This document shows, piece after piece, positions 1 to 64,000 of a DNA stretch of 64,000 bases; within the stretch, counting starts at the first letter, position 1; each line of letters begins with the position of its first letter. The stretch covers positions 7,672 through 71,671 of the forward strand of contig CAWEPZ010000008.1 of the NCBI GenBank assembly GCA_963811105.1. Direction: 5' to 3'. This stretch comes from Candidatus Bathyarchaeota archaeon. GTDB taxonomy: Archaea > Thermoproteota > Bathyarchaeia > Bathyarchaeales > Bathycorpusculaceae. The notes below the pieces were generated by a model. The model was not told where the DNA came from, did not search any database, and saw only the letters and a list, made by a program, of their open reading frames with translations. Made by a program: the position numbers and the translations under genes.

Positions 1-3
1 AAA

Positions 4-603
4 ATGGGGTTGGCAACGAGTGCCTCAGAGGAGCTCAGCGAATCTGTGGCACTTTTAGATAAAATCAGTATGGATAATTCGCCCCAAAAACTAGCGGTAG
101 AGAACCCGGCCAAAACCTTAGCCCTCAACGTTGGTCAAACTGCTCCTGTGGTTTATGGGTTTGGAGTTTATCGCAGTGTAGCCATGCGAATTAAGCAGCA
201 GTTTAATGAGAACAGCAAGATTCCGGCAAAATGGGAGGTTTTCTCTGAACTTAACCATAATGAGATTATTGGGTGGGAAAAAGTCGGGAAATTGGGCAAA
301 TGCTTCTCTACTATTTTTATAAGGGATAGGCTAGAAGAGCCGGTTGAGATTCGATGCAGAATCCAAATCACAAAAGAACTTATCGAAAAAGCAGGCTTAA
401 GTCAATTTGAAATCCAGGTTCAAGGTAAGTGTCCTTTGGCAAAGATGCTGTCAACCGTTTGCGTCGGCGACTTCACAAGCGTCTACTTGGCAGTTCTGCG
501 TGGGGTTGACCCAACTCCTGTTAGAACTATAAACTATCTGAAAGATACACTCAAACAAAACGGCGTGAAAGAAAAAATATTGAGCGAATTGGCTAATCTT
601 TAA
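4..603 (+). CDS. Bifunctional phosphoglucose/phosphomannose isomerase, C-terminal part (5' end outside window)
   Basis: FSELNHNEIIGWE and GDFTSVYLAVLRGVDPTPV motifs of the archaeal PGI/PMI C-terminal SIS domain. Confidence 0.88.
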   Translation: MGLATSASEELSESVALLDKISMDNSPQKLAVENPAKTLALNVGQTAPVVYGFGVYRSVAMRIKQQFNENSKIPAKWEVFSELNHNEIIGWEKVGKLGKCFSTIFIRDRLEEPVEIRCRIQITKELIEKAGLSQFEIQVQGKCPLAKMLSTVCVGDFTSVYLAVLRGVDPTPVRTINYLKDTLKQNGVKEKILSELANL

Positions 604-1670
604 GCGTTTTCAGCTATGAACTTTGCGAATTCTTTTTCGGCAGTTTCCAGTGACATTATTTGTGGTGGACGTTTAAATCCGTAAGCGCAAACTTGTTCTA
701 CCGCACCTTTAAGTTTCCTGTTCAAAGCCAGTTTTACAGCGCGAACCACATCAAAGAGAACGCTGCCAGCGTTTGGTGCATCAACGGTTTGAAATTTGAG
801 GTCAATCTTCATTGGCGCGTTACAAAAGTACACGCCGCTTATCCAGAAATAACTATCACGTTTGTTCTGCAGAAAATCAACATAATCCGTCGACCCTGCC
901 ACAATTTCAGCCTTGTACGGTAACGATGCAGCAACCGATTCCGTTTTTATGCTTCTTTTTGCATCACGACTGCGGTCCATGGTATCCATGGATTCTGTTC
1001 CTCCGCCAACATCCAGCTGATAAGTCTCATCAATTTTTACCCCGTTATCTGAAAGAAGCTTTAGCAGAGTTTTGTGCAACGCAGTTGATCCAACCTGATC
1101 CACCAAGTCGTCACCGATAAGCGGAAGGTTCGCATCAGTGAACCGTTTAGCCCACGCTACATCGCTTGCAATAAAGTTTGGCGTAGCATTTACAAAAGCA
1201 CATCCTGCTGCCAAAGCTTGTTCAGCATACCATTGAGAAGCTTTCAAAGCTCCACTGGGCAATAAACTAATCATTACTTCAGCGCCAGCTTCCCTGAGAA
1301 CTTCCGCAACATTCGCATCAGGTGCATTGCAGACCTGAACAATGGCTTTACTTGATCTACCTAAACCGTCAAGCAATGGTCCCTTACTAACTCTAACGTC
1401 CATCGAAGGCACGTTGGATACTTTTGGTGCATTATTTGGCAGAGCAAAAATAGCTTCGGAGAGGTCTTTTCCAACTTTTCGTTCGTCAACGTCAAAAGCA
1501 GCAACCACTGCTATGTCTTTTGGGCTTAAACCTGCCAAAATGGGGTTGCGCAGACCAACACAATCTTCCGCTTTGTTGAATTTAGCGTAATATTGGATGC
1601 CTTGGATGAAGGCTGAGGCGCAGTTTCCAACGCCGATTAATGCAACTTTTACTTTAGGCATTTGTGGCAC
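600..1670 (-). CDS. ino1: Myo-inositol-1-phosphate synthase
   Basis: GVGNCASA NAD-binding motif, FDVDERKVGKDLSEAI, GDDLVDQVG, QLDVGG and APNAGSV segments of archaeal/bacterial MIPS. Confidence 0.92.
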   Translation of the reverse strand: MPQMPKVKVALIGVGNCASAFIQGIQYYAKFNKAEDCVGLRNPILAGLSPKDIAVVAAFDVDERKVGKDLSEAIFALPNNAPKVSNVPSMDVRVSKGPLLDGLGRSSKAIVQVCNAPDANVAEVLREAGAEVMISLLPSGALKASQWYAEQALAAGCAFVNATPNFIASDVAWAKRFTDANLPLIGDDLVDQVGSTALHKTLLKLLSDNGVKIDETYQLDVGGGTESMDTMDRSRDAKRSIKTESVAASLPYKAEIVAGSTDYVDFLQNKRDSYFWISGVYFCNAPMKIDLKFQTVDAPNAGSVLFDVVRAVKLALNRKLKGAVEQVCAYGFKRPPQIMSLETAEKEFAKFIAENA

Positions 1671-1927
1671 CTTGTTTGGCTTCTTTATTTGCTATTGGAT
1701 TATAAAAAGTTACGCCGACGTTAACGCTCTTGGCAAAACGCTCTCGACAAGATGCTGATTTCGTTATTTCGGTAGTTGTTTGTTTTTTCTTTTCTTAGTC
1801 TGTGTATTCATGTAATAAGTGTTTTAAACAAAATTAGTTGCCTTTATGCAGAGGTTGACAGTGTTGATCTTCTTTTGATAAGGCTCCCAAAAAGAAAAAG
1901 AGGAATGATTTTTTGAAGTGTGCTGTT

Positions 1928-4429
1928 TTATGGGTGTTTTCGCAGGATTAATACGCCGACTATTGCGATTGCAATTATTATGGCGATTCCGACAGCAACT
2001 ATGTAGGTCATTAGGTCTGTTGTGGTTGCTAGGTTTAAAGGTGCAACTGTTGGTGTTGATGTTGTTTGTGGTGCTTGAACTACGCCTACTGCTGTTTCTG
2101 CCCATGAGCTGCCGTATGAGTCGTCGCCCATGAATGTTGCTGTAACAGTGTATTTGCCTGCAATGCTTGGAGCCCACATGTAGCTAAACGTGCCGCTCAC
2201 GTCGCTTGTGACATCTGCTATGTGCACGTAGTTGCTGTTAGGGTCAACAGCATCGATTGACACGGGAACACCTGTAACAGTAACGTTATTGGGTATCGGT
2301 TTTTGCATGTGCAAGTACTCCATCCATGTTGACATTGACGCTTTGGAAACGCATGCTTTGCCTTGCTGTGCCGGTGACTGATCTAAAACTGTGCCAGCGA
2401 TGATTACGCTTTGCCCCTGAGTTACAGCTGTTTGAGGCGCTGAAACTGTAGTTGCACTTTGTCCTTTGCCAAATACGTACATGTAGCCGTCATATGAACT
2501 GGCAGTTGTTAGATAGCCGTCAGCCGCTGCACCCGCGATCATAGGGTATGTTATGTTCCACAGTCCTTCCCCAGTAGTGGCATTAATGCAGTAGAATTTC
2601 CATCCTCTTGTCTCTGGTCTTGTGGGTGTATGCTCGGTGTTATGGATATAGAGCTTTCCATCAGCAACTATGCCGGGACCACGAAAAGAATAGATTTCTG
2701 AACCGTTAAGTGTGTATGGAGTTTCATATGGAATAGCTGGGGTAACGTAGCTCCAGACCTCTTTGCCTGTATTCCAGTCATAGGCGTGGACTCCGTCATA
2801 GTGAAATGCGTACAGCAAGCCGTAAGCTGAGGCTGCATAGTATCCATAGAAGCTGCCCCATGGATAACTTGTCTGTGGAGTTTCCCATAGCTCTTTGCCG
2901 CTATTCAGATCATAGCATCTCCATCCTTTATTCTCTATGGCATAGGCGTATTTTCCGTAGTCGGCAACTGCAGTGCCTGCGTTGAATGGTGTGTCTTGGG
3001 TTGTTATGTTCCATAACACTTGTCCTGTTTTCAAACTGAAGGCAACAAAGTTACCCCCTTCTACTTGTCCAAATATGAAGCGGTTCTGCTGAACAGCTAT
3101 GCCTGCGTTGAAATCGAAAGCTAAGTCTATGGTATTTAACTGCCATGTTATGTTGCTGACTATTCTTGAAGTGAAGTTGTCGCTGGTTCCGCTTGTAGTC
3201 CAGTTAATCAAACGGTAGCGCTGAGCACTTGCTGCTGCACCAAGATCCTGCAAGGTCAACACGAATGCATTGTTATGGAAGTACCTGTAGTCAGCGCCTG
3301 ATATGCCTGTTACGTTGCTTATTACGGCTCCAGTAAATGGATTAATGGTTATCAACCTGTCGCCTATTGACATAAGATAGGTTAGGACGGTTGCGGCTTC
3401 TCCAGCACCTGGTACTGCGGTGTCGACTCCTTTGATATATGAAATTCTTTGGGGCGTGACGCCTCCTTGCGCGATAGGTATTTCGTAGTAGATTTCTCCG
3501 GTCCGTAGATCGTAACACTGGGCTACGCTTCCAACGCCTGGCTTTGTCTCTGTTTGGTAGCATCTTCCAGCGTAGATTACACTGGGAGTTACGGGACTGT
3601 TAGTCGTGCTGTATTGTCCTCCTTCGCCTCCTATGATACCTGATAAGGCTCCTAGTCGTCTCCAGATGATGTGGGCAGTGTTTGGTGCTGTAATGAAGGG
3701 ACCATAATATCGTGGCGCGCGTCCTCGGCCAGCTCCGACTGCTCCGGGGTCATAGTACGCCCAAGGGAAGTTTCCTCCAATGATAGACCATTCTCTATTT
3801 TCAGGAGAAATTGGTCTGGTCCAGAAGTCGGTTGGAAGCGGAGAAAACCATGAAAGCACTGGGTCCTGCTGTACCGTGAGTGTTAGCTCTTTAGTTGAGG
3901 ATGGTGCGTAGTACTGTGAGGTTAGGTAGTTTGTGCCTGACGTATTCGTGATTAAGTATCCGCCGAGGTAATGGCCTGCAGGAAAATACTCACCTGGGAA
4001 TTCAAACTTGAGCTTCCATGTGCCAATTTGGTCGACTGTGTATTGAAACCAAGATGTTCCATCTGCGACATAAGAATCCAACGGGACGATGACGGTTGTG
4101 CCATCTGGCTTTGTGATTGTCACTTTGTAGCCTGCTAGAAATCGGTCAGCTGCTGGTGGGGGGGTAGTCCAAACGTTAACTAGGAGGGACTGGCTGATGC
4201 CTATGGGGTTAGGTGTGAAACTAAGATAGGGTACTGGGTTAAACGTGAAGTCAGCTGTAGTTCCAGCTGGTACTGTTGTTGGTCCTTTATAACCGCCAGG
4301 TACTCCACCATGTGGAGTCAAATCCTCGATTTGAGCTTTGACTGGCAATGCCATAAGCGTAACAGAAGTTATCATTAGAATCATAACGACTATTGCAGAT
4401 ATTTTTGATTTGTTCAACGAAAATTTCAT
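1928..4429 (-). CDS. Secreted, membrane-anchored PQQ-like beta-propeller surface protein
   Basis: Signal peptide ending VKA-Q; repeated (A/C)YD..TG..LW blades; T/P-rich linker, C-terminal TM helix and basic tail; paralogue of 46390-48993. Confidence 0.85.
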   Translation of the reverse strand: MKFSLNKSKISAIVVMILMITSVTLMALPVKAQIEDLTPHGGVPGGYKGPTTVPAGTTADFTFNPVPYLSFTPNPIGISQSLLVNVWTTPPPAADRFLAGYKVTITKPDGTTVIVPLDSYVADGTSWFQYTVDQIGTWKLKFEFPGEYFPAGHYLGGYLITNTSGTNYLTSQYYAPSSTKELTLTVQQDPVLSWFSPLPTDFWTRPISPENREWSIIGGNFPWAYYDPGAVGAGRGRAPRYYGPFITAPNTAHIIWRRLGALSGIIGGEGGQYSTTNSPVTPSVIYAGRCYQTETKPGVGSVAQCYDLRTGEIYYEIPIAQGGVTPQRISYIKGVDTAVPGAGEAATVLTYLMSIGDRLITINPFTGAVISNVTGISGADYRYFHNNAFVLTLQDLGAAASAQRYRLINWTTSGTSDNFTSRIVSNITWQLNTIDLAFDFNAGIAVQQNRFIFGQVEGGNFVAFSLKTGQVLWNITTQDTPFNAGTAVADYGKYAYAIENKGWRCYDLNSGKELWETPQTSYPWGSFYGYYAASAYGLLYAFHYDGVHAYDWNTGKEVWSYVTPAIPYETPYTLNGSEIYSFRGPGIVADGKLYIHNTEHTPTRPETRGWKFYCINATTGEGLWNITYPMIAGAAADGYLTTASSYDGYMYVFGKGQSATTVSAPQTAVTQGQSVIIAGTVLDQSPAQQGKACVSKASMSTWMEYLHMQKPIPNNVTVTGVPVSIDAVDPNSNYVHIADVTSDVSGTFSYMWAPSIAGKYTVTATFMGDDSYGSSWAETAVGVVQAPQTTSTPTVAPLNLATTTDLMTYIVAVGIAIIIAIAIVGVLILRKHP

Positions 4430-4526
4430 TTTTTCACCAAAATTTTAATTCCTTAATTTTTTTAGGAACGGTACCTTCTATGCAATGTCTTCTCATATAA
4501 GACTTTGCAAAATTGGATATTGTCTT

Positions 4527-4967
4527 GATACTAAGACCAAACAGATACTTGATATTGAGTATCTAAAGAAGACGTTGTTGATGGACGCATGTTTGGCAGG
4601 TTGGTTAAGAGTTCAAGTGGCGTTGCTAATGTAGTGAAAGTGATTGGTGATGGCGCTTATGAATTCTAAGTTAACTTTAGTTTGGTAAGCGAGTTGGATA
4701 TTGACTTTTGATTAGGGTGCACAAGAACGCTTCGTTTAAGCGTGGGGGTTGCATGCCGCGTAAGTTTGCTGTGTAAAGCAGTTTTGCAATGATGGATGGA
4801 GCCGTGAGAAGGGTTATGGGTATCGTTGGATGGTTGAGTCAGTGTTTTCTTCTTTAAAGCGGAAGTTTGGAGAGTTTATATGTGCGGTGAAGTGGCAACA
4901 CATAGTTAAGGAACTGCTGATAAAGTTTTTAATTTATAACCTGTTTATGAAAATGAACCTGAATTAG
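4527..4967 (+). pseudogene. IS5-family (ISH1/IS903-like) DDE transposase remnant, 5'-truncated
   Basis: Manual translation across frameshifts and stops: DTKTKQIL..EDVVDGRM..VKVIGDGAY..IRVHKNAS..GCMPRK..GYGYRWMVESVFSSLKRKFGE..YNLF (DGAY catalytic motif plus Y-2-R-3-E-6-K signature). Confidence 0.8.
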
Positions 4968-5224
4968 GCTTTTAATCTAAGTGAAGAGAAATGGTTCAAA
5001 ATACAAAATTAGCGAAAAATGGGTAACAATGCATTTATGATTTTTATTAAATATCGGGGAAATCGGTGTTTTCTCTCTATGAACCTTAGACCTTGGTGTT
5101 GTTTTTTGGGTGTTGTTAGTCGGTAGAATCTTTTTTATGGCTAAGCTTTGCTACTGGTCTCTTACTACATGTGAGATGTTATTTGTGTCCAAGCAAGCAA
5201 AATAAGTTCTCAAAGCCTTAGAAA

Positions 5225-5404
5225 ATGTTTCACCCGGAGAGCTTTGAAACTGCTGTTTCTACTACCATCGATGAAGACCGTGAGCTGATGAGTAGCGGTT
5301 TCACTTTTGTGACTGAAAGGAGCGGAATGAAACTTTGGCAGCGTCCTAAACGATTTGGGATTTGCAATAATAAACGCAAAAGTCCAATAAGAAACGCTTA
5401 TTAA
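5225..5404 (+). pseudogene. Isolated C-terminal tail of a tyrosine recombinase/integrase (59-aa ORF)
   Basis: MFHPESFETAVSTTIDEDRELMSSGFTFVTERSGMKLWQRPKR aligns by eye with the integrase tail at 38337-38522 (ATVDQAVKLVEVGFEYVTEMDGRKLFRKRK); ends 35 bp before tRNA-Ala. Confidence 0.55.
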
Positions 5405-5439
5405 ATGACGCGGATTAAACTTTAGAAGCCGTATGATTT

Positions 5440-5517
5440 GGGCGAGTAGATCAGTCTGGCATGATCGCCACGTTGGCATCGTGGAGGTCCCGGGTTCAAA
5501 TCCCGGCTCGTCCACCA
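5440..5517 (+). tRNA. tRNA-Ala(GGC), intronless, CCA encoded
   Basis: Acceptor GGGCGAG/CTCGTCC with the G3:U70 Ala identity pair and A73; anticodon arm CCACG-TTGGCAT-CGTGG; T arm CCGGG-TTCAAAT-CCCGG. Confidence 0.96.
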
Positions 5518-5950
5518 AAATCGAACTTCCACATTTTTGATATTATCCGCAACCGCCTAGCTGAAGATTGCAAGAAACAAAGCTTAAGCTGTACCGCTTT
5601 TGCGATTTAAAACACATTTTGCCGCTATGCCTTGTCAACGAATAAAGATATTTCTTTCGTCAAACAACAAGATGGAACCATAAACAGATGAATAACGATA
5701 TTCAATATGATGGCTGATTGGGGACGTTATAATCATATTTATGAAACTGACTCATCGCTGATAAAAACTCCGGTGTTTATTGAGCAAGTTTTGAATTTAT
5801 TTGTGGTTTAGAAGTCGCAAAACTGTTCCGTAAATCTAAGTTTCATAGATTCATTAATCCTTGTTTTCTAACAAAGCTTTTATGCATCATAAGTTGAATA
5901 TCGAACGGTTAGGGGTTCACTCCATTCATTCCTCAAGCTCTTGAAAAACA

Positions 5951-6007
5951 AATTAAGAAACCCTTAACCATGGCTCGTCTATATTAGATGAGCCATCACC
6001 CTTCTAT
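5951..6007 (+). repeat. Dispersed palindromic element, copy 1 (copy 2 at 39596-39653, opposite strand)
   Basis: aattaagaaacccttaaccATGGCTC-N13-GAGCCATcacccttctat; the flanks and palindrome arms differ from copy 2 at only 3 positions. Confidence 0.75.
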
Positions 6008-6105
6008 TATTGCTTTTTTGATTGGTTGACAGTAATAGAGTGCTTGACTTTGGCATAAGTCTTAAGTTGTTCAAAACCGTTGAGGCTTGAGGAATAAGAA
6101 AAGAA

Positions 6106-6411
6106 ATGGACTCTATTGCAATAGCTAATTTAGCTTTAGATTTAGCCAGCATAATTAATTTCACAGCCTTACTCCTGATGCTCAGGGCAGTTATCAAAAA
6201 CAGAAAAGTCCTTCGAGGCTACAGCATTATAGGCTCCTTCTTAACATTCGTGTCTATAGTTGGTTTTGAAGTAGCATACTATTTGCTTGGCAATATTGTT
6301 GGTTTTGCACTTGGATGGGCAACAGTTGCTTTTTGGTTCATAGCTTTTCTCTATAGCTTAAGGCAAAGATTGAAAGGTTCGGAAAAAGAGAAGGTAATGG
6401 TTGAGCCTTAA
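6106..6411 (+). CDS. Small 3-TM membrane protein (PQ-loop/SemiSWEET-like topology, tentative)
   Basis: 101 aa, three hydrophobic helices, basic loop after TM1. Confidence 0.6.
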   Translation: MDSIAIANLALDLASIINFTALLLMLRAVIKNRKVLRGYSIIGSFLTFVSIVGFEVAYYLLGNIVGFALGWATVAFWFIAFLYSLRQRLKGSEKEKVMVEP

Positions 6412-8105
6412 ATGGCTGGAAACTGGATTGTGAACTTAGCTCCTTTACCCTCTTGACTTTCAAAACTTATGGCCCCGCCGTGTGCCTCTATTACTCGTTT
6501 GCAAACAGCTAAGCCGAAGCCTTGCCCCCGTGGTTTTGTGGTGAACAGGGGGGTGAATATTTGTGGTTTAATTTTTTCGGGAATTCCCACTCCGTTATCC
6601 TCCACTGTAACAGATATTTGCCCTTGAGGATGGACCTTGGAAGTTAAGGTCAGTTTTCCACCATCAGGCATAGCTTGAACTGCGTTAGTTACGAGGTTGA
6701 TTAGAACTCGCTTCATGAGCAGTGAGTCAGTATTTATTTCCGGAAAATTATCTTCAATATACGTTTGTATTGCAACGTTAATTGGAATAGTTGCCGACGA
6801 TAAAACAGAGCCAACCAGTTCTTTTAGGTTAGTTAGTTTTTTATTTAGTTTGATAGGTTGCACAAACGCTTGCAAGTCGGAAACAATCTTGTCCATATAG
6901 ATTGCCTGCTCCTCTATTACATGGATGCTTTCTTGTAAATTGATTTTAGCTTCATTTTCAGGAAGCGAATTAATGTCAAAATTGGCTAAATATAATTCGC
7001 CCAGCATTGTTTGCAGTGGATTGCGAAGGTCATGTCCCACCATGCCTGCAGTTTGACCAATAGCTGCCAAACGTTCTGAATCTTTAAGCCGCTTTGTTCG
7101 TTCAGTGATAAGTTTCTCTAGAACTCCCGCATATTGTTCCAGTTTCTTTTGAAGCACCTTTTGATCTGAGATATCTCGGACTATTGACCATATTCCTACT
7201 GCTTTCCCTCTTTCATCAGTCAACCGCCATGTTCTAACTGAGGCTGGAAAAATTGAGCCGTCTTTTCTTTTGTATTCTCTCTCAAAAACAAATGAGTGCC
7301 CAGTTTGCAGTACTTTGTTGACTACCTCCTCCCGTTGATCATGCCATTTTTCAGGTAGTAGCTGCTGTACACTCATTTTTCTTAGTTCTTTTTTTGTGTA
7401 ACCAAGCATTTTTGCATAAGCTCGGTTGCAATCAATCATTCGACCCGTTATGTTTCGCGCCATGATTCCATCCTGAGTTGTCTCGTACAACCCGCGGTAA
7501 CGTTTTTCCGATAAGGCATGTTGCCTTTCTGCCTTTTTGCGTTCTGTTAAATCCATAAATGCTGAAATAACATAGCCTTTCTTGGGACTGTAAACATGAA
7601 CTTGATACCACTTATCCTGAACCTGAAAGTAAATCTCAGATTGCTCAGTTTTGCCCGACGTTGCTACTCTACTAAAAATGCCCAGATAGTTTACAAAAAT
7701 CTTTCTTATTTTAGGAGCGAATTTGGTAGCTTGCTTGAGAAGTATCTGTTCTCTCTTAACTCCAAATATGTCTTCAAATGATTGGTTTGCCTCAAGAACA
7801 ATAAAATCAATTGGATTACCTTTTTCATCATAGAGTATTTTGCTAAGGGCAATACCTCCATGTAGTAGATTAGAGAAAATATTTTGGAAATGCTTATTGT
7901 CTATTACGAAATCTTCAAGCAAATTGTCGTTTTGCAGCCTGTTTTCATCGCCATTTTGGTGATGAGAAGAGTTTTCTGAAGAACTTATCAAGGGAGATAT
8001 CTGTTTATCTGTCTTCGATTGAGCAAAATCGATAGACTCTTCTATCGTATTTACTCCCCTGCTCACTATTATGTTGAAGAGCATAAAAAATTTTCGGCAT
8101 ATCAC
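6408..8105 (-). CDS. PAS-domain sensor histidine kinase (true start may lie downstream)
   Basis: Two PAS/PAC domains; H-box GHDLRNPL; N-box NLVTNAVQA; G boxes DNGVGI and GQGFGL. Confidence 0.92.
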   Translation of the reverse strand: MICRKFFMLFNIIVSRGVNTIEESIDFAQSKTDKQISPLISSSENSSHHQNGDENRLQNDNLLEDFVIDNKHFQNIFSNLLHGGIALSKILYDEKGNPIDFIVLEANQSFEDIFGVKREQILLKQATKFAPKIRKIFVNYLGIFSRVATSGKTEQSEIYFQVQDKWYQVHVYSPKKGYVISAFMDLTERKKAERQHALSEKRYRGLYETTQDGIMARNITGRMIDCNRAYAKMLGYTKKELRKMSVQQLLPEKWHDQREEVVNKVLQTGHSFVFEREYKRKDGSIFPASVRTWRLTDERGKAVGIWSIVRDISDQKVLQKKLEQYAGVLEKLITERTKRLKDSERLAAIGQTAGMVGHDLRNPLQTMLGELYLANFDINSLPENEAKINLQESIHVIEEQAIYMDKIVSDLQAFVQPIKLNKKLTNLKELVGSVLSSATIPINVAIQTYIEDNFPEINTDSLLMKRVLINLVTNAVQAMPDGGKLTLTSKVHPQGQISVTVEDNGVGIPEKIKPQIFTPLFTTKPRGQGFGLAVCKRVIEAHGGAISFESQEGKGAKFTIQFPAI

Positions 8106-8193
8106 GATTGAATAGTCAGCTTTGCCATTATTTAGAGGAATTTTATGTGGCTATGAATAGATTCAGGCAGTTTTTTAAAAAAAATAAAAAAAA

Positions 8194-8967
8194 TTAAGCT
8201 TTAACTGCAGGATTTCCTGCAATCATATGCTTCTTTTTGAGTGCAATCAAGATAAGCGTTGTTGCTCCGATGAATATAGGCAGCGCAATAATTGGTGGGA
8301 ACTCGGGAGTGGGTACTGTTTGTGGATCCCATGGTGAAGATTTTAGAATCATCGTTACTTGGGTTGTGCCTGTATATCCGCTGACTGTGCCGCTATCTAT
8401 AGTTGATTCAGTTTCTTGTACTAATATGCCAGTTGCTTGATCAAAGTAGCGATCGGAACTTGAGGTAAGACCACTTGTTGCGTTAGTTACGCTTATGCTA
8501 ATTTGATTTGTCGGTCTGTTGTTGTTGCTGGGTAAGGCTATTGTGTTGTTGATGTAGATACCGTCTGATCCAAATGGATGAATAATTTGGCCCGCAACTA
8601 AGTTGCCGCCTATAATCGCGGGGAAACCAGCATCAGTTACTTCTCCTGTTTGGATATTTACTGTTCCTCTTCCGGCGTTGGGGTTTTCATTAAGATAGTA
8701 GGTTGCGCTGAAAGTTCTAACGTATGTATCATTGACATCGGACATTATGACTTCCATTGATATTGTTTGATTAACAGTTTGCAAGTCTGTTGGAATTGAA
8801 TCATAAGGATTGCTCGATTGCCAATTACTATACGTAGTATACCAGAATATATCACCAATTTTAACGCCAGGAATGACAGGGGTTTGAGCTGTTACTGTTT
8901 CTGCAAGGGTGACTGTAAATGCTGCAAAGCACAGAAGCAAAGTTAAGACAATTAATCCTTTCTTCAT
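8194..8967 (-). CDS. Secreted protein with PEF-CTERM-like sorting signal
   Basis: N-terminal signal peptide; C-terminal PEFPPIIALPIFIGATTLILIALKKK (PEF motif, TM helix, basic tail). Confidence 0.75.
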   Translation of the reverse strand: MKKGLIVLTLLLCFAAFTVTLAETVTAQTPVIPGVKIGDIFWYTTYSNWQSSNPYDSIPTDLQTVNQTISMEVIMSDVNDTYVRTFSATYYLNENPNAGRGTVNIQTGEVTDAGFPAIIGGNLVAGQIIHPFGSDGIYINNTIALPSNNNRPTNQISISVTNATSGLTSSSDRYFDQATGILVQETESTIDSGTVSGYTGTTQVTMILKSSPWDPQTVPTPEFPPIIALPIFIGATTLILIALKKKHMIAGNPAVKA

Positions 8968-9122
8968 AGATTTATCACTTTGCTTAACTTCACTTTCATC
9001 AGGGTTTTTATGCTTTTTCCCAAAACACCTCTAAAAAACTATCAGAAGCGGAGAGCAGGAAGTGTATTTTAGTTATTTTGGGCTTTTAACTTATTTGGAT
9101 GAAATAAACTTTATTTCTTTGC

Positions 9123-9959
9123 TTAATAGTCAATCCTAATTGTATAATAAAAAGTCTGACTATTAGGAGCTAAAGAATAGCTCAATCCCGCCCACGAAAA
9201 ACGGTTTCTTGTCTTCTCCCAACCTCTAAACAATGTTGCCCCAATCATTTTTTGGAGGCTAAATGCCACTTGCCCCTTTCCGCTCAGCATGAATGCTTGC
9301 CGCGCGGTTACGGCACCCCAACCACCAATTTTGTTTCCAACCAATTTTAAACCACTCGTGTCAGAATATTTGTCGAAAGAGGTTGAGCCTTGTTCGTTTA
9401 AGACCAAGAGCTCCTCACAACCGTTCATCATTACATTCGTGAAGTCAACGCTGATGTTTATGACATCTGGTTGGATTTCATAATTTACTGCTATCAACCC
9501 TCGAGGATTCACTTTCATGAATTCAGTTCTAATTTTCGCCAACTCTCTCAATTCCATGACTCTATTAAGAAGGGGTGAAAGCTCTTTGCGACTCAGATAA
9601 AACTTTGCGAATCTTTTTCGCAAAGACGAGTAAAGTTCATCATCTATATATTCACCCTGCCAAACTTTTTTTGAGATGACATCTAAAAGATAAACTTTCT
9701 TTATCAAAAAATTTGATTTATTTTTTTTAATTAATATTTCTGCGGTGCTTGAAAAGTAAGTTTTGTCCGAGTATTTTGCGACTGGCACACCAAAACCAAG
9801 CCCTTCTTCGATCAACTCATGGCCGTCCAGCATTAATACAAGCCCTTTTTGAAGGGCTGATGTTTCCATGCAATGAGGACGACAATCTGCGTATAGCCTC
9901 ACCGATAGCCGTGGAGTAAGCTTCACGGTAATTAGTTTTGAAAGATTAACCGAATGCAA
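9123..9959 (-). CDS. Hypothetical protein
   Basis: 278-aa uninterrupted ORF with globular composition; no family recognised. Confidence 0.65.
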   Translation of the reverse strand: MHSVNLSKLITVKLTPRLSVRLYADCRPHCMETSALQKGLVLMLDGHELIEEGLGFGVPVAKYSDKTYFSSTAEILIKKNKSNFLIKKVYLLDVISKKVWQGEYIDDELYSSLRKRFAKFYLSRKELSPLLNRVMELRELAKIRTEFMKVNPRGLIAVNYEIQPDVINISVDFTNVMMNGCEELLVLNEQGSTSFDKYSDTSGLKLVGNKIGGWGAVTARQAFMLSGKGQVAFSLQKMIGATLFRGWEKTRNRFSWAGLSYSLAPNSQTFYYTIRIDY

Positions 9960-10378
9960 CTTAATGAAGTTACAAGAGAGTTCAAGTTCACACCTTTCAC
10001 TTTATTTTTCAAGTTCAAAAACTTGGTTTAAGATTGCTTCAGTTATTTCGCCTAAGGTTTAATATATATGATTACCTTAATTAATTTGATAAAACCTGTG
10101 ATAGTTTAGTTGTTACTAAATTTAGTTTTAAACTATTAGTAACTGACGGAGTTAAAGACTTTGCTTTGGTTTAATAATCTTCGCGTGATTTGGGTGATGC
10201 CTTCTCTTTTGTTCCTCAGATTTACTTTTAGTTTTTAGTAAACCGGTCGAAATTGAGTATGCCCAAAAAAAGGGCCATATGCGACTATCTCGCCCGAGGA
10301 ACTATTCCAGAAAGCATTTCCAGAAAAAGTTGATAAGAAATGAAAATCATATATTTACATTAGGAGAAAAATAGTGAA

Positions 10379-11554
10379 TTGATATTTTTCGATTTCATAT
10401 GGCTCATATGGCTCTTCGGTATCCCAATATATTACACATTGGCATATGAGATAATAAGATACAGAAAAGTAATCGTCAAGAAAACATTTGTTCCTATTAA
10501 TCCAAAAAGAATCATATTTCAGATAACTACGATAGGCAATATGGAAATTGTGCAAGAGTCAATTGACAACATTAATCGAATATGTAAAGACGTTGGATAT
10601 AACAATTACAATATAGATGTAGTTTCGGAAGTGAATGAAAGATTTGATGGTGCTATTACGATCACAGTTCCTCAAAATTATTCAACATTCAATCATGCCA
10701 AATACAAAACTAGAGCATTACAATATGCAGTAGAACAAAGAGAGAAAAAAGCAGAAAACACAAATGACATATGGATATACCATCTTGACGATGAATCAAT
10801 GATTACTGAGCAAGGGCTCTTGTCAATTCTTGATCATGCAGATAATAATCGAGAGCCAATTGCAGAAGGATTAATTACATACCCAAATAAAATAAATGTC
10901 GGCAGTAAACTTGTCAAATATTTGGATGCTGTAAGACCAACATTTTGTTATTCTTGCTGTGCAATGTTAAAATCACAAGGAAAACCTGACTGGTTACATG
11001 GCTCAAATCTGCTTTTAAGGGCAGACATAGAAAAAGATATTGGTTGGGATTTCCCCGACACGTGTGCAGAAGACAGCTTGTTTGGATATGTGGCATATAA
11101 GAAATATGGCGGGATCTTTGGCTGGCACGGAGGGGTTCTCGAAGAGCAATCACCTTTTACATTTTCCGACTTCATTAAGCAAAGACAGAGATGGATAAAG
11201 GGGACATTTGAAAATTTGGGTAGAATGAGAATATGGGAAAAAGTAAAAACAACATATAGAATGACAAGTTGGTTTTTTGGTTCGTTGAGTTTTTTCACAT
11301 TGATACCTTCATTACTCATAAAACAATCATATCCTCTGTTCCTCACTCCTTTCTTTGTTTTAGACACAGTCATCCTTTTTGCAGTTTACCAAATAGGATT
11401 AGAAATGAACTTCAGTAAAGTGAGCAAGAAGCAAAAGTTTTATGATCACATCAAAATTTTTGTGATGTCTCCCATACTTTGGTTCCTAGAAGCAATTCCG
11501 ATGTTTTTGTATTTCTTTAAGAGAGCAACAAAGTTTTATGTTGTTAAGAAATAG
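10379..11554 (+). CDS. GT2 glycosyltransferase, egghead-like (beta-1,4-mannosyltransferase-like)
   Basis: N-terminal TM, YHLDDES (DxD), AEDSLF and QRQRW motifs, C-terminal TM helices. Confidence 0.8.
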   Translation: MIFFDFIWLIWLFGIPIYYTLAYEIIRYRKVIVKKTFVPINPKRIIFQITTIGNMEIVQESIDNINRICKDVGYNNYNIDVVSEVNERFDGAITITVPQNYSTFNHAKYKTRALQYAVEQREKKAENTNDIWIYHLDDESMITEQGLLSILDHADNNREPIAEGLITYPNKINVGSKLVKYLDAVRPTFCYSCCAMLKSQGKPDWLHGSNLLLRADIEKDIGWDFPDTCAEDSLFGYVAYKKYGGIFGWHGGVLEEQSPFTFSDFIKQRQRWIKGTFENLGRMRIWEKVKTTYRMTSWFFGSLSFFTLIPSLLIKQSYPLFLTPFFVLDTVILFAVYQIGLEMNFSKVSKKQKFYDHIKIFVMSPILWFLEAIPMFLYFFKRATKFYVVKK

Positions 11555-11738
11555 ACAGGAAACGAAATAATGAGTGTATAAAGATCCTGGTAAATTAAAA
11601 CTATCGACAGGTTTGTTACGCAGTTTTTATCAACTTGGTTCTCCAAGTATTGCAGACTGTAGTTATGTTGTACATATCGTTTGGACATTAGTCAATAGCA
11701 TGCATTTTTAATACGCGATATTCAATAAAGACTTAGTT

Positions 11739-12818
11739 ATGAATAGACAAGCAAGCAAAAAAAAGAACATTTCGTTAGCGTTCGCAATTACACTAATTTC
11801 ATTGATAACAACAACTTCCATTCTGACGAGCTGTTTCTTACAATCAAGTTTCAGGTCAAACATTGGTACAATTATTAATCAAGTGCCAAAACAATCTTCC
11901 ATTTCAATAACCGTGATAGGCATTAATGAAACAAATAGTTTGAATGTGACTAATCTGAGCTATAACTCCTCTTCTGCACAACTCAATACCGATCCTATTT
12001 CGTTAGACATATCAAAATTCTCCACATATACCCACGATGGTTATTCTGTCCAGCCGCCAGATATGACCCAATTCTATTTTTCATTTCCCGATAACACCAA
12101 TCAGGATCAAGCAACCGGAATAGACGCTACCCTTCCAATAAACGCAACAGGCACCAATGAAACAAATAGTTTGGATGAGACTAATTCTTACAATAACAAC
12201 TCTTCCGCGTTATCCACTGCTGAACCCATTTCGTTAGACACATCAAAATTCACCACATATACCTACGATGGTTATTCTGTCCAGCAGCCAGATATGACCC
12301 AATTCTATTTTTCATTTCCCGATAACACCAATCAGAGTCAAATAGCTGGATCAGATGCTGTTACCTTGAATGCTTACGCAATCCAAAAGATAGACTTTGA
12401 CTCAGCGTTCATCGCACCCAAAATTGAAGCTCTTGGATTTGATGAAATGGCAATTTTCGCGACATCAAATACGAAAACGTATAAGGGAACAGAATTTGGC
12501 ATAAGAATGGACTTAAAGAGTGGATTTATCTGCAGCTATGTCCAAGAACCAAATTGCAACTCTGAAGACGTTTATTTTCAGATGCAGGAACTCACGATTA
12601 ACGATGGAATAATGCATCATTATACCTTAATAATGTTAGGGACAAAAGTCTCATTTTGCATTGACGGAACAGACTATGGTTATTTGAATTTTCCCAGCAA
12701 CACAGATTATTCTATTCTTAGCTTTTCAATCTGTGCAATTGTTCACAGATTTACTGATTACTGGGATTCCAGCGACTATAAGATGATAGCAGGAAACTTC
12801 TCGCTTAATCAACAATAA
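11739..12818 (+). CDS. Membrane-anchored/secreted protein with internal duplication and beta-rich C-terminal domain
   Basis: N-terminal hydrophobic helix; two copies of a roughly 60-aa unit; many N-x-S/T sequons. Confidence 0.7.
   Translation: MNRQASKKKNISLAFAITLISLITTTSILTSCFLQSSFRSNIGTIINQVPKQSSISITVIGINETNSLNVTNLSYNSSSAQLNTDPISLDISKFSTYTHDGYSVQPPDMTQFYFSFPDNTNQDQATGIDATLPINATGTNETNSLDETNSYNNNSSALSTAEPISLDTSKFTTYTYDGYSVQQPDMTQFYFSFPDNTNQSQIAGSDAVTLNAYAIQKIDFDSAFIAPKIEALGFDEMAIFATSNTKTYKGTEFGIRMDLKSGFICSYVQEPNCNSEDVYFQMQELTINDGIMHHYTLIMLGTKVSFCIDGTDYGYLNFPSNTDYSILSFSICAIVHRFTDYWDSSDYKMIAGNFSLNQQ
11925..12335 (+). repeat. In-frame direct repeat, about 180 bp x2 (11925-12104 and 12156-12335)
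   Basis: Both copies begin aatgaaacaaatagtttg and end ccagatatgacccaattctatttttcatttcccgataacaccaatcag. Confidence 0.9.
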
Positions 12819-12963
12819 AAAAACCAAGAAGATTAGGAGAAGCAGGTTTCACAAAGCTTTTTGCCTTTAATATAGTCAACTGCGATGGTTTCTTGAAGTA
12901 TCTTAATCTCGCCATTCATATTATTCATAAATTGAAAACGTTTTGAAGCCATCAGAAAATAGT

Positions 12964-14232
12964 CTATGTTACAGACAACTTACTCTGCAGGTTTTTGTTG
13001 CGTCTTAACATTTGAATGACAAGTATCCAAGCGAAAATCTGGAAAGCTACCACGACCAGAAATCGGGCGATGAGCCGCCAAGTTCGAATGTATTGATCAA
13101 GCTGCACCAGCGAAGTTATTACTTGTGGGGAAACCAGGAAAAAAAGCTGAGAAAAATTGGTTGTAATAATCATAAAAATTAGTGGAATAACCCACAGAAA
13201 ATGAAAGTTTCTAAAATTCGTCTTGTTTAAGGGTAATATTATGAGAACTAATGCAATTGCAAGATTTATGTATGGTTCAGATACCCACGAAAACGTTAGG
13301 AAAAAGACTAACATGATACCCGCTGCTTTCTCAGTTAATTCGTTGAACGTTTTAGGCTGATCCCGATAAACCAAGTAATAGCCTATCAATAGAGCTGGCA
13401 CCCAAATGTACCCTAATAACTGGATGGACGTAGGAATTGTAACCTGATCTTTTAAAAGTTCGAGGATCGCGAAGAGTGATATACCTCCGCCCCTAGTGAA
13501 AAACGATGTTACTTGATTATTTGATGCAGGAATTATCCAGCTGAGAATGTAGAAAGGCAAAATCCAAAAGGCCACAATTACTGCAGCTGAAACTAAAATA
13601 TATTTTAGTGCTTTGGATTTATTCCTTTCAGGCGAAAACAGGAGCGGCAGACCAATTAGGGGAAACGAAACAGGTTTTAAAACGACACTTAAGGAAAGCA
13701 GTGCTGCGCTTTTTGTAATCATGCCTTTGCTTAATAGATAAAGGGAGGCAATGCATAAAAGGGATATGAGCATGTCGAATTGTCCCCAAGCGGTTGATGT
13801 TAACAGAACAAAGGGGTTGAAAAGTAGGAAAAGCCACGCGAATCGGATTTTTCTTTCTGAGGCGCCTTGCTTATGAAGTATTTTTCTAGTGAGGTAGGCT
13901 AAGCCTATGTTGCTGGCGATTACAGGGAGTTTAATCGCGAAGTTGTAGAGAAAAATGTTGGGTGTAATATTGTATGTTAATCTGTAAATCAAGCCTAAAA
14001 GCAAAGGCCATAACGGGGGATCCCCAGTAACTGGATTAACGCCAACAATGTAAGGAGAAAAAACAGTGATTAGGTGAGGTTGGTAGGGATTTAATCCTGC
14101 ACTTACCAGATACCCTGATGCCATAAACGATCTTTCGTCATAGTAGTGCCCAAGAAAGACTGCTAAGGGTACCTGAACTAGAATACTTGCAAGAACGATT
14201 AGAGCTTCCCGGTTAAGGTTCAACTTAGCCAT
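12964..14232 (-). CDS. GT-C fold membrane glycosyltransferase (PIG-M/GT87/DUF2029-like)
   Basis: About 11 TM helices, early acidic YYDE loop, PPL motif, FLLFNPF...WGQFD, EPY; pattern typical of polyprenyl-phosphate-sugar transferases. Confidence 0.7.
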   Translation of the reverse strand: MAKLNLNREALIVLASILVQVPLAVFLGHYYDERSFMASGYLVSAGLNPYQPHLITVFSPYIVGVNPVTGDPPLWPLLLGLIYRLTYNITPNIFLYNFAIKLPVIASNIGLAYLTRKILHKQGASERKIRFAWLFLLFNPFVLLTSTAWGQFDMLISLLCIASLYLLSKGMITKSAALLSLSVVLKPVSFPLIGLPLLFSPERNKSKALKYILVSAAVIVAFWILPFYILSWIIPASNNQVTSFFTRGGGISLFAILELLKDQVTIPTSIQLLGYIWVPALLIGYYLVYRDQPKTFNELTEKAAGIMLVFFLTFSWVSEPYINLAIALVLIILPLNKTNFRNFHFLWVIPLIFMIITTNFSQLFFLVSPQVITSLVQLDQYIRTWRLIARFLVVVAFQIFAWILVIQMLRRNKNLQSKLSVT

Positions 14233-14584
14233 AGAGTTTTCCTAAAGCTTGGGCTAAAACGCTGTTCAATTAAGAGTTAATCATGCAAGAATATTTAAAA
14301 TAGAATGCAAATGTATTCTGATTTGCAAGTCAGATTTTCACATAGTTATTTTTACCGTTCCACTTGATTGTTTGTCTATAAGGCTCATCTAGGTGTGCCA
14401 TTAAGATCATCTAGTAGGCCCGGAGGGGATGTGGGAGAGACAGAGAAGGCAGCGTTTCCAAACATCCAAAGATGATCAAATTCAAGCCTGTTTTTAGTAA
14501 ATTTCAAGAATCTGGCTTTTTATGCTTTTTGATTCAGAAATAGTCTTAAAGTTGAACTGCAAGAATAGTTGTTGCGAAGTCTAC

Positions 14585-15765
14585 ATGCCGACTAATTTGC
14601 CGCCTGAAGCAATGGATAAATGGGAGGAGGTTGAAGCTGCCCACACTCCTGAGAGAAGATGCAGAAGATGCAGGAGTTCCTTAGTTGTGTTCCTCAGCAT
14701 AAAGGCACCATGAAGTTGCGCGGAACAATTAAAAAGAAGATGGCGATTATCCGCGCTGATCTTGAGGATAAGAAGCGCAAGGGCACAGGCAAGAGTAGTG
14801 GGGGACCGAAGCTTTTTATTGAAAAAGAAGGTTCGGCTCAAATAGCATTAATCGGAATGACCAATGTGGGTAAAAGTTGCCTGATGACCGGCACAACGAA
14901 TTCAAAAGTGGTCGTTACGCCGACGCCTTTTAGTACTCATGAGCCAGTGCCTGGAATAATGAGTTATCAGGATGTGCAGTTCCAGATAGTTGAAGCGCCA
15001 GCGGTATTGGAAGGCAGCGCAGATGGACGCGCAGGAGGTCACATTACGCTGGGATTAGCTCGGAACGCTGATGGTGTGATTTTGATGGTTGATTTGTCCC
15101 GTGACCCAGTGGGACAATTAAAGCTGGTTTTAGCTGAGCTTGAGAAGAGTCGCGTTCTTGTAAGTAAGCCCAGCGGACGGGTGGACATTGACCGCCGCCA
15201 TGCAGGTGCCGCGTTGCGCGTTATTCTTGTGGGGAAGCTTTTGGATTGTTCAATGCAAGATGTTGAGGATTTGCTGCGGAGCTACAGGATAGCTGGCATT
15301 GTTAGAATCAGCGGTGAAATAAAGCTCGATGATGTAGAGGATGCCATTTTTGAAACCACGACATATAAGCCTGCGGTTGTTGTGGCCAATAAATTGGATT
15401 TGCCTCATGCGGCGATGAATCTACGGCGTTTAAAGCAGTATGTGAATAAAAAGTTGCCTGTTATCGCCATGTCATGTGAACAAAGAACTGGCATACCGGA
15501 GTTGGGGAAGGCACTTTTTGATTCACTTGGGATTATTAGGATTTATACTAAGGAGCCTGGCATGAGAGCTCACAGCGATCATCCCTTTGCGCTTAAGCGT
15601 GGAGTCACAATTAATGATTTAGCTAAGAATATTCATAAGGATTTTATCGCTAATTTCCAGTTTGCAATGGTGTGGGCTAAACGTCTGCCTTTTAGTCCCA
15701 AAAAGGTTGGTTTAGGTTTTGCTTTGGAAGATGGCGATATTGTGGAAATTCATACAAGAATATAA
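14585..15765 (+). CDS. DRG/OBG-type GTPase with TGS domain; -1 indel near 14654
   Basis: MPTNLPPEA N-terminus (ATG 14585) switches frame at cctgagagaagatg into the 14659 ORF; G1 GMTNVGKS, NKLD, C-terminal TGS (LEDGDIVEIH). Confidence 0.85.
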
Positions 15766-15837
15766 TTGCCTGTAAATTATTCCAAAATTGTACAAAGTTA
15801 TGTTAATTTTGTTGGCTTTGCATTTTTTCTAAAAAAA

Positions 15838-16797
15838 TCATGTTGTAGAAGGCTGAACAGGCGCTTCCCTCGGCACTGTTTTGCGGCGTTTTCTTAGTAA
15901 CAGCAAGGTTACGACAATAATTACGACAACTGCTAACGCGATTATTATCCCTATGCCATAAATTAGGTAACCATTGTTTGAAGGTATCATTGGCGATTGT
16001 GTCGGGTTTGTTGTGATAATTGGAGTCGGCGTTGGCGAAGATGACACTGAAGGGGTAGGAATAGGGGTTGAGGTTAGAGGTATAGATTGAATCAGTAGAG
16101 AATAGTTTGTTATTGGATTTGATGTTTGATCATAGTTATCTGTTGGCGTTGCAGTGAATGTTGCTGAGGCGCCTGGTCCGAAAGATTGGGATAAAGAATT
16201 CGTATAATCCACACTTACAACCGTTCCCGAAACATTGTAAAATGTTGCGACTACCCAAACGGCACCAGCTGTCTGTGTTCCAGCGTTTTGAATTGTTCCC
16301 GAAACCGTGAATATTCCGTTGTTTTGGTTGGATGTGCTTGTTACTATTGATAAACCTGAATACTGACTGTCAGTAGTATCAGAAGCGCTAACTGCTGAAA
16401 CTGTCACGTTGCTAACAGAAGGAACCCAGCTTAGATCTCCGGTTGCGCCACTATTGGCCGTTAAATCTATGTAGAAAGGGGCTTTTTGGCCTGGAAGCAT
16501 ATCAGCTACAAACGCTGAATTTCCTGCTGAAGCCAAAAAATTCCCAGTTGAATCGTAAACAGATGCTCCAACATATACGTAACCTAGATTAGTTGAACCT
16601 GTATTTTGTATTTCGCCCACTACCACTAAATCACCAGGGAAGCTGGCTATGACGTTGTTCGAAGGCGCAACATACCAACTATAACTTAGAATCTTAACTT
16701 GTGAAGCATCTGCCTTAACATTTGAAATCGAAAATAAACTTAACATCGTTAGAGTTAAAGCTGCGATAAGAAGCAAGGTTATTGTTTTCTTTTTCAA
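15838..16797 (-). CDS. FxLYD-domain surface protein
   Basis: Signal peptide; two Ig-like domains (VVGEIQNTG..ASVYDSTG; VSGTIQNAG..ATFYNVSG); P/T linker; C-terminal TM. Confidence 0.75.
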   Translation of the reverse strand: MKKKTITLLLIAALTLTMLSLFSISNVKADASQVKILSYSWYVAPSNNVIASFPGDLVVVGEIQNTGSTNLGYVYVGASVYDSTGNFLASAGNSAFVADMLPGQKAPFYIDLTANSGATGDLSWVPSVSNVTVSAVSASDTTDSQYSGLSIVTSTSNQNNGIFTVSGTIQNAGTQTAGAVWVVATFYNVSGTVVSVDYTNSLSQSFGPGASATFTATPTDNYDQTSNPITNYSLLIQSIPLTSTPIPTPSVSSSPTPTPIITTNPTQSPMIPSNNGYLIYGIGIIIALAVVVIIVVTLLLLRKRRKTVPREAPVQPSTT

Positions 16798-17052
16798 TTT
16801 GATCTCACTTTATTTGTTAAATTCACGGAGTGAATGTTGGCTTTTGATGTTAAATGTATTTTATAAAAGTTATTCCAAATTCGCCCAGAATCTACTTAAA
16901 TTAGGAAAAACAGTTCAAGAAAATATTTTCCTGTCTAAACTTAGGCAAAGTCGAGTTTTGGGCTGTCAAAATTAGTCTATAGAATTTGCAGATAACTCAA
17001 TAGTTAAAGACCAGAAATAGAAAAGTTGTTATTTAGAATTAGTGTCTGGATA

Positions 17053-17256
17053 CTATTTCCAGTCTTGTCTTCTTCTAGACCAAGCCTGCTTCTCACCAGT
17101 TGCATTTTGGCCATAAGTTTCTGTTGTTTTTTTAACGAAGTGTTTGGGGAGACATTCACGGCAATAAACTGGTTTACCAGCTGTCGGCTTGAAAGGGACA
17201 GTAGCAGTTTTGCCGCAATCTGTACATTTTATTTCTGTTCTAGTTTGTTGAGACAT
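17053..17256 (-). CDS. CxxC-x17-CxxC domain small protein
   Basis: CTDCGKTATVPFKPTAGKPVYCREC. Confidence 0.85.
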   Translation of the reverse strand: MSQQTRTEIKCTDCGKTATVPFKPTAGKPVYCRECLPKHFVKKTTETYGQNATGEKQAWSRRRQDWK

Positions 17257-17476
17257 TAATTCTTTTTATCCTGTTAATGTGAAGGCTATTAGTAAAATAG
17301 CTTTTTTATTAACTTGGAATAATTGAGTCACCATTGGTTTAAAGGTTTTTATGGAAAAAACAATTTTCATCCTTATCGGTGAAGCTTTTCGTGCTAGGTA
17401 GGGAATAGTGTGCCCTAACTTTATGATAAAATCGGACAGGTCAATTATGAAAAAGAAAGTTTAGAAAGAAATCTTT

Positions 17477-18064
17477 TTATCTACTGGATTGTGCGACGCG
17501 TTCGATTTCGTTACGTTTTGCAATGGCAACACTTTTTATGTCTTTGTTTGCTGCGAGTACAAGCTCGTCCGCTAATGTTTCTTGGATACTGCGCGGGTTG
17601 TTTATGCTTGCGGCCCTTGCGCCTTCTGTAATGTGGCGTACAGCAAGGTCGATTCTGCGTTGTGGCGCTACGTCAACGGATAGGTGGTAGACGACCCCTC
17701 CGTAGCTGACCCGTGTTGTGTCTTCGCACGGCGATGCGTTTTCAACAGCTTTAACAAGGACTTCTATTGGGTTTTTGCCTGTTTTTAAGTTGATTATTTC
17801 GAATGCTTCTTTAACTATGTTGGTTGCTTTGGCTTTTTTGCCGCTGTTTTTGCCTGAGCGCATAAGACCGTTGATCAGTCGTTCGACAACGTTGACTTTG
17901 GCTTTGCGGAAACGTTGGTGCTCGTGGCGTCCCATGCTATGTGGGGCCACCATTGGTGTCAAGTTAAGGTAGCGTTGTAAACCGATGTCTACAACTGATA
18001 TGTCTTTGAAGGTCCATTTTTGGAAAAGTTTGATATCTTGAGGTTGAGCAGTTGTTTGTGACAT
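17477..18064 (-). CDS. rps7: 30S ribosomal protein uS7
   Basis: GRHEHQRFRKAKVNVVERL, VDVAPQRRID and ERVAQSSR of archaeal S7. Confidence 0.97.
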   Translation of the reverse strand: MSQTTAQPQDIKLFQKWTFKDISVVDIGLQRYLNLTPMVAPHSMGRHEHQRFRKAKVNVVERLINGLMRSGKNSGKKAKATNIVKEAFEIINLKTGKNPIEVLVKAVENASPCEDTTRVSYGGVVYHLSVDVAPQRRIDLAVRHITEGARAASINNPRSIQETLADELVLAANKDIKSVAIAKRNEIERVAQSSR

Positions 18065-18069
18065 AACAT

Positions 18070-18510
18070 TTACCTTGCTGGTTTTTGTTTGCGTCCATAA
18101 ACAAGTTCGTTTAAAGATACGCCGTTAATCATAACCACTTTCCATCTTACCCCAGGGATGTCTCCCATGGCTCCGCCTCTTGTCCCGCCGATGCCTTCGA
18201 CAACAACTTCGTCGTGTTCATCAACTACGTTGAGTGCGCCGTCTCCAGGTAGGAAAGCAGTTATTACTCTTCCGTTTTTGATGAGCTGAGTGCGGACACA
18301 TTTGCGGATGGCGCTGTTTGGCTGTTTGGATTCAACGCCTACTTTTTCTAGAACGATTCCCCTGCTTTGGGGTGCACCCTGCATTGGGTCTACTTTTTCG
18401 TCTAGCCTAAGCATACGTCTGTTAAAGTAACGATCATGCCAACGGAAATTCTTCCGTTTCTTTGCCAGTTGCCTTGCGGCAAATTCGCCTCTTGGTGACT
18501 TGGAACCCAT
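18070..18510 (-). CDS. rps12: 30S ribosomal protein uS12
   Basis: [32 protein letters not shown]. Confidence 0.97.
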
Positions 18511-18860
18511 ACTTTAGATATTCCTTCTTTTTGCACATGCATAGTCAAAGATCCAATATATAAACAAAACGAAGCAAATTTACTTAAGTTCAGACAAGAT
18601 TTCTCACGTAGACTAAAAATGCATGAGAGCACTACTTCAGTAAATTATTGCGCTATCGTATCTAGTTACATTATTTGGCTACTCAACTATGCTATAATAA
18701 CGTTCGAGCAGGCCTAAGGTCTATTTCCAAAAAACGGACAGATTCTTCTTCCCGATATATTGCTGTTTTAAAATTGCTTTTTTTGCGCAATATAGTATTG
18801 TTTGAAATATCCCTTAAATCTTCTTTCTATCCACTCGACTATCTGAAAAGGAATTAACTA

Positions 18861-19001
18861 ATGAAAGATAAAGAAGTCGAGGACCAGGAGATGCAAGACA
18901 TGCAAAATTTTTCTGAAAGATGCAAAAATGCAATTGAGAAAAGTTATGGCTTCAAAATTCCACTCCCTAAAAGTATCGTAAAAATTGAAAACAAAAAATG
19001 A
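18861..19001 (+). CDS. Small hypothetical protein (46 aa)
   Basis: Manual translation MKDKEVEDQEMQDMQNFSERCKNAIEKSYGFKIPLPKSIVKIENKK; no family recognised. Confidence 0.3.
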   Translation: MKDKEVEDQEMQDMQNFSERCKNAIEKSYGFKIPLPKSIVKIENKK

Positions 19002-19215
19002 CCTATTGGTGAAATTAATGTATAAAAATAAACTGCTTGACGCTTTAAAATCAAAAATTGGAGACGACAAAAAGATAATTCACGCTATAACTAAAATAGA
19101 GAGAGAGAAACGTCTTTCAAGCGAAGAATTTCTCAAAGTTCATGATGTTCTTCGAAAGGAGGGTCCTTTTGTTAAATATCAAAACCCTAATTCATGGAAC
19201 AAAGAAATGCTATGA
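18985..19215 (+). CDS. Small hypothetical protein (likely ATG at 19018)
   Basis: Charged, helical-looking 65-76 aa ORF directly following the previous ORF. Confidence 0.35.
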   Translation: MKTKNDLLVKLMYKNKLLDALKSKIGDDKKIIHAITKIEREKRLSSEEFLKVHDVLRKEGPFVKYQNPNSWNKEML

Positions 19216-19380
19216 AGTAAATATGGGCGTATTTCTTTTTAAGTTTCAGATTTGTTAAATTTATCATGTAAACCTAAAACAGTCAAAACTTCGAAATATT
19301 ATTATAGCGAAAAAACCATAATGACGAAAAACTTTTTAGTTCTTAATGAAACATATAATTGGTATTGTGAGGAGATTTGA

Positions 19381-19485
19381 ATGGAAAAGAAATGCCCAGT
19401 TTGCAAAAAGCCGTATACTACGTTTAATGCTAAGTCGAAGTATTGTAGTGATGCTTGCGCTAAGAAAGCTGGAAAATCAAAGTAA
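19381..19485 (+). CDS. 34-aa zinc-finger mini-protein
   Basis: Manual translation MEKKCPVCKKPYTTFNAKSKYCSDACAKKAGKSK: CxxC-x13-CxxxC. Confidence 0.6.
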   Translation: MEKKCPVCKKPYTTFNAKSKYCSDACAKKAGKSK

Positions 19486-19610
19486 GCCAGCATATAAACG
19501 GGGACAAGGGGTAACTTGATAAAGTTTTTTTCGTTAACTTGACAATTTGAGAACCATTTTTGGCAGTTGTTACGCAAATTAGAAATATTTGATGTGTCAT
19601 AGTATTAATT

Positions 19611-19799
19611 ATGGTAGGCTTAGATTTGGACGAGTATGAGTATGTGAAAGGAGCTGAGCCTGACCGGTGGCACTGGATGAAAGATTGCAAACAGTACCCT
19701 CGTGTGGTTATCCAGAGGCGCTTAAAGAGACCGACTTCTGACCTCTGCGATATGTGTCTCGATATAGAGAAAGAAACCCTGCAAAACATTCCAGCATAG
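19611..19799 (+). CDS. Small putative metal-binding protein
   Basis: WHWMKDCKQYP...RPTSDLCDMC (H, C, CxxC ligand set). Confidence 0.6.
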   Translation: MVGLDLDEYEYVKGAEPDRWHWMKDCKQYPRVVIQRRLKRPTSDLCDMCLDIEKETLQNIPA

Positions 19800-20556
19800 G
19801 ACGGCCAGCCCATAAGTGAATTTGCTGTTTACATTGTAGCTGTTGCTCTATGTCTATCTATTCTATACATAAAGCTTATGTTCTAACTTGCTTGGACAAT
19901 AATTTGGTTATTGATTACCTGGAAATCCCCCTTCTCGTAATATTCCTGAATGTTCCAGGCAATCCCTAATCTTCCTCAGGAATTACATGAGAGCGTCTTT
20001 TCTAGTAAAAGCTTCTTCATGCTAACATTTCTCAATTGGGGATTATTTGTTCAACCATTATGATTGCACTTTTCTTTAGGTTGGACGCTGATTTCATGCA
20101 AACTTAGCTCGCTATAAATTCCCGCGCACACCTGAAAAGATTTCGATTTCATTTAGTTTTTTATAAGCGACAAAATAGTCAGCAGCTTTTATCCTTCCTC
20201 ATTTTCAAAAACTTCCAATGGCTTTGACATTTTTATCTTCACAATGTTTTTTTACTGTATAATACGACAGTATAATAGTTGTTAATACGCTCGCACATCT
20301 CCAAATAGTAAATAACTCCAACAAGAAAGCTTGAAATGAAGAAATACGAAGAAAATCTGTTAGAACCAAAATACTAGCCTTTTAAAATCATCATTAATAT
20401 TCAGATACAATATTTCGACACAGGAGTATCATTATTACCTAGAAAGTATCGCGCCTCTCAAAAACGCTGCCGTCCTAAATATCAGCATGCTTTTATTTGT
20501 GACGAAAGAACTTTAGCCTAGCAAACAAGAAACCACCTGATAAAGGCAAAGCCAAA

Positions 20557-22083
20557 ATGGAACTCCGAACACAAGAACAACGATTACTATCTGCTTTGGA
20601 GCAAATCGGCGGAAAAGCTACAGTGGAGCAGTTAATTGGCGCTTGCGAGCTCCCCGATACAGCAGTCATGCGCACAGCTTTAACACTTCAGGAAAAAAAA
20701 TGCGTGAACATTCACGCAGAACACCGAAACATCATCAAACTTACAGCTGAAGGAGAGGCATATGCCAAAAGAGGCTTGCCCGAACGTCAACTAATACAAG
20801 CCGTGGCACAGCTTGGCGGAGCCGCAGACCTCAAAAAAGCAGCAGAGAAAGCGGGAATTGAGCAGCAGTTTATCCAGATTTCGCTTGGTTGGGCAATAAG
20901 AAAGAAATGGGCATTCTACACTTCGAGCAACAACAAATTGCGAATTAGTGAGACGTTGGTGCATCTAGCTTTCATTGAGGAAGGTTGTGACGAAACCCTC
21001 CTCAAATACCTGAACGATAAGCATCAAACTGCTTTGGAAGATTTAAGCCCGGAACTGCAGGATGCAGCTGAGCAGCTAAAGAAACGTAAGCTATTGACCA
21101 TTGAACCCAAAACCAGCCGCACAATCCAAATTACTGCAGAAGGCAAATTAGAAGCCGCTGAATCCAAAATAGCCCCAAAAGAAGTCACGCAGCTAACCCC
21201 TGAACTTATAATCACTGGCAAATGGCATAATACAAAACTTCAAAAATACAACATTGAAGCATCAGTGGCCAAAACATGGCCTGGAAAAAAACATCCGTAC
21301 CTGCAATTCCTAGACGAAGTTCGCTCAAAACTTGTCCAGTTAGGTTTTCAGGAAATGACAGGCACCGCTGTTGAAACCAGCTTCTTCAACTTTGATGCAC
21401 TCTATGTTCCTCAGGATCACCCTGCAAGGGAAGATAGTGACATCTACTATACTAATGACCCAACGTTCGGAGATATTAGCAGTCACGCTCAAGCGGTTGA
21501 ACATGTCAGAGAAACGCATGAGAATGGCTGGACAACCGGATCAACAGGATGGGGATATAAATATTCACTTCTAACCGCGCAGCGTCTGATTCTTCGAGGC
21601 CACGGTACTTGTTTGAGCGCAAGAACATTGGAGGGAAAAAACTTTCAAGTTCCAAGTAGACACTTTTCCATTGTAAGGGTTTATCGCCCAGAAATTACCG
21701 ACAAAACTCACCTCTCCGAATTCAACCAGGTCGAAGGCATAATCATAGATGAAAATCTAACCTTAAAAGACCTGCTCGGAGTGCTTGGCAAGTTTGCCAT
21801 GGAAATCGCAGGAGCGGATAAAGTACGCTTCAAACCAGACTATTTCCCATTCACTGAACCCAGTGTTGAACTCAGCGCTTACAAAGAAGGGTATGGTTGG
21901 GTTGAATTCGGCGGCTCAGGAATCTTCCGACCAGAGGTCACCCTGCCTCTTGGCGTAAGACAACCCGTTATAGCATGGGGGCTCGGTGTAGATCGCCTTT
22001 TCATGATGCGCGCCGGCTTAGAAGATATTCGAGAAATTTTCAGCCAAAACCTTGATTGGTTAAGAAAAAAACAGGTGGCCTAA
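20557..22083 (+). CDS. pheS: Phenylalanine--tRNA ligase alpha subunit
   Basis: FNFDALYVPQDHPARE, RVYRPE, EFNQVEG, YFPFTEPS, WGLGVDRL; archaeal N-terminal extension. Confidence 0.97.
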   Translation: MELRTQEQRLLSALEQIGGKATVEQLIGACELPDTAVMRTALTLQEKKCVNIHAEHRNIIKLTAEGEAYAKRGLPERQLIQAVAQLGGAADLKKAAEKAGIEQQFIQISLGWAIRKKWAFYTSSNNKLRISETLVHLAFIEEGCDETLLKYLNDKHQTALEDLSPELQDAAEQLKKRKLLTIEPKTSRTIQITAEGKLEAAESKIAPKEVTQLTPELIITGKWHNTKLQKYNIEASVAKTWPGKKHPYLQFLDEVRSKLVQLGFQEMTGTAVETSFFNFDALYVPQDHPAREDSDIYYTNDPTFGDISSHAQAVEHVRETHENGWTTGSTGWGYKYSLLTAQRLILRGHGTCLSARTLEGKNFQVPSRHFSIVRVYRPEITDKTHLSEFNQVEGIIIDENLTLKDLLGVLGKFAMEIAGADKVRFKPDYFPFTEPSVELSAYKEGYGWVEFGGSGIFRPEVTLPLGVRQPVIAWGLGVDRLFMMRAGLEDIREIFSQNLDWLRKKQVA

Positions 22084-23790
22084 ATGCCAACAATCGACGT
22101 AGACTACAACGAACTTGAACGTTTACTAAACATAAAATTAGACGGCAACATGGAAAAATTAGATGACATTCTTGCCAATATTAAAGGAGAAGTCAAGCTC
22201 TACAACCAAAAAGAAAGCATAGTTAGCATAGAGATGAAAGACACAAATCGCCCAGACCTCTGGAGCATTGAAGGTTTAGCGCGAGGCTTACGCTCCTACC
22301 TCAACGAGGAAAAAGGGTTAAAACAATATACAGTAGGCAAACCATTAATTGAAGTAAATGTTGAAGCAGCGCTTTACAATATTCGACCCTACATTTGTTG
22401 TTCAATCATAAAAGACATCCATCTAACCGACAATACAATTAAAGGAATCATGCACCTGCAAGACAAACTGGACCAAACCTTTGGCCGAAACCGCCAGAAA
22501 ACCTCAATCGGGATATACAACTTTGACTTAATCGAGCCACCGATAGAGTACAATGCAGTTAAGCCTGCAGATACCAGCTTTGTTCCTTTGGGATTCACTG
22601 AAAAAATGGGTTTAGATGAGATTCTTGAAAAACACCCAAAAGGCATAGAGTATGGTAACATTGTCAAGAAAAATGCGCTTTATCCAATGTTATTCGACTC
22701 GGTAGGCAAAGTTCTGTCTTTCCCGCCAATCATAAACTCTAACGATTTGGGCAAAATCACAGAGGACTCTAGAAATTTGCTGGTAGAAGTTACAGGAACC
22801 CTGCACAAAACCGTTCTAAATACACTTGATTTAGTTACCGCGGCGCTAATTGACCGAGGCGGAGAAGCTTACTCAGCAACAATCAATTATCCAGAAAGCA
22901 CAATGTACCAACAGCAAACAGTGATAACGCCAGATTTTAGTAGCGGATGCATGCGGTTGAGTGTAGAATATACGAATAAGCTTTTGGGCCTCAAGCTTTC
23001 AGCAAAAGAAATTGTAGAGTTGTTGCTGACGGCAGGCTTAGGCACATCCAAGGCTCAAGGTGACAATGTAGATGTGGTTGTTCCATTCTACCGAGTTGAC
23101 GTAATGCATCAAGTTGACATAATTGAGGACGTCGCGATAGCTTTTGGCTACAATAATATTGAGCCATTTTGGCGTGAACTGGCGACAACTGGATGTGAAA
23201 AACCTGACCAACGCCTAATTAACGTCGCCCGAGAGTTAATTGTTGGTTTGGGCTACCAAGAAATCTTAACCTACACACTAACAAACAATGAAAGCCTCTT
23301 TGACAAGATGAACAAAGAAAAAATCAAGATAGTGCAACTCTCAAACCCCAAATTAGCAACCATGACCTGCCTTCGAAACTGGCTCCTTCCAAGCATAATG
23401 GAGTTTCTAAGCAACAACCAATCCGTAGAGTTTCCACAAAAAATCTTCGAACTGGGCAAAGTCACCCAGCCCGACGAAGCAAAAGAAACTAAAACAAGGG
23501 ACGAAGAATGGCTCTGCGCCGCAACAGCACATCCAAACTCAAACTTTAGTGAAATCAAATCTGCACTTGATTCGTTTTTTGTGAATTATGGGGTTGATTG
23601 GCGTATAAAAGAGACTGCGCATCCAAGCTTTATTGAAGGCAGAGTTGGCGCAGTAATCGTTGGCAACGATGAAGTTGGATTTGTCGGTGAAATTAACCCG
23701 TTTGTACTTGAGGCGTGGAATCTTGAAAATCCAGTGGCGGCTTTTGAAATTAACCTGCAAAGAATTTTGGAGAGCAAACTAGACAAATAA
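22084..23790 (+). CDS. pheT: Phenylalanine--tRNA ligase beta subunit
   Basis: NRPDLWS, LSFPPIINS, YRVDVMHQVDIIEDVAIAFGYNNI; directly follows pheS. Confidence 0.97.
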   Translation: MPTIDVDYNELERLLNIKLDGNMEKLDDILANIKGEVKLYNQKESIVSIEMKDTNRPDLWSIEGLARGLRSYLNEEKGLKQYTVGKPLIEVNVEAALYNIRPYICCSIIKDIHLTDNTIKGIMHLQDKLDQTFGRNRQKTSIGIYNFDLIEPPIEYNAVKPADTSFVPLGFTEKMGLDEILEKHPKGIEYGNIVKKNALYPMLFDSVGKVLSFPPIINSNDLGKITEDSRNLLVEVTGTLHKTVLNTLDLVTAALIDRGGEAYSATINYPESTMYQQQTVITPDFSSGCMRLSVEYTNKLLGLKLSAKEIVELLLTAGLGTSKAQGDNVDVVVPFYRVDVMHQVDIIEDVAIAFGYNNIEPFWRELATTGCEKPDQRLINVARELIVGLGYQEILTYTLTNNESLFDKMNKEKIKIVQLSNPKLATMTCLRNWLLPSIMEFLSNNQSVEFPQKIFELGKVTQPDEAKETKTRDEEWLCAATAHPNSNFSEIKSALDSFFVNYGVDWRIKETAHPSFIEGRVGAVIVGNDEVGFVGEINPFVLEAWNLENPVAAFEINLQRILESKLDK

Positions 23791-23860
23791 CAATAATGTT
23801 TAGCAAGTAGGACCAGGTTATCTGCTAGGGCTAAATTCTAACTTGCGCTCTGTGTAAGTG

Positions 23861-24652
23861 TTAAAACCATGATAGAGTTCCATTTTTTCTCGCGTTTTTT
23901 AGGCACCATGTGTAAATGCCGTATCCTAATGGCACAATTATTGCGCACATTAGTGTCAGCACAAGCAGGTCAGGAAGTATCATTTGGATTGTCCAACCTG
24001 TAAGCATGAGTCTAATGCACTTGAAGAAGTAGTATTGGGGTAAGACGTAAGAAATAGCTTGCAGCACAGACGGCAGAACTTGTGGGGGAAAAAGAACGTT
24101 TCCAAACAAGCTAGTCAAAATTGTTATGAGTGCAGTTACAGGGTCTCCTTGCTTAGTTAATATCAGGATGCCAGAGCCAATCATGCTAAAACCGATGAAT
24201 GCGCTAATTCCTAAGGCTACCACAATAATTGTTCCTAAAATGTTAATGCTTAAAGATACACCAAAAATAAACACGCCAATGGCAAGGTAAACCGCCACTG
24301 TTCCTGTACTCCAAATGAAGCCCCAAATAGAGCTGCCAACTATGAAGGTTGTTAAGCTTGTTGGCGAAACCAATACTTCTTCCAGTGCCCAAGGATTAAT
24401 CGTTTTCTGCACTAAGGTTAAGCTTTGAGTTAAATAACTGCTAAAGGCTAAGCCGATAAGTAAGTACGTGGTTAAATTCATATTATAATTTTGAAGTACG
24501 CTTTGCATGGATGCATTTGATCCAAGATAAGCAAACGATAGGGCACCAAAAACTGCCGTAAAAATAAGTATGGCCATGTTTGTCTTGTAAGTTGAGAAGC
24601 TGATTATGTCTCTCTTCATGAAATAATAGATTTTTTCGAGTTCCTCAAACAT
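23861..24652 (-). CDS. ABC-2 type exporter permease
   Basis: Six TM helices, LEEVLVSP, FGNVLFP..LP..LQAIS..LP.YY. Confidence 0.88.
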   Translation of the reverse strand: MFEELEKIYYFMKRDIISFSTYKTNMAILIFTAVFGALSFAYLGSNASMQSVLQNYNMNLTTYLLIGLAFSSYLTQSLTLVQKTINPWALEEVLVSPTSLTTFIVGSSIWGFIWSTGTVAVYLAIGVFIFGVSLSINILGTIIVVALGISAFIGFSMIGSGILILTKQGDPVTALITILTSLFGNVLFPPQVLPSVLQAISYVLPQYYFFKCIRLMLTGWTIQMILPDLLVLTLMCAIIVPLGYGIYTWCLKNARKNGTLSWF

Positions 24653-24654
24653 AT

Positions 24655-25665
24655 TTATGCTCTCTTCGTTAATTCGATAAAGGCATCTTCTAAAGTGGGC
24701 TCTTCCCGCTTGAAATTTACAAGCTTTATTTTTTGTTTGAATAAGAAATCAAAGATTGAAGGCAACTGATCAACATTTTTTAGTTCCACGCATAATGCCC
24801 TTTGATTAGGCGCCAAGTCACGTTCACTTTTTTCTGTTAAGGTGATTACTCCTATTAAAGAACGCAACTGTTCAACTTGACTTTCGGTGATATCTTCGAG
24901 TAATAGGTAAATCAGTTCCTCTTTCTTTATTTTCGCCCTCAATGCACCCGGTGTGTCACAGGCAACTATTTTTCCCTGCTTTAGGATCCCTATCCTGCTG
25001 CAGATTTGGGCTGCCTCCTCAATATAATGTGTGGTATAAAGCACTGTTTTGCCTGACTCCTCAACAGTCTTTTTAACAAATTCCCGAATATTCCTTGAAG
25101 ATATAACATCTAAACCAGTTGTGGGTTCATCTAAAAGAATAACAGGCGGGTCGGGAAGCAGCGTTCGTGCAAGACTTAGTTTTCTCTTCATCCCGCCAGA
25201 ATACCTTTGGTAGAGGTCAAAAGCGCTATTCTCCAAACCAACCAACTTCATCACTTCCAAAATTCGCTCATGCCGCTTCTGTCTTGGCACATTGTATATT
25301 GAAGCGAAAAACTCCAAATTTCTGTAACCGTTAAGTCTCCAAAAGAAACCTCTCTCTCCAACACTAAACAATGTACCCAAAGACTTCTTAACTTTCATTG
25401 GCTCTTTTACTATATCATAACCGTTGATTAGTGCCGTTCCTCCATCGGGAGGAAGAAGAGTGCATAGCATCTTGACCAGCGTTGTTTTTCCTGCACCGTT
25501 TGGACCAAGTAACCCGAAAAGCTCTCCTTTCTTAATTTCGATGTTGAGGTTGTCGATGGCGTTTACTGAAACAGTTTTGCGCCTAAAAAAACCAGTTTCG
25601 GAACTATTTTTTGATTTGAATGTTTTTGTCAGGTTAATCGTTTGGATGGCGTTTTCGTTTTGCAA
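24655..25665 (-). CDS. ABC exporter ATP-binding subunit
   Basis: Walker A GPNGAGKT, signature YSGGM, Walker B ILLDEPT, C-terminal EPTLEDAF. Confidence 0.93.
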   Translation of the reverse strand: MQNENAIQTINLTKTFKSKNSSETGFFRRKTVSVNAIDNLNIEIKKGELFGLLGPNGAGKTTLVKMLCTLLPPDGGTALINGYDIVKEPMKVKKSLGTLFSVGERGFFWRLNGYRNLEFFASIYNVPRQKRHERILEVMKLVGLENSAFDLYQRYSGGMKRKLSLARTLLPDPPVILLDEPTTGLDVISSRNIREFVKKTVEESGKTVLYTTHYIEEAAQICSRIGILKQGKIVACDTPGALRAKIKKEELIYLLLEDITESQVEQLRSLIGVITLTEKSERDLAPNQRALCVELKNVDQLPSIFDFLFKQKIKLVNFKREEPTLEDAFIELTKRA

Positions 25666-25737
25666 TCATTAAACCTCGAGTCTTGCCTGATTTACCATAA
25701 TTATCAATCTAATAATGTTGCATAAATTGTTTAAATC

Positions 25738-26670
25738 TTAGAATTTGTGAATCCATGGAAGAAGTTGCTGTGCATTCTCTGGTTTTTCTGTAAGAGGCAA
25801 TTGCAAGTAAGCGCCGTGCCTATTGAAGTATGGTGCGCCTTTCCTTGAAAACAGAGTTAAAACTCTGCCGTGATGGTTAATTTTGAAGCCCTCCTCGCTT
25901 GATTCATGACCCCGGATAAGGATTTTAGCGTTCAAATTCCCAAGAACCTCCTCGGTTACTTTTCTTCCAAAAAGCTTTCCGGCACCCCTCGGCGAAGCTG
26001 AGACGCCCTGCAAACGCTCCTTTGGGTCGCTCCAAAGCAAATCTTCAAGCAAAGCTTCGTTTTGTTTTTCTTGAGCTTGGGCAATATCTTGGAGATTATT
26101 GATTTCTGGCGACACGCCACCGTGAACCATCAAGTAGCGATCCTTAACGAACAAGGCGTTATAGAAATAAGCCCACAAAGATTGGATCTTCTCGTAGGCT
26201 ATCTCCCAGTCTTCGCCAAACCTGTTTTGGAATTGAAAAGGCAAATCATGTGGTTCACCTATCAGATTTTTTGGGGCTTCATGGTTCCCCCGCAACAGAA
26301 TTACTTGTTTTGGAAAAACAAGCTTAAGCTTCAAAACTGCATAGTAGACTTCAGCAGATTTTATGCCTCGGTCTCCATAGTCGCCTAAGAATATCAGTGT
26401 GGCATCCTCATTTTTCTCCATTACCTCTAAAAAATGGCTTTCTTGAAGGATAATTACTAAACTTTCTAAATCTCCATGTAAATCGCCAACGACTAATGCT
26501 TCGCCTAACGGTTCAAGTGTAACTAAACGATTCACAATTGTTAGATTGCCCACTTGCCCAGTTTCGTCCCGCAACAGGGATGTGACTGTTTCAACTGATT
26601 TGATGAATACATCGCTTGGAGCCCCTAATGCTTCTCCAATAAGTGAAGACAAATCCAAAGGACGCGCCAC
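25738..26670 (-). CDS. PPP-family Ser/Thr protein phosphatase
   Basis: GDLHG, GDYGDRG, RGNHE, HGG, DLLWSDP, RGHE motifs. Confidence 0.92.
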   Translation of the reverse strand: MARPLDLSSLIGEALGAPSDVFIKSVETVTSLLRDETGQVGNLTIVNRLVTLEPLGEALVVGDLHGDLESLVIILQESHFLEVMEKNEDATLIFLGDYGDRGIKSAEVYYAVLKLKLVFPKQVILLRGNHEAPKNLIGEPHDLPFQFQNRFGEDWEIAYEKIQSLWAYFYNALFVKDRYLMVHGGVSPEINNLQDIAQAQEKQNEALLEDLLWSDPKERLQGVSASPRGAGKLFGRKVTEEVLGNLNAKILIRGHESSEEGFKINHHGRVLTLFSRKGAPYFNRHGAYLQLPLTEKPENAQQLLPWIHKF

Positions 26671-27923
26671 TACGATATTTGAACTTTAATGTTAATTGAA
26701 TTAAGTATGTTTCTTTCAATGGATCGCTTTAGACTAGTGATTTTGTCAACTGCGTCATCATAGGAGTTTTCCTTAACAGTTTCATGCGTTTCGATACTTG
26801 TTTTCCTGGCTTTAAGCAAGTCAACCTGTTCTTGAAAAGTGTTGAGACTTTGCTTTATCTCGTCCATTTTCGCAGAAGCAATCAGCAATTCCTTTGTGTT
26901 TGCCATTTCCTTGCTTCTGATTTGGAGCTTCGCAAGCGAGTTTTGTTTTAGAATTTCCTTTATTGACTGCTCAGCTTTGCGTGCTTTATCCTGTTTTAGT
27001 TTCAATTTGTCTTCTGCAATTAAACCTTCAAGCTTCTGCAAAATCTCTTTTAGCAATGGGTAATCGTCTAGTTCGCTTGTTAGCGCTTCGAAAGGTGTCT
27101 CTAAATAATGGTTGACTTTGCTGAGCTCATCTGGAGTTACTCCTGCTCCGCCTCCCGATATAGCTAATGCTTGCATTTTAATGAAGGGTTTTTGCAGATG
27201 CCTAAGCGAATATTTCAATTCGTTGCTTAATGTGTCTATTTCAGCATTAACCATGTTTAGCTTATCAATTGGTCCTTTGTTTTTTAATTCATAAATTCTT
27301 AATTCCAATTCAGCGATATCTCTCTCTACAGGCAAGCGCTCATTCTTTATTTGTTCTTTTTCCTGACCGATGACCTCAAGTTGCTTTTGCACATTTTGTA
27401 GCTCGTTCAGTTGCTGTAAAGCTTCTTCCAAAGTTTTAGTTTTGACGTACTCTTTAGTTAAGAATTCGTTTAACGATTGATTTGCTACCTTAGCCCTTTC
27501 ATATATTGCTAAGAACTTTCTTCTGTCCATGATGAAGAAGGGTGAAATTCGAGGAAACCAATTCTTGATGTCGATATCCATGACTAACATTACCTTTTGA
27601 ATTTCTTGAACATACCTGCTTAGTGTGTCATAACTGATTTCATCAGGCGTCGCAATCTTTTTGAGACGGTCAAGAAACAAATGTGAAAGCTTGTTGAGGG
27701 CTCTGGCCCGATTATAAACTTTCATATTTCTTTTTTCGATTTCTCGTGTGCTGTTATCTAAAAGGATCTTGCTGATGTCGCCAACGCCTTGAAGCGCCAT
27801 GTTCATGTCATCTCTTAGTTTTTTGGCTTGGGCGTGTACAGGCGAGAGGATGGAGCTTGTTTGGTTTTCAAGCCAGCGTTTAACCTCGCTTGTATTGGAG
27901 AACTGAATTGCTTCCGTCAACAT
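26670..27923 (-). CDS. Long coiled-coil protein
   Basis: 417 aa rich in L/E/K/Q heptads; its stop codon overlaps the phosphatase start. Confidence 0.75.
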   Translation of the reverse strand: MLTEAIQFSNTSEVKRWLENQTSSILSPVHAQAKKLRDDMNMALQGVGDISKILLDNSTREIEKRNMKVYNRARALNKLSHLFLDRLKKIATPDEISYDTLSRYVQEIQKVMLVMDIDIKNWFPRISPFFIMDRRKFLAIYERAKVANQSLNEFLTKEYVKTKTLEEALQQLNELQNVQKQLEVIGQEKEQIKNERLPVERDIAELELRIYELKNKGPIDKLNMVNAEIDTLSNELKYSLRHLQKPFIKMQALAISGGGAGVTPDELSKVNHYLETPFEALTSELDDYPLLKEILQKLEGLIAEDKLKLKQDKARKAEQSIKEILKQNSLAKLQIRSKEMANTKELLIASAKMDEIKQSLNTFQEQVDLLKARKTSIETHETVKENSYDDAVDKITSLKRSIERNILNSINIKVQIS

Positions 27924-28036
27924 TATTCCCTGTACAATAGTGTTTATGAGGGCTTATTTATCAATTTTAGCCTAAATTTCACCGCCTTTCAACAAACTCA
28001 TTTTTGAGTAGCTACTCTTAAATAGCTAACGGCTGA

Positions 28037-28657
28037 ATGAAACAACCGAGAAGGGAACTATTATTGAACGCAAAAAAATTGGCATTTATAGTGATGATGG
28101 GAGCACTTGGTAATGTCCTATTTGCAGTCAGTTACTTTGCAGGACCAATAGCTCCTGGAATAGCTCTGGATTTCTCATTAATGGCTGTATTCATAGCCGG
28201 TTTTTTCGTGGGACCCACCGAAGGCATAGTCACAGGAGTTATCGCAGGAATATTGCCTGGGATAATGTTTGGGCCAGCAGGAACAGGCGGATGGTTAGGA
28301 CTCATTGGCTTACCGCTCGGAAAAGCCCTAACAGGCTTAACAGCTGGGTTAGTCGGAAAAAGCATAAACTTGCAAAAACCGCGCTTTTCCCTTCTCGGAA
28401 TTCCGCTGACTTTAGCGGCATATATTCCAGAAGCAATATTCACTTATGCCTACTTTGCGTTTTTACTTCCGCTATTCATACCTACCCAGCTACTTGGAAA
28501 CGCAGTCATAATCACTATCTTGATAAAAGCGGTCGGTGAAGTGCTCATAATGGGCTTCGTAATAGCGGCATTGCTCGGAAACAAAGGCTTCAATAGTTTC
28601 ATCCATTCATTTTTCGGTAAGCCACAAAAAACACTAACAAATGTGACTGCCCCATAA
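28037..28657 (+). CDS. ECF transporter substrate-binding S component
   Basis: Six hydrophobic segments; AFIVMMGAL and LDFS..AVFIAGFFVGP..G..TG pattern of S components. Confidence 0.8.
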   Translation: MKQPRRELLLNAKKLAFIVMMGALGNVLFAVSYFAGPIAPGIALDFSLMAVFIAGFFVGPTEGIVTGVIAGILPGIMFGPAGTGGWLGLIGLPLGKALTGLTAGLVGKSINLQKPRFSLLGIPLTLAAYIPEAIFTYAYFAFLLPLFIPTQLLGNAVIITILIKAVGEVLIMGFVIAALLGNKGFNSFIHSFFGKPQKTLTNVTAP

Positions 28658-28682
28658 AACGTTTTTTTTAACGAAAAGAAAT

Positions 28683-29642
28683 TTAGAATCCTAAGGATTG
28701 CGCTAGCACCTTAGGGTTGATTTGTCCTGCTTTGAAGGTTCTTCCAGTTTTAGCATTGTTAATTATTAGTATTGCTGGGGCGAATAAGCCGTGGTCTATT
28801 TTGTAGAAGTCTTTGTCTGCTTCTCGGAAAATCTGCAGGAATGGTTTACCGTAATCTTTTGAAGCCATTGATGGCGCCTGCTGCATAATATTTTGCAGAG
28901 CTGCTTCATCATCATGGTCAACTGTGCAGTACACTGTTCCTCCGTAGAGGATGGCGTCGTTTGTTCGTGCCATTGCAACTTCAAAATCTGTCCCCAGCGG
29001 CGGGATAGGTGCATATCCAAACGCGTGACGGATAACCTTGGGGCTTAAGCCAAGAGTACGAAGCTTATGAATACCTACTTCAACTACTCTTCCAGCAACC
29101 TGAGTTAATCCAGCAATACTTGCGGTTGGAGCAACAACGATAATTAGGTTTTCTGTTTTGATATTGCTTGCAATTGTCACTTTTTCAATTAGCACATCTG
29201 AGGGCAAAGTGTTGCTTTCCAAAGTAAGCACCGCTTTGTCGCTTTGATCTCTGTAGCCAATTTCCTCAAAAATGTCTTTAGGCTTCAGGGCCAAGGCGCG
29301 AACTGGGCCTGACCCGATAGCTATTTGGTCACCGTCTTTTATGCGCCAGCCAGCAAACTGAGAGCCTAACGCTGCAATCGCCGGGTGATCTGTGCTGACA
29401 GTGATTGATGGGAAGGTTAAGTCGCCGTAGGATTTGAATCCAAGTTGAGCTTTTCCAACGCCTCCCATGCAGAGTTCGGTTAGTTTTTTGCCTGCTTGAA
29501 AGCCTCCGGGAGCCTTGACTCCCGCGTCGATTACGGTGGCTCCAGCAGTTGATTTTGAGACTGTTACACCGTAAAATTCTGGGTTATCGATAAGTTTTTG
29601 GGCTATTTTCCAAGCCATTTGGTTTACGCTTAACGTAGCCAT
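28683..29642 (-). CDS. mch: Methenyltetrahydromethanopterin cyclohydrolase
   Basis: TELCMGG, TDHPAIAALGSQFAGW, GSGPVRALALKP, RTNDAILYGG, DFYKID..LFAPA. Confidence 0.95.
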   Translation of the reverse strand: MATLSVNQMAWKIAQKLIDNPEFYGVTVSKSTAGATVIDAGVKAPGGFQAGKKLTELCMGGVGKAQLGFKSYGDLTFPSITVSTDHPAIAALGSQFAGWRIKDGDQIAIGSGPVRALALKPKDIFEEIGYRDQSDKAVLTLESNTLPSDVLIEKVTIASNIKTENLIIVVAPTASIAGLTQVAGRVVEVGIHKLRTLGLSPKVIRHAFGYAPIPPLGTDFEVAMARTNDAILYGGTVYCTVDHDDEAALQNIMQQAPSMASKDYGKPFLQIFREADKDFYKIDHGLFAPAILIINNAKTGRTFKAGQINPKVLAQSLGF

Positions 29643-29714
29643 GACTTTTCACTTCATCTAGCGTATTGTTGATTTGTTTTTTCATATTAACTTAACGCTG
29701 AAAATGCTCAAGTG

Positions 29715-30662
29715 CTACGGTCTGTATCCGTTAAGAGTGCAAAGCGCCAAAGCTGCTGCCGTCAAATCCGCGGTAGTCCCAGGATTACACTTGTTTTGGG
29801 ATAAACGCAGTTTCTTATCGAGCTCTTTGAGAGTTTTTGTACCTTCTTCGGTTTCTAAACCACCAAGCTCTAAAACAGCCTTTGCCTCCTGTGACACTTC
29901 TTGCGCTTTTTTGATGCCGACTTTTCTTGCTATGAAGGTGTCAGGGCGATTTGACAGAATTTTTAGGAAAGAGTGAACGACGGCAGTGTTAAAAGGCTTA
30001 GTTTTTAGCTGTTCAGTAAGGTATGGGTAGGCTAAATCGAAGGTTATGGGATAATTGTTTATCCATTCATAGCAGATGTCATCGTAGTTTTCGCCGATTT
30101 TGAAAACCTCAAACAAAGTGACGTTATCTCGCATCAAGAGTTCTTTGGAAGCGGGGTCGGTTACATCAAGTTCAATCGATTTGTTAAGACCACTCGGACT
30201 AGCTATATCTACTGCCTCATAGAGGTGTACGGAATCCCAAGCGGTTGTTGCTCTAATGACAAGATCAATATTTTTGCGCAATTGAGAGAAGTCGAAGCTT
30301 TCATTTTTTTTGGTTAGTGTCATTCCTGCGGCGACAGCAATTGGCATAAACAGCATTATGGTGCCGAGAATCGTGTTTCCACCCCTCTGCCAATCGTTAA
30401 CGTCGCTCGCGCAGGTTTTGACAAGTTGACCCAGACCTACTTCACCGATACCAAGCTTGTTTTTGGCCACTAAAGCTCCTCGAATTGCCGCTTCTTGGAT
30501 AGTTGTCCCTGCAGCAATGGCTGAAGCCAAAAAATGTTGGCACGTTGTCTTCTCAAAACTCGATGTTAGATTGACGTTACCGGGCTTTTCTGCACTGACC
30601 TCTAAGAGTATAGCCAATTGGAGGCATTTTGAGATGTGTTGTGCTTTTTCTTGGTTACTCAT
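29715..30662 (-). CDS. citG: Triphosphoribosyl-dephospho-CoA synthase-like protein (CitG/MdcB family; archaeal Orf7 type)
   Basis: LLEVSAEKPGNV, GGNTILG, PDTFIARKVG, NPGTTADL; start taken at MSNQEK (ATG 30662). Confidence 0.85.
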   Translation of the reverse strand: MSNQEKAQHISKCLQLAILLEVSAEKPGNVNLTSSFEKTTCQHFLASAIAAGTTIQEAAIRGALVAKNKLGIGEVGLGQLVKTCASDVNDWQRGGNTILGTIMLFMPIAVAAGMTLTKKNESFDFSQLRKNIDLVIRATTAWDSVHLYEAVDIASPSGLNKSIELDVTDPASKELLMRDNVTLFEVFKIGENYDDICYEWINNYPITFDLAYPYLTEQLKTKPFNTAVVHSFLKILSNRPDTFIARKVGIKKAQEVSQEAKAVLELGGLETEEGTKTLKELDKKLRLSQNKCNPGTTADLTAAALALCTLNGYRP

Positions 30663-30758
30663 AGTTCTACGTGTAAAGTGGTTTAAAGAAGGTTTATTAA
30701 ACTTTGCAAAAAAGTACAAGCATTCGAAAAACACATAGATTAGACTTGAGGGATAAGT

Positions 30759-31778
30759 TTGAAGGCTCGTGAAGGCGACTTAATCAAAACAAAGAGTAAT
30801 GTGGTTTTTGACGTTAAAGGTTTAGTTCACCCCGCAGACAAAATTATTGCTTTTCCCCGCTTTATTCCTTCACCGATGGGTACCAGAAGGGGTGATAACG
30901 GTGCCTATGGCAAAGTCTACAACCTCGGTGACAGGTTCAAGTATCTGCAAGAAAACCAGCCTGATCTCATCGTTTTTGACCCTGTCTTCGGCGAAACAAT
31001 GTGCGAAGTCCCAGTTACAGATATAGCTGAGCAGTATAAACCTGAAGAAAAACTTTGGTCGCTGCGTTCATCCAAAGATCTTACGGTTTTGGAGAACAAG
31101 GCTTTGCAGCTGGCTGAACTCCTGAAGGTAGAGGCCGCCATTCCCTGGAGCAGCATTGGGATTTCTGGGTCGATCATGGCGGGTTTAACTACTGATAAAT
31201 CAGACATTGATCCATTAATTTATGGGGTGGAGAACTGTCGAAAAGCCTACGCTGCACTGCAGGAGTTGCTGGGGAAGTCGGATTCTGGGTTCAAACCTTA
31301 CAGCCGAGAAGAACTTGTGGAACTTTTCGATTTTCGTTCGAAAGACACACAAATGAGCTTAGAAGACTTCGTTTTAGTCGAAAGTCGCAAGGCGTTTCAA
31401 GGCAAATTCATGGGAACTGACTATTTTATTCGTTTCGTGAAGGAATGGAACGAAATAAACGAACATTATGGGGATGTGTGGTTCAAGAACAGTGGCTATG
31501 CAAAAGTAACCGCCAAAATAGCCGATGCCACCGACTCGCTTTTCACTCCGTGCACCTACAAGCTTCAAGATGTCCGAGTTGTTGAAGGACCCAAATTGGC
31601 CCCAATAACTGAAATTGTTTCTTTCCGCGGCAGGTTCTGTGAGCAAGCAGCAAACGGCGAAGCGGTTGAGGCTCAGGGAAAAGTTGAATTAGTAACCAAC
31701 AGGAAAATGGGCTGCGAATATTTCCGTTTGATATTGGGCAATAAGCCGTCGGATTATTTGGTTCTTTCACATGGTTAA
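30759..31778 (+). CDS. Pol-beta-superfamily nucleotidyltransferase, paralogue A
   Basis: GISGSIMAGLTTDKSDID (GS..DxD); C-terminal OB-like segment SFRGRFCEQA..GE.VEAQGKVE. Confidence 0.85.
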   Translation: MKAREGDLIKTKSNVVFDVKGLVHPADKIIAFPRFIPSPMGTRRGDNGAYGKVYNLGDRFKYLQENQPDLIVFDPVFGETMCEVPVTDIAEQYKPEEKLWSLRSSKDLTVLENKALQLAELLKVEAAIPWSSIGISGSIMAGLTTDKSDIDPLIYGVENCRKAYAALQELLGKSDSGFKPYSREELVELFDFRSKDTQMSLEDFVLVESRKAFQGKFMGTDYFIRFVKEWNEINEHYGDVWFKNSGYAKVTAKIADATDSLFTPCTYKLQDVRVVEGPKLAPITEIVSFRGRFCEQAANGEAVEAQGKVELVTNRKMGCEYFRLILGNKPSDYLVLSHG

Positions 31779-32848
31779 TGCTGCACTTTGAGGACTTGTT
31801 CGTAGTAGCGTGGACAGTAGGTTAAGGTAATCTGGTAGCATGTTTCTCTTGGTGTTGTGACTTCTTCAAGGTTGCCTTCAACAATTATGACTTCGTCTTT
31901 TTGGGCTTGCTGGCGGAACTCTTCCATGAAAGAGATAACCCGCCGTGCCTGAAGTCCAACTGGGTCACCGCTTAAAACTTCCAAGGCTTTGATGCCGTAA
32001 ATTGATGGAATAAAGGGTGCTTCACCGTCCGACGTGACTTTGGCTTTTAGTTTTATCCAGCCTTTAGATGTAATTTTCGTTTTTGGGTCGTATTCAGATT
32101 TAATTTCGCCCCAAGCCTTCACCGGTTCAAACTCAGCTTTGATAGTTCTGCCGCTGGCTTTATCATCATATAACCCGTAGATTTGTTTTCTTCGCTGATG
32201 CCAAACAAAGTCTTCAGTAGTGAAGTTTTTAAACCGCCAATCCTTACCCGCCATGGCTTTATCTGATTCAAACTCGTTAGTCAAACACGAACGCTTATCA
32301 GCATACAAGGCTTCAAGCGCTTTTCGCATTTTGCAATTTTCATTTTTGCCATAAACCACAAGATCGATATCTGAGAATTTTGGGTGATGAAAACCATGCA
32401 ACATGGAGCCGAAAACTCCGAAGTTTGAAGTTTTTAACCCTGATTTTTTGGTTACTTTATCAAGCACTTTTTGCATTGCTAAGATGAGTTCATCTTTTGA
32501 TTCAGTTCTAATTATTTCTTGCAATCTTTCTTCTGGTTTTCTTGTTTGCGCGATTTCAGCTTCATTTATGCCAATAACTTTTCGGCGCAGCATGTCGTGA
32601 TAAACGGTGTATTTTTGGAAAGAGTTGGCAATTAGTTTCCATCCTTCATCGTTATAGAATTTGTAGAAGATTTTGTTTCTGCCTGTTCTTTGCGCTCGAG
32701 CGTCATTTGAGGTGAAAATGTTTGAAGAGGCATATTCAGCATCACAAATGTATGCTTGTGGCGGGTGAGAGTATCCAAAGACGCGGAAAATCAAGCCTTC
32801 ACTCGTCTCTATACCGTCTCGGTCACGCAGTTTTATGCTATTGGCCAT
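31775..32848 (-). CDS. Nucleotidyltransferase, paralogue B
   Basis: GVFGSMLHGFHHPKFSDID; same architecture as paralogue A. Confidence 0.85.
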   Translation of the reverse strand: MANSIKLRDRDGIETSEGLIFRVFGYSHPPQAYICDAEYASSNIFTSNDARAQRTGRNKIFYKFYNDEGWKLIANSFQKYTVYHDMLRRKVIGINEAEIAQTRKPEERLQEIIRTESKDELILAMQKVLDKVTKKSGLKTSNFGVFGSMLHGFHHPKFSDIDLVVYGKNENCKMRKALEALYADKRSCLTNEFESDKAMAGKDWRFKNFTTEDFVWHQRRKQIYGLYDDKASGRTIKAEFEPVKAWGEIKSEYDPKTKITSKGWIKLKAKVTSDGEAPFIPSIYGIKALEVLSGDPVGLQARRVISFMEEFRQQAQKDEVIIVEGNLEEVTTPRETCYQITLTYCPRYYEQVLKVQH

Positions 32849-33870
32849 ATGTATTCTTCCTCTGATGTTGCTGTTCCAACAACCACTTGATAATAAACTT
32901 CATCTGAAGTTGTTGATTCCACTCGTTCCAGTTTGCCCGCGACTTTAATCTCGCTTCCTTTGCGGGCTATGTTTCTGTAGCAGCCTATATTTGAAACAAC
33001 CTGAACTGGAATTTTGTCTAAATCAAGCTCTGACTGCTCATCTTGCGGTTTGTAGCCTGAAATCTTGTATATAGCTGGACGATACATAGTTTCAGTATCA
33101 TCGCAAACAGTTGCTTGGAATCGCACCGGGTCAAGCGGAATATAGCGGTAGGCTCCATATTTCTCCTTGACTTGTTCAGTTTTTTTGGTAGCGTTATACA
33201 TGAAGATTTTGCCCAGGTATTTTCCCTGGAATTTTCTTGCAGCTTCCAACCGGTTGCCGATAATGTAACTTAATTTTGCAGTAGTTAACAAGCCTGGCTA
33301 TAGCCTCTTCCACTAAACGGAAGTTTTCTGTGCCGTAAATAACGAAATCTATGTCTGATTCTGGTGCATGCATGTTCAAGGCGATGGAACCGTGGACTCC
33401 AAAATCTCTTAAATAGTATGTCCTGATTCCTTTGATATTAAATGAATTAGGCTCAGAGCCATTTGTTGGAGTTTGTCTTTTTTTGGCAGGTTTTGCAGCC
33501 AGACCAAGCGGTCTTTGGGAACAAAAACCTGCTGGATTAATTCGAGGGGTGCAGTGATTAATTCTTTGTTTCGGTAGGGGCAGAAGTAAAGGTAATCGGG
33601 AAAGTTTTTGCGGAAAGCTTCAATAAAAGTCTGGTAGTTTTTTGCAGTGTAGAGTTTTTCTGCTCTGAAAAGCTGGTTATCGCCAAACGTCCAGGTTCTC
33701 TCCAACATTTCAACGTCAAAAAGCTCCTTGTATTTGGCTGGGATATATTTGAGGAATGCGAAAACGCGGTCGTCTGGATGCTCGTACCCAAAAGTGTTGA
33801 GTATAAAGCCATCTTTGGTTACGAAGGTGTCTCCATCCATTGGAACCCAGATATCTTCAGTTATATTCAT
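32833..33870 (-). CDS. Nucleotidyltransferase, paralogue C; two indels (about 33420 and 33285)
   Basis: Three consecutive ORF pieces join into one protein with [19 protein letters not shown] and C-terminal [18 protein letters not shown]. Confidence 0.8.
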
Positions 33871-33939
33871 GCCCCGCGGAATAAGATTAAAAGTGAAGAT
33901 TAAAAAAGTTATTGCATTAAACGAATCTTGAGATAGAGC

Positions 33940-35284
33940 TTAATAATATTTTTTTGCCATTTTCTTTGCTTCAATAGCTTCTGGTGAATTGTCGTCCAAT
34001 GTGTCTGGGGTCTTTTGCTGTTCTTCTAGATTTTCTTTGGAGGTGTTTATTTTGTTTTTCGCGTTCTCTTTCTTTGTTTTCTTAAGTGCATTGGCAATAT
34101 ATTTGTTTAATTCAATATTTTTTATTATTTTATCGGATAGGGTTTCGGGTGCGTAAGCTAACGGCAGAATTGCTATAAACAAGAAGATAGCTGCAAAGGA
34201 AAAAACCGATTTTTCGCCTCCCATGACTGCAGCTATGTCTGTGCCAACAATAATACGCGTAATGTTTGAGAGAAGGTATGGCAATATGCCTAGGACATAA
34301 TATTTTTCGCTGCTTTTTTCCTGTGCTATGTCTCCCCAAATTGTAAATATGAATAGCATGGAAAATACGCCCCAGGCAATACCATCCACGCATACGTAAA
34401 ACCAAGCGGTAAGGTAGCCGCCGAAAGTCAAGCTTGCATAGCCTAATCCTAATAGGGCAAATGCTATCAAAGCTAAGCGTTTTCGACCACTCTTGTCAGC
34501 TAGAACTCCACAAACTATAGCAGATACTCCTGCCAAAATATTTTCGATAAGTATAAAATTTTGACCAAAAAATACAGGGAATTGGTTACTACCAAAGTAA
34601 TTAGAGTTCATTTTTTGTGTTAAGTCGTTGATAAGAGAGAACATGAACCATGGCACAATGTACAGCAGAAAAGTCTTATTTGAAATAATTGAACGGTAAG
34701 ATACGCGGTCTTTTGGGGCCAATTCTTTTTCAGGAAGCTTCAAACGTGTGAGTAAAATTAATCCTATAATCAGCCAAATTGATAAAGTGCTGGCTGTAAT
34801 TAGAGTTTGAGCGGTTCCTACTGATGGACAGAATGAAGAAGCCTAAGGCCATTAAAAGAATTATTATACCGCTAAACTTAGCGCGATTTTGTGGCTCGGT
34901 GTTTGCGGTATAGTATCCTATGCACACGGGCATTCCAAGCCCGAAATAGACACCTAAAACACTTGCAAGTATCAAGAGTATTGTGAAGCCTGCCAAATTG
35001 ATAAATGCAAATAATAATGAAAGCAAAACACCTGCAAGCACCCAATACTTAAGGAAAACTAGGCGTTGCTTGAATCTGCCAAATGATGTTGAGATTACTG
35101 CTGATAAAACCAAAGCGAAGAAATTAACGGCAACTACGGACAGTAGATCTTCTGGACGGGCGGCATCTTTTAGAAAAGTATATGTGGTAAGATACCACAC
35201 AAAGACGTTCGCTACTAAAAAAGTACTGACTAACGTGTTCTTTGATGTTGATTGAAGCTTCTTAATGATCCCGTGGTTTAGCAT
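33940..35284 (-). CDS. MFS transporter; indel near 34826
   Basis: Two ORFs join into about 12 TM helices; motif A GVLADKSGRKRL in the second half. Confidence 0.82.
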
Positions 35285-35416
35285 CTCTATCGTATTGAGC
35301 TACCTATTCTTAGTTAACCATTAAGGCTTAATAAACTATAAACAGTCCTTTGAATCCACATTTATAATCCACAACAAAACATTTCACTAACCAAAAAATA
35401 TAAACACATTTCAAGG

Positions 35417-36437
35417 TCACATTTCAGCACTTAAAGCCTCAAGCAAAATCGTCAACTCTTTCGCTCTCTTACTGTCTTTGAGCAGCAAATTGCTTGCCAA
35501 TTCATTTTCACCAAGTTTCCGTAATTCAGCTTTTAGTTTTTGAACTTCAATGGAGTTTAATGTAGTTTTAGCGATGAATTTTAGATTTTTAGATGAAATC
35601 CTGTTTTCTTTGACAAATGGGAGAAATTGTTCTTTTATTTTCGGGTTTTGTAGTGCATAAAGCATGGGGTATGGGGGTAGTTCATTTTTGATTCTGTGTG
35701 CAAGTTCAGAGGGGGTCACAAGGTCAACAAATTCTTCCTTCAACGTTGACAATATCCCAATTAATCGACCATAATTAGTCAAATCCTCAATCATCTTCTC
35801 GTCTGCACCAGCAAAAACCCCGCCAATTCTGCAGTGAAGCCCAGCTATAACCCCTTTTAGCCTAATTACCTTAAAATATTCCTCGGGTGTTACATCTGCT
35901 TTCTTCCATAATTCTACTTCCACAGATTCTGCCTTGATTATTTCAGTCATTGATTTTAGAACAAAAGCTGTGACTACCTTTTTCTGATCATTTGTTAAGG
36001 ATTCGCAGTTTTGTAGTGCTACAGTGCCTTCGAAGTAGTAAGGTGTCGCCTGCGAGAAGAGCAACATCTCTACCATATTTACCGAAAATGGTTTTTGTTT
36101 CGAATTTCTCAATCGAATTGTCAATGATGTCATCGTGGATGTCTCCTGCTGCGGTCATCAGCATCATGGCAGTGGCCAAAGGTTTTGTTTTTTCAGGGTT
36201 TCCTCCTCCGGCTTTGCAGGAGAGATACAAAAGGGCTGGGAAAATCGGCAATACATTTGGCAAAATTTCTGTAGCATAATAATTTAGTGCATTGGAGATT
36301 GTTCCCTTGGCTTCTTGACCCTCACGAATCTTTTTGGAAGCTGCATCTAACACAGATTTGCCTCTGTGGTTAATAATTTCCAGAGCTTTTTCTGTTAGCG
36401 AGTAGGGTTTCATATCTTTACCGTGTCGGGTTTGCAT
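35417..36437 (-). CDS. Polyprenyl-synthase-fold prenyltransferase (ComQ-like); indel near 36035
   Basis: FARM DIHDDIID intact, ALLAGD.L conserved; GKRxRP, post-FARM RRG and SARM DDxxD absent (SARM reads LKEEFVD); alternative start at 36413. Confidence 0.82.
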
Positions 36438-36501
36438 TTCTAATTAATAATTGATTTTTCAAAAAAGTAAATTGAAATTTGTGTATCGTTTTTGTCGACA
36501 T

Positions 36502-36558
36502 TTACCAGCCGCCCCAATTCGCTGGTGTGGCTCTTGTTATAGCTTTTTTCTGGTTCAT
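36502..36558 (-). CDS. 18-aa peptide MNQKKAITRATPANWGGW (candidate prenylated-peptide precursor)
   Basis: ATG at 36558, TAA at 36502-36504; GAGGTGA SD 5 nt upstream; first gene before the prenyltransferase. Confidence 0.65.
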   Translation of the reverse strand: MNQKKAITRATPANWGGW

Positions 36559-36563
36559 TAATT

Positions 36564-36570
36564 TCACCTC
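36564..36570 (-). promoter_or_regulatory. Shine-Dalgarno sequence GAGGTGA of the peptide gene
   Basis: Canonical archaeal SD, 5-nt spacer to ATG 36558. Confidence 0.7.
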
Positions 36571-36871
36571 TATTTTGATGACGGTTTTGATAGGTTTTGT
36601 TTTCAATCCTCTGCGTCATTAGAAATAATATCGTGTCTCGTAATATATAAGCATAGGAGTAAAGAGACCAGGGTAGGAGCTGTATAAAACAAAACAACAA
36701 TCTAACAATACAACAGTACAACAAGAATACACTTTAACACATAATAAACCAGTTGATAGAAGCACAACAAATCCTGTGCAAACAACATAAAAAAAATTAC
36801 TCCCCCTTAGAAGCTAATTTATTTTTCATCAGTTGTTTGCCTTACACAGAGAAAATATGTTTTTTGAAATT

Positions 36872-37046
36872 GTTCCGCGTGACAAACCCGAGGTATCAAC
36901 CACTCTTCACAACAAAGGCAAAAGGATAAGGTTTCGGCTTTGCCGTATATAAACTATTAATAGAAGCACAGAATAGCACAATAACTTTTGAAAGCGAAGA
37001 AAACAATGGAACCAAATTCACTATAACTCTGCCAATCGCAAAATAA
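36872..37046 (+). pseudogene. Histidine kinase HATPase_c C-terminal remnant
   Basis: Frame from 36897: QPLFTTKAKG*GFGFAVYKLLIEAQNSTITFESEENNGTKFTITLPIAK*; matches the C-terminus of the kinase at 6408-8105; internal TAA at 36927. Confidence 0.8.
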
Positions 37047-37199
37047 CCAATCTTCTTAACATAAATGCATCTGAAAGACAAGGCAAGCCCACCATTGCCT
37101 TGCGAAAAAAGAATATAGGACAAAGCACTGTTTCTCTTGTTAAAAAGACTCTGGTGAAACAATACGGTCTCATCTAACGCTGAAGAAAACAACAACGAA

Positions 37200-38306
37200 A
37201 TGGTTGTTACACCTTGGGAAGTAAAAGGCAAAGTAGACTACGAACGCTTAATCCGTGAATTCGGCACCCAACCCTTAACTCCCCAACTGCTTGAAAGAGT
37301 AGAAAAACATACTGACAAACTCCACCTACAACTTGAAAGACGCATTTTCTTCAGCCACCGAGACCTCGACACCGTCCTAGACCTCTACGACAAAGGCATA
37401 AAATTCGTCCTCTACACAGGCAGAGGACCATCAGGGCCAGTTCACATCGGACACCTCGTCCCATGGATATTCACACTTCACATCCAACAAAAATTCAACA
37501 CAAGACTCTATTTTCAAATAACCGATGATGAAAAATACCTCATAAGCGATGACGCAGACCTCAAAAAAACAAGCAAATACTCCTACGAAAACGCTTTAGA
37601 CCTAATAGCGCTCGGATTCAAGCCAGAGAACACATTCATCATCTACGACACCAAAGACATCGACTTACTATACGAAATCACGTTGGAAGTAGCTAAGCGC
37701 ATAACTTACAGCACAGCACGAAGCAGCTTTGGTTTCCAAGACAGCACCAACATAGGTTGGGTCTTCTGGCCAGCAATCCAAGCCGCACCATGCTTCATTC
37801 ACAAAAAACTCACAGGCGAAAACGTCCCAGCGCTCATCCCAGCAGCCATCGACCAAGACCCCTATTGGCGAGTAACCCGCGACATAGCTCAAAAACTCGG
37901 CTACTATAAACCAGCACAAATCCACTGCCGCTTCCTACCTGGTTTAGGAGCAGGCGGAAAAATGAGTGCATCAATGCCTGAAACCAGCATATTCACTGTT
38001 GACCCTCCAGATGTGGTTAAAAAGAAGATTTGGAACGCATTCACAGGCGGCAAAGGCACAGCAGCTGAGCAACGAAAAACAGGCGCAGACCCAACAGTCT
38101 GCAGCATCTTCCAATACTATTTCTTCCTCGTTGAAGAAGAAAGCAGCAAATTAGCTGAACGCGAACGCAGGTGCCGAGGAGGCGAAATTCTATGCGGCGA
38201 ATGCAAAAAAGATCTAGCAGAAAAACTCAACAAATTTCTGCAAGGGCATCAGGAACGTCGCGAAAAAGCCAAAGATGTAATCGAACAATACCATATAAAA
38301 CGTTAA
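37200..38306 (+). CDS. trpS: Tryptophan--tRNA ligase
   Basis: YTGRGPSGPVHIGH (HIGH), AIDQDPYWR, KMSAS. Confidence 0.97.
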   Translation: MVVTPWEVKGKVDYERLIREFGTQPLTPQLLERVEKHTDKLHLQLERRIFFSHRDLDTVLDLYDKGIKFVLYTGRGPSGPVHIGHLVPWIFTLHIQQKFNTRLYFQITDDEKYLISDDADLKKTSKYSYENALDLIALGFKPENTFIIYDTKDIDLLYEITLEVAKRITYSTARSSFGFQDSTNIGWVFWPAIQAAPCFIHKKLTGENVPALIPAAIDQDPYWRVTRDIAQKLGYYKPAQIHCRFLPGLGAGGKMSASMPETSIFTVDPPDVVKKKIWNAFTGGKGTAAEQRKTGADPTVCSIFQYYFFLVEEESSKLAERERRCRGGEILCGECKKDLAEKLNKFLQGHQERREKAKDVIEQYHIKR

Positions 38307-38328
38307 AGAATTCAATAAAACGTTAAAG
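38295..38328 (+). repeat. 14-bp direct repeat duplicating the last trpS codons
   Basis: ataaaacgttaaag at 38295-38308 and 38315-38328. Confidence 0.7.
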
Positions 38329-38336
38329 TCTCAGCT

Positions 38337-38522
38337 CTATTTTCTTTTCCGAAATAGTTTTCTTCCATCCATCTCGGTAACATATTCAAAGCCTACTTCT
38401 ACCAACTTTACAGCTTGATCGACCGTTGCAGCCAACTTGACTTCATATTGATCATTAAATTCAAGGATCGCAGCCTCAAGATTGGCGTGCAATTGCGTAT
38501 TCAAAACGCTCTTGTGACCTGC
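38337..38522 (-). pseudogene. Tyrosine recombinase/integrase C-terminal remnant
   Basis: AGHKSVLNTQLHANLE...YEVKLAATVDQAVKLVEVGFEYVTEMDGRKLFRKRK*; GH..I..T..Y box with His at the catalytic Tyr position; no start codon or N-terminal part. Confidence 0.8.
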
Positions 38523-38605
38523 GTGTTATAGTATAGTATCAGTCACAAGAGTTTTTAAACAAAACAAATCATAACAAGCAAGTAAGCTATAAGGAGAATA
38601 AGAAA

Positions 38606-39392
38606 ATGCGTAAAAAATCAAGTATTTTTATTTCGAGCTTGTTTATTGCAATGCTATTACTTTCAACGTCAGCTCTTGCTATTTTCAAGCGTTCAAGCAC
38701 AAGGCAACGCTACAGTCACAGTTACAGACGTAACCGGGGGCACAACCGATAATCCAGGAACTAGCACCTATGCCGATGGAACCTCTTTTACAATAACCGC
38801 CACACCAAATGGCCAATATGCCTTTGTAGATTGGATAGTATCGACTGATTCAGGCTCAACCAACTATTTTGACAACCCATTAACAATAACGTTAACTGGC
38901 GGAACGACCTACACAATGCAACCAGAATTTCAGATAATAATTGCCCCTCCAGGCGGCAATCTTCCAGCTCAGAATAACAATGCCGCTATCGTAGTTGTTT
39001 TAGCATCAGCAGGAGGAACAACCACCCCAGCGCCAGGTGCATACGCAATAGCTGACGCAACAAATATGAAGTTAACGGCAACAGCAAACAGCGGCTGGCA
39101 ATTCTCACAATGGACAATCTCCGGTGCACCGACAACACATGGAGGCTACCCCACTGACTACACTCCAACAGACAACCCCTACACAGTTGGCCACGGCTAC
39201 GGATACACATACTACTATCAACCAGTATTCACTCCAGTTGGAAGCCCAGGTTCATCGGCGTCACCTTCATCTTCACCTGCAGGCATGATTGGCGGATTAT
39301 CAACTGAAACATGGATCATCATCGCATTAGTCATCGTACTCATTGTAATGGCAATTGGCTTTGCAGCATATACGATGAGAAGTAGAAAATAG
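38606..39392 (+). CDS. Surface protein with two InlB-B/Flg_new-like repeats; +1 indel in T-run at 38682-38685
   Basis: ATG 38606 gives MRKKSSIFISSLFIAMLLLSTSALAI, which joins SSVQAQG if one T is removed; ITATP...F..W repeats; C-terminal TM and RSRK. Confidence 0.75.
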
Positions 39393-39595
39393 GTTTCCTC
39401 TTTTTTTTCTTTTTAATAATCACCAATAACATTCTTTTTTAAACTTTTACATTCAGAAACAGAGTCATTACTAACCAGCAATTTGAAACAATGTTTGGCT
39501 AAGATGGATTGTCTGTTTGTTGTTTGTGGTATGCACGTATGTCCTAATGCTAGCAGCACCTAACGAACCTATCCAACAATCCAGAAAATGAATCG

Positions 39596-39653
39596 ATAGA
39601 AGAGTGATGGCTCCTCCAATTACTGGCGAGCCATGATTAAGGGCTTCTTAATT
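39596..39653 (-). repeat. Dispersed palindromic element, copy 2
   Basis: Reverse complement aattaagaagcccttaatcATGGCTC-N14-GAGCCATcactcttctat. Confidence 0.75.
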
Positions 39654-40030
39654 TATTGTTAATTTAACTAGGCCTTGTGATGTTTGCGGAAGGATGACCG
39701 GCGGAGCTGCTAAGTTCTGCCCAAACTCTCAAATTTACTTCTGCTTCCTATGCTCATATCAATTAATGTCGGTAAAGGGAAAATTGACTTTGGAGTGCCC
39801 TATTCGCGGTGGAGAACTGGCTTTTCCAGAGTAAAAACAAAAAGAAAAAGGAGGATTCCTCTTCTATCCTGGCGAAAACCTGCTTCTCTTATGGGAAGGA
39901 TTTTTCTTGGCGATTGAGGATATGTTAAAGTCCGCTGAACTGTACATATATTTTTTAAAAAAATAAACGGTTGTGTGTGGCTATTACAGCAACAAAAAAA
40001 GAAAAGGTTTTTGTGGTTTTTTGTTTACGT

Positions 40031-40195
40031 CTATTTTTTCCTAAGCAACATTAAACCGACGATGACGATCGCGATAATAATGGCGATTACTCCACCAACA
40101 ATGTAAATCATTAGATCTGTTGCAGTTGCGGCATTCAGAGGTTGAGCGGCTGATGTTGTGGTTGGTGAAATTTGCGGGTTTACGACGTTTGCGTG
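40031..40195 (-). pseudogene. Orphan C-terminal fragment (linker, TM anchor, stop) of a beta-propeller surface-protein gene
   Basis: HANVVNPQISPTTTSAAQPLNAATATDLMIYIVGGVIAIIIAIVIVGLMLLRKK*, homologous to the end of 46390-48993. Confidence 0.85.
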
Positions 40196-40300
40196 GGGGC
40201 GGTGGTCCTACATGGGACCAACTTTACCCTAACACAAATCCCAACTGGAACGCTCAAGAAAGCTTCACACCATACGTTCAAGGACCAAGCAGCCCTTGGG
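40195..40300 (+). pseudogene. Internal fragment of another beta-propeller gene, inverted
   Basis: GGGGPTWDQLYPNTNPNWNAQESFTPYVQGPSSP aligns with GGGANWPAYTNIYESNYKFVPYVQAPTSA of 46390-48993. Confidence 0.7.
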
Positions 40301-40362
40301 GGATACAAAGTTCTTGAAAAATTTATAAGTTTATTTGATTAAATATATAACGAAGCGGTTAA

Positions 40363-40833
40363 TTGACAGAGACAATACCAGAATTTTGCCCAAATTGTGG
40401 CAAAAAGACATCTGCAAACACGGTTTTTTGTTCTTTCTGCGGAAAGACATTAACTTTAGAACGAAATTCTGCCGATACAAATATCCAGAGTTCGGAAATC
40501 GATATTTTTTCATTTGGACCGTCAGGAGTAATGATTTGCTTGGCAAGACCTAGCGCCTTTGCGAAAGCAAGAGTCAATATCAAAGTTTTCTTGACAAACA
40601 AGCGAATCTATGGTCTAAACAAATTTATTCGGACGAAGCTATACTTGGAATTACCTATAGAATCAATTCTTTCTTTAGAGGCATGCAGTTATTCCCGTTT
40701 TAAGGGAGTGCTTATTCACCATAAACTCGGCTCAGAAATAAAGGAGATAGCGATAATGGGTGACAAGAATAACTATGGAAATGTCGGTCACTTAGTAGAA
40801 TTGCTTACAAAAATGACTGCCACTAAAACGTGA
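40363..40833 (+). CDS. Zinc-ribbon plus PH/GRAM-like domain protein
   Basis: FCPNCGKK...FCSFCG; KVFLTNKRIY typical of PH-like folds. Confidence 0.7.
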   Translation: MTETIPEFCPNCGKKTSANTVFCSFCGKTLTLERNSADTNIQSSEIDIFSFGPSGVMICLARPSAFAKARVNIKVFLTNKRIYGLNKFIRTKLYLELPIESILSLEACSYSRFKGVLIHHKLGSEIKEIAIMGDKNNYGNVGHLVELLTKMTATKT

Positions 40834-40910
40834 TTCTTGCTTCTTTTAGGTTGATTATAGAAAGACATATAACTTGACCAAAATAATTGCTGTAAAGAGC
40901 TCGTATCACT

Positions 40911-41708
40911 ATGAAGTGTTATGAACACCCTGACAGGGAAGCTTTAGCAATATGCAAATCTTGTGGGAAGGGCTTATGCAAAGATTGCAATATTGATGTT
41001 CAAAGAATTAGTTACTGCAAAGATTGTTTAAATAATAAACTAACAGTTCAAAGCGATAAGGATGCTCAACTAAATTTATTATTCGGCCCAGAGGCTGAAT
41101 TGGAAAGAGAATTTAGATCTGGAGCAAATGGACTAATCGCACTAGGAATAGTTTCTCTTTTCATAGTTGTTTTTATTACTATTACGGACTTTTACAACAT
41201 ACAAGCCACTGGAGTAACAGCCATAATTTGGATATGGATAATAGCAACAGCGATCTCAATATTTTCAGCTGCCCTTGGGTATAAAGCATTAAGGACAGCA
41301 TATAGGAATAACTTAGGCATACCGGCGCGAATACTTGGCTATTTATCTGCAGTTTTCCTATTTTTGGTGTTATTGTTATGGCTTGTAATTGACCCAACAG
41401 TCGTATCCTCGCTTGATGCAATAAATGCCATTAATGGCTTGAAAACTTACTTTTATTTGACCTTCACAATTTTTGGCGTTACGCAAATTGTGTGGGGTAT
41501 CGCTCATCTCTCGAGTAGGCAACAAACTGGCAAAAGCAGTCTATCAGTTCTAAGCGGAATAGTAATGATAGTATCAGGGTCTATTGTATCTCTATCGATA
41601 GTTTTCTTTGATGCGGCGCTAGTACCTGGATTAGTTATCTTTGCAGTGTCAGCTTTCTTGTCTTCAGCAGTGTTCATTACTGCAAAAAGACCTAAACTAA
41701 ACAATTAG
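40911..41708 (+). CDS. B-box-like zinc finger plus multi-TM (DUF973-like) membrane protein
   Basis: MKCYEHPDREALAICKSCGKGLCKDC...YCKDC followed by about 6 TM helices. Confidence 0.75.
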   Translation: MKCYEHPDREALAICKSCGKGLCKDCNIDVQRISYCKDCLNNKLTVQSDKDAQLNLLFGPEAELEREFRSGANGLIALGIVSLFIVVFITITDFYNIQATGVTAIIWIWIIATAISIFSAALGYKALRTAYRNNLGIPARILGYLSAVFLFLVLLLWLVIDPTVVSSLDAINAINGLKTYFYLTFTIFGVTQIVWGIAHLSSRQQTGKSSLSVLSGIVMIVSGSIVSLSIVFFDAALVPGLVIFAVSAFLSSAVFITAKRPKLNN

Positions 41709-41743
41709 TCGGACCAAAAACTTTCGTAGGAGACAGGATAAAT

Positions 41744-43204
41744 TTGAAGGTCTATCAGAAAAAAGTTGGGTTCATTGTTTTATTACTAATTTTTAGTTTT
41801 ACTACTGAATTGTCTAACACAATAGTAGCCGCAAATACTGCGGGTACCTTACAAATAAAGTCTAACATTGACGGTGCAAATGTATTCATGGGAAACAATC
41901 CAAATGGAACTACGGATTCTTGGGGAAATTGCAATATCGGCGATATTTCGGCAGGGCAGTACACGATTAAAATAGCAAAAGTGGGATACAAAGACTGGAT
42001 CAAACAAATAGCGATCGACCCAGGGAAAACAACCATGATTTTTCCCTATCTTGAAAGTGGGACAGGAGCTGAAACAGTCAGACAGGAGATAATACTCTCC
42101 GGTTCTGTATCAGGCAGCTTAAAGGTGGTTTCTATTGAAGGTGTTAACATTTATGTTAATGACGAATTTGGCGGTATCACCGACACATGGGGAAATAGTC
42201 AAGTAAATGGCTTGCTTCAAGGCACATATTCTCTAAGAATAACTTGTTTAGGATACAAAAACTGGGTTAAAACCATTAATATAGAACCTGGTTTAACAAC
42301 AACTGTATACGCCGTTCCTGAACCCGGAGCTGGCGATAGTACAACAAGAGATGAAGTACTTTTTTACAATTCGTCTTATGGTAGCTTGCAGGTAAACTCA
42401 GCAAGCGACGTTAAAGTTTTTGTTAGCAATGAATACGGCGGTAAAATAGATGTTTGGGGTAGCATTGCAGTCAATGGATTGCTTAATGGCACTTATACAA
42501 TCAAACTTACCCAAAGTGGATTCAAAGAGTATGACAAGCAAGTTATAATTACGGCTGGTCAAACGACGCAACTGTATGCTTCCCTTGAACAAGGTACAGG
42601 AATTGCGGATACAAGAAATGAAACTTTAAGTTTTGATTCTCAATTTGGCACCTTAAAAATAAAAGGCGTTGATGGAACGGCTGTTTACATTGATAATGAG
42701 TATGGCGGAAGTATTGATTTTGGAGCTTGCCAGGTCAATGGTTTGATCGCGGGTGACTATAGCCTAAGGCTAACAAAAGAGGGGTACAAGGACTGGTTAA
42801 TTCCTGTATCTATAATCGCAGGACAAACAAAACAGATTGAATCAAACCAGCTGGTTAATTATACAGTCACTATTGATCCAAATTCTACCGACAAAACATC
42901 AATTCCAACCATAAACCCTAATGATATTTCTAAGCCATCATCTGCTGAAATAACTCTTCCGTCCAAGTCGAGCGTCTATCTTAACTTCTTAATTGCAGGC
43001 GGGGTAATCGCAATAATTGCTGTGTCTGTAATTTCCATAAGCATAATCATTTCAAGAAGAGGAAGAAACGTTAAAAAAAAGAGTATTCAAACAGAATCCA
43101 TCATAAATATACCGCAGGAGCCAGTGGCAAAATATTGTATAAATTGTGGGTCGATGGTCTCTCACAAGGAAGAGTTCTGCAAAAACTGCGGAAAAAAAGT
43201 GTAA
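41744..43204 (+). CDS. PEGA-repeat surface protein with C-terminal TM and cytoplasmic zinc ribbon
   Basis: Signal peptide; four roughly 89-aa PEGA repeats (G.L.V.S..G..V...G.Y.L.I.K.GYK.W); TM; YCINCG..FCKNCG. Confidence 0.85.
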   Translation: MKVYQKKVGFIVLLLIFSFTTELSNTIVAANTAGTLQIKSNIDGANVFMGNNPNGTTDSWGNCNIGDISAGQYTIKIAKVGYKDWIKQIAIDPGKTTMIFPYLESGTGAETVRQEIILSGSVSGSLKVVSIEGVNIYVNDEFGGITDTWGNSQVNGLLQGTYSLRITCLGYKNWVKTINIEPGLTTTVYAVPEPGAGDSTTRDEVLFYNSSYGSLQVNSASDVKVFVSNEYGGKIDVWGSIAVNGLLNGTYTIKLTQSGFKEYDKQVIITAGQTTQLYASLEQGTGIADTRNETLSFDSQFGTLKIKGVDGTAVYIDNEYGGSIDFGACQVNGLIAGDYSLRLTKEGYKDWLIPVSIIAGQTKQIESNQLVNYTVTIDPNSTDKTSIPTINPNDISKPSSAEITLPSKSSVYLNFLIAGGVIAIIAVSVISISIIISRRGRNVKKKSIQTESIINIPQEPVAKYCINCGSMVSHKEEFCKNCGKKV

Positions 43205-43930
43205 AGTCAAGCATGGTTATCATTGGCACGCACGTTTATAGTCCCAGATTTTTGGTATATTGAAGTTAGACCGTTATTCTGTTTCTGTTTAGGCTGTCTC
43301 TTATGCCGTCATTAGTCTTGGTATCAACTCTTCTTTTGCTTGCGTGACCAAAGCGGGTGACTTTCCAATTCTTCATATGTCCTCTGACAATTAGCGGATT
43401 TCTCATTAGTTTGTAGAAGGGCATTTTTATTTGAGAAGAATAAAGTTATGCTATGAAATTTAGTAATCGTTTGCCTACACTTATTCCTTGATAGTCTGGT
43501 ATAACGACTGAGCGGCTAAGAAATAAGCTTTGAAATGCCATGATTCAAGCTCATCACAGCAAAGGACTCAGGAACAAGCTCAACAAAAAGCTCGGTAGCC
43601 CGACGACCGAAGATAAGCCCTTACAGCACAAATCAGCGTTCTTTGATATCACATCTTGAAGCGGAATAGCACTAGCATACTTATCGATAGTCTCCTGAAC
43701 CCCTATCAAGGAGCGTATTCTCACTCTCAGTTAAACAATAAATATCGATTCTGGTCTCCGACTTAGCTGAATCATCCAACTGCAAAGCTAAGTGACCTAC
43801 TTTCCGGTTCAACGGCCAAGACTTCAAGGCACAAACACCACCCTCAGCTTTATCCTCCAAAACCGACCCTGCTATTTTGAATTTCAAGAGAACCCGACAG
43901 CAGCATTTTAGAGAGTAAGTTGCCCAAGAT

Positions 43931-44018
43931 ACCACGGAACAAGACAACCTTACCATAATGTAACAATACAGCAAACAAAACTCGGGAAGTCTAAAGATCT
44001 TACATTACTGGTGGGATT
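43931..44018 (+). repeat. 88-bp direct repeat, copy 1
   Basis: Core cagcaaacaaaactcgggaagtctaaagat(c/t)ttacattactg(g/t)tgggatt shared with 45981-46068. Confidence 0.9.
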
Positions 44019-45858
44019 TAGTCCAGTTATAGGCAGTAACACCATCATATTGTCCATAGATAATCATACCGTACGCTGAGGATACACTGTAGTCTCCAAA
44101 GATTCCCCATGGGTAACTTGACAGCTCGCTGGTCCATAATTCCTTTCCTGTTAACAAGTCCCAGCAATGCCAATGTCCATCGTTTAAACGTGCAGCAAAT
44201 TTTCCGTGATCGGCAACCGCTGTGCTTCCACTGTACAGACCCAAAGTAGAGTCGTTAGGGTTCGTTGAAACATTCCACAGTAGATTTCCTGTTGTCAGGC
44301 TTGCAGCCATTATGTTGAGACCATAGGCTACTCCTGAGGTGGTAGGGGTTATTCCAACCGTGCTAACAGCTATGCCTGCTTGGAAATCACAAGTGCCTAA
44401 GGAGCTGAAAGGCCAAGTTATATTGCTTATTATCCTAGTAGTGAAATTGTCGGTAACCGGGGCAGTGGTCCAGTTTAACAAACGATAGTTGCCGCTACCA
44501 AGACTTTGAACGCTCAAAACGTACGGGTCTTTGTAAAAGGTGCCTGTCATCCCTGTGAAATTATTGGCGAGACGTGTGATTCCGTTTATGAGAACTGCTC
44601 CAGTCCATGGATCATACTTTACAAGACGTGTACCTATAGACATGAGACAAGGCGTCAGTTGCAGTGGTTCACGAGCTTCAGAGCCAGGTACGCCTATGCC
44701 GCCCGCTGCCACAATGGGGGGAGAATAAACATATGAAATCACTGTTGGCGCGGTTTCACCTGATGCTAGGGGTCTTTCCCAAAATAATTGTCCTGTGCGT
44801 AAGTCGAAGCATTTCCAATAGGTTTGCGTGGTTGTTCCAACACCAGGTTTTGAGTAAGTCTGATAACATCGCCCATCATAGACTATGGTCGGATTACCCC
44901 CGCCCGTAAGTGCTGATCCAGGAGCGCCAGTGCCTATAGTGCCAGCCCCCAGTTGTCCGCCAGCGAGACTGTTTTGTCCAGTTGAGCCTCCGACAAGTCC
45001 TGATATTACGCCTTGGGTTAGCCAAACTATGTGTGCAGTTTTTGGTGCTTGAACATATGGTATGAAATTGTAATTGCTCATGTAAGTATTTGTTTCAACT
45101 GGCCAGTAAGCACTTCCTCCCGTTGCGACTCCACCTATGCTGCCAGGGGCCCCGCATACTCCCGTCGCAGGGTAGTTTCCTAGTATAGGCCACCATTCTC
45201 TATTGTCGGGCTGGGCGGGTCTTGTCCAGTAGTCCGTTGGAAGTGTAGATGAAGGCCAAGAAGCGACTGGTTGACTTTGTACTATAAATGTTTCCACCGG
45301 ACTGACTGATGGCTTATAGTAGGCTGATTGGGTGAAACTGTAGATTGTATTTACCGACGCTGATGCCTGCGATGTATAATTTCCCGGAGGGAAATAGCCG
45401 CCGGGGAAGTTAAATTGTATTGTCCAGTTGCCTAGCTGATCGGGTGCATACGTAAAGTATCCTGTTGTGTCTGCAAAAAAGGAATTGAATGGACCTACGG
45501 TGACTTTGGTTTCGTCAGGTTTTGTCATTGTGACTGTGTAACCTGTGTAGCATCGGCTTTGGTGAACTGGGGGCTCCGTCCATACGTTTACTAGGAGATA
45601 TTGACCGAGGCCTATTGGGTTAGGACTAAATGCTATTCGAGATAGAGTATCAAAACTCTGGTCAGGAGTGATACCTGCGGGTAGTGCCTGAGAGTATCCA
45701 GTTTGATTATTAGTTGGTGTGACTCCGGCAGGTAAGACGGCTTGAGCTTCAACTAATTGGATTGGTTTCGATGGCAATGCCATTAGTGTCGCAGAAGCAA
45801 GCATTAGAGCTATGAATATCAATGCAAAAGTTTTCTTTTCTATTACAAAAGTCTTCAT
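44005..45858 (-). pseudogene. 3'-truncated PQQ-like beta-propeller surface protein
   Basis: Collinear with its paralogues up to GVTAYNWT, then runs into the repeat (KSHQ*); about 250 C-terminal residues including the anchor are missing. Confidence 0.85.
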
Positions 45859-45980
45859 TTTCTTTTTTCTTCTGTTTTTGTTTGAGAAAGAGCTATCTTT
45901 CGAAGTTTTGCCCTTTCCCTAAATTAGGCTTGCAGTCAGGTATCTTATAAGTATGCTGGAAAGTAGTTGCTGATAAGGTA

Positions 45981-46068
45981 ACCACAAAACAAGACAACAC
46001 TTACCATATTTTATCATTCAGCAAACAAAACTCGGGAAGTCTAAAGATTTTACATTACTGTTGGGATT
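45981..46068 (+). repeat. 88-bp direct repeat, copy 2
   Basis: accacaaaacaagacaacacttaccata...cagcaaacaaaactcgggaagtctaaagattttacattactgttgggatt. Confidence 0.9.
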
Positions 46069-46389
46069 GCTGAGGCTCTGAAAGTCACTAAGGAGAAAAA
46101 AAATTGTTAAACATTTCTTAATTGCTGGCTAAAAGCGTCTATTCAGCCTCTTGCACTCGCGACATAACACTTTTTCTAGGAGAACATATGCTAGAAACTC
46201 AGTTTTAACCGCATGTTGAAAGTGCATACTGAATACAACGAGAATATTTTTGGGTGACTTGTTTGGCGCATCCTTTAGGTTGGATATAATCAAGAAGATT
46301 CGATACAATTTGCTACATCTGATATTTAGGAAAGATTTAAAATAAAACAGCCGATAAAGAAAGAGTCAAAAATAGGAGAAAAAAGAAAA

Positions 46390-48993
46390 ATGAACATTAA
46401 ATTCTCAGCAAATCTAAAAACAACCACAGCAATCGCTATAATGATACTAATTTTCTCTATTCTAATATCTACAATGCCTGTTCAAGCACAAGCTCAGATA
46501 ACTGGCGGAGCACCTCAAAGCTCCAATTACACAGGAGGACCTTTGCCAACAGGTGTCACTCCAAACGATACAATTGAAACCATAGCCTATCTCAGCGTTA
46601 GCCCCAACCCCATCGGAGTCGGCCAACTATTACTCGTAAACATGTGGCTTCAACCACCCGTAATTGTTAACCGAGTAGTCGTTGGATACAACGTCGTAAT
46701 AACAAAACCGGACGGAACCAAAGATACCATAGGACCTTTGAACTCCTATCAAGGAGACGCAACAAATTGGTTCACTTACCTTCCCCAACAAGCTGGCAAT
46801 TACACCTTCCAACTCTTCTATGCAGGCACATATTATCCAGCAGGATACTACAATCAGGGAATAGTTTACAGCACATCTCAAACAGGCGGAAGTGCACTTC
46901 TCCAATCAGCCTACTATCTACCTAGCAACAGTGCAGTCGTAAAACTTACGGTGCAGGCAGACCCTGTGGCAAGTTGGCCTCCATCTACTCTTCCTACGGA
47001 CTACTGGTCTCGCCCTATATCGCCAAATAATAGAGAATGGTGGGTAATTGCAGGAAACTTTCCGTTTAGCGGAATAGGAGGGGGAGCAAATTGGCCTGCT
47101 TACACGAACATATACGAGAGCAACTACAAGTTTGTTCCCTATGTACAAGCGCCAACCAGTGCACACGTATTATGGAGACAACAATTCGCAATAGGGGGTC
47201 TTATCGGAGGTACCCAAGGACAAACATCGGTATCTATGGGAATAGTTTCTCAAGGCGTTCCACATTTAATTTATGACGGAAGATGTTATGAGACTCTAAC
47301 TAAAGTCATGCCTCAAATAATCAATGGTTCAATCGTCAATCAGCCGGCATCTGTTTGGGAATGCTTTGACCTGCAAACAGGACAAGTATATTGGGATCAG
47401 ACAGGCATAACCCAACCCCCGACATTCATTACCTACGGCAGTAGTAGTCCAAGCGTACCCGGTGCGACTTCAGGTGAGACATCTGCAATTTACTTGGTAT
47501 ACATAGGCAGTAGCAGACTCGTAGAATATGACCCATACACAGGAGCCGTAGTCGTGAACGTTTCAATTCCAGTGACATCAGGCACAGTCTATGCGGACCC
47601 CTGGGTTCTAAGCATACAAACAATTGGAACAGGCGCAGCAACGCAGTACTATTTAATTAACTGGACCGTTACGGGAACTAGCACAAACTTTGCAACAAGA
47701 GTGAATAGCAACGTTTCTTATCCGTTCAGCACAATAGGCACTGCTGACTTCGAATCAATGATAGCTGTCAACACAGCCTCGATAACGCCTTCAGCTACCG
47801 GAACAGCTCAAGGCCAAATCCTTATGGGCTCCAGCTTAGTAACAGGAAAACTGCTATGGAACGTTTCAACCAGCGTTACCGCTTCGGAAATTTTCTTCGC
47901 ATCGCTTACTTTTGTCGCTGACCATGGAAAATTCGCCGCACGCATGGATGATGGTTACATTGAAGCATGGGATCTGAAAACTGGCGCAGTAGCTTGGAAA
48001 ACTTTGATGCCTACTCCCTGGGGAGAATTTGGAGTTTACGATGTATATTCGGCATATGGCCTTCTTTATTCAAATGCATATGATGGCGTTCGCGCACTTA
48101 ACTGGACCAACGGAAACATAGAATGGACATACCAATCAGACGCTGTTCCATTCGAAACTCCATACACTAACTCAACCGGTTCAGACGTTTACTCTTTCAG
48201 TGCACCGGGATATGTTGCTGACGGAAAAATCTACACATTCAATTGCGAACACACCCCCAGCGAGCCCTTAACCAGAGGATGGAAACTCTACTGCATCAAC
48301 GCTACTACAGGTGCGGGCATATGGAACATAACGTTCATGAGTTTAGGACAGAATGGACCTGGCGCTAGAGGCTTCCAAGGTGCTATTGCCGGAGGCTACC
48401 TCGCATACATCAACGAATATGACGGCTACCTTTATGTTTTCGGCAAAGGACAATGCGTAACCTCAGTCTCAGCTCCACAAACAGCAATCACTTCAGGAAC
48501 GCCAGCAATCATTTCAGGTACAGTCATGGACCAATCACCAGCACAGTCAGGCACGCCAGCCGTTTCAGACGCATCAATGGGAACATACATGGAGTACTTG
48601 CATATGCAACAGCCAATCGACGGACTATTCCATAACACAATCGTTACGGGTGTCCCAGTATCTATTGATGCAGTTGACCCTAACCAAAACTATATACACA
48701 TTGCAGATACCACGAGCGATGTCAGTGGATTATTCTCATACACTTGGACTCCAACACTCGCAGGTGACTACAAGATATATGCAACATTTGCAGGTAGCGG
48801 TTCTTACGGAAGCTCATATGCAGAAACAGCAGCCCATGTTGTCAATGCACCAGCGACAACATCTACTCCCACGCAAACAACTCAAACTTCAGCAGCAACC
48901 GCAACAGACGTAATGGCATACACAGTTGCCGCCGCCGTCGCCATAATCATAGCAATCGCTATCGTTGGTTTACTGTTACTTAGGAAAAAATAG
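46390..48993 (+). CDS. Secreted, membrane-anchored PQQ-like beta-propeller surface protein
   Basis: Signal peptide, repeated blades, NCEHTPSEP..RGWKLYC, C-terminal T-rich linker, TM and RKK. Confidence 0.88.
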   Translation: MNIKFSANLKTTTAIAIMILIFSILISTMPVQAQAQITGGAPQSSNYTGGPLPTGVTPNDTIETIAYLSVSPNPIGVGQLLLVNMWLQPPVIVNRVVVGYNVVITKPDGTKDTIGPLNSYQGDATNWFTYLPQQAGNYTFQLFYAGTYYPAGYYNQGIVYSTSQTGGSALLQSAYYLPSNSAVVKLTVQADPVASWPPSTLPTDYWSRPISPNNREWWVIAGNFPFSGIGGGANWPAYTNIYESNYKFVPYVQAPTSAHVLWRQQFAIGGLIGGTQGQTSVSMGIVSQGVPHLIYDGRCYETLTKVMPQIINGSIVNQPASVWECFDLQTGQVYWDQTGITQPPTFITYGSSSPSVPGATSGETSAIYLVYIGSSRLVEYDPYTGAVVVNVSIPVTSGTVYADPWVLSIQTIGTGAATQYYLINWTVTGTSTNFATRVNSNVSYPFSTIGTADFESMIAVNTASITPSATGTAQGQILMGSSLVTGKLLWNVSTSVTASEIFFASLTFVADHGKFAARMDDGYIEAWDLKTGAVAWKTLMPTPWGEFGVYDVYSAYGLLYSNAYDGVRALNWTNGNIEWTYQSDAVPFETPYTNSTGSDVYSFSAPGYVADGKIYTFNCEHTPSEPLTRGWKLYCINATTGAGIWNITFMSLGQNGPGARGFQGAIAGGYLAYINEYDGYLYVFGKGQCVTSVSAPQTAITSGTPAIISGTVMDQSPAQSGTPAVSDASMGTYMEYLHMQQPIDGLFHNTIVTGVPVSIDAVDPNQNYIHIADTTSDVSGLFSYTWTPTLAGDYKIYATFAGSGSYGSSYAETAAHVVNAPATTSTPTQTTQTSAATATDVMAYTVAAAVAIIIAIAIVGLLLLRKK

Positions 48994-49309
48994 AATAAAC
49001 AAGAAACCCACAAAACCCTTTTCCTTTTTTATTAAGGTACGAAATCAGGCTTAACGTCACACTACAAAATAGGCCGCCAAGTTGCACGAGCTTCAAAAAC
49101 ATTGTAAAAAAGTGTCTTCGCGAAAATAAATTTGAAGTATTCTGGTATATGAAGTTGATATATGGTTTCTAACCAATTATTATAGTATTAAGACTTGCGC
49201 AACTGTATTGCTAAATTCGGTACAACTCGATGAAAGAAATATCGCTTATAACGCATGACTTGACTGTGGAATATATCTGAAGAAAGTGACTGCGTTGACT
49301 GTAGAATTA

Positions 49310-49650
49310 ATGGAAACTGCCTTTAGACGTCGTGGAAATTTTGGCACACTAACCGAAATTATGGGTATCTGCAAGAATGGGTGTTCGTCGACTCAAATCA
49401 TGTTTAAAGCGAACCTTAGTTTTACCCAACTGAAACAGTATTTGGCTTCTCTTTTAAAATGGGTCTCCTTGAAAAGGTTGAGCGTGAGGGTAAGCGCCTC
49501 TATAGGTCGACAAATAAGGGTTTGGAGTTTATGGTTCTGCAACAACAAATAATTAATCTGTTAAATGATAAAGACTCGAGATGTTGTTCTAAGCGTCCTT
49601 TATCGGGCGTTATTCTTTTCCCACGAAATAATTCAAGGTTAATGTTTTAA
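49310..49650 (+). CDS. Winged-helix transcription regulator; -1 indel in A-run at 49456-49459
   Basis: RRGNFGTLTEIMGICKNG..TQIMFKANLSFTQLKQYL joins MGLLEKVE..YRSTNKG. Confidence 0.75.
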
Positions 49651-49842
49651 AAATTTTCTTGTGAAGTATTCACTGATTTTTTAGACGTTTTATTGAGTCT
49701 GCTTCGTGTGCAGTTTATGTCTGTGTGGTTTCCAAGCAAGGTATAATGCTGTAGTTAAAATGAGAGCTAAATTTTTTATATTTGAGAAGAGGAGGCTGTT
49801 AATAATAAGATGCAAATTTCCCAGTGCCAATGTAGAGGTTTG

Positions 49843-50499
49843 TTATGTTATTCTGGTGGCTGTTTCTATGATGACACCTTTTTTTCCCAGAGTATAAGTT
49901 AGCCTTCGCGTCGGGATTATTGTTCCTGACATTTTCCTTATTATCAGATGTCTCATGGTTGAGTCGGCTGACCAAGTTAATGCGAAGTTTATTGAGCCTT
50001 CCGCGAAATGGTTCAAGGTTGCTTCCGCTTGCGGGTCTTGCATGCCTTCAGTGATAAGGATCAGATGGAAATTTTGGCTTTTTCTGTTCTGATGCGTCAT
50101 GGCAGTTACTAAGTTAGCGATTTCTCCGATTTTGTGGATAAGCAACAGCTCTGAAAGAGAGTCAATCACAATGGTTCTACACTGCTGCATTTCCTCTAAA
50201 ACATTTTTCAGCAGTTCATTTGAGGTTGTGTTTTTGAGGCTCTTGAATCTCCAAGCCCCCGCATCCTCACACGACACTGTGTCCCATCCGTAAGCCGCCA
50301 TATCCTCTCGAACGCTCTCTGCCGAAACGTTAACTGTAAAATAAGTGACTGGACACGTCTGCACCCTGTTGAATAGGACTTGTTTTGCAAAGACTTCGTT
50401 TCCTGAACCTGGCGCACCTGTGAGAAGTATGATTTTTGGGGGCAGTCCGCCCATTAAGAATTCGTCGAGGCCGGCAATTCCAGTTTTCACAGTTTTCAT
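49843..50499 (-). CDS. Single-domain KaiC/RAD55-like RecA-fold protein with degenerate Walker A
   Basis: KTGIAGLDEFLMGGLP, GAPGSGNEVF, IVIDS, IIRKMSG. Confidence 0.82.
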   Translation of the reverse strand: MKTVKTGIAGLDEFLMGGLPPKIILLTGAPGSGNEVFAKQVLFNRVQTCPVTYFTVNVSAESVREDMAAYGWDTVSCEDAGAWRFKSLKNTTSNELLKNVLEEMQQCRTIVIDSLSELLLIHKIGEIANLVTAMTHQNRKSQNFHLILITEGMQDPQAEATLNHFAEGSINFALTWSADSTMRHLIIRKMSGTIIPTRRLTYTLGKKGVIIETATRIT

Positions 50500-50750
50500 T
50501 GACAGTTAACCTTTTCTGATATGAATATGAATTGCTTAGTATTAACTTTTGTAGAGTTAAGATATTAATTACATGTCCAATTGCTTTTCATTACCTTTTT
50601 TTAAGGTCAAAGAATTGAATGATTCTAACTTTTTTTGTTGTTATTCTTGATATATTTTAGAAATTGAATATAGAGTATTAATTCATCATACTTTTAAGCA
50701 TGCACTTCTAAATGGAGAACCAGTAAATCAAGAATAAAGGCGAAATAGAA

Positions 50751-51230
50751 ATGAAATTTGGAAAAACAATAAGGAATTTCCGTAAAGATGTACGCGCAAT
50801 CTCACCAGTAATTGCCACTCTACTAATGATAGCCATCGCAGTCGTCGCTTCCTTAGTTACTTACGCTTGGGTTATGGGATACATGAACTTCACAACAGAG
50901 AAGACCGGCAAAGCAATACAGATACAGAGTGTTTCCTACAGGTACGGAGGACCAATTGACGTATTTACAATATATGTACAAAACGTTGGCGACTCAGATC
51001 TTCAGCTTAGCAACTGCTAACAGTGTCATTCATAAACGGTGCAGTATCTACGGCCTCGGGATAACTGGCACCTCTGGAGCTACCACTACTCTGAGATAAG
51101 GGCTAATACAGCCATCTATAACTGGCAACAGCGCGCAAGTCTACTAGCAGGCGTTCAATCGATAACTATCAAAGTGACAACAACAGACGGAACATTCAGC
51201 CAAATAACTCAGCAATTCACTATCGTATAA
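50751..51230 (+). pseudogene. Archaeal type IV pilin with several indels after about 51005
   Basis: Class III signal peptide RKDVRA/ISPVIATLLMIAIAVVAS; C-terminal ITIKVTTTDGTF in another frame. Confidence 0.72.
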
Positions 51231-51322
51231 GTGTGGATTGTTTTGAGCATTTTTTCTTTTATTTTTTTTATTAACAGAGTCGATGAAGGAAGCGTTAACA
51301 TGAATGAGGGGAAATCGCTAAG

Positions 51323-52990
51323 TTGACATCTCAAAGGAAACTATTTTCGCGCAAGAAACCAGTAAAACTTCTGGAACCTGTCTTAGATTTATCTGAAAAA
51401 ATAGGTAAGAAAAAAGGTTTGTCCCTAAAAGTACCATCATTCACCAAAAAAACAAGGTTGCCAAATCCTGTTGCTCCCATTCCTGACAGAGAGATACCAG
51501 TTTCCGAGCCAGTTAACGAGAAAATCCTCGAAACTTACTCTCTCATTGAGCCTTATTGTCACGTGAATATTGTGAAGGATTTGGACAGGGGAAACATAAG
51601 ATACGTGGTTGATGAACCAAAACTCACAATCGAAGATGAAACTCACCTTAAGCGGTTAAAAGAAATTCTTAATCAAGTAATAACCCTAAAGCCATCAGAT
51701 TTACAATCAAAAGAGACTGCTGGAAAATACTTAGTTGAGAAGAGTAAAGAAATTTTTGACAACTACGATTTTAAGATAGATGCAGCAACACAAGGTAAAC
51801 TTCTTTACTGCATTGTTAGGGATAATCTCGGTTTTGGAAAAATAGATTCCCTAATGCACGACCAATTAATTGAGGACCTTTCATGCGATGGAGTTAATAT
51901 CCCAATCTTCGTTTGGCATCGCAAGTCCGAGTCCATACCAACAAACATTCGTTTTGAGACTGAAGAGGAACTTGACTCATTCGCTCTGCGACTTGCATAT
52001 ATGTGTGGAAGTCACGTTTCCATAGCTCAACCACTATTAGATGCAAGTCTTCCGGATGGCAGCAGAATCAACCTTACTTACGGCAAAGAGGTTACGCGTA
52101 GAGGCTCAACTTTTACCATAAGAAAATTCAAACTTGACCCATTCACAGTAACCGATCTAATTATTTTTGGCACTATCTCAGCGGAGATGGCTGCTTTCTT
52201 GTGGTATGCAGTAGAAAATCGAGTTTCAATCCTGGTGGCTGGCGGTATTGCTGCTGGCAAAACTACACTTTTAAACTGTCTAAGCATGTTCATAAAAGCC
52301 GACTTAAAAGTCGTATCCATCGAAGATACACCTGAGATTAACCTTCCACATGAAAACTGGATTCCGGCTACCACTAGATCACATTTTGGAATAGCCACAG
52401 ACTCTGCAGACGTTACATTATTTGATCTTCTGAAAGCTTCATTGAGACAAAGACCAGACTACATCATAGTTGGTGAAATCAGAGGAGCAGAAGCATACAC
52501 TCTTTTCCAAGCTGTAAGTACAGGGCACCTTGGGATGTCAACCGTTCACGCTGAATCAGTTGAATCAGCGGTTTACCGTTTAGAATCAGCACCAATGAAC
52601 ATTCCTCGAACTCTCATCGCTGGAATAGACATCATATTGGTTCAAAAACGAGTCGAAATAAAAGGCAAACCTGTGAGAAAAACGGTTGCCGCCTCAGAAA
52701 TCGTTGGTTTAGATCCTCGTTCAGGAGAAATATTAACAAACGAAGTGTATAGATGGAACGCGACTGATGAAACATTCGATTATACTGGTCGAAGTTATAT
52801 TCTTGAGAAAATAGCTGAAAAAACAGGAATAAGCATTGAGCAGGCTGAAGAAGAACTCAAAAATAGAAGAAAAATAATAACCTGGATGGCTAAAAAGGGC
52901 ATTCGAAATTACAAAGACGTATCCAACATAATTCGATCGTATATGGAGAATCCTACTCGCATACTTGCGGAGGCATTAAAAGACGAATAA
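51323..52990 (+). CDS. Type IV pilus assembly ATPase (TadA/VirB11/ArlI family)
   Basis: LPDGSRIN, FTIRKF, Walker A GGIAAGKT, SIEDTPE, LRQRPDYIIVGEIRG, TGH...HAES. Confidence 0.93.
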   Translation: MTSQRKLFSRKKPVKLLEPVLDLSEKIGKKKGLSLKVPSFTKKTRLPNPVAPIPDREIPVSEPVNEKILETYSLIEPYCHVNIVKDLDRGNIRYVVDEPKLTIEDETHLKRLKEILNQVITLKPSDLQSKETAGKYLVEKSKEIFDNYDFKIDAATQGKLLYCIVRDNLGFGKIDSLMHDQLIEDLSCDGVNIPIFVWHRKSESIPTNIRFETEEELDSFALRLAYMCGSHVSIAQPLLDASLPDGSRINLTYGKEVTRRGSTFTIRKFKLDPFTVTDLIIFGTISAEMAAFLWYAVENRVSILVAGGIAAGKTTLLNCLSMFIKADLKVVSIEDTPEINLPHENWIPATTRSHFGIATDSADVTLFDLLKASLRQRPDYIIVGEIRGAEAYTLFQAVSTGHLGMSTVHAESVESAVYRLESAPMNIPRTLIAGIDIILVQKRVEIKGKPVRKTVAASEIVGLDPRSGEILTNEVYRWNATDETFDYTGRSYILEKIAEKTGISIEQAEEELKNRRKIITWMAKKGIRNYKDVSNIIRSYMENPTRILAEALKDE

Positions 52991-52994
52991 GCGG

Positions 52995-53861
52995 TTGCTA
53001 TCTCTCTTTCTTAGAACGGCAAAGTTTGTTCCTCAATCTCTTATTACAGAATTAAAGAGCATGCAGGATAATCTATCTAAAGCCGCGGTTAAAATCACCT
53101 TCGAAGCTTACTTGGGCTTAATGGCCTTCTCAACAATAATAGCTGCAGTGTTAGGCTTTGGAGTTTCATTACTGATATTCTCAATTAGACTTCCAATTGT
53201 ACCTGCATTGGTATTTTCAATAATAGCTGCGATGGTCACTGGCATTGTCGTATTTGGGTTTTGTTATGTTTACCCTGTTCTCACGATTTCGTCTAAGGTG
53301 AGAAAGATAGAGTCAAATTTGCCATTAACAGCTAATTTCATGGCGGTGCTAGCAAGTTCAGGCATGCCTCCCGAACGTATTTTTCGATCCTTAGCAAATG
53401 TCGGCGATGAATTCGGGGTTGGAGAAGAAATACGTCGTGCCATTGCTGATACCGAATTGATGGGTTTGGATTTAAATGATGCTTTGAGACGCGCATCTGT
53501 AAGGTCGGCTTCAAGAAAGTTTGGCGCAATGTTAGATGGCATTGTCACTACTTCCCACATGGGTGGCGATTTGGCGTCTTTTCTTAGAGATGAGTCAGAA
53601 AAAGCCAAAAAGCTGCGGGTTACTTCAATGAAAAGTTTTCTAGATAGTCTTGCAGGCATGGCCGAAGTCTACGTCAGTTTCATGATTGCACTGCCCTTGG
53701 TCCTTGTAGTTATGCTCTCTGTAATGTCATTCTTAGGCGGCGGATCAATGCTTGCCGGTATGGATCCTCAAACAGTTTTGTTACTTATGACCTTCATAGT
53801 AACACCTGCAGGTGTAGGAATAATGTTGCTAATGGTCGATTCAATGACACCTCCGAGGTAA
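52995..53861 (+). CDS. Type IV pilus membrane platform protein (TadC/T2SSF family)
   Basis: N-terminal TMs, IESNLP...MAVLASSG T2SSF domain, C-terminal TMs. Confidence 0.88.
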   Translation: MLSLFLRTAKFVPQSLITELKSMQDNLSKAAVKITFEAYLGLMAFSTIIAAVLGFGVSLLIFSIRLPIVPALVFSIIAAMVTGIVVFGFCYVYPVLTISSKVRKIESNLPLTANFMAVLASSGMPPERIFRSLANVGDEFGVGEEIRRAIADTELMGLDLNDALRRASVRSASRKFGAMLDGIVTTSHMGGDLASFLRDESEKAKKLRVTSMKSFLDSLAGMAEVYVSFMIALPLVLVVMLSVMSFLGGGSMLAGMDPQTVLLLMTFIVTPAGVGIMLLMVDSMTPPR

Positions 53862-53867
53862 ATAATA

Positions 53868-54716
53868 TTGGGCAAAGTTGCAATTAAAAAAAGACAATTA
53901 ACTTTGGGGCTTTCGATACTTGCCGTAATAGTAGCTGTAGCAATTATCGCTATCGTATCATTCTCGGCATTAACAACTTATATCAATGAAATCTTTTTTG
54001 TTAGCATATTAGTGATATTAGTCCCTTCGGCTATTCTTGATTTGAAACACCAACGATGGATATCCTCAATAGAAAACCAGATGCCTCTGCTCGTCAGAGG
54101 AGTTGCAGAATCTCAGGAAACCGGGATGACCTTAATTAGAGCTTTGGAAAAAGTTGTCGACAACAAAATGGTCAGTGGTCCCCTTTCAAAGGAAGTCAAG
54201 CAGTTAGTTATTGAAATGTCCTGGGGTACATCTTTTGAAGATGCACTAACCAATTTCAAAAATCGCATAAACTCACCCATAGTGAACCGCTTCTGTGTTC
54301 TTGTTTTGGAAGCAAGCCGATCAGGGGGAACAATCAAGAAAGTATTCACTGCAACTGCAGGTTTCATGGAGGAAATGAAGGATATCGACAGGGAAACCGA
54401 CGCCCAAATGAAACCTTACATAATAGTGATTTATGCGGCCTTTGCAGTGTTTATAGTTACAGCAATTCTGCTGGTGCAATCGTTTTTTGCTCCCATGAGT
54501 GGTTCTCAGCAAATATCAAGCAATACCGCCATTGCTGGAGTTGGCGGATTAAAGGATTTCTTCTATCAAGACATGTTGGTTTCAGGTTTAACAGGCGGAT
54601 TGATGGCAGGAAAAATCGGGGAACGCAGAGTAGCTGGAGGTATGAAACACTCAATCCTACTAGTCGTAATTGGATACGCCATATTCTTTGCAGGTATACC
54701 GCCCAACTGGATGTAA
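53868..54716 (+). CDS. Second type IV pilus platform protein (TadB/C, T2SSF family)
   Basis: IENQMP...ESQETGMTL..AL, EASRSGG, C-terminal TMs. Confidence 0.88.
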   Translation: MGKVAIKKRQLTLGLSILAVIVAVAIIAIVSFSALTTYINEIFFVSILVILVPSAILDLKHQRWISSIENQMPLLVRGVAESQETGMTLIRALEKVVDNKMVSGPLSKEVKQLVIEMSWGTSFEDALTNFKNRINSPIVNRFCVLVLEASRSGGTIKKVFTATAGFMEEMKDIDRETDAQMKPYIIVIYAAFAVFIVTAILLVQSFFAPMSGSQQISSNTAIAGVGGLKDFFYQDMLVSGLTGGLMAGKIGERRVAGGMKHSILLVVIGYAIFFAGIPPNWM

Positions 54717-54721
54717 AAAAA

Positions 54722-55174
54722 ATGAAGAAACTATTTAGAAACCGAAAGGCAGTTTCACCAGTGATCGCCACCGTATTGATGATATTAGTAACAATGGCTG
54801 GTATGTCGATTCTTTTTGGGTTTGTGATTTCATATTCTGATGCGTACAAAGCAGGTGTTGGAAGTTCTGTTATGGAGTCTTTAACCGTCGAAGACATATG
54901 GTTAAGCCCGCATACTACCACTTATAATTCTGAAGTTCAAATATCTGTCTACAATGTTGGAAAAGTAGATTCCACAATAACATCGATGTATGCAAACGGC
55001 TTAAAATTAACTGAAAATGGCACCCTCAACTTAAACAAACCCATAGCCGTTGGCCAACATCTAACCATAACTCTTGACTGGAGCCCGAACCGTTGGGTTC
55101 ATGGTCAAGAATATACATTTAGAGTTTCAACATTGAGCGGATCTAACTTCGACATTAAATATACAGCGCCATAA
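54722..55174 (+). CDS. Archaeal type IV pilin
   Basis: Class III signal peptide RNRKA/VSPVIATVLMIL; YNVGKVD..I beta-sandwich. Confidence 0.88.
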   Translation: MKKLFRNRKAVSPVIATVLMILVTMAGMSILFGFVISYSDAYKAGVGSSVMESLTVEDIWLSPHTTTYNSEVQISVYNVGKVDSTITSMYANGLKLTENGTLNLNKPIAVGQHLTITLDWSPNRWVHGQEYTFRVSTLSGSNFDIKYTAP

Positions 55175-55189
55175 ACTGGGAGATGAAGA

Positions 55190-55672
55190 ATGTTGATAAA
55201 GCGACTATTAAAAAACAAGAAGGGAACAGCTGAAGTAATCGGATCAGTAATGTTCATTGTTATATTACTGTTCTTCTTTACAAACGTGTACTTGTGGCAT
55301 GACACTGCAACAAAAGAAATGAACGATCTCTATGTTCAGAAGATAAACTCGCCAATTACGATTTCAATAATGTCGAGTCCTTACGAGTTGAATGTAACCA
55401 ATAAAGGTGGCGTAGATGCTAGACTTTCAATTTTGTGGGTGGATGTGACATCGGCCAGTTCCGGTAGCCCCGATCGGTTTCATGGTTACTTCAATCTTAC
55501 ACAATTAAATATTGTTGTCCTTCCAGGGTCAAGCATCCCAGTTTCTTGGAATTCTGTCGGCACTTTGAATAGTTTGGATGAAAGTTATAATCCCCAATCT
55601 GGTGATATATTGCAGCTTAAAATGGTTACAAGCGTTGGAAATACTGCTGCTTGTCGATACCCCCAAGGTTGA
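55190..55672 (+). CDS. Minor pilin-like protein
   Basis: Class III-like signal KNKKG/TAEVIGSVMFIVILLFFF; C-terminal KMVTSVGN. Confidence 0.75.
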   Translation: MLIKRLLKNKKGTAEVIGSVMFIVILLFFFTNVYLWHDTATKEMNDLYVQKINSPITISIMSSPYELNVTNKGGVDARLSILWVDVTSASSGSPDRFHGYFNLTQLNIVVLPGSSIPVSWNSVGTLNSLDESYNPQSGDILQLKMVTSVGNTAACRYPQG

Positions 55673-55875
55673 AAATTTGTAGCTTATTTTTCTTCTTATT
55701 TCCCAAGATTTTACCCAAGAAGATGATCTTCTGGTCGGTGCCACTTTTCTATTTACTTGTTTTTGTTGTTTGGTCATAAGGAATTGCCTTTTCTTAGCTT
55801 GTCTGTCGATAGAGCATAATTTTTTTTCGTTTGATTGTTCGTTTATGAATATGTCTGCCTTTAGTTTTTTGGGGT

Positions 55876-57001
55876 CTAGTTTACATGCACTATTAGGGGT
55901 CTGTTAGAGATTATCCCATTGAATATCCATTCGCCAAGTGCTAAATATGGAAGAGAGCTTGAGGTGCCTACCATGTTTGAGAGGTTTTCAATATCTTCTT
56001 TGTTTGTTGTTTTTCCAATTATTTGCGTGCCAATTTGAGATAGAACACTTCCTCCAAGTTGGGCTGGATGGGTAGTTAAGAGACATGCAAATATGCCTGT
56101 TTTTCTTCCTTCAGAGACAACTTGATCTAGTGTTTCTCCGATAAGATTTTCTGATTCCTCGATAATTAGGAATAGTGGCTTGATTTTATCTTCCAATCTT
56201 AGTTTTAGTAGCATTTGTAGAGCTTCGATGTAGAAAGCCCTTTTTTCTTTGGGTGCTAATCCGTAGCCATTTAGAATTGATGTTTGTCCTCTCTTTATTT
56301 CTTTAGCCAGAGCATCTTTATCCATTTTTGAATTAACCACAATGGCTTTAGCGTGTGTTTCTAGAGCGTTTGAGTATTCATTATACGGGTCAAATACAAT
56401 TATTTGACCTGGAGTTTTGCCGTATATTTCTTGAATCAATAATTTGGCAAGGTGAGTTTTTCCTGCGCCAGCTACAGCAGTGATGATTGCGTGTTTTGAA
56501 GTTAACTCTTGTGCATCTATAAAGCACTTAATGCTTCCGCTACTATCTTGCTCATGAGCCGATGAACCTTCAAAGGTTCCTATTTGAATAGGCATCTTGA
56601 AGACTTCTCCTTTTGCATTTCTATTCAGGATGTCTTCAAGAAACTTTTTTAATGGAATATAGACTCGGCACCCCGGATTTGGGGGAACCAAAACTTTGCC
56701 CATTGGTTTAACTTCATTTCTAAGATCAATGTATCCCTCGATTTTTGCAGTTGCTAGCATTTTACCAATTTTGTCGCCTATGGTTGAACCCGCAACTTCC
56801 TCATAGCTAGTATATATCAGTAATAACTGCCAAGACCTGGCATGCTTCACCAAAAAGCGGATGGTCAATAAGGACATAATCATATTTTTCCAAACTGCCC
56901 TTGTTCTTTGGGGGACTGACCAGAAAACAGAATTGCCCCGTATGGGTATCATTGGATACTAATCCAAAATGTTCCCTTATGCGAACGTTTGAAAGATCCA
57001 T
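55876..57001 (-). CDS. Compact HerA/FtsK-like ATPase with HAS-barrel N-terminus; +1 indel near 56814
   Basis: MDLSNVRIREHFGLV..FCFLVS..KYDYVLIDH joins TSYEEV; Walker A AVAGAGKT, FDPYNEY, Walker B IIEESE, EGRKTG, TTHPAQL. Confidence 0.78.
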
Positions 57002-57845
57002 TAATCTAACCTCTAAATTGGTATTCTCTATTTGATGTGTTGAGGATTTTAATTTATCGGAGTACAAATTCAGTGTACAAATTCAGGACATTTCCCTGGA
57101 TAATCTGTTGCGATTCAACTTGGCTAATTTATCCATACAGCAATAATACAGAGCAATAATTCATGTTTGTTAAATATCACTTCATCATAGCTAGCGCTTA
57201 GACGAAAAAATAGTCTACAAACTATTAATTATGAAGGAAAAAACAATTGACAAGAACAAAAAATGTAAAAAACACTACTAAATTCGAACGCTCAATCAAA
57301 GCAATATCTCCAGTCATCGCAACTCTACTAATGATTGCTATCGCAGTCGTTGCCTCGCTAGTCGTCTACGCTTGGGTAACAGGCTACATGGGCAACACAA
57401 CATCCAAAGCTGGAAAAGCCATACAAATCCAAAGCTTCGCTTCCCAAGGTGGCAACTTGGTTATCTACGTGCAAAACGTAGGCCAAGGAGACGTAGAACT
57501 CAATAGAGACCAAAGCGTCTACGTAAACAGCAACTTGATACCTCTCAGATCAACCACTGCAGGCAAAAATTCCAATAGTAGCAGGTCAAACTGTAGAATT
57601 GCTGACTGACTTTGCTATACACTGCAGGCACCAAGGTCAACATCAAAGTAACCACAACCGACGGCACTTTCATGACAGCAACAGGCACAGGTGGCTCAAG
57701 CAATCCAACAACCCCAGCAACTACGTATCCTGTTAGTTTTGTGTTGGGTGCTGGTGGTTAATCGATGAATCCAGTCGGTTCTCAAACTGTTGGTGGAACT
57801 ATTGCGATAACGGCAACAGAAACTACCGGGCATCACTTTACTTTT

Positions 57846-58435
57846 TGGAGTAGCAGTACAGGCTCTATCACTTTTGGCGATGATAACTTAGCTTCAACAA
57901 GTGCCACAATCAACGGTGCAGGTACAATAACAGCAAACTTTGCAGCCGATACAGTTCAGTACTCTGTTACTTTTGCTAAGTTAGGTGATGCTAGTGCAGT
58001 AATTAGTCCACTAGCTGGAACGTACTCTTATGATGCTGGTTCATCAGTTCCAATTACAGCTACTGCCTCTTCTGGGAATCACTTTACCTCTTGGAGTAGC
58101 AGTACAGGCTCTATCACTTTTGGCGATGATAGCTTAGCTTCAACAAGTGCCACAATCAACGGTGCAGGTACAATAACAGCAAACTTTGCAGCCGATACAG
58201 TTCAGTACTCTGTTACTTTTGCTAAGTTAGGTGATGCTAGTGCAGTAATTAGTCCACTGGCTGGAACGTACTCTTATGATGCTGGTTCATCAGTTCCAAT
58301 TACAGCTACTGCCTCTTCTGGGAATCACTTTACCTCTTGGAGCAAAACGGGGTCTATCACTTTTGGTGATGATAGCTTGGCTTCAACAAGTGCCACAATC
58401 AACGGTGCAGGTACAATAACAGCAAACTTTGCAGC
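57846..58435 (+). repeat. Near-perfect 246-bp tandem repeat (2.4 copies; 82-aa unit)
   Basis: tggagtagcagtacagg recurs at 57846 and 58092, with a variant at 58338; only a few substitutions and a 3-bp deletion between copies. Confidence 0.92.
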
Positions 58436-58662
58436 AAACACACGTGTTAGGTACTGATGGTTTTTCAATGAATCCAACTGCTGGTTCTCATAATGTTGGT
58501 GGAGCTATTGCGATAACAGCAACGGCAAATACAGATTTCCACTTTGCATCTTGGACTGGCACAGGCTCAATTACCTTCGCCGATGCTAACGCTGCATCTA
58601 CTACGGCCACGGTTAATGGTGCGGGCTCGATAACTGCAAACTTTGCAGCAAACACTGTTAAT

Positions 58663-59128
58663 TATAATATTGTTGTCACTAATCCTGCTGGTTCTCATGG
58701 CACGATTGCTCCATCTGGTACTACTTCTTATGCAGCTGGTGCTACTCCGAGCTTCACGATTACAGCAGATTCTGGTTATCACATTGCAAGCGTAACGACT
58801 AATGCTGGTGCGCAGGCTCTTACTTCGCCTTATGTTTTTCCAGCTCTAGCTGCTGATGGAACTTTAACCGCAACATTTGCGGCAAACATTGTTAGCTATA
58901 ATATTGTTGTGACTCAAACTACCAATGGTGCAATTGATCCTTCTGGTACTACTTCTTATGCTGCTGGTGCTACTCCGAGCTTCACGATTACTCCTGCTGC
59001 TAATTATCACATTGCGACTATAGTGACTAATGCTGGGTCTCAAACTGTTACTACACCTTCCGGTCAGGCTTATGTGTTTCCAGCTCTAGCTGCTGATGGA
59101 ACTTTAACCGCAACATTTGCGGCAAACA
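58663..59128 (+). repeat. Diverged in-frame duplication (58663-58888 and 58897-59128)
   Basis: Both start tataatattgttgt and end ccagctctagctgctgatggaactttaaccgcaacatttgcggcaaaca. Confidence 0.85.
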
Positions 59129-60769
59129 CAGTTGTTGCTACAAAGTTAGTGTTTGCTGCAGGTTCTTCTCAGACTTTAACTGCCGGCGTTATTTCGCCAA
59201 CTGCGATAATAGTCCAACGTCAAGATGCATCCAATAATCCTGTTTCGACTGGCACTGCTCAAATTACCGTCACGTTGAGTACAGGTTCTTCAGGCGGCGT
59301 GTTCTATTCAACTGCCGGTGGTACAACTGCGATTACTTCGATTACTATCGCTGCAGGCTCGAGTAGTTCTGCTGGTTTCTATTACAAGGATACTGTTGCT
59401 GCTGCTCCAACATTAACTGGTGCTTCTTCTGGTTTGACTTCCGCTACCTCACAGTTCACGATTAACGCTGCGGCTGCTTCCAAGTTGGTTTTCACGGTGC
59501 ATCCAGGAACGGTCCAACACAATGTAGTTTCGACAGTGTTTACTGTACAACGCCAAGATCAGTATGGAAATCCAACTACAACAGGAACTGCAACTGTAAC
59601 CTTAGCGAGCGACGGCGGATCCCGAGGTCACTTTTACTCTGATTCTGCGGGTCACAATGAGATAACCTCCACTATAACAATTGCTGCTGGATCTAATGCG
59701 TACAATTTCTATTATCAAGACACAACCAGCAGTCCTCCTCAGACACGAACGATCACTGCGACTTCATCTTCTTTAACGACGGCTTCGACAACGATTTCCG
59801 TTATCACATAGAAAATCTATTTTCCGTTCTTTTTTTTTGTAATTTATCTTTATAACATTTCAATCGTTTTTGTATGATACGTTCTGTGAAAGATTTTCAA
59901 ATTATTATAGGTAAAATAAATCTTAAAACGACTCGAATGAACCCACTTTAGGAAACCCGCCTTGAGATTTACTGGTGACTTAGGTCCATGGGTTCAAATT
60001 AGCTACCTGGTTTTTGTTAGTTTTTATATTTTAAGTCTCCCTACATTCCTTTCTTTTTTTTGGAATTCAAAAAAGTAACATTGCCCATTAATAAAAAACA
60101 ACTATCTTCACCGAGAAGAACTCTGGCTTTCTTACCTGATTCAAACTTGATAACAATTAAAGCCTTCCTTAAACATAAGCTTGCAACGGATTCCTCGGAG
60201 ATATTTTTAGATGAAATATTAGTAAGAACTCACAGGAAACTGAATTGTTGAGAATAGAGCAATATTTGCTGCTTATTAATAGTGGTTAAGGCTTCATTTA
60301 AATTATTTTTCCTAAATTCTTCATTTATTTAATGTTGAACAGACGTAAGATTAATTCACTAATATCACAAAGGTATTTGCATATAATAAGAAGTCTTATG
60401 AACAAAACTTTCAAGATAACGAAGTGTAAAAAAAGTGAAGTTGCAAGGAAACTCTTAGCCAAGGAGAAACAGAGGAGTTCCAGCAGAGTTTGGAATTTTG
60501 TGGTACCCTTCACATAAGATGGGCAATAATAACCCCATATTAGTCAATTCCACCTCTCACCAAAAAATCTTTTAGAAAAAACAGACGAAGAAAGACAAAG
60601 AGTGCCTGTTAGCGATTCTGGCTTACAAGATTACCTTTTACTTGCCTATTTAAGAATTCTCAATATAGAGTATTGCTTCATGGGTCTTAAATATCCCTTC
60701 CAGCAAGAATAGCATATAATTTAACGCTAATTTAACAATTGGACAAATGGTAAAGGAAGAAGAGAAGAA

Positions 60770-63565
60770 ATGAGAAAAATAACTAAATTTAAACGGTCAA
60801 TTCGTGCAATATCTCCAGTAGTTGCAACTTTACTAATGATTGCCATTGCAGTTATTGCAGCACTGGTAGTTTATGCTTGGGTAACAGGCTACATGGGCAA
60901 TACTACAAACAAAGCTGGAAATGCGATACTAATCCAAAGTCTCACAACAGATCAGGATAATAAATTAGTTGCCTATGTTCAAAATGTTGGTCAAGGCGAC
61001 GTAATTCTGGATTCTGGCTACGTAAACGGTGACTTAGCAGCTCAATCGTTAAGCATTTCATTAGCCAAAGAGGCCACAGTAGCCGTCTCCACAACTTACC
61101 TTGTGACATCGGATAACTCATTAACGATAAAAATAGTGGCCACTGATGGTACTTTCACTCAGTTTACAGGATCTCCTGATTTTGAAAACGGGCATGCAAC
61201 CACTTATCCAGTAGTCTTTAATTTAGGTACAGGCGGCGCTTCCATGGTTCCCTCAGGAACACATTCGTATACAGCAGGAACCCTGGTAGCAGTACACACA
61301 TTAGCTTTGTCGAGTTATCAATTTTCATCCTGGACCAGCACAGGAAGCATCTCTTTTGATTCTACAACTTCGGCTTCCACAACTGCCCATATTGACGGAG
61401 TAGGAACTGTAACAGCTAATTTTGTTGCTGTGCAGCCATCTCAAAACTATCAAGTAACATTCAACTTGGGCCAAGGCGGATCGTCCATGACCCCAACGGG
61501 TACTAAAACATACTCTGGCGGTTCATCAGTGCCTCTTTCAGCAATAACTTTGTCGGGTTATCAGTTTTCATCCTGGACATGTACAGGCACAATTTCGTTT
61601 GACTCGGCAACTTCTGTCTCGACAGTAGCACACGTAAACAGCGCAGGTTCAATCACCGCCAACTTCATAGCCACTCAACCCACACAGAACTACCAAGTGA
61701 GCTGGATCTTAGGCACCGGTGGATCTTCAATGAACCCCACTGGAACCCAAATCTATGCGGGTGGTTCAATCGTGACAATTTCCGCGATTCCTACTTCAGG
61801 ATACCAGTTCTCATATTGGGCCAGTTCAACTACTGGGTTTATTTCATTTGGCTCAGTAACCTCAGCTATCACAACAGCACAAATTAGCGGCACCGGTTCT
61901 ATTACAGCTAACTTTATTCAAATTCAAACCGACCAAAACTATCAAGTAACATTCAGCACAGATGGCGGCGGAAGCACCTCAACTACAAACCCAACTGGAA
62001 CTCAAACATACGCAGCTGGAACAATAGTTCCAGTAAGCGCCACTGCCGGTTCAGGCTACCAATTCTCATCTTGGAGCAGTACAGGGTCAATTTCCTTTGA
62101 CGCTTCAACTTCAACTTCAACAAATGCTCTAATTAACGGAGAAGGATCAATCATTGCCAACTTCATAACCCCACAAACAAGCCAGAACTACCAGGTTACC
62201 TTCACATTAGGCACAGGTGGAACATCCATGAACCCCACTGGCACTCAGACTTACGCAGGCGGCTCCGCTGTCCCAGTATCTGCGGTTGCAGCATCAGGAT
62301 ATCAATTCTCCTCTTGGATAAGCACAGGCTCGATATCATTTGACTCCACAACATCAAGCTCAACAATCGCCCACGTCAACAGTGCAGGTTCCATTACTGC
62401 TAATTTCGCTCCTATCGCAACAGGTCAAAACTACCAAGTTACATTCGCCCTAGGCACGGGAGGGGCATCTATGAATCCATCCGGAACCCAGATTTATGCC
62501 GCAGGCTCAACAGTAGCTATCAGCGCGACTTCCGCTTCTGGCTACAAGTTTTCTAGCTGGACGAGCTCAGGCAGCATCTCTTTCGATGGTGCAACCTTAG
62601 CGTCAACAAATGCTCATATAGGTAGCGACGGCACGATAACAGCCAACTTTGCTGCAAGTCAACATATCATCACTGTCACTCAAGGTTCTAATGGTGTTAT
62701 TGCTCCTGGAACAACTGCTGTAAACGAAGGTGCAAGTCAGACTTTCATCATAACCCCCAACAACGGCTATCATGTTCTCGACGTAACCGTGGACAGTTCA
62801 TCGAAAGGCGCTGTTACCTCTTGGACCTTCAACAATGTCCAAGTAGATCACACTATAACTGCGAGCTTTGCAAGCGGTGCCTATCATACTATTACAACTT
62901 CTGCAGGCCCAAATGGGCAGATAAGTCCTTCAGGTTCAGTACAAGTTTTAGATGGTGCCAGCCAAACATTCACAATCACACCTAGCAACGGATACATAAT
63001 CGCCAGTTTAATGGTTGACGGCGCTTCTGCAGGCTACGGACAATCATACACATTCACAAACGTAGTGGCAGACCACACTATAACCACTAGCTTCACGACC
63101 GGATCAACACTGATTAACACTGGCTACGATGGAAATCCATGGGACAACAACTGGATGGCAGGCGGAAACCCACCATGGCGTGCAGCCACAGGTGAAGGCG
63201 TCTTAGGAAGCACTGCCGCAAAATCTGATTCCATAGTTGGAGACTCCGGGCCATTTACTTCCAACTCTTTGAATACTCAAGGAGGAACAACTATCCGAAT
63301 AACCTTCATGTATAAAGTACAAAACACAAACTCTGCAAATGACCTCAAGATAGAATACTGCGCAACCAACTCCGGCACACTCCCTAACCTCAACCCTGGA
63401 AGCACTGACTTCACTACAATTGCAGGTATAGGCCAAACCACTCCAAGTAACACTTGGACCGTAGGAAGCGTCACCTTTACGAGCACAGCAAATCCAACAG
63501 CATTCAGAACACACTTCTATTTCAGATTCGAGAGTACCCTCCAAACACACAGTGGTGCTTGCTGA
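60770..63565 (+). CDS. Giant pilin-adhesin fusion (931 aa)
   Basis: Class III signal RSIRA/ISPVVATLL, pilin domain, six (Q/T).Y(Q/P)V.F..G.GG..M.P.G repeats, two second-type repeats, C-terminal beta domain; possible indel near 63555. Confidence 0.88.
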   Translation: MRKITKFKRSIRAISPVVATLLMIAIAVIAALVVYAWVTGYMGNTTNKAGNAILIQSLTTDQDNKLVAYVQNVGQGDVILDSGYVNGDLAAQSLSISLAKEATVAVSTTYLVTSDNSLTIKIVATDGTFTQFTGSPDFENGHATTYPVVFNLGTGGASMVPSGTHSYTAGTLVAVHTLALSSYQFSSWTSTGSISFDSTTSASTTAHIDGVGTVTANFVAVQPSQNYQVTFNLGQGGSSMTPTGTKTYSGGSSVPLSAITLSGYQFSSWTCTGTISFDSATSVSTVAHVNSAGSITANFIATQPTQNYQVSWILGTGGSSMNPTGTQIYAGGSIVTISAIPTSGYQFSYWASSTTGFISFGSVTSAITTAQISGTGSITANFIQIQTDQNYQVTFSTDGGGSTSTTNPTGTQTYAAGTIVPVSATAGSGYQFSSWSSTGSISFDASTSTSTNALINGEGSIIANFITPQTSQNYQVTFTLGTGGTSMNPTGTQTYAGGSAVPVSAVAASGYQFSSWISTGSISFDSTTSSSTIAHVNSAGSITANFAPIATGQNYQVTFALGTGGASMNPSGTQIYAAGSTVAISATSASGYKFSSWTSSGSISFDGATLASTNAHIGSDGTITANFAASQHIITVTQGSNGVIAPGTTAVNEGASQTFIITPNNGYHVLDVTVDSSSKGAVTSWTFNNVQVDHTITASFASGAYHTITTSAGPNGQISPSGSVQVLDGASQTFTITPSNGYIIASLMVDGASAGYGQSYTFTNVVADHTITTSFTTGSTLINTGYDGNPWDNNWMAGGNPPWRAATGEGVLGSTAAKSDSIVGDSGPFTSNSLNTQGGTTIRITFMYKVQNTNSANDLKIEYCATNSGTLPNLNPGSTDFTTIAGIGQTTPSNTWTVGSVTFTSTANPTAFRTHFYFRFESTLQTHSGAC

Positions 63566-63706
63566 GAGCACATGGATCGACAATGTAATAATCACTACTG
63601 TCTTAGTCTGCAACAAGGGAAAAAATTCCCAACTCTCCCTTTGTTTCAAACATTTAAAGTCTTAAAAAATATACGAAAAAAATAAAACTATCAGGACAGA
63701 TAAAAC

Positions 63707-64000
63707 ATGAAAACAAAAGTAACATCAACAATAGTTCTTCTAAGCCTACTATCTATTGTCTTAACTCCATTAGTTTTAGGTCAAACTACCACAGTTGGAG
63801 TCAAACCCGGAGATACCTTCAACTATAGCTACAGAATCAATTGGGACTCAACCGATCCAACCGCTACTGTTCCAGCCCAATATGAAGACTTAAACAATAC
63901 TCAATTCATACGAATTACTGTAATCACCGTTACAGGTTCGTTGATTAATGTAGACTTTACACGACACTTCAACAACGGCAGTGAACAAACACAAAATGGA
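63707..64000 (+). CDS. Secreted protein, N-terminal part (runs off window); paralogue of 8194-8967
   Basis: MKTKVTSTIVLLSLLSIVLTPLVLGQTTTVGVKPGDTFNYSYRINWDSTDP vs PGVKIGDIFWYTTYSNWQSSNP. Confidence 0.75.
   Translation, partial: MKTKVTSTIVLLSLLSIVLTPLVLGQTTTVGVKPGDTFNYSYRINWDSTDPTATVPAQYEDLNNTQFIRITVITVTGSLINVDFTRHFNNGSEQTQNG

Follow-up and report, generated by a model that had tools for sequence, protein, structure and literature searches.

A CitG-like gene and three nucleotidyltransferase genes near mch in a soil archaeon as candidates for methanopterin side-chain synthesis

In a soil archaeon of the Bathyarchaeia, a gene of the one-carbon metabolism (mch) is located together with a CitG-like gene and three genes encoding nucleotidyltransferases (NTases A, B and C). 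The NTases belong to an undescribed archaeal family, and gene content and gene order make it quite likely that this family acts in the synthesis of a methanopterin-type cofactor. With a probability of roughly 60%, the locus represents the tail half of this biosynthesis, in which a ribosylation by the CitG-like protein would be followed by the closure of the phosphodiester by an NTase. Methanopterin is the central one-carbon carrier in methanogens, methane-oxidising archaea and many other archaea. To our knowledge, no enzymes have been assigned to the second-ribose and phosphate-hydroxyglutarate steps of its synthesis, and none of the papers covered by searches on methanopterin biosynthesis, CitG and nucleotidyltransferase makes this assignment. 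An inventory from 2011 counted about seven proteins of the pathway as still unknown (PMC3087415). The conserved and widespread gene pair described here provides testable candidates for the side-chain steps.

Arrangement and identity of the genes

Within the window, i.e. the whole analysed stretch of 64,000 nucleotides, the row of six genes described in an earlier note on this DNA could be confirmed gene by gene: a gene for an ECF-type S-component-like membrane protein (28037..28657, + strand, 206 aa), mch (28683..29642, - strand, 319 aa), the CitG-like gene (29715..30734, - strand), NTase A (30759..31778, + strand, 339 aa), NTase B (31775..32848, - strand, 357 aa) and NTase C (32833..33870, - strand). 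The CitG-like gene precedes mch in the same reading direction, with a gap of 72 nt, and is divergent to NTase A. NTases A and B are convergent with an overlap of 4 nt, the end of NTase C overlaps the start of NTase B by 16 nt, and the ECF-S-like gene is convergent with mch. A block of NTases C, B and A and the CitG-like gene was found less than 10 kb away from mch in 27-31 of the 47 Bathyarchaeia loci with full flanks. Since this block recurs near mch across the Bathyarchaeia loci, the arrangement is not due to chance. The mch-based scan for related loci gave matches solely from Bathyarchaeia, methanogens and methylotrophs being outside its sample. In the order of the source genome, the most conserved neighbour of mch is a gene for a coiled-coil protein without enzymatic signature, which indicates that a part of the local gene order was simply inherited. 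Because this gene is kept even better beside mch, adjacency to mch alone was rejected as strong evidence.

The identification of mch as methenyl-tetrahydromethanopterin cyclohydrolase is based on PF02289 (393.7 bits) and, at the equivalog level, on TIGR03120 (379.8 bits compared to a cut-off of 228.8). For the solitary ECF-S-like protein, the model ECF_trnsprt (PF12822) aligned at positions 1-165 of 169 with 23.7 bits, which is below the cut-off of 30.7. A sub-threshold match over the full length was also obtained for two divergent orthologues, and the Atlas features search placed the protein in the ECF S-component family with a value of 0.93. Two EcfT genes (PF02361) are located elsewhere on contig C2. 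A PF12822-like gene keeps the same position across the order of the source genome; this conservation concerns the position only and is confined to that order, and the copy of the closest relatives showed just 29% identity over 77 aa. Accordingly, salvage of a precursor by this S component, as suggested in the earlier note, is not supported.

The CitG-like protein matched PF01874 over the full length of the model (positions 2-283 of 284) with 222.4 bits. Since the match begins at residue 36, translation probably starts close to 30662, which would give a protein of about 315 aa; the orthologue of a relative (locus L018) comprises 315 aa. The equivalog models for CitG/MdcB (TIGR03125, TIGR03132 and NF002315) reached 43-56 bits compared to cut-offs of 272-282, with the C-terminal third alone being aligned, and by this measure the protein is not a CitG/MdcB equivalog. 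CitG and MdcB (EC 2.4.2.52) are ATP-dependent enzymes which displace adenine and put the alpha-ribosyl 5-triphosphate onto dephospho-CoA. Neither the citrate-lyase ACP CitD (PF06857) nor CitX (PF03802) or MdcG (PF10620) was found in the source genome, which is 96.65% complete, so that the classical role of CitG is not available in this organism.

Contrary to the assumption of the earlier note that all three NTases are intact genes, NTase C is frameshifted and divided into three frames in the assembly (33409-33870, 33293-33406 and 32833-33291). The frame is interrupted near 33407-33424 and again near 33283-33292. With X inserted at these two points, the continuous translation showed 88% identity over the full length to an intact orthologue of 343 aa (L018:5221-6252). 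Short-read contigs of related strains contain one base fewer at 33283/4 and two fewer at 33414 and 33423/4. The continuity of the relatives and the short-read contigs across both breaks points either to a mistake in the assembly or to a lesion of very recent origin. A true pseudogene is less likely than an assembly error, considering the high identity to the intact orthologue and the lack of any further lesion. Across the genus and family of the source genome, the NTase trio is intact. For the translationally coupled pair of NTases B and C of the L018 relative, a complex prediction gave a score of 0.00, which allows no verdict either way.

The nucleotidyltransferase family

NTases A, B and C share pairwise identities of 27-28%, and each of them retains G-x-x-GS ... 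SDIDxxxYG. NTase A carries the GS...DxD motif, and NTase B matched PF01909 above the cut-off with 28.4 bits. Among 122 diverse members of the family from all clades, 116 matched PF01909 at E<=1, and G137, S138, D149 and D151 as well as H24 and E310 were invariant. The AF2 model of NTase A (pLDDT 97) has a beta domain at its N-terminus, followed by the Pol-beta core and an OB-like barrel; the single-sequence AlphaFold model of NTase B had a pLDDT of 35, which is too low for use. With the G-S motif and the DxD carboxylates located on the core sheet, the NTases belong to the Pol-beta nucleotidyltransferase superfamily.

The family itself is covered neither by a Pfam model nor by a solved structure. 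PF03802 (CitX) and PF10620 (MdcG) gave no match at E<=1 among the 122 members, a sequence search of the PDB gave no match either, and fold searches of the PDB led to separate matches of the NTase core and the OB domain alone, with no full-length relative. Among the structural matches in the AFDB, the first one with a name and from beyond the family was an MdcG-type phosphoribosyl-dephospho-CoA transferase (E 3.3e-4, residues 1-219), the match being weak with TM values of 0.30/0.40. The C-terminal OB-like barrel is closest to nucleic-acid binders (Z ~8), which counts against a role in cofactor synthesis.

For NTase B, 1865 homologues were obtained, and those with a source name originate from Bathyarchaeia/Bathyarchaeota. 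NTase A falls into clade A, a widespread paralogue which pairs with CitG; every CitG-adjacent NTase from the other Bathyarchaeia families was placed in this clade with a support of 100. Clade B with NTase B likewise has a support of 100 and takes in one Hermodarchaeota protein, and NTase C belongs to clade C. Paralogues of the A-type and D-type occur as a pair in several phyla. Clades A, B and C/D are ancient and motif-intact paralogues, which Bathyarchaeia and Asgard relatives have retained jointly.

Association with CitG and pterin genes

Among 201 Bathyarchaeia, NTase, CitG and mch occurred together in 122 genomes, while none of them was found in 33 and the NTase alone in three. Exceptions were NTase and mch without CitG (19 genomes) and CitG and mch without NTase (8 genomes). 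A similar picture was obtained for 129 other Thermoproteota, each at least 90% complete: 44 contained NTase, CitG and RFAP synthase, 74 contained none of these, and 11 were mixed. Six other Thermoproteota with NTase and CitG showed weak RFAP-synthase matches only. Four archaeal control genomes carried a CitG-family gene, and these were also the four with RFAP synthase.

The genomic neighbourhoods are in line with this profile. The NTase adjoins the CitG-like gene in at least 12 families, namely in most of f1 and in f2, f4, f5, f6, f18, f24 and f28 of the Bathyarchaeia, and in f42, f51, f55 and f57 of the other Thermoproteota. In Vulcanisaeta, NTase and CitG overlap by 14 nt within a C1/methanopterin cluster, which runs from an MptE-like gene, FTR, Fwd subunits, MCH and a RimK ligase via NTase and CitG to ATP-grasp, MfnB and, further on, Fae and SHMT. 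An operon in Baldrarchaeia comprises DUF447, a GHMP gene (RFAP-synthase-like), DUF1464, a flavoprotein with Fer4, an MptH-like gene, MptA and NTases of the A-type and D-type. The same core gene set is found in the source genome in cluster C13; its pterin-core genes (MptA, HPPK, RFAP synthase, MptH-like, DUF447 and DUF1464) are on a contig other than that of the NTase locus. The NTase abuts the RFAP synthase in one further genome (G311) and is 4-5 kb away from it in two others (G043 and G011). A further link to pterin synthesis is given by the bacterial protein P0180, in which HPPK (137.7 bits) is fused to an NTase of the family. It is flanked by a flavoprotein and an MptH-like gene, and its genome carries a bacterial bL19 and a CitG-family gene.

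Taken together, the family lies in pterin clusters, shows synteny with CitG-like and pterin-core genes and is found in genomes along with mch, CitG and RFAP synthase. The lack of synteny and co-occurrence with H4MPT genes, which according to the earlier note would have spoken against its idea, was thus not observed. Counting against the cofactor reading, the NTase pair of Odinarchaeia is located beside Nop5/fibrillarin without C1 context. Furthermore, the islands of Vulcanisaeta and of locus L010 also contain methanofuran-type genes (MfnB, ATP-grasp_3), and the context by itself therefore cannot fully separate methanopterin from methanofuran.

Proposed reactions, alternatives and known systems

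The interpretation given in the earlier note is supported in part. Its core, the proposal that the CitG-like protein and the NTases build the ribosyl-phosphate and phosphodiester tail, is backed by synteny, co-occurrence and the HPPK-NTase fusion. The idea that the trio diversifies the tail is not supported: a single copy suffices in M. jannaschii, which leaves the need for three copies unexplained. By analogy, the CitG-like enzyme would use ATP, displace adenine and transfer an alpha-ribofuranosyl 5-triphosphate onto the aminophenyl-ribitol pterin intermediate at its terminal hydroxyl. An NTase, most likely the CitG-coupled one of clade A, would then act like CitX/MdcG, the hydroxyl of an acceptor, in methanogens (S)-2-hydroxyglutarate, attacking the alpha-phosphate while pyrophosphate leaves. 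The side chain would thereby receive its ribose-5-phosphate phosphodiester, and clades B and C/D may either partner with A or add other substituents. Gene identities, fold, synteny, co-occurrence and the fusion are observations, whereas the substrates, the sequence of the reactions and the way in which the paralogues share the work are what we infer; this specific mechanism, a CitG step followed by a CitX-like NTase, has in our estimation somewhat less than an even chance of being correct. ATP as donor is opposed by the cell-extract work of White from 1996, in which the ribosyl donor was reportedly PRPP. Doubtful is the far-reaching version in which the CitG-like protein and the NTases are the last enzymes of the methanopterin side chain with ATP as donor, and clades A, B and C/D each add a different phosphodiester-linked group, giving rise to undescribed methanopterin variants.

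A different step of methanopterin-type synthesis is conceivable for the NTases, which we regard as improbable. Similar to CofC, they could activate ribose-5-phosphate or a 2-phospho-hydroxy acid with an NMP (adenylylation or guanylylation), leaving the closure of the phosphodiester to a separate transferase, or they could act on another intermediate. The catalytic motifs, being those of a generic Pol-beta NTase, would be compatible with this, the pairing of A-type and D-type across phyla fits two successive nucleotidyl-type steps, and some genomes contain NTase and mch without CitG. However, the partner across phyla is specifically CitG, including overlapping reading frames, the triphosphoribosyl product brings its own leaving group, and no CofD-like transferase was present in the clusters examined.

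A role of the CitG-like protein and the NTases in protein modification, in which they would make a phosphoribosyl prosthetic group for a C1-pathway carrier protein not yet recognised as such, is very unlikely. The one function of CitG/MdcB with an NTase-fold partner that is known from experiments is holo-ACP synthesis, and the nearest named structural neighbour is of the MdcG type, but the genome is devoid of a CitD-type ACP, CitX and MdcG, the clusters examined have no recurrent gene for a small carrier protein, and the HPPK fusion together with the pterin-core gene context indicates a small-molecule pathway. An action on RNA or DNA (tailing, tRNA modification) unrelated to C1 cofactors, with the position explained by inherited gene order, is hardly credible. 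In its favour are the similarity of the NTase core and the OB-like barrel to poly(A)/terminal transferases and SSB/RPA domains, the location of the Odinarchaeia pair beside Nop5/fibrillarin, and the coiled-coil gene, which shows that part of the local synteny is shared ancestry. Against this, linkage to CitG or to pterin genes was seen repeatedly, in Bathyarchaeia, in several further families of Thermoproteota, in Vulcanisaeta, in Baldrarchaeia and in one bacterium, a fusion to HPPK exists, and the family is absent exactly where CitG and RFAP synthase are absent (74 of 129 genomes), which would be unexpected for a housekeeping RNA enzyme.

If the assignment to the tail half of methanopterin-type synthesis is true, several hundred sequence clusters at present labelled 'hypothetical' or 'nucleotidyltransferase domain-containing' would receive a name, the chemistry of CitG/CitX, so far one of protein prosthetic groups, would extend to small-molecule cofactors, and further targets for methanogen inhibitors may result.

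Methanocaldococcus jannaschii, which makes methanopterin/sarcinapterin, possesses a full-length homologue of the NTases in MJ1086 (Q58486, 340 aa; TM 0.90, 30% identity), which is present as a single copy, in contrast to the three paralogues described here. No function is recorded for Q58486, and the literature searched contained no paper on MJ1086, nor any on COG1665, the family to which the earlier note had likened the NTases. The cofactor form made by methylotrophs, dephospho-H4MPT, has no phosphodiester. In Methylomonas sp. DH-1 (AYM39_08540-08555), mch, an ATP-grasp glutamate ligase, a homologue of 'triphosphoribosyl-dephospho-CoA synthase' and Fae adjoin each other (PMC11533326). The earlier statement that a CitG homologue lies beside mch in methylotrophs is thereby borne out for this strain, and the link between CitG and mch extends beyond the archaea; no NTase is listed in this row, which would fit the cofactor made by these organisms. 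CofC and CofD of the F420 pathway also belong to an archaeal C1-cofactor synthesis in which a nucleotidyltransferase step prepares the phosphodiester between a hydroxy-acid unit and the core, but CofC is of the NTP_transf_3 fold family, activates with GTP and involves no CitG-type ribosyl transfer. Compared to the pairs CitG+CitX of citrate lyase and MdcB+MdcG of malonate decarboxylase, the proposed acceptors differ, a pterin intermediate taking the place of dephospho-CoA and a hydroxy acid that of an ACP serine, and the NTases bear an additional OB-like barrel and match neither PF03802 nor PF10620. Shared with these two pairs is a PF01874 enzyme with a Pol-beta-fold transferase, often encoded adjacently or in overlapping frames, and the predicted chemistry would be shared as well, with an ATP-derived alpha-ribosyl 5-triphosphate, attack on the alpha-phosphate and loss of pyrophosphate leading to a phosphodiester. 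In structure, the N-terminal two thirds of the NTase have an MdcG-type protein as their closest named match, albeit a weak one.

Gene row of the window and the breaks in NTase C

The row of six genes described in the earlier note was borne out at its exact coordinates by the ORF list and the HMM scans, within a Bathyarchaeia assembly of 3.49 Mb (15 contigs, 96.65% complete). It comprises genes for an ECF-S-like membrane protein (28037-28657, + strand; a full-length PF12822 match of 23.7 bits that stays below the cut-off), the cyclohydrolase Mch (28683-29642, - strand; TIGR03120 with 379.8 bits vs a cut-off of 228.8), a CitG-family protein (29715-30734, - strand; PF01874 with 222.4 bits) and the nucleotidyltransferases NTase A (30759-31778, + strand; GS...DxD motif), NTase B (31775-32848, - strand; PF01909 with 28.4 bits) and NTase C (32833-33870, - strand). 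Compared to cut-offs of 272-282 bits, the CitG/MdcB equivalog models reached 43-56 bits for the CitG-family protein. The three NTases share pairwise identities of 27-28%, and each keeps G-x-x-G-S ... S-D-I-D-x-x-x-Y-G.

While the row was thus confirmed, one of its paralogues is frameshifted: the reading frame of NTase C is broken near 33407-33424 and again near 33283-33292, so that the gene spans three frames. In every genome searched from the same genus and the same family the paralogues A, B and C are uninterrupted, and the NTase C orthologue of a close relative (L018) is a single ORF of 343 aa, to which the window copy with X at the breaks shows 88% identity over the whole length and no further lesion. 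Two independent runs gave short-read contigs of related strains, which have one base fewer at 33283/4 and two fewer at 33414 and 33423/4. Since these differences coincide exactly with the break points, the window copy carries three single-base insertions, and an assembly error is judged more likely than a recent pseudogene. A same-strand overlap of the ORFs 35417-36133 and 35988-36437 (- strand) resembles a second frame break. Along with the broken NTase C, it suggests that erroneous indels of a single base occur often in the assembly. Among the nearest public relatives, many assemblies consist of very long contigs.

The NTase family and its paralogues

The NTases belong to an undescribed family: in the HMM scans they were covered by no Pfam or NCBIfam family model, 116 of 122 members gave weak generic NTP_transf_2 or Polbeta matches at E<=1, and the CitX and MdcG models matched none of the 122 at the same threshold. 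When 1.84 billion cluster representatives were searched with a profile, 376 clusters matched at E<=1e-30. By source names, the family occurs in Bathyarchaeia, Vulcanisaeta, Odin-, Baldr-, Ran-, Hermod- and Jordarchaeal lineages, Methylarchaceae and a 'Euryarchaeota archaeon'.

The AlphaFold model based on the 122-sequence alignment is confident (pLDDT 97, pTM 0.92) and predicts a beta domain at the N-terminus, an NTase core of the Pol-beta type and an OB-like barrel at the C-terminus. Among solved structures none matched over the full length; NTase cores and OB domains matched separately. The sole full-length match in the Swiss-Prot models was MJ1086, an uncharacterised protein of M. jannaschii (TM 0.90, 30% identity), and in the AFDB clusters the first non-family neighbour to carry a name was a weakly matching MdcG-type phosphoribosyl-dephospho-CoA transferase (E 3.3e-4, TM 0.30/0.40). 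H24, G134, G137, S138, D149, D151, G156, G307 and E310 are invariant in all clades, and the motifs suggest that every paralogue is catalytically competent.

The trees separate clades A, B and C, each named after the window copy it holds, and a clade D as sister of C, with high support throughout. CitG-adjacent copies from other Bathyarchaeia families are all A-type, as are the Baldrarchaeia copy beside MptA and the first Odinarchaeia copy, while the second Asgard copies and the Vulcanisaeta copy adjoining CitG are D-type. By this distribution, the duplications are older than the split between these phyla. M. jannaschii holds one copy only. Another locus (L010:5806-10628) carries an ATP-grasp_3 gene followed by C-type and D-type NTases, a NikR-like gene and an A-type NTase; this trio lacks clade B and has CdhD and MtmB genes nearby.

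Linkage to CitG and to methanopterin genes

Almost every genome of the window's own family has the NTase trio adjoining its CitG-like gene, and in seven further Bathyarchaeia families (f2, f4, f5, f6, f18, f24, f28) a single A-type NTase follows or faces CitG. This arrangement extends to four families of other Thermoproteota (f42, f51, f55, f57). In Vulcanisaeta sp. JCM 14467, NTase and CitG overlap by 14 nt. Because citrate-lyase ACP, CitX and MdcG were not found in the window's genome, a classical CitG role is excluded there.

In Vulcanisaeta, the island runs MptE-like / FTR / formylmethanofuran dehydrogenase subunits / MCH / RimK-type ligase / NTase / CitG / ATP-grasp / MfnB / ... / Fae / SHMT. 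A Baldrarchaeia contig shows the order DUF447 / RFAP-synthase-type GHMP kinase / DUF1464 / flavoprotein+Fer4 / MptH-like pterin-binding protein / MptA / NTase / NTase. Its core gene set is also kept in the window's genome, where contig C13 holds it as a cluster of its own (MptA, HPPK, RFAP synthase with 225 bits, second GHMP protein, DUF1464, MptH-like, DUF447). Within this cluster (C13:66599-74000), the second GHMP-kinase paralogue directly follows RFAP synthase, with DUF1464 and DUF447 after it; the trio recurs in the Baldrarchaeia operon, and its members join the candidates for methanopterin steps that lack an assigned enzyme. RFAP synthase abuts the NTase in one genome (G311) and lies 4-5 kb from it in two others (G043, G011). 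In the bacterial protein P0180, HPPK (137.7 bits) is fused to an NTase of the same family; a flavoprotein and an MptH-like gene follow, and the genome has a CitG-family gene and encodes bL19, a bacterial ribosomal protein.

Among 201 Bathyarchaeia genomes, 122 hold NTase, CitG and mch and 33 hold none; the others comprise NTase+mch (19), NTase+CitG (8), CitG+mch (8), mch only (7), NTase only (3) and CitG only (1). For 129 other Thermoproteota genomes (>=90% complete; E<=1e-15), NTase, CitG and RFAP synthase were all present in 44, all absent in 74 and mixed in 11. Since related genomes are not independent, co-occurrence is judged family by family, and no p-value is drawn from it: whole families are all-or-none (e.g. 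f32 0/22, f36 0/15, f39 0/13 vs f38 7/7, f43 8/8, f45 7/7). In the control set of 14 genomes, the same four hold both CitG-family genes and RFAP synthase, these four being its only archaea.

The adjacency to mch by itself adds little. Within the taxonomic order of the window's genome, mch is followed by the opposite-strand S-component-like gene, a 417-aa coiled-coil-rich protein (26670-27923, - strand; no Pfam match, Atlas matches only to Bathyarchaeota hypotheticals), a calcineurin-like metallophosphoesterase (25738-26670, - strand; PF00149 with 85.8 bits) and an ABC ATPase, an arrangement that holds down to 56-59% mch identity. As the coiled-coil gene accompanies mch most constantly (42 of 47 full-flank loci), the local gene order is partly plain inheritance. 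The metallophosphoesterase keeps its distance of two genes to mch in loci with mch identities as low as 56%; since the methanopterin pathway requires a phosphatase to act ahead of ribosylation, this enzyme may speculatively be proposed for the step. The ECF S-component assignment of 28037-28657 is reasonable, and nothing was found that ties this gene to pterin salvage. It holds a fixed place between mch and the coiled-coil gene, and compared to the closest relatives (L011:10979-11560) it shows only 29% identity over 77 aa, at 83-89% for mch, while copies of more distant relatives reach 50-73%. These identities suggest that the allele was replaced or diverged very fast.

In a Methylomonas gene table (PMC11533326), mch forms a row with genes for a glutamate ligase, a CitG homologue and Fae, and a 2011 inventory counted about seven methanopterin proteins as still unknown (PMC3087415). 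Within the library covered, our literature search found no paper that assigns the side-chain steps or mentions MJ1086 or COG1665.

Proposed route to the methanopterin tail

The tail of methanopterin is an alpha-ribosyl-5-phosphate-hydroxyglutarate. Based on the established chemistry of CitG/MdcB and CitX/MdcG, the CitG-like enzyme would move the ribosyl 5-triphosphate of ATP onto the ribitol hydroxyl of a pterin intermediate with loss of adenine. The NTase would then let the hydroxyl of 2-hydroxyglutarate, or of a lineage-specific acceptor, attack the alpha-phosphate, releasing pyrophosphate. The product of this putative route would match the methanopterin tail. White's extract work of 1996 reportedly led to a PRPP-based scheme, unlike the ATP-based one proposed here. 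One genome encodes a 769-aa ORF (L112:1850-4159) with an N-terminal NTase of the same family fused to Peptidase_M20 and its dimerisation domain; M20 enzymes include carboxypeptidases that release glutamate, and the fusion may hint at tail processing.

The data establish the CitG-NTase gene partnership and its pathway context, along with the fold and the conserved catalytic motifs of the NTases. The tail-building interpretation in the earlier note is supported in part. The link of the NTase family to methanopterin is strong (probability of about 80%), carried by the CitG/pterin synteny, the HPPK fusion and the co-occurrence. The specific chemistry, ribosyl transfer by the CitG-like protein and a subsequent phosphodiester step by the NTase, is plausible by analogy, at slightly less than even odds. 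Compared to the known systems, the CitG/CitX logic would here be applied to a small-molecule cofactor with an undescribed NTase family.

Follow-up and report, generated by a model that had tools for sequence, protein, structure and literature searches.

We show here that tiny peptide genes of Bathyarchaeia show a tight and specific linkage to genes for an enzyme of the isoprenyl-diphosphate-synthase (IPPS) fold and for an MFS transporter, that their C-terminal motif co-varies with the locus, and that they are real genes selected at the amino-acid level. With a probability that we put at roughly 60%, the family peptides are precursors that become prenylated on a terminal Trp and are then exported. 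We read the locus in the window (the whole analysed stretch of 64,000 nucleotides) as a degraded member of a Bathyarchaeia-wide family of small clusters that would make prenylated peptides, and this family is most simply explained as what would be the first archaeal counterpart of the bacterial Trp-prenylated peptides such as ComX and PalX.

In the mechanism that we propose, a tiny ribosomal precursor, with a basic leader and a core of ~5 residues ending in x-G-W plus 0-2 more residues, would be bound by the trans-IPPS-fold enzyme. The enzyme would also bind and ionise an allylic diphosphate via DxHDDxxD and (D/E)(E/D)FxD and, its IPP binding being lost, might move the prenyl group onto the indole of the terminal Trp in place of IPP. 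The adjacent MFS protein would export the product, and a co-encoded secreted trypsin-fold protease could strip the leader where an upstream-type precursor exists. From the sequences we infer prenyl transfer and its acceptor atom, export, leader cleavage and a role as signal or antimicrobial.

The locus in the window

The sequence-only reading had described an 18-codon ORF with a perfect GAGGTGA, followed by a polyprenyl-synthase homologue and an MFS gene; direct reading of the DNA and matches to PF00348 and PF07690 bear out this arrangement (Table 1). For the window peptide MNQKKAITRATPANWGGW we propose the leader MNQKKAITRATPA and the core NWGGW. Trp15, which had been singled out as fourth from the end, is replaced by Phe or another residue in sister clades; what is invariant is the terminal Trp18 after Gly, which makes Trp18 the candidate acceptor. 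In the whole 3.49-Mb genome GGTGA precedes 781 short ORFs (10-30 aa), and two of these, one being the window ORF, end in GW plus 0-3 residues. At orthologous loci an identical GAGGTGA or GGAGGTGA stands ahead of the peptide ORF, and in the public annotation of one such locus no gene is called at the peptide position.

Table 1. Features of the peptide-enzyme-MFS locus and its upstream flank, in window coordinates; identities of the enzyme fragments are from tblastn with an intact orthologue as reference.
Feature	Position	Strand	Evidence and remarks
MFS transporter, C-terminal part (other frame), ...KKYY tail	33940..34821	-	PF07690 E 2.9e-6; tblastn 62% identity, residues 138-394
MFS transporter, N-terminal part	34823..35284	-	PF07690 E 3.5e-5; tblastn 52% identity to orthologous MFS residues 1-137
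Enzyme-MFS gap	35285..35416	.	no convergent ('B') peptide gene; most family loci have one
IPPS-like enzyme, C-terminal part (other frame), KEEFVD and ELPPYP	35417..36031	-	PF00348 E 1.6e-8; tblastn 52% identity over 36031-35420
IPPS-like enzyme, N-terminal part, orthologue residues 1-128, DIHDDIID	36030..36413	-	PF00348 E 1.1e-6; tblastn 59% identity over 36413-36030; open frame formally begins 36437
Spacer, peptide stop to enzyme start, 88 nt	36414..36501	-	T-run and A/T-rich promoter-like stretch
Upstream-type ('A') precursor peptide gene, 18 codons + TAA	36502..36558	-	ATG36558...TAA36502
Shine-Dalgarno site GAGGTGA	36564..36570	-	five nt 5' of peptide start codon; read directly
HATPase_c tail, kinase relic	36930-37043	+	E 2.3e-5; in-frame stop upstream; between peptide and trpS

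It might be argued that the short ORF is a cis-regulatory leader, for example a Trp-sensing one, that controls the downstream enzyme and yields no peptide product. It does lie on the same strand just 5' of the enzyme, with Trp codons at its end, and a TrpRS gene (NF008927, 512 bits) is found nearby. However, this adjacency is confined to the window, LeuRS or protease genes flanking the other loci, and an Rfam search of the peptide region gave zero matches. Between peptide and enzyme there are also T-runs and a promoter-like element: orthologous spacers measure 66-217 nt with T-runs 3' of the peptide, and ~25-30 nt 5' of the enzyme ATG they carry a ACCTAAAA..ACAAATA-like element, which is found at loci without an upstream peptide too. 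Peptide and enzyme probably form separate transcription units. The family data also speak against a leader function, since conservation at the amino-acid level extends over the entire peptide, with synonymous codon changes, and both peptides of a locus share a locus-specific C-terminus. In one clade the peptide sits between protease and MFS gene while the enzyme is encoded on the opposite strand; in the commonest arrangement of the family the peptide gene is convergent to the enzyme, so that there is no downstream gene to regulate. We therefore regard a purely regulatory ORF as very improbable.

A different question is whether the window copy itself still makes anything. Enzyme and MFS gene carry one frameshift each, neither in a homopolymer: one extra base near 36029-36031 breaks the enzyme frame, and the MFS gene is split at ~34822. 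Orthologous enzymes are unbroken and measure 331-335 aa. A protease homologue or remnant was found neither in the window nor anywhere in the window genome, a neighbouring nucleotidyltransferase gene is split as well, and related loci with broken components exist, including two JGI metagenome contigs. The assembly is, on the other hand, a metagenome bin of 15 contigs in which indel errors are possible, and both the peptide ORF and its Shine-Dalgarno site remain flawless. Exact-product look-ups of both enzyme fragments returned no independent assembly on record. With both genes frameshifted and no protease, the copy in the window has probably lost its function, provided that the frameshifts are not errors of assembly; we thus lean towards a dead relic here, with two pseudogenes, a lost protease and an intact peptide ORF that makes nothing.

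A decayed histidine kinase had been noted upstream and taken as a possible ComP-like sensor for quorum sensing. The relic is real, but its plus-strand orientation is opposite to that of the cluster, to which it is unrelated; a search for a sensor kinase or response regulator of the ComP/ComA type found no kinase at orthologous loci and their 3.5-kb flanks. With the relic on the other strand and none at orthologous loci, a ComP-like sensor and quorum sensing are therefore unsupported.

A family of tiny peptide genes

The family is present in 116 of the 401 Bathyarchaeia-class genomes searched (~29%), and more than 250 homologues of the enzyme occur in metagenomes. In almost all family loci the enzyme gene is followed by the MFS gene, whose ...KKYY tail is conserved across the family, and nearly all enzyme-MFS pairs have at least one tiny peptide ORF, either upstream or convergent, tail-to-tail with the enzyme stop. 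The peptides are hydrophilic and basic with 10-21 aa, and many have 1-2 residues beyond the Trp. There are three different gene orders, in each of which the peptide stays with enzyme and MFS gene; in one clade the enzyme is divergent from a protease-peptide(...VGMWW)-MFS unit. By gene content alone these loci match RiPP clusters, with peptide(s), IPPS-like enzyme, MFS gene and, in 32 of the 120 genomes of the genus, a single-copy secreted trypsin-fold protease (PF00089) that often accompanies the upstream peptide. In 31 of the 32 it lies next to the family enzyme; in the remaining genome (G033) the contig stops at the protease gene, and the neighbourhood is therefore unreadable. The sequence-only reading had overlooked both this protease and the family-wide convergent peptide gene.

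That reading had also proposed scanning orthologous loci for a conserved short ORF, and the scan found one at all of them, with a Shine-Dalgarno site, a C-terminal Trp and conservation at the codon level. In all close orthologues (>30 orthologous loci) the peptide begins with a basic stretch and carries an invariant Gly-Trp at its very end or close to it; ends of the upstream type also include TGW and GMWW, and the C-terminal class tracks the enzyme clade. Among the 24 distinct upstream genes of the genus, the Gly before Trp is encoded by GGC (8), GGA (8), GGT (7) and GGG (1), Trp is TGG in all 24, and dN/dS is ~0.42. This codon-level selection argues for translation of the ORFs. When metagenomes were scanned blind to the enzyme, with a pattern of Shine-Dalgarno site plus peptide DNA, 9 of the 17 matches were immediately followed by a family enzyme gene; the remaining 8 were chance or out-of-frame matches. 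One metagenome match (L073) was rejected as a family peptide: it is a chance match from an unrelated archaeon, where a longer ORF overlaps it. In five genomes with LeuRS-adjacent enzymes only, a search for a trans-encoded upstream-type peptide gave sparse matches, none of them peptide-like; the same loci carry the convergent type instead.

Of 57 family loci, 31 have a convergent tiny ORF ending in W, vs 0 of 1411 control genes; for any basic short ORF the counts are 39 of 57 vs 60 of 1411. Such peptides occur in other genera and families too; their dN/dS is 0.285, and their (near-)invariant Arg uses five different codons. Neither a six-frame reading of the window (35270-35480) nor the gaps of the closest (WGGW) subclade yielded a convergent peptide. 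At 14 loci that carry a peptide pair, the last 4-5 residues are the same within the locus and different between loci (for example AGWY, AGWI, SSGWV, TAGWL and TFGGW), a co-variation that among congeneric genomes partly reflects shared descent. In these pairs 28 of the 51 identical non-Trp residues differ in codon, and another genus adds three more matched pairs. From the region that matches between both peptide types we infer the boundary of leader and core.

The tiny ORFs could also be independent small proteins, such as the transporter regulators known from bacteria, merely syntenic with an enzyme-MFS pair that has its own lipid or isoprenoid function, for instance in the synthesis or export of a special prenyl compound. 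In line with such an origin, the enzyme-MFS pairing is universal and predates the add-on of upstream peptide and protease. However, hydrophilic, basic peptides of 10-21 aa are unlike membrane-embedded regulator peptides, and the C-termini follow the enzyme clade and match between the two differently oriented genes of a locus. We consider mere synteny improbable.

The enzyme and its possible chemistry

In an AlphaFold model (pLDDT 93) the enzyme has the all-alpha fold of trans-IPPS, and the best Foldseek matches are IPPS enzymes (TM ~0.8). The archaeal GGPP synthase 1wy0 reaches ~0.8 and leads a PDB profile search (E 1.7e-29), whereas the indole prenyltransferase Ord1 (PDB 9V4G-J) has a TM of 0.69 and an E of 2e-19, ranking 5th by sequence profile and 26th by fold. 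NCBIfam and Pfam gave generic or synthase models alone, below cut-offs. Sequence and fold searches failed to tell 'prenyltransferase' from 'synthase'. Two ordinary synthases are encoded elsewhere in the same genome.

The enzyme had been said to lack chain-elongation motifs, and for the IPP-binding basic residues of chain-elongating trans-IPPS, which are missing from the enzyme, this holds. In HMMER alignments to 1wy0 and others, GGKRxRP has become LPIFPA (KRVRP to lPifP) and the Q of the FQ motif is gone, FQ aligning to s-t; in the alignment to 1wy0 the RRG after the first motif is replaced by K-x-x-K-K (K-f-s-k). The loss of these residues from the enzyme means that another acceptor is needed, a further point against mere synteny. 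It does not hold for the Asp-rich motifs: DIHDDIID is intact and the second motif, EEFVD in the window, is acidic. Across 54 sequences D91, H93, D94, D95 and D98 of the first motif are invariant or nearly so, and the second motif reads (D/E)(E/D)FxD, in which E227 and D230 never vary; as EExxD or DExxD it is a conservative form of DDxxD, acidic as in ordinary synthases. Small residues before the first motif suggest a prenyl chain of C20 or longer.

Canonical archaeal GGPP synthases (PDB 1wy0) share the all-alpha IPPS fold and the first Asp-rich motif with the family enzyme but differ in the basic IPP-binding residues, which are replaced in the latter. Ord1 shares the same two features and differs in its Gln/Asp indole-binding network, which the family enzyme lacks. 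The ComQ type is defined by a pseudo-SARM NDxxx and a preceding conserved Gln (bioRxiv 10.64898/2026.08.29.745113; PMC13290415); the pseudo-SARM is absent from the family, and the Gln position is Thr or Leu, which counts against prenylation, since the known Trp-prenylating IPPS-like enzymes share both features. By sequence and fold the enzyme is nearest to canonical GGPP synthases and is set apart from ComQ, PalQ and StheQ by their described features, and the earlier description as ComQ-like has to be given up, the enzyme being no closer to the ComQ type than to archaeal GGPP synthases.

If the peptides are true substrates or scaffolds of this enzyme, the chemistry might still be other than Trp prenylation: another residue (the near-invariant Arg, or Tyr/Phe) might be modified, the reaction might be terpene-cyclase-like, or the C-terminus might carry a small molecule that is cleaved off later. 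Several convergent peptides of deeper clades have no Trp (ends PVRFSI, PVRVLP, PVRFD, PMRVYSI) and retain P-(V/I/M)-R with an aromatic or aliphatic tail, so Trp is not a universal acceptor. Further, both acidic motifs are kept, the Gln/Asn network of ComQ, PalQ and Ord1 is missing, and a protease is co-encoded. However, Trp is the target of every IPPS-like peptide or indole prenyltransferase characterised (PMC13290415), G-W is the sole invariant part of the core in the window clade and its sister clades, and GW and GGW ends are exactly the PalQ preference. We thus judge another chemistry to be unlikely, although less so than mere synteny.

Comparison with known systems and significance

ComQ, StheQ and PalQ are IPPS-fold Trp prenyltransferases, and PalQ requires a C-terminal Trp and favours GW or GGW ends (PMC10853753; PMC13290415; bioRxiv 10.64898/2026.08.29.745113). 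Like PalQ/PalX of Paenibacillus alvei, the archaeal loci encode an enzyme of the IPPS superfamily beside a RiPP precursor with a conserved C-terminal Trp, and the Gly that PalQ prefers before Trp is the invariant archaeal motif (PMC10853753, PMC13290415). The leader of PalX, in contrast, is long and of the NHLP type, and a kinase gene lies nearby; the archaeal precursors are 10-21 aa with a basic leader and no kinase, and their loci include an MFS gene and, in many cases, a secreted protease. The archaeal enzyme keeps an acidic second motif without the conserved Gln, and the 1-2 residues after Trp in many archaeal peptides would not be tolerated by PalQ.

In ComQ/ComX (Bacillus) and StheQ/StheX (Sphaerobacter), too, a non-elongating IPPS-fold enzyme attaches a prenyl group to a Trp close to the C-terminal end of a small precursor whose gene lies alongside. 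From strain to strain, peptide and enzyme diversify together, and the mature peptides of 5-10 residues compare with a putative archaeal core of ~5. However, these precursors measure 53-69 aa with an internal Trp (-2 to -4), their loci are linked to a ComP/ComA two-component system, and the second motif of the enzymes is the pseudo-SARM NDxxx, with no metal bound. Measured against the ComQ family (IPR033965), the archaeal loci have the trans-IPPS fold, the first DDxxD motif and an adjacent small precursor with near-C-terminal Trp; the pseudo-SARM with Gln, a closer ComQ-type sequence and a linked kinase or regulator are absent.

The known IPPS-derived peptide prenyltransferases (ComQ, PalQ, ChrPC, StheQ) are all bacterial. 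The literature searched yielded no description of an archaeal enzyme of this kind, and prenylation and Bathyarchaeia both go unmentioned in a 2025 survey of archaeal RiPPs. The tiny peptide genes are a large, previously unnoticed Bathyarchaeia family that co-evolves with its enzyme, and they illustrate clearly how gene callers miss functional genes of 10-21 codons. If the prenylation reading is true, the enzyme would represent a new lineage for peptide lipidation, possibly with long archaeal prenyl donors. As a tentative and less probable extension, Bathyarchaeia might have a family-wide, lineage-specific system of peptide signalling or antagonism that has escaped annotation, with locus-specific prenylated peptides of ~5 residues made from 10-21 aa precursors, among the shortest known, by an independently evolved archaeal IPPS-derived peptide prenyltransferase, and with pherotype-like co-diversification of peptide and enzyme as in Bacillus. 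Outside the halophiles, such a system would be the first in Archaea to produce a ribosomal lipopeptide or pheromone. Bathyarchaeia are abundant and uncultured, and their chemical communication and competition are almost unstudied territory; the family could offer a handle on cell-cell interactions in a major archaeal group of soils and sediments. What was a guess from a single locus is now a testable family that includes dozens of natural pairs of enzyme and peptide in which the C-terminal motifs are matched.

The microcin C operon mccABC is bacterial and encodes the heptapeptide MccA, an enzyme that modifies its C-terminus and the MFS exporter MccC; the modification is an adenylation by a ThiF/MoeB-like enzyme. 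It differs from the archaeal loci in this chemistry, in the lack of an IPPS fold and in its bacterial host, and resembles them in its compact layout, with a very short ribosomal precursor, an enzyme acting on the last residue of that precursor and an MFS efflux pump encoded together.

The upstream peptide and its conservation

Enzyme orthologues in congeneric genomes are uninterrupted and 41-52% identical to the divergent polyprenyl-synthase (IPPS-fold) homologue of the window, and every one of them is preceded, 66-217 nt upstream, by a short ORF whose Shine-Dalgarno site is the same as in the window. Across 24 distinct genes this upstream peptide joins a basic N-terminus (MN.K[KR].I[KR]AK...) and a variable middle to an invariant G-W, with the Trp codon kept in 24/24 and the preceding Gly encoded by GGC (8), GGA (8), GGT (7) or GGG (1). 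The sequence-only reading had proposed a ComQX-like system making a Trp-prenylated peptide; its short Trp ORF is thus borne out in all congeneric orthologues. The Trp at -4 that it favoured is not conserved: a sister subclade has Phe at this position, and further loci have different residues. The Trp that PalQ prenylates is strictly C-terminal, with a preference for GW or GGW ends (PMC10853753, PMC13290415); for ComQ and StheQ the modified Trp lies 2-4 residues before the C-terminus (bioRxiv 10.64898/2026.08.29.745113). No archaeal counterpart is described in the literature we searched, and the public annotation of one orthologous locus has no gene call at the peptide position.

In a reverse test we scanned a metagenome collection with a DNA pattern (Shine-Dalgarno site plus peptide), leaving the enzyme out. 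A family enzyme lay directly downstream in 9 of the 17 matches (one of the nine frameshifted), usually with a protease upstream; the remaining 8, about the estimated chance level, were out of frame or in unrelated context. In the whole source genome (3.49 Mb, 15 contigs; closest named relatives Bathyarchaeota MAGs) the window ORF is the only one that combines a GGTGA site with a suitable length and a peptide-like sequence that ends in GW.

Features of the window locus
Feature	Position	Strand	Remarks
Shine-Dalgarno GAGGTGA	36570-36564	-	5 nt before peptide ATG
Tiny peptide ORF, product MNQKKAITRATPANWGGW	ATG36558...TAA36502	-	sequence reading
Enzyme gene, PF00348 homologue, two pieces	36413-36030 + 36031-35420	-	start 88 nt 3' of peptide ORF
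MFS (transporter) gene, PF07690	broken at ~34822	-	132-nt gap after enzyme gene
Nucleotidyltransferase-like gene, three pieces	32833-33870 (33409-33870, 33194-33379, 32833-33291)	-	third paralogue
Histidine-kinase HATPase_c C-terminal tail	36930-37043	+	E 2.3e-5, 25.2 bits, just below Pfam cut-off
Tryptophan--tRNA ligase (trpS), intact	37200-38306	+	NF008927, 512 bits

The window's own copy of the cluster is probably defunct. A single extra base breaks the enzyme frame, both this site and that in the MFS gene lie outside homopolymers, and no independent assembly with the same split enzyme fragments was found; these frameshifts may be mutations or assembly errors. The nucleotidyltransferase-like gene beside the MFS gene is broken over three frames, which brings the count to four frameshifts inside ~3.5 kb; the genes flanking this stretch are intact.

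A convergent peptide with a matching C-terminus

Loci initially scored as lacking a peptide carry a tiny convergent ORF in the enzyme-MFS gap, its stop about -27 to +51 nt from the enzyme stop (for example LKKQKIARLWGTW, MKAQKIIRGIGW, MEKRRAIRKKPKVLAW and MVKKKVKPKPVRFRFWWP). When one fixed criterion was applied to both sets, a basic W-ended convergent ORF was present at 31/57 family loci against 0/1411 long ORFs of the window genome, and any basic short one at 39/57 against 60/1411. The range of such ORFs takes in further genera and a second family of the order; some deep-branching ones are without Trp, and none was found in the window or its closest (WGGW) subclade. Within one clade the peptide has a dN/dS of 0.285, and its invariant Arg is encoded by CGA, AGA, CGC, CGT and CGG. 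At two loci, L009 (about 1360-1410) and L038 (1522-1600), the convergent ORFs, ending ...KLIRSAGWPGI and ...KKPIRPVRMYWW, either seem to be broken by single-base changes within A-runs or have no standard start codon, which may be due to indels in the assembly or to genuine decay.

Both peptide types are present at 14 loci, where the two peptides of a locus share their last 4-5 residues exactly or nearly so, while these residues differ from locus to locus (QAGWI/QAGWI, SSGWV/SSGWV, TAGWL/TAGWL, LTGWY/LTGWY, TFGGW/TFGGW), and three further pairs in another genus behave the same way. Because 28 of 51 identical non-Trp residues at the 14 loci use different synonymous codons (e.g. Ser TCG vs AGT) and the N-terminal parts are type-specific, the pattern speaks for selection on a locus-specific core at the C-terminus and against recent gene conversion. 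The match starts directly after the convergent type's invariant Arg, pointing to a core some five residues long (NWGGW for the window). A tree of 59 enzymes shows agreement between enzyme clade and the C-terminal class of the peptide, an agreement to which shared descent contributes.

Enzyme, partner genes and neighbours

More than 250 homologues of the enzyme occur in public metagenomes; those that have an annotation are called GGPP or heptaprenyl synthases. The family profile matches 116/401 genomes of the class and 43/131 genera, with the matches clustering in the family of the window (82/103) and two others. The structure model has the IPPS fold (pLDDT 93), and the motifs D-x-H-D-D-x-x-D and E-F-x-D do not vary. 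HMMER alignments to GGPP synthase 1wy0 show substitutions of the basic residues GGKRxRP and RRG and of the FQ pair, which makes IPP binding unlikely. Two ordinary polyprenyl synthases lie on another contig of the source genome. ComQ, StheQ, PalQ and Ord1 share a pseudo-SARM and a preceding Gln; the family enzyme has neither, and its distance to Ord1 is no smaller than that to ordinary synthases. Hence we treat the enzyme as an independent IPPS offshoot, outside the families of ComQ and PalQ, that may act in the way these two do.

The cluster is made up of four parts. Besides peptide and enzyme, nearly all family loci have an MFS homologue after the enzyme gene, and a secreted trypsin-fold protease (PF00089) lies before the upstream peptide gene. 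The protease is single-copy in 32/120 genomes of the genus and adjoins a family enzyme in 31 of these 32; in the other, G033, the contig stops at the protease gene. Upstream-type precursors would need cleavage after KP-(I/V/A), which might explain why the protease accompanies this type only. One enzyme clade has another gene order: on the strand opposite to the enzyme gene stand the protease gene, then that of a 20-aa peptide with the C-terminus ...VGMWW, then the MFS gene. That the set is kept despite rearranged gene order argues for a functional unit and against the peptide being a uORF tied to the enzyme gene.

The suggested quorum-sensing role is unsupported, because neither the kinase relic nor the TrpRS neighbour is conserved with the cluster. 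The kinase tail, flanked by the peptide gene and trpS and encoded on the other strand than the cluster, has an in-frame stop just upstream (~36927) and no upstream HisKA part, and orthologous loci have no kinase at this position. Transcription of trpS diverges from that of the cluster with the Trp-ended peptide; at many other family loci the divergent neighbour is instead a leucyl-tRNA-ligase-like gene, identified solely by its N-terminal motif in the upstream regions. This is probably synteny, but a neighbouring aminoacyl-tRNA synthetase is a recurrent feature.

The family's MFS proteins have a conserved hydrophilic tail at the very C-terminus, ...(A/M)(E/K)KYY (in the window at 33940-33975, minus strand), preceded by a long Lys/Glu-rich C-terminal extension, which is unusual among MFS transporters. 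L038 has a second enzyme-MFS pair upstream and a radical SAM/SPASM protein (PF04055, PF13186; 5984-6940, plus strand) right after the MFS gene of its WGGW-type cluster. About 25-30 nt 5' of the enzyme start codon, many loci (e.g. L005, L047, L061 and L038:470-500), with or without an upstream peptide, carry the element ACCTAAAA(N2-4)ACAAATA, which resembles a BRE/TATA promoter of mRNAs with a short leader or none.
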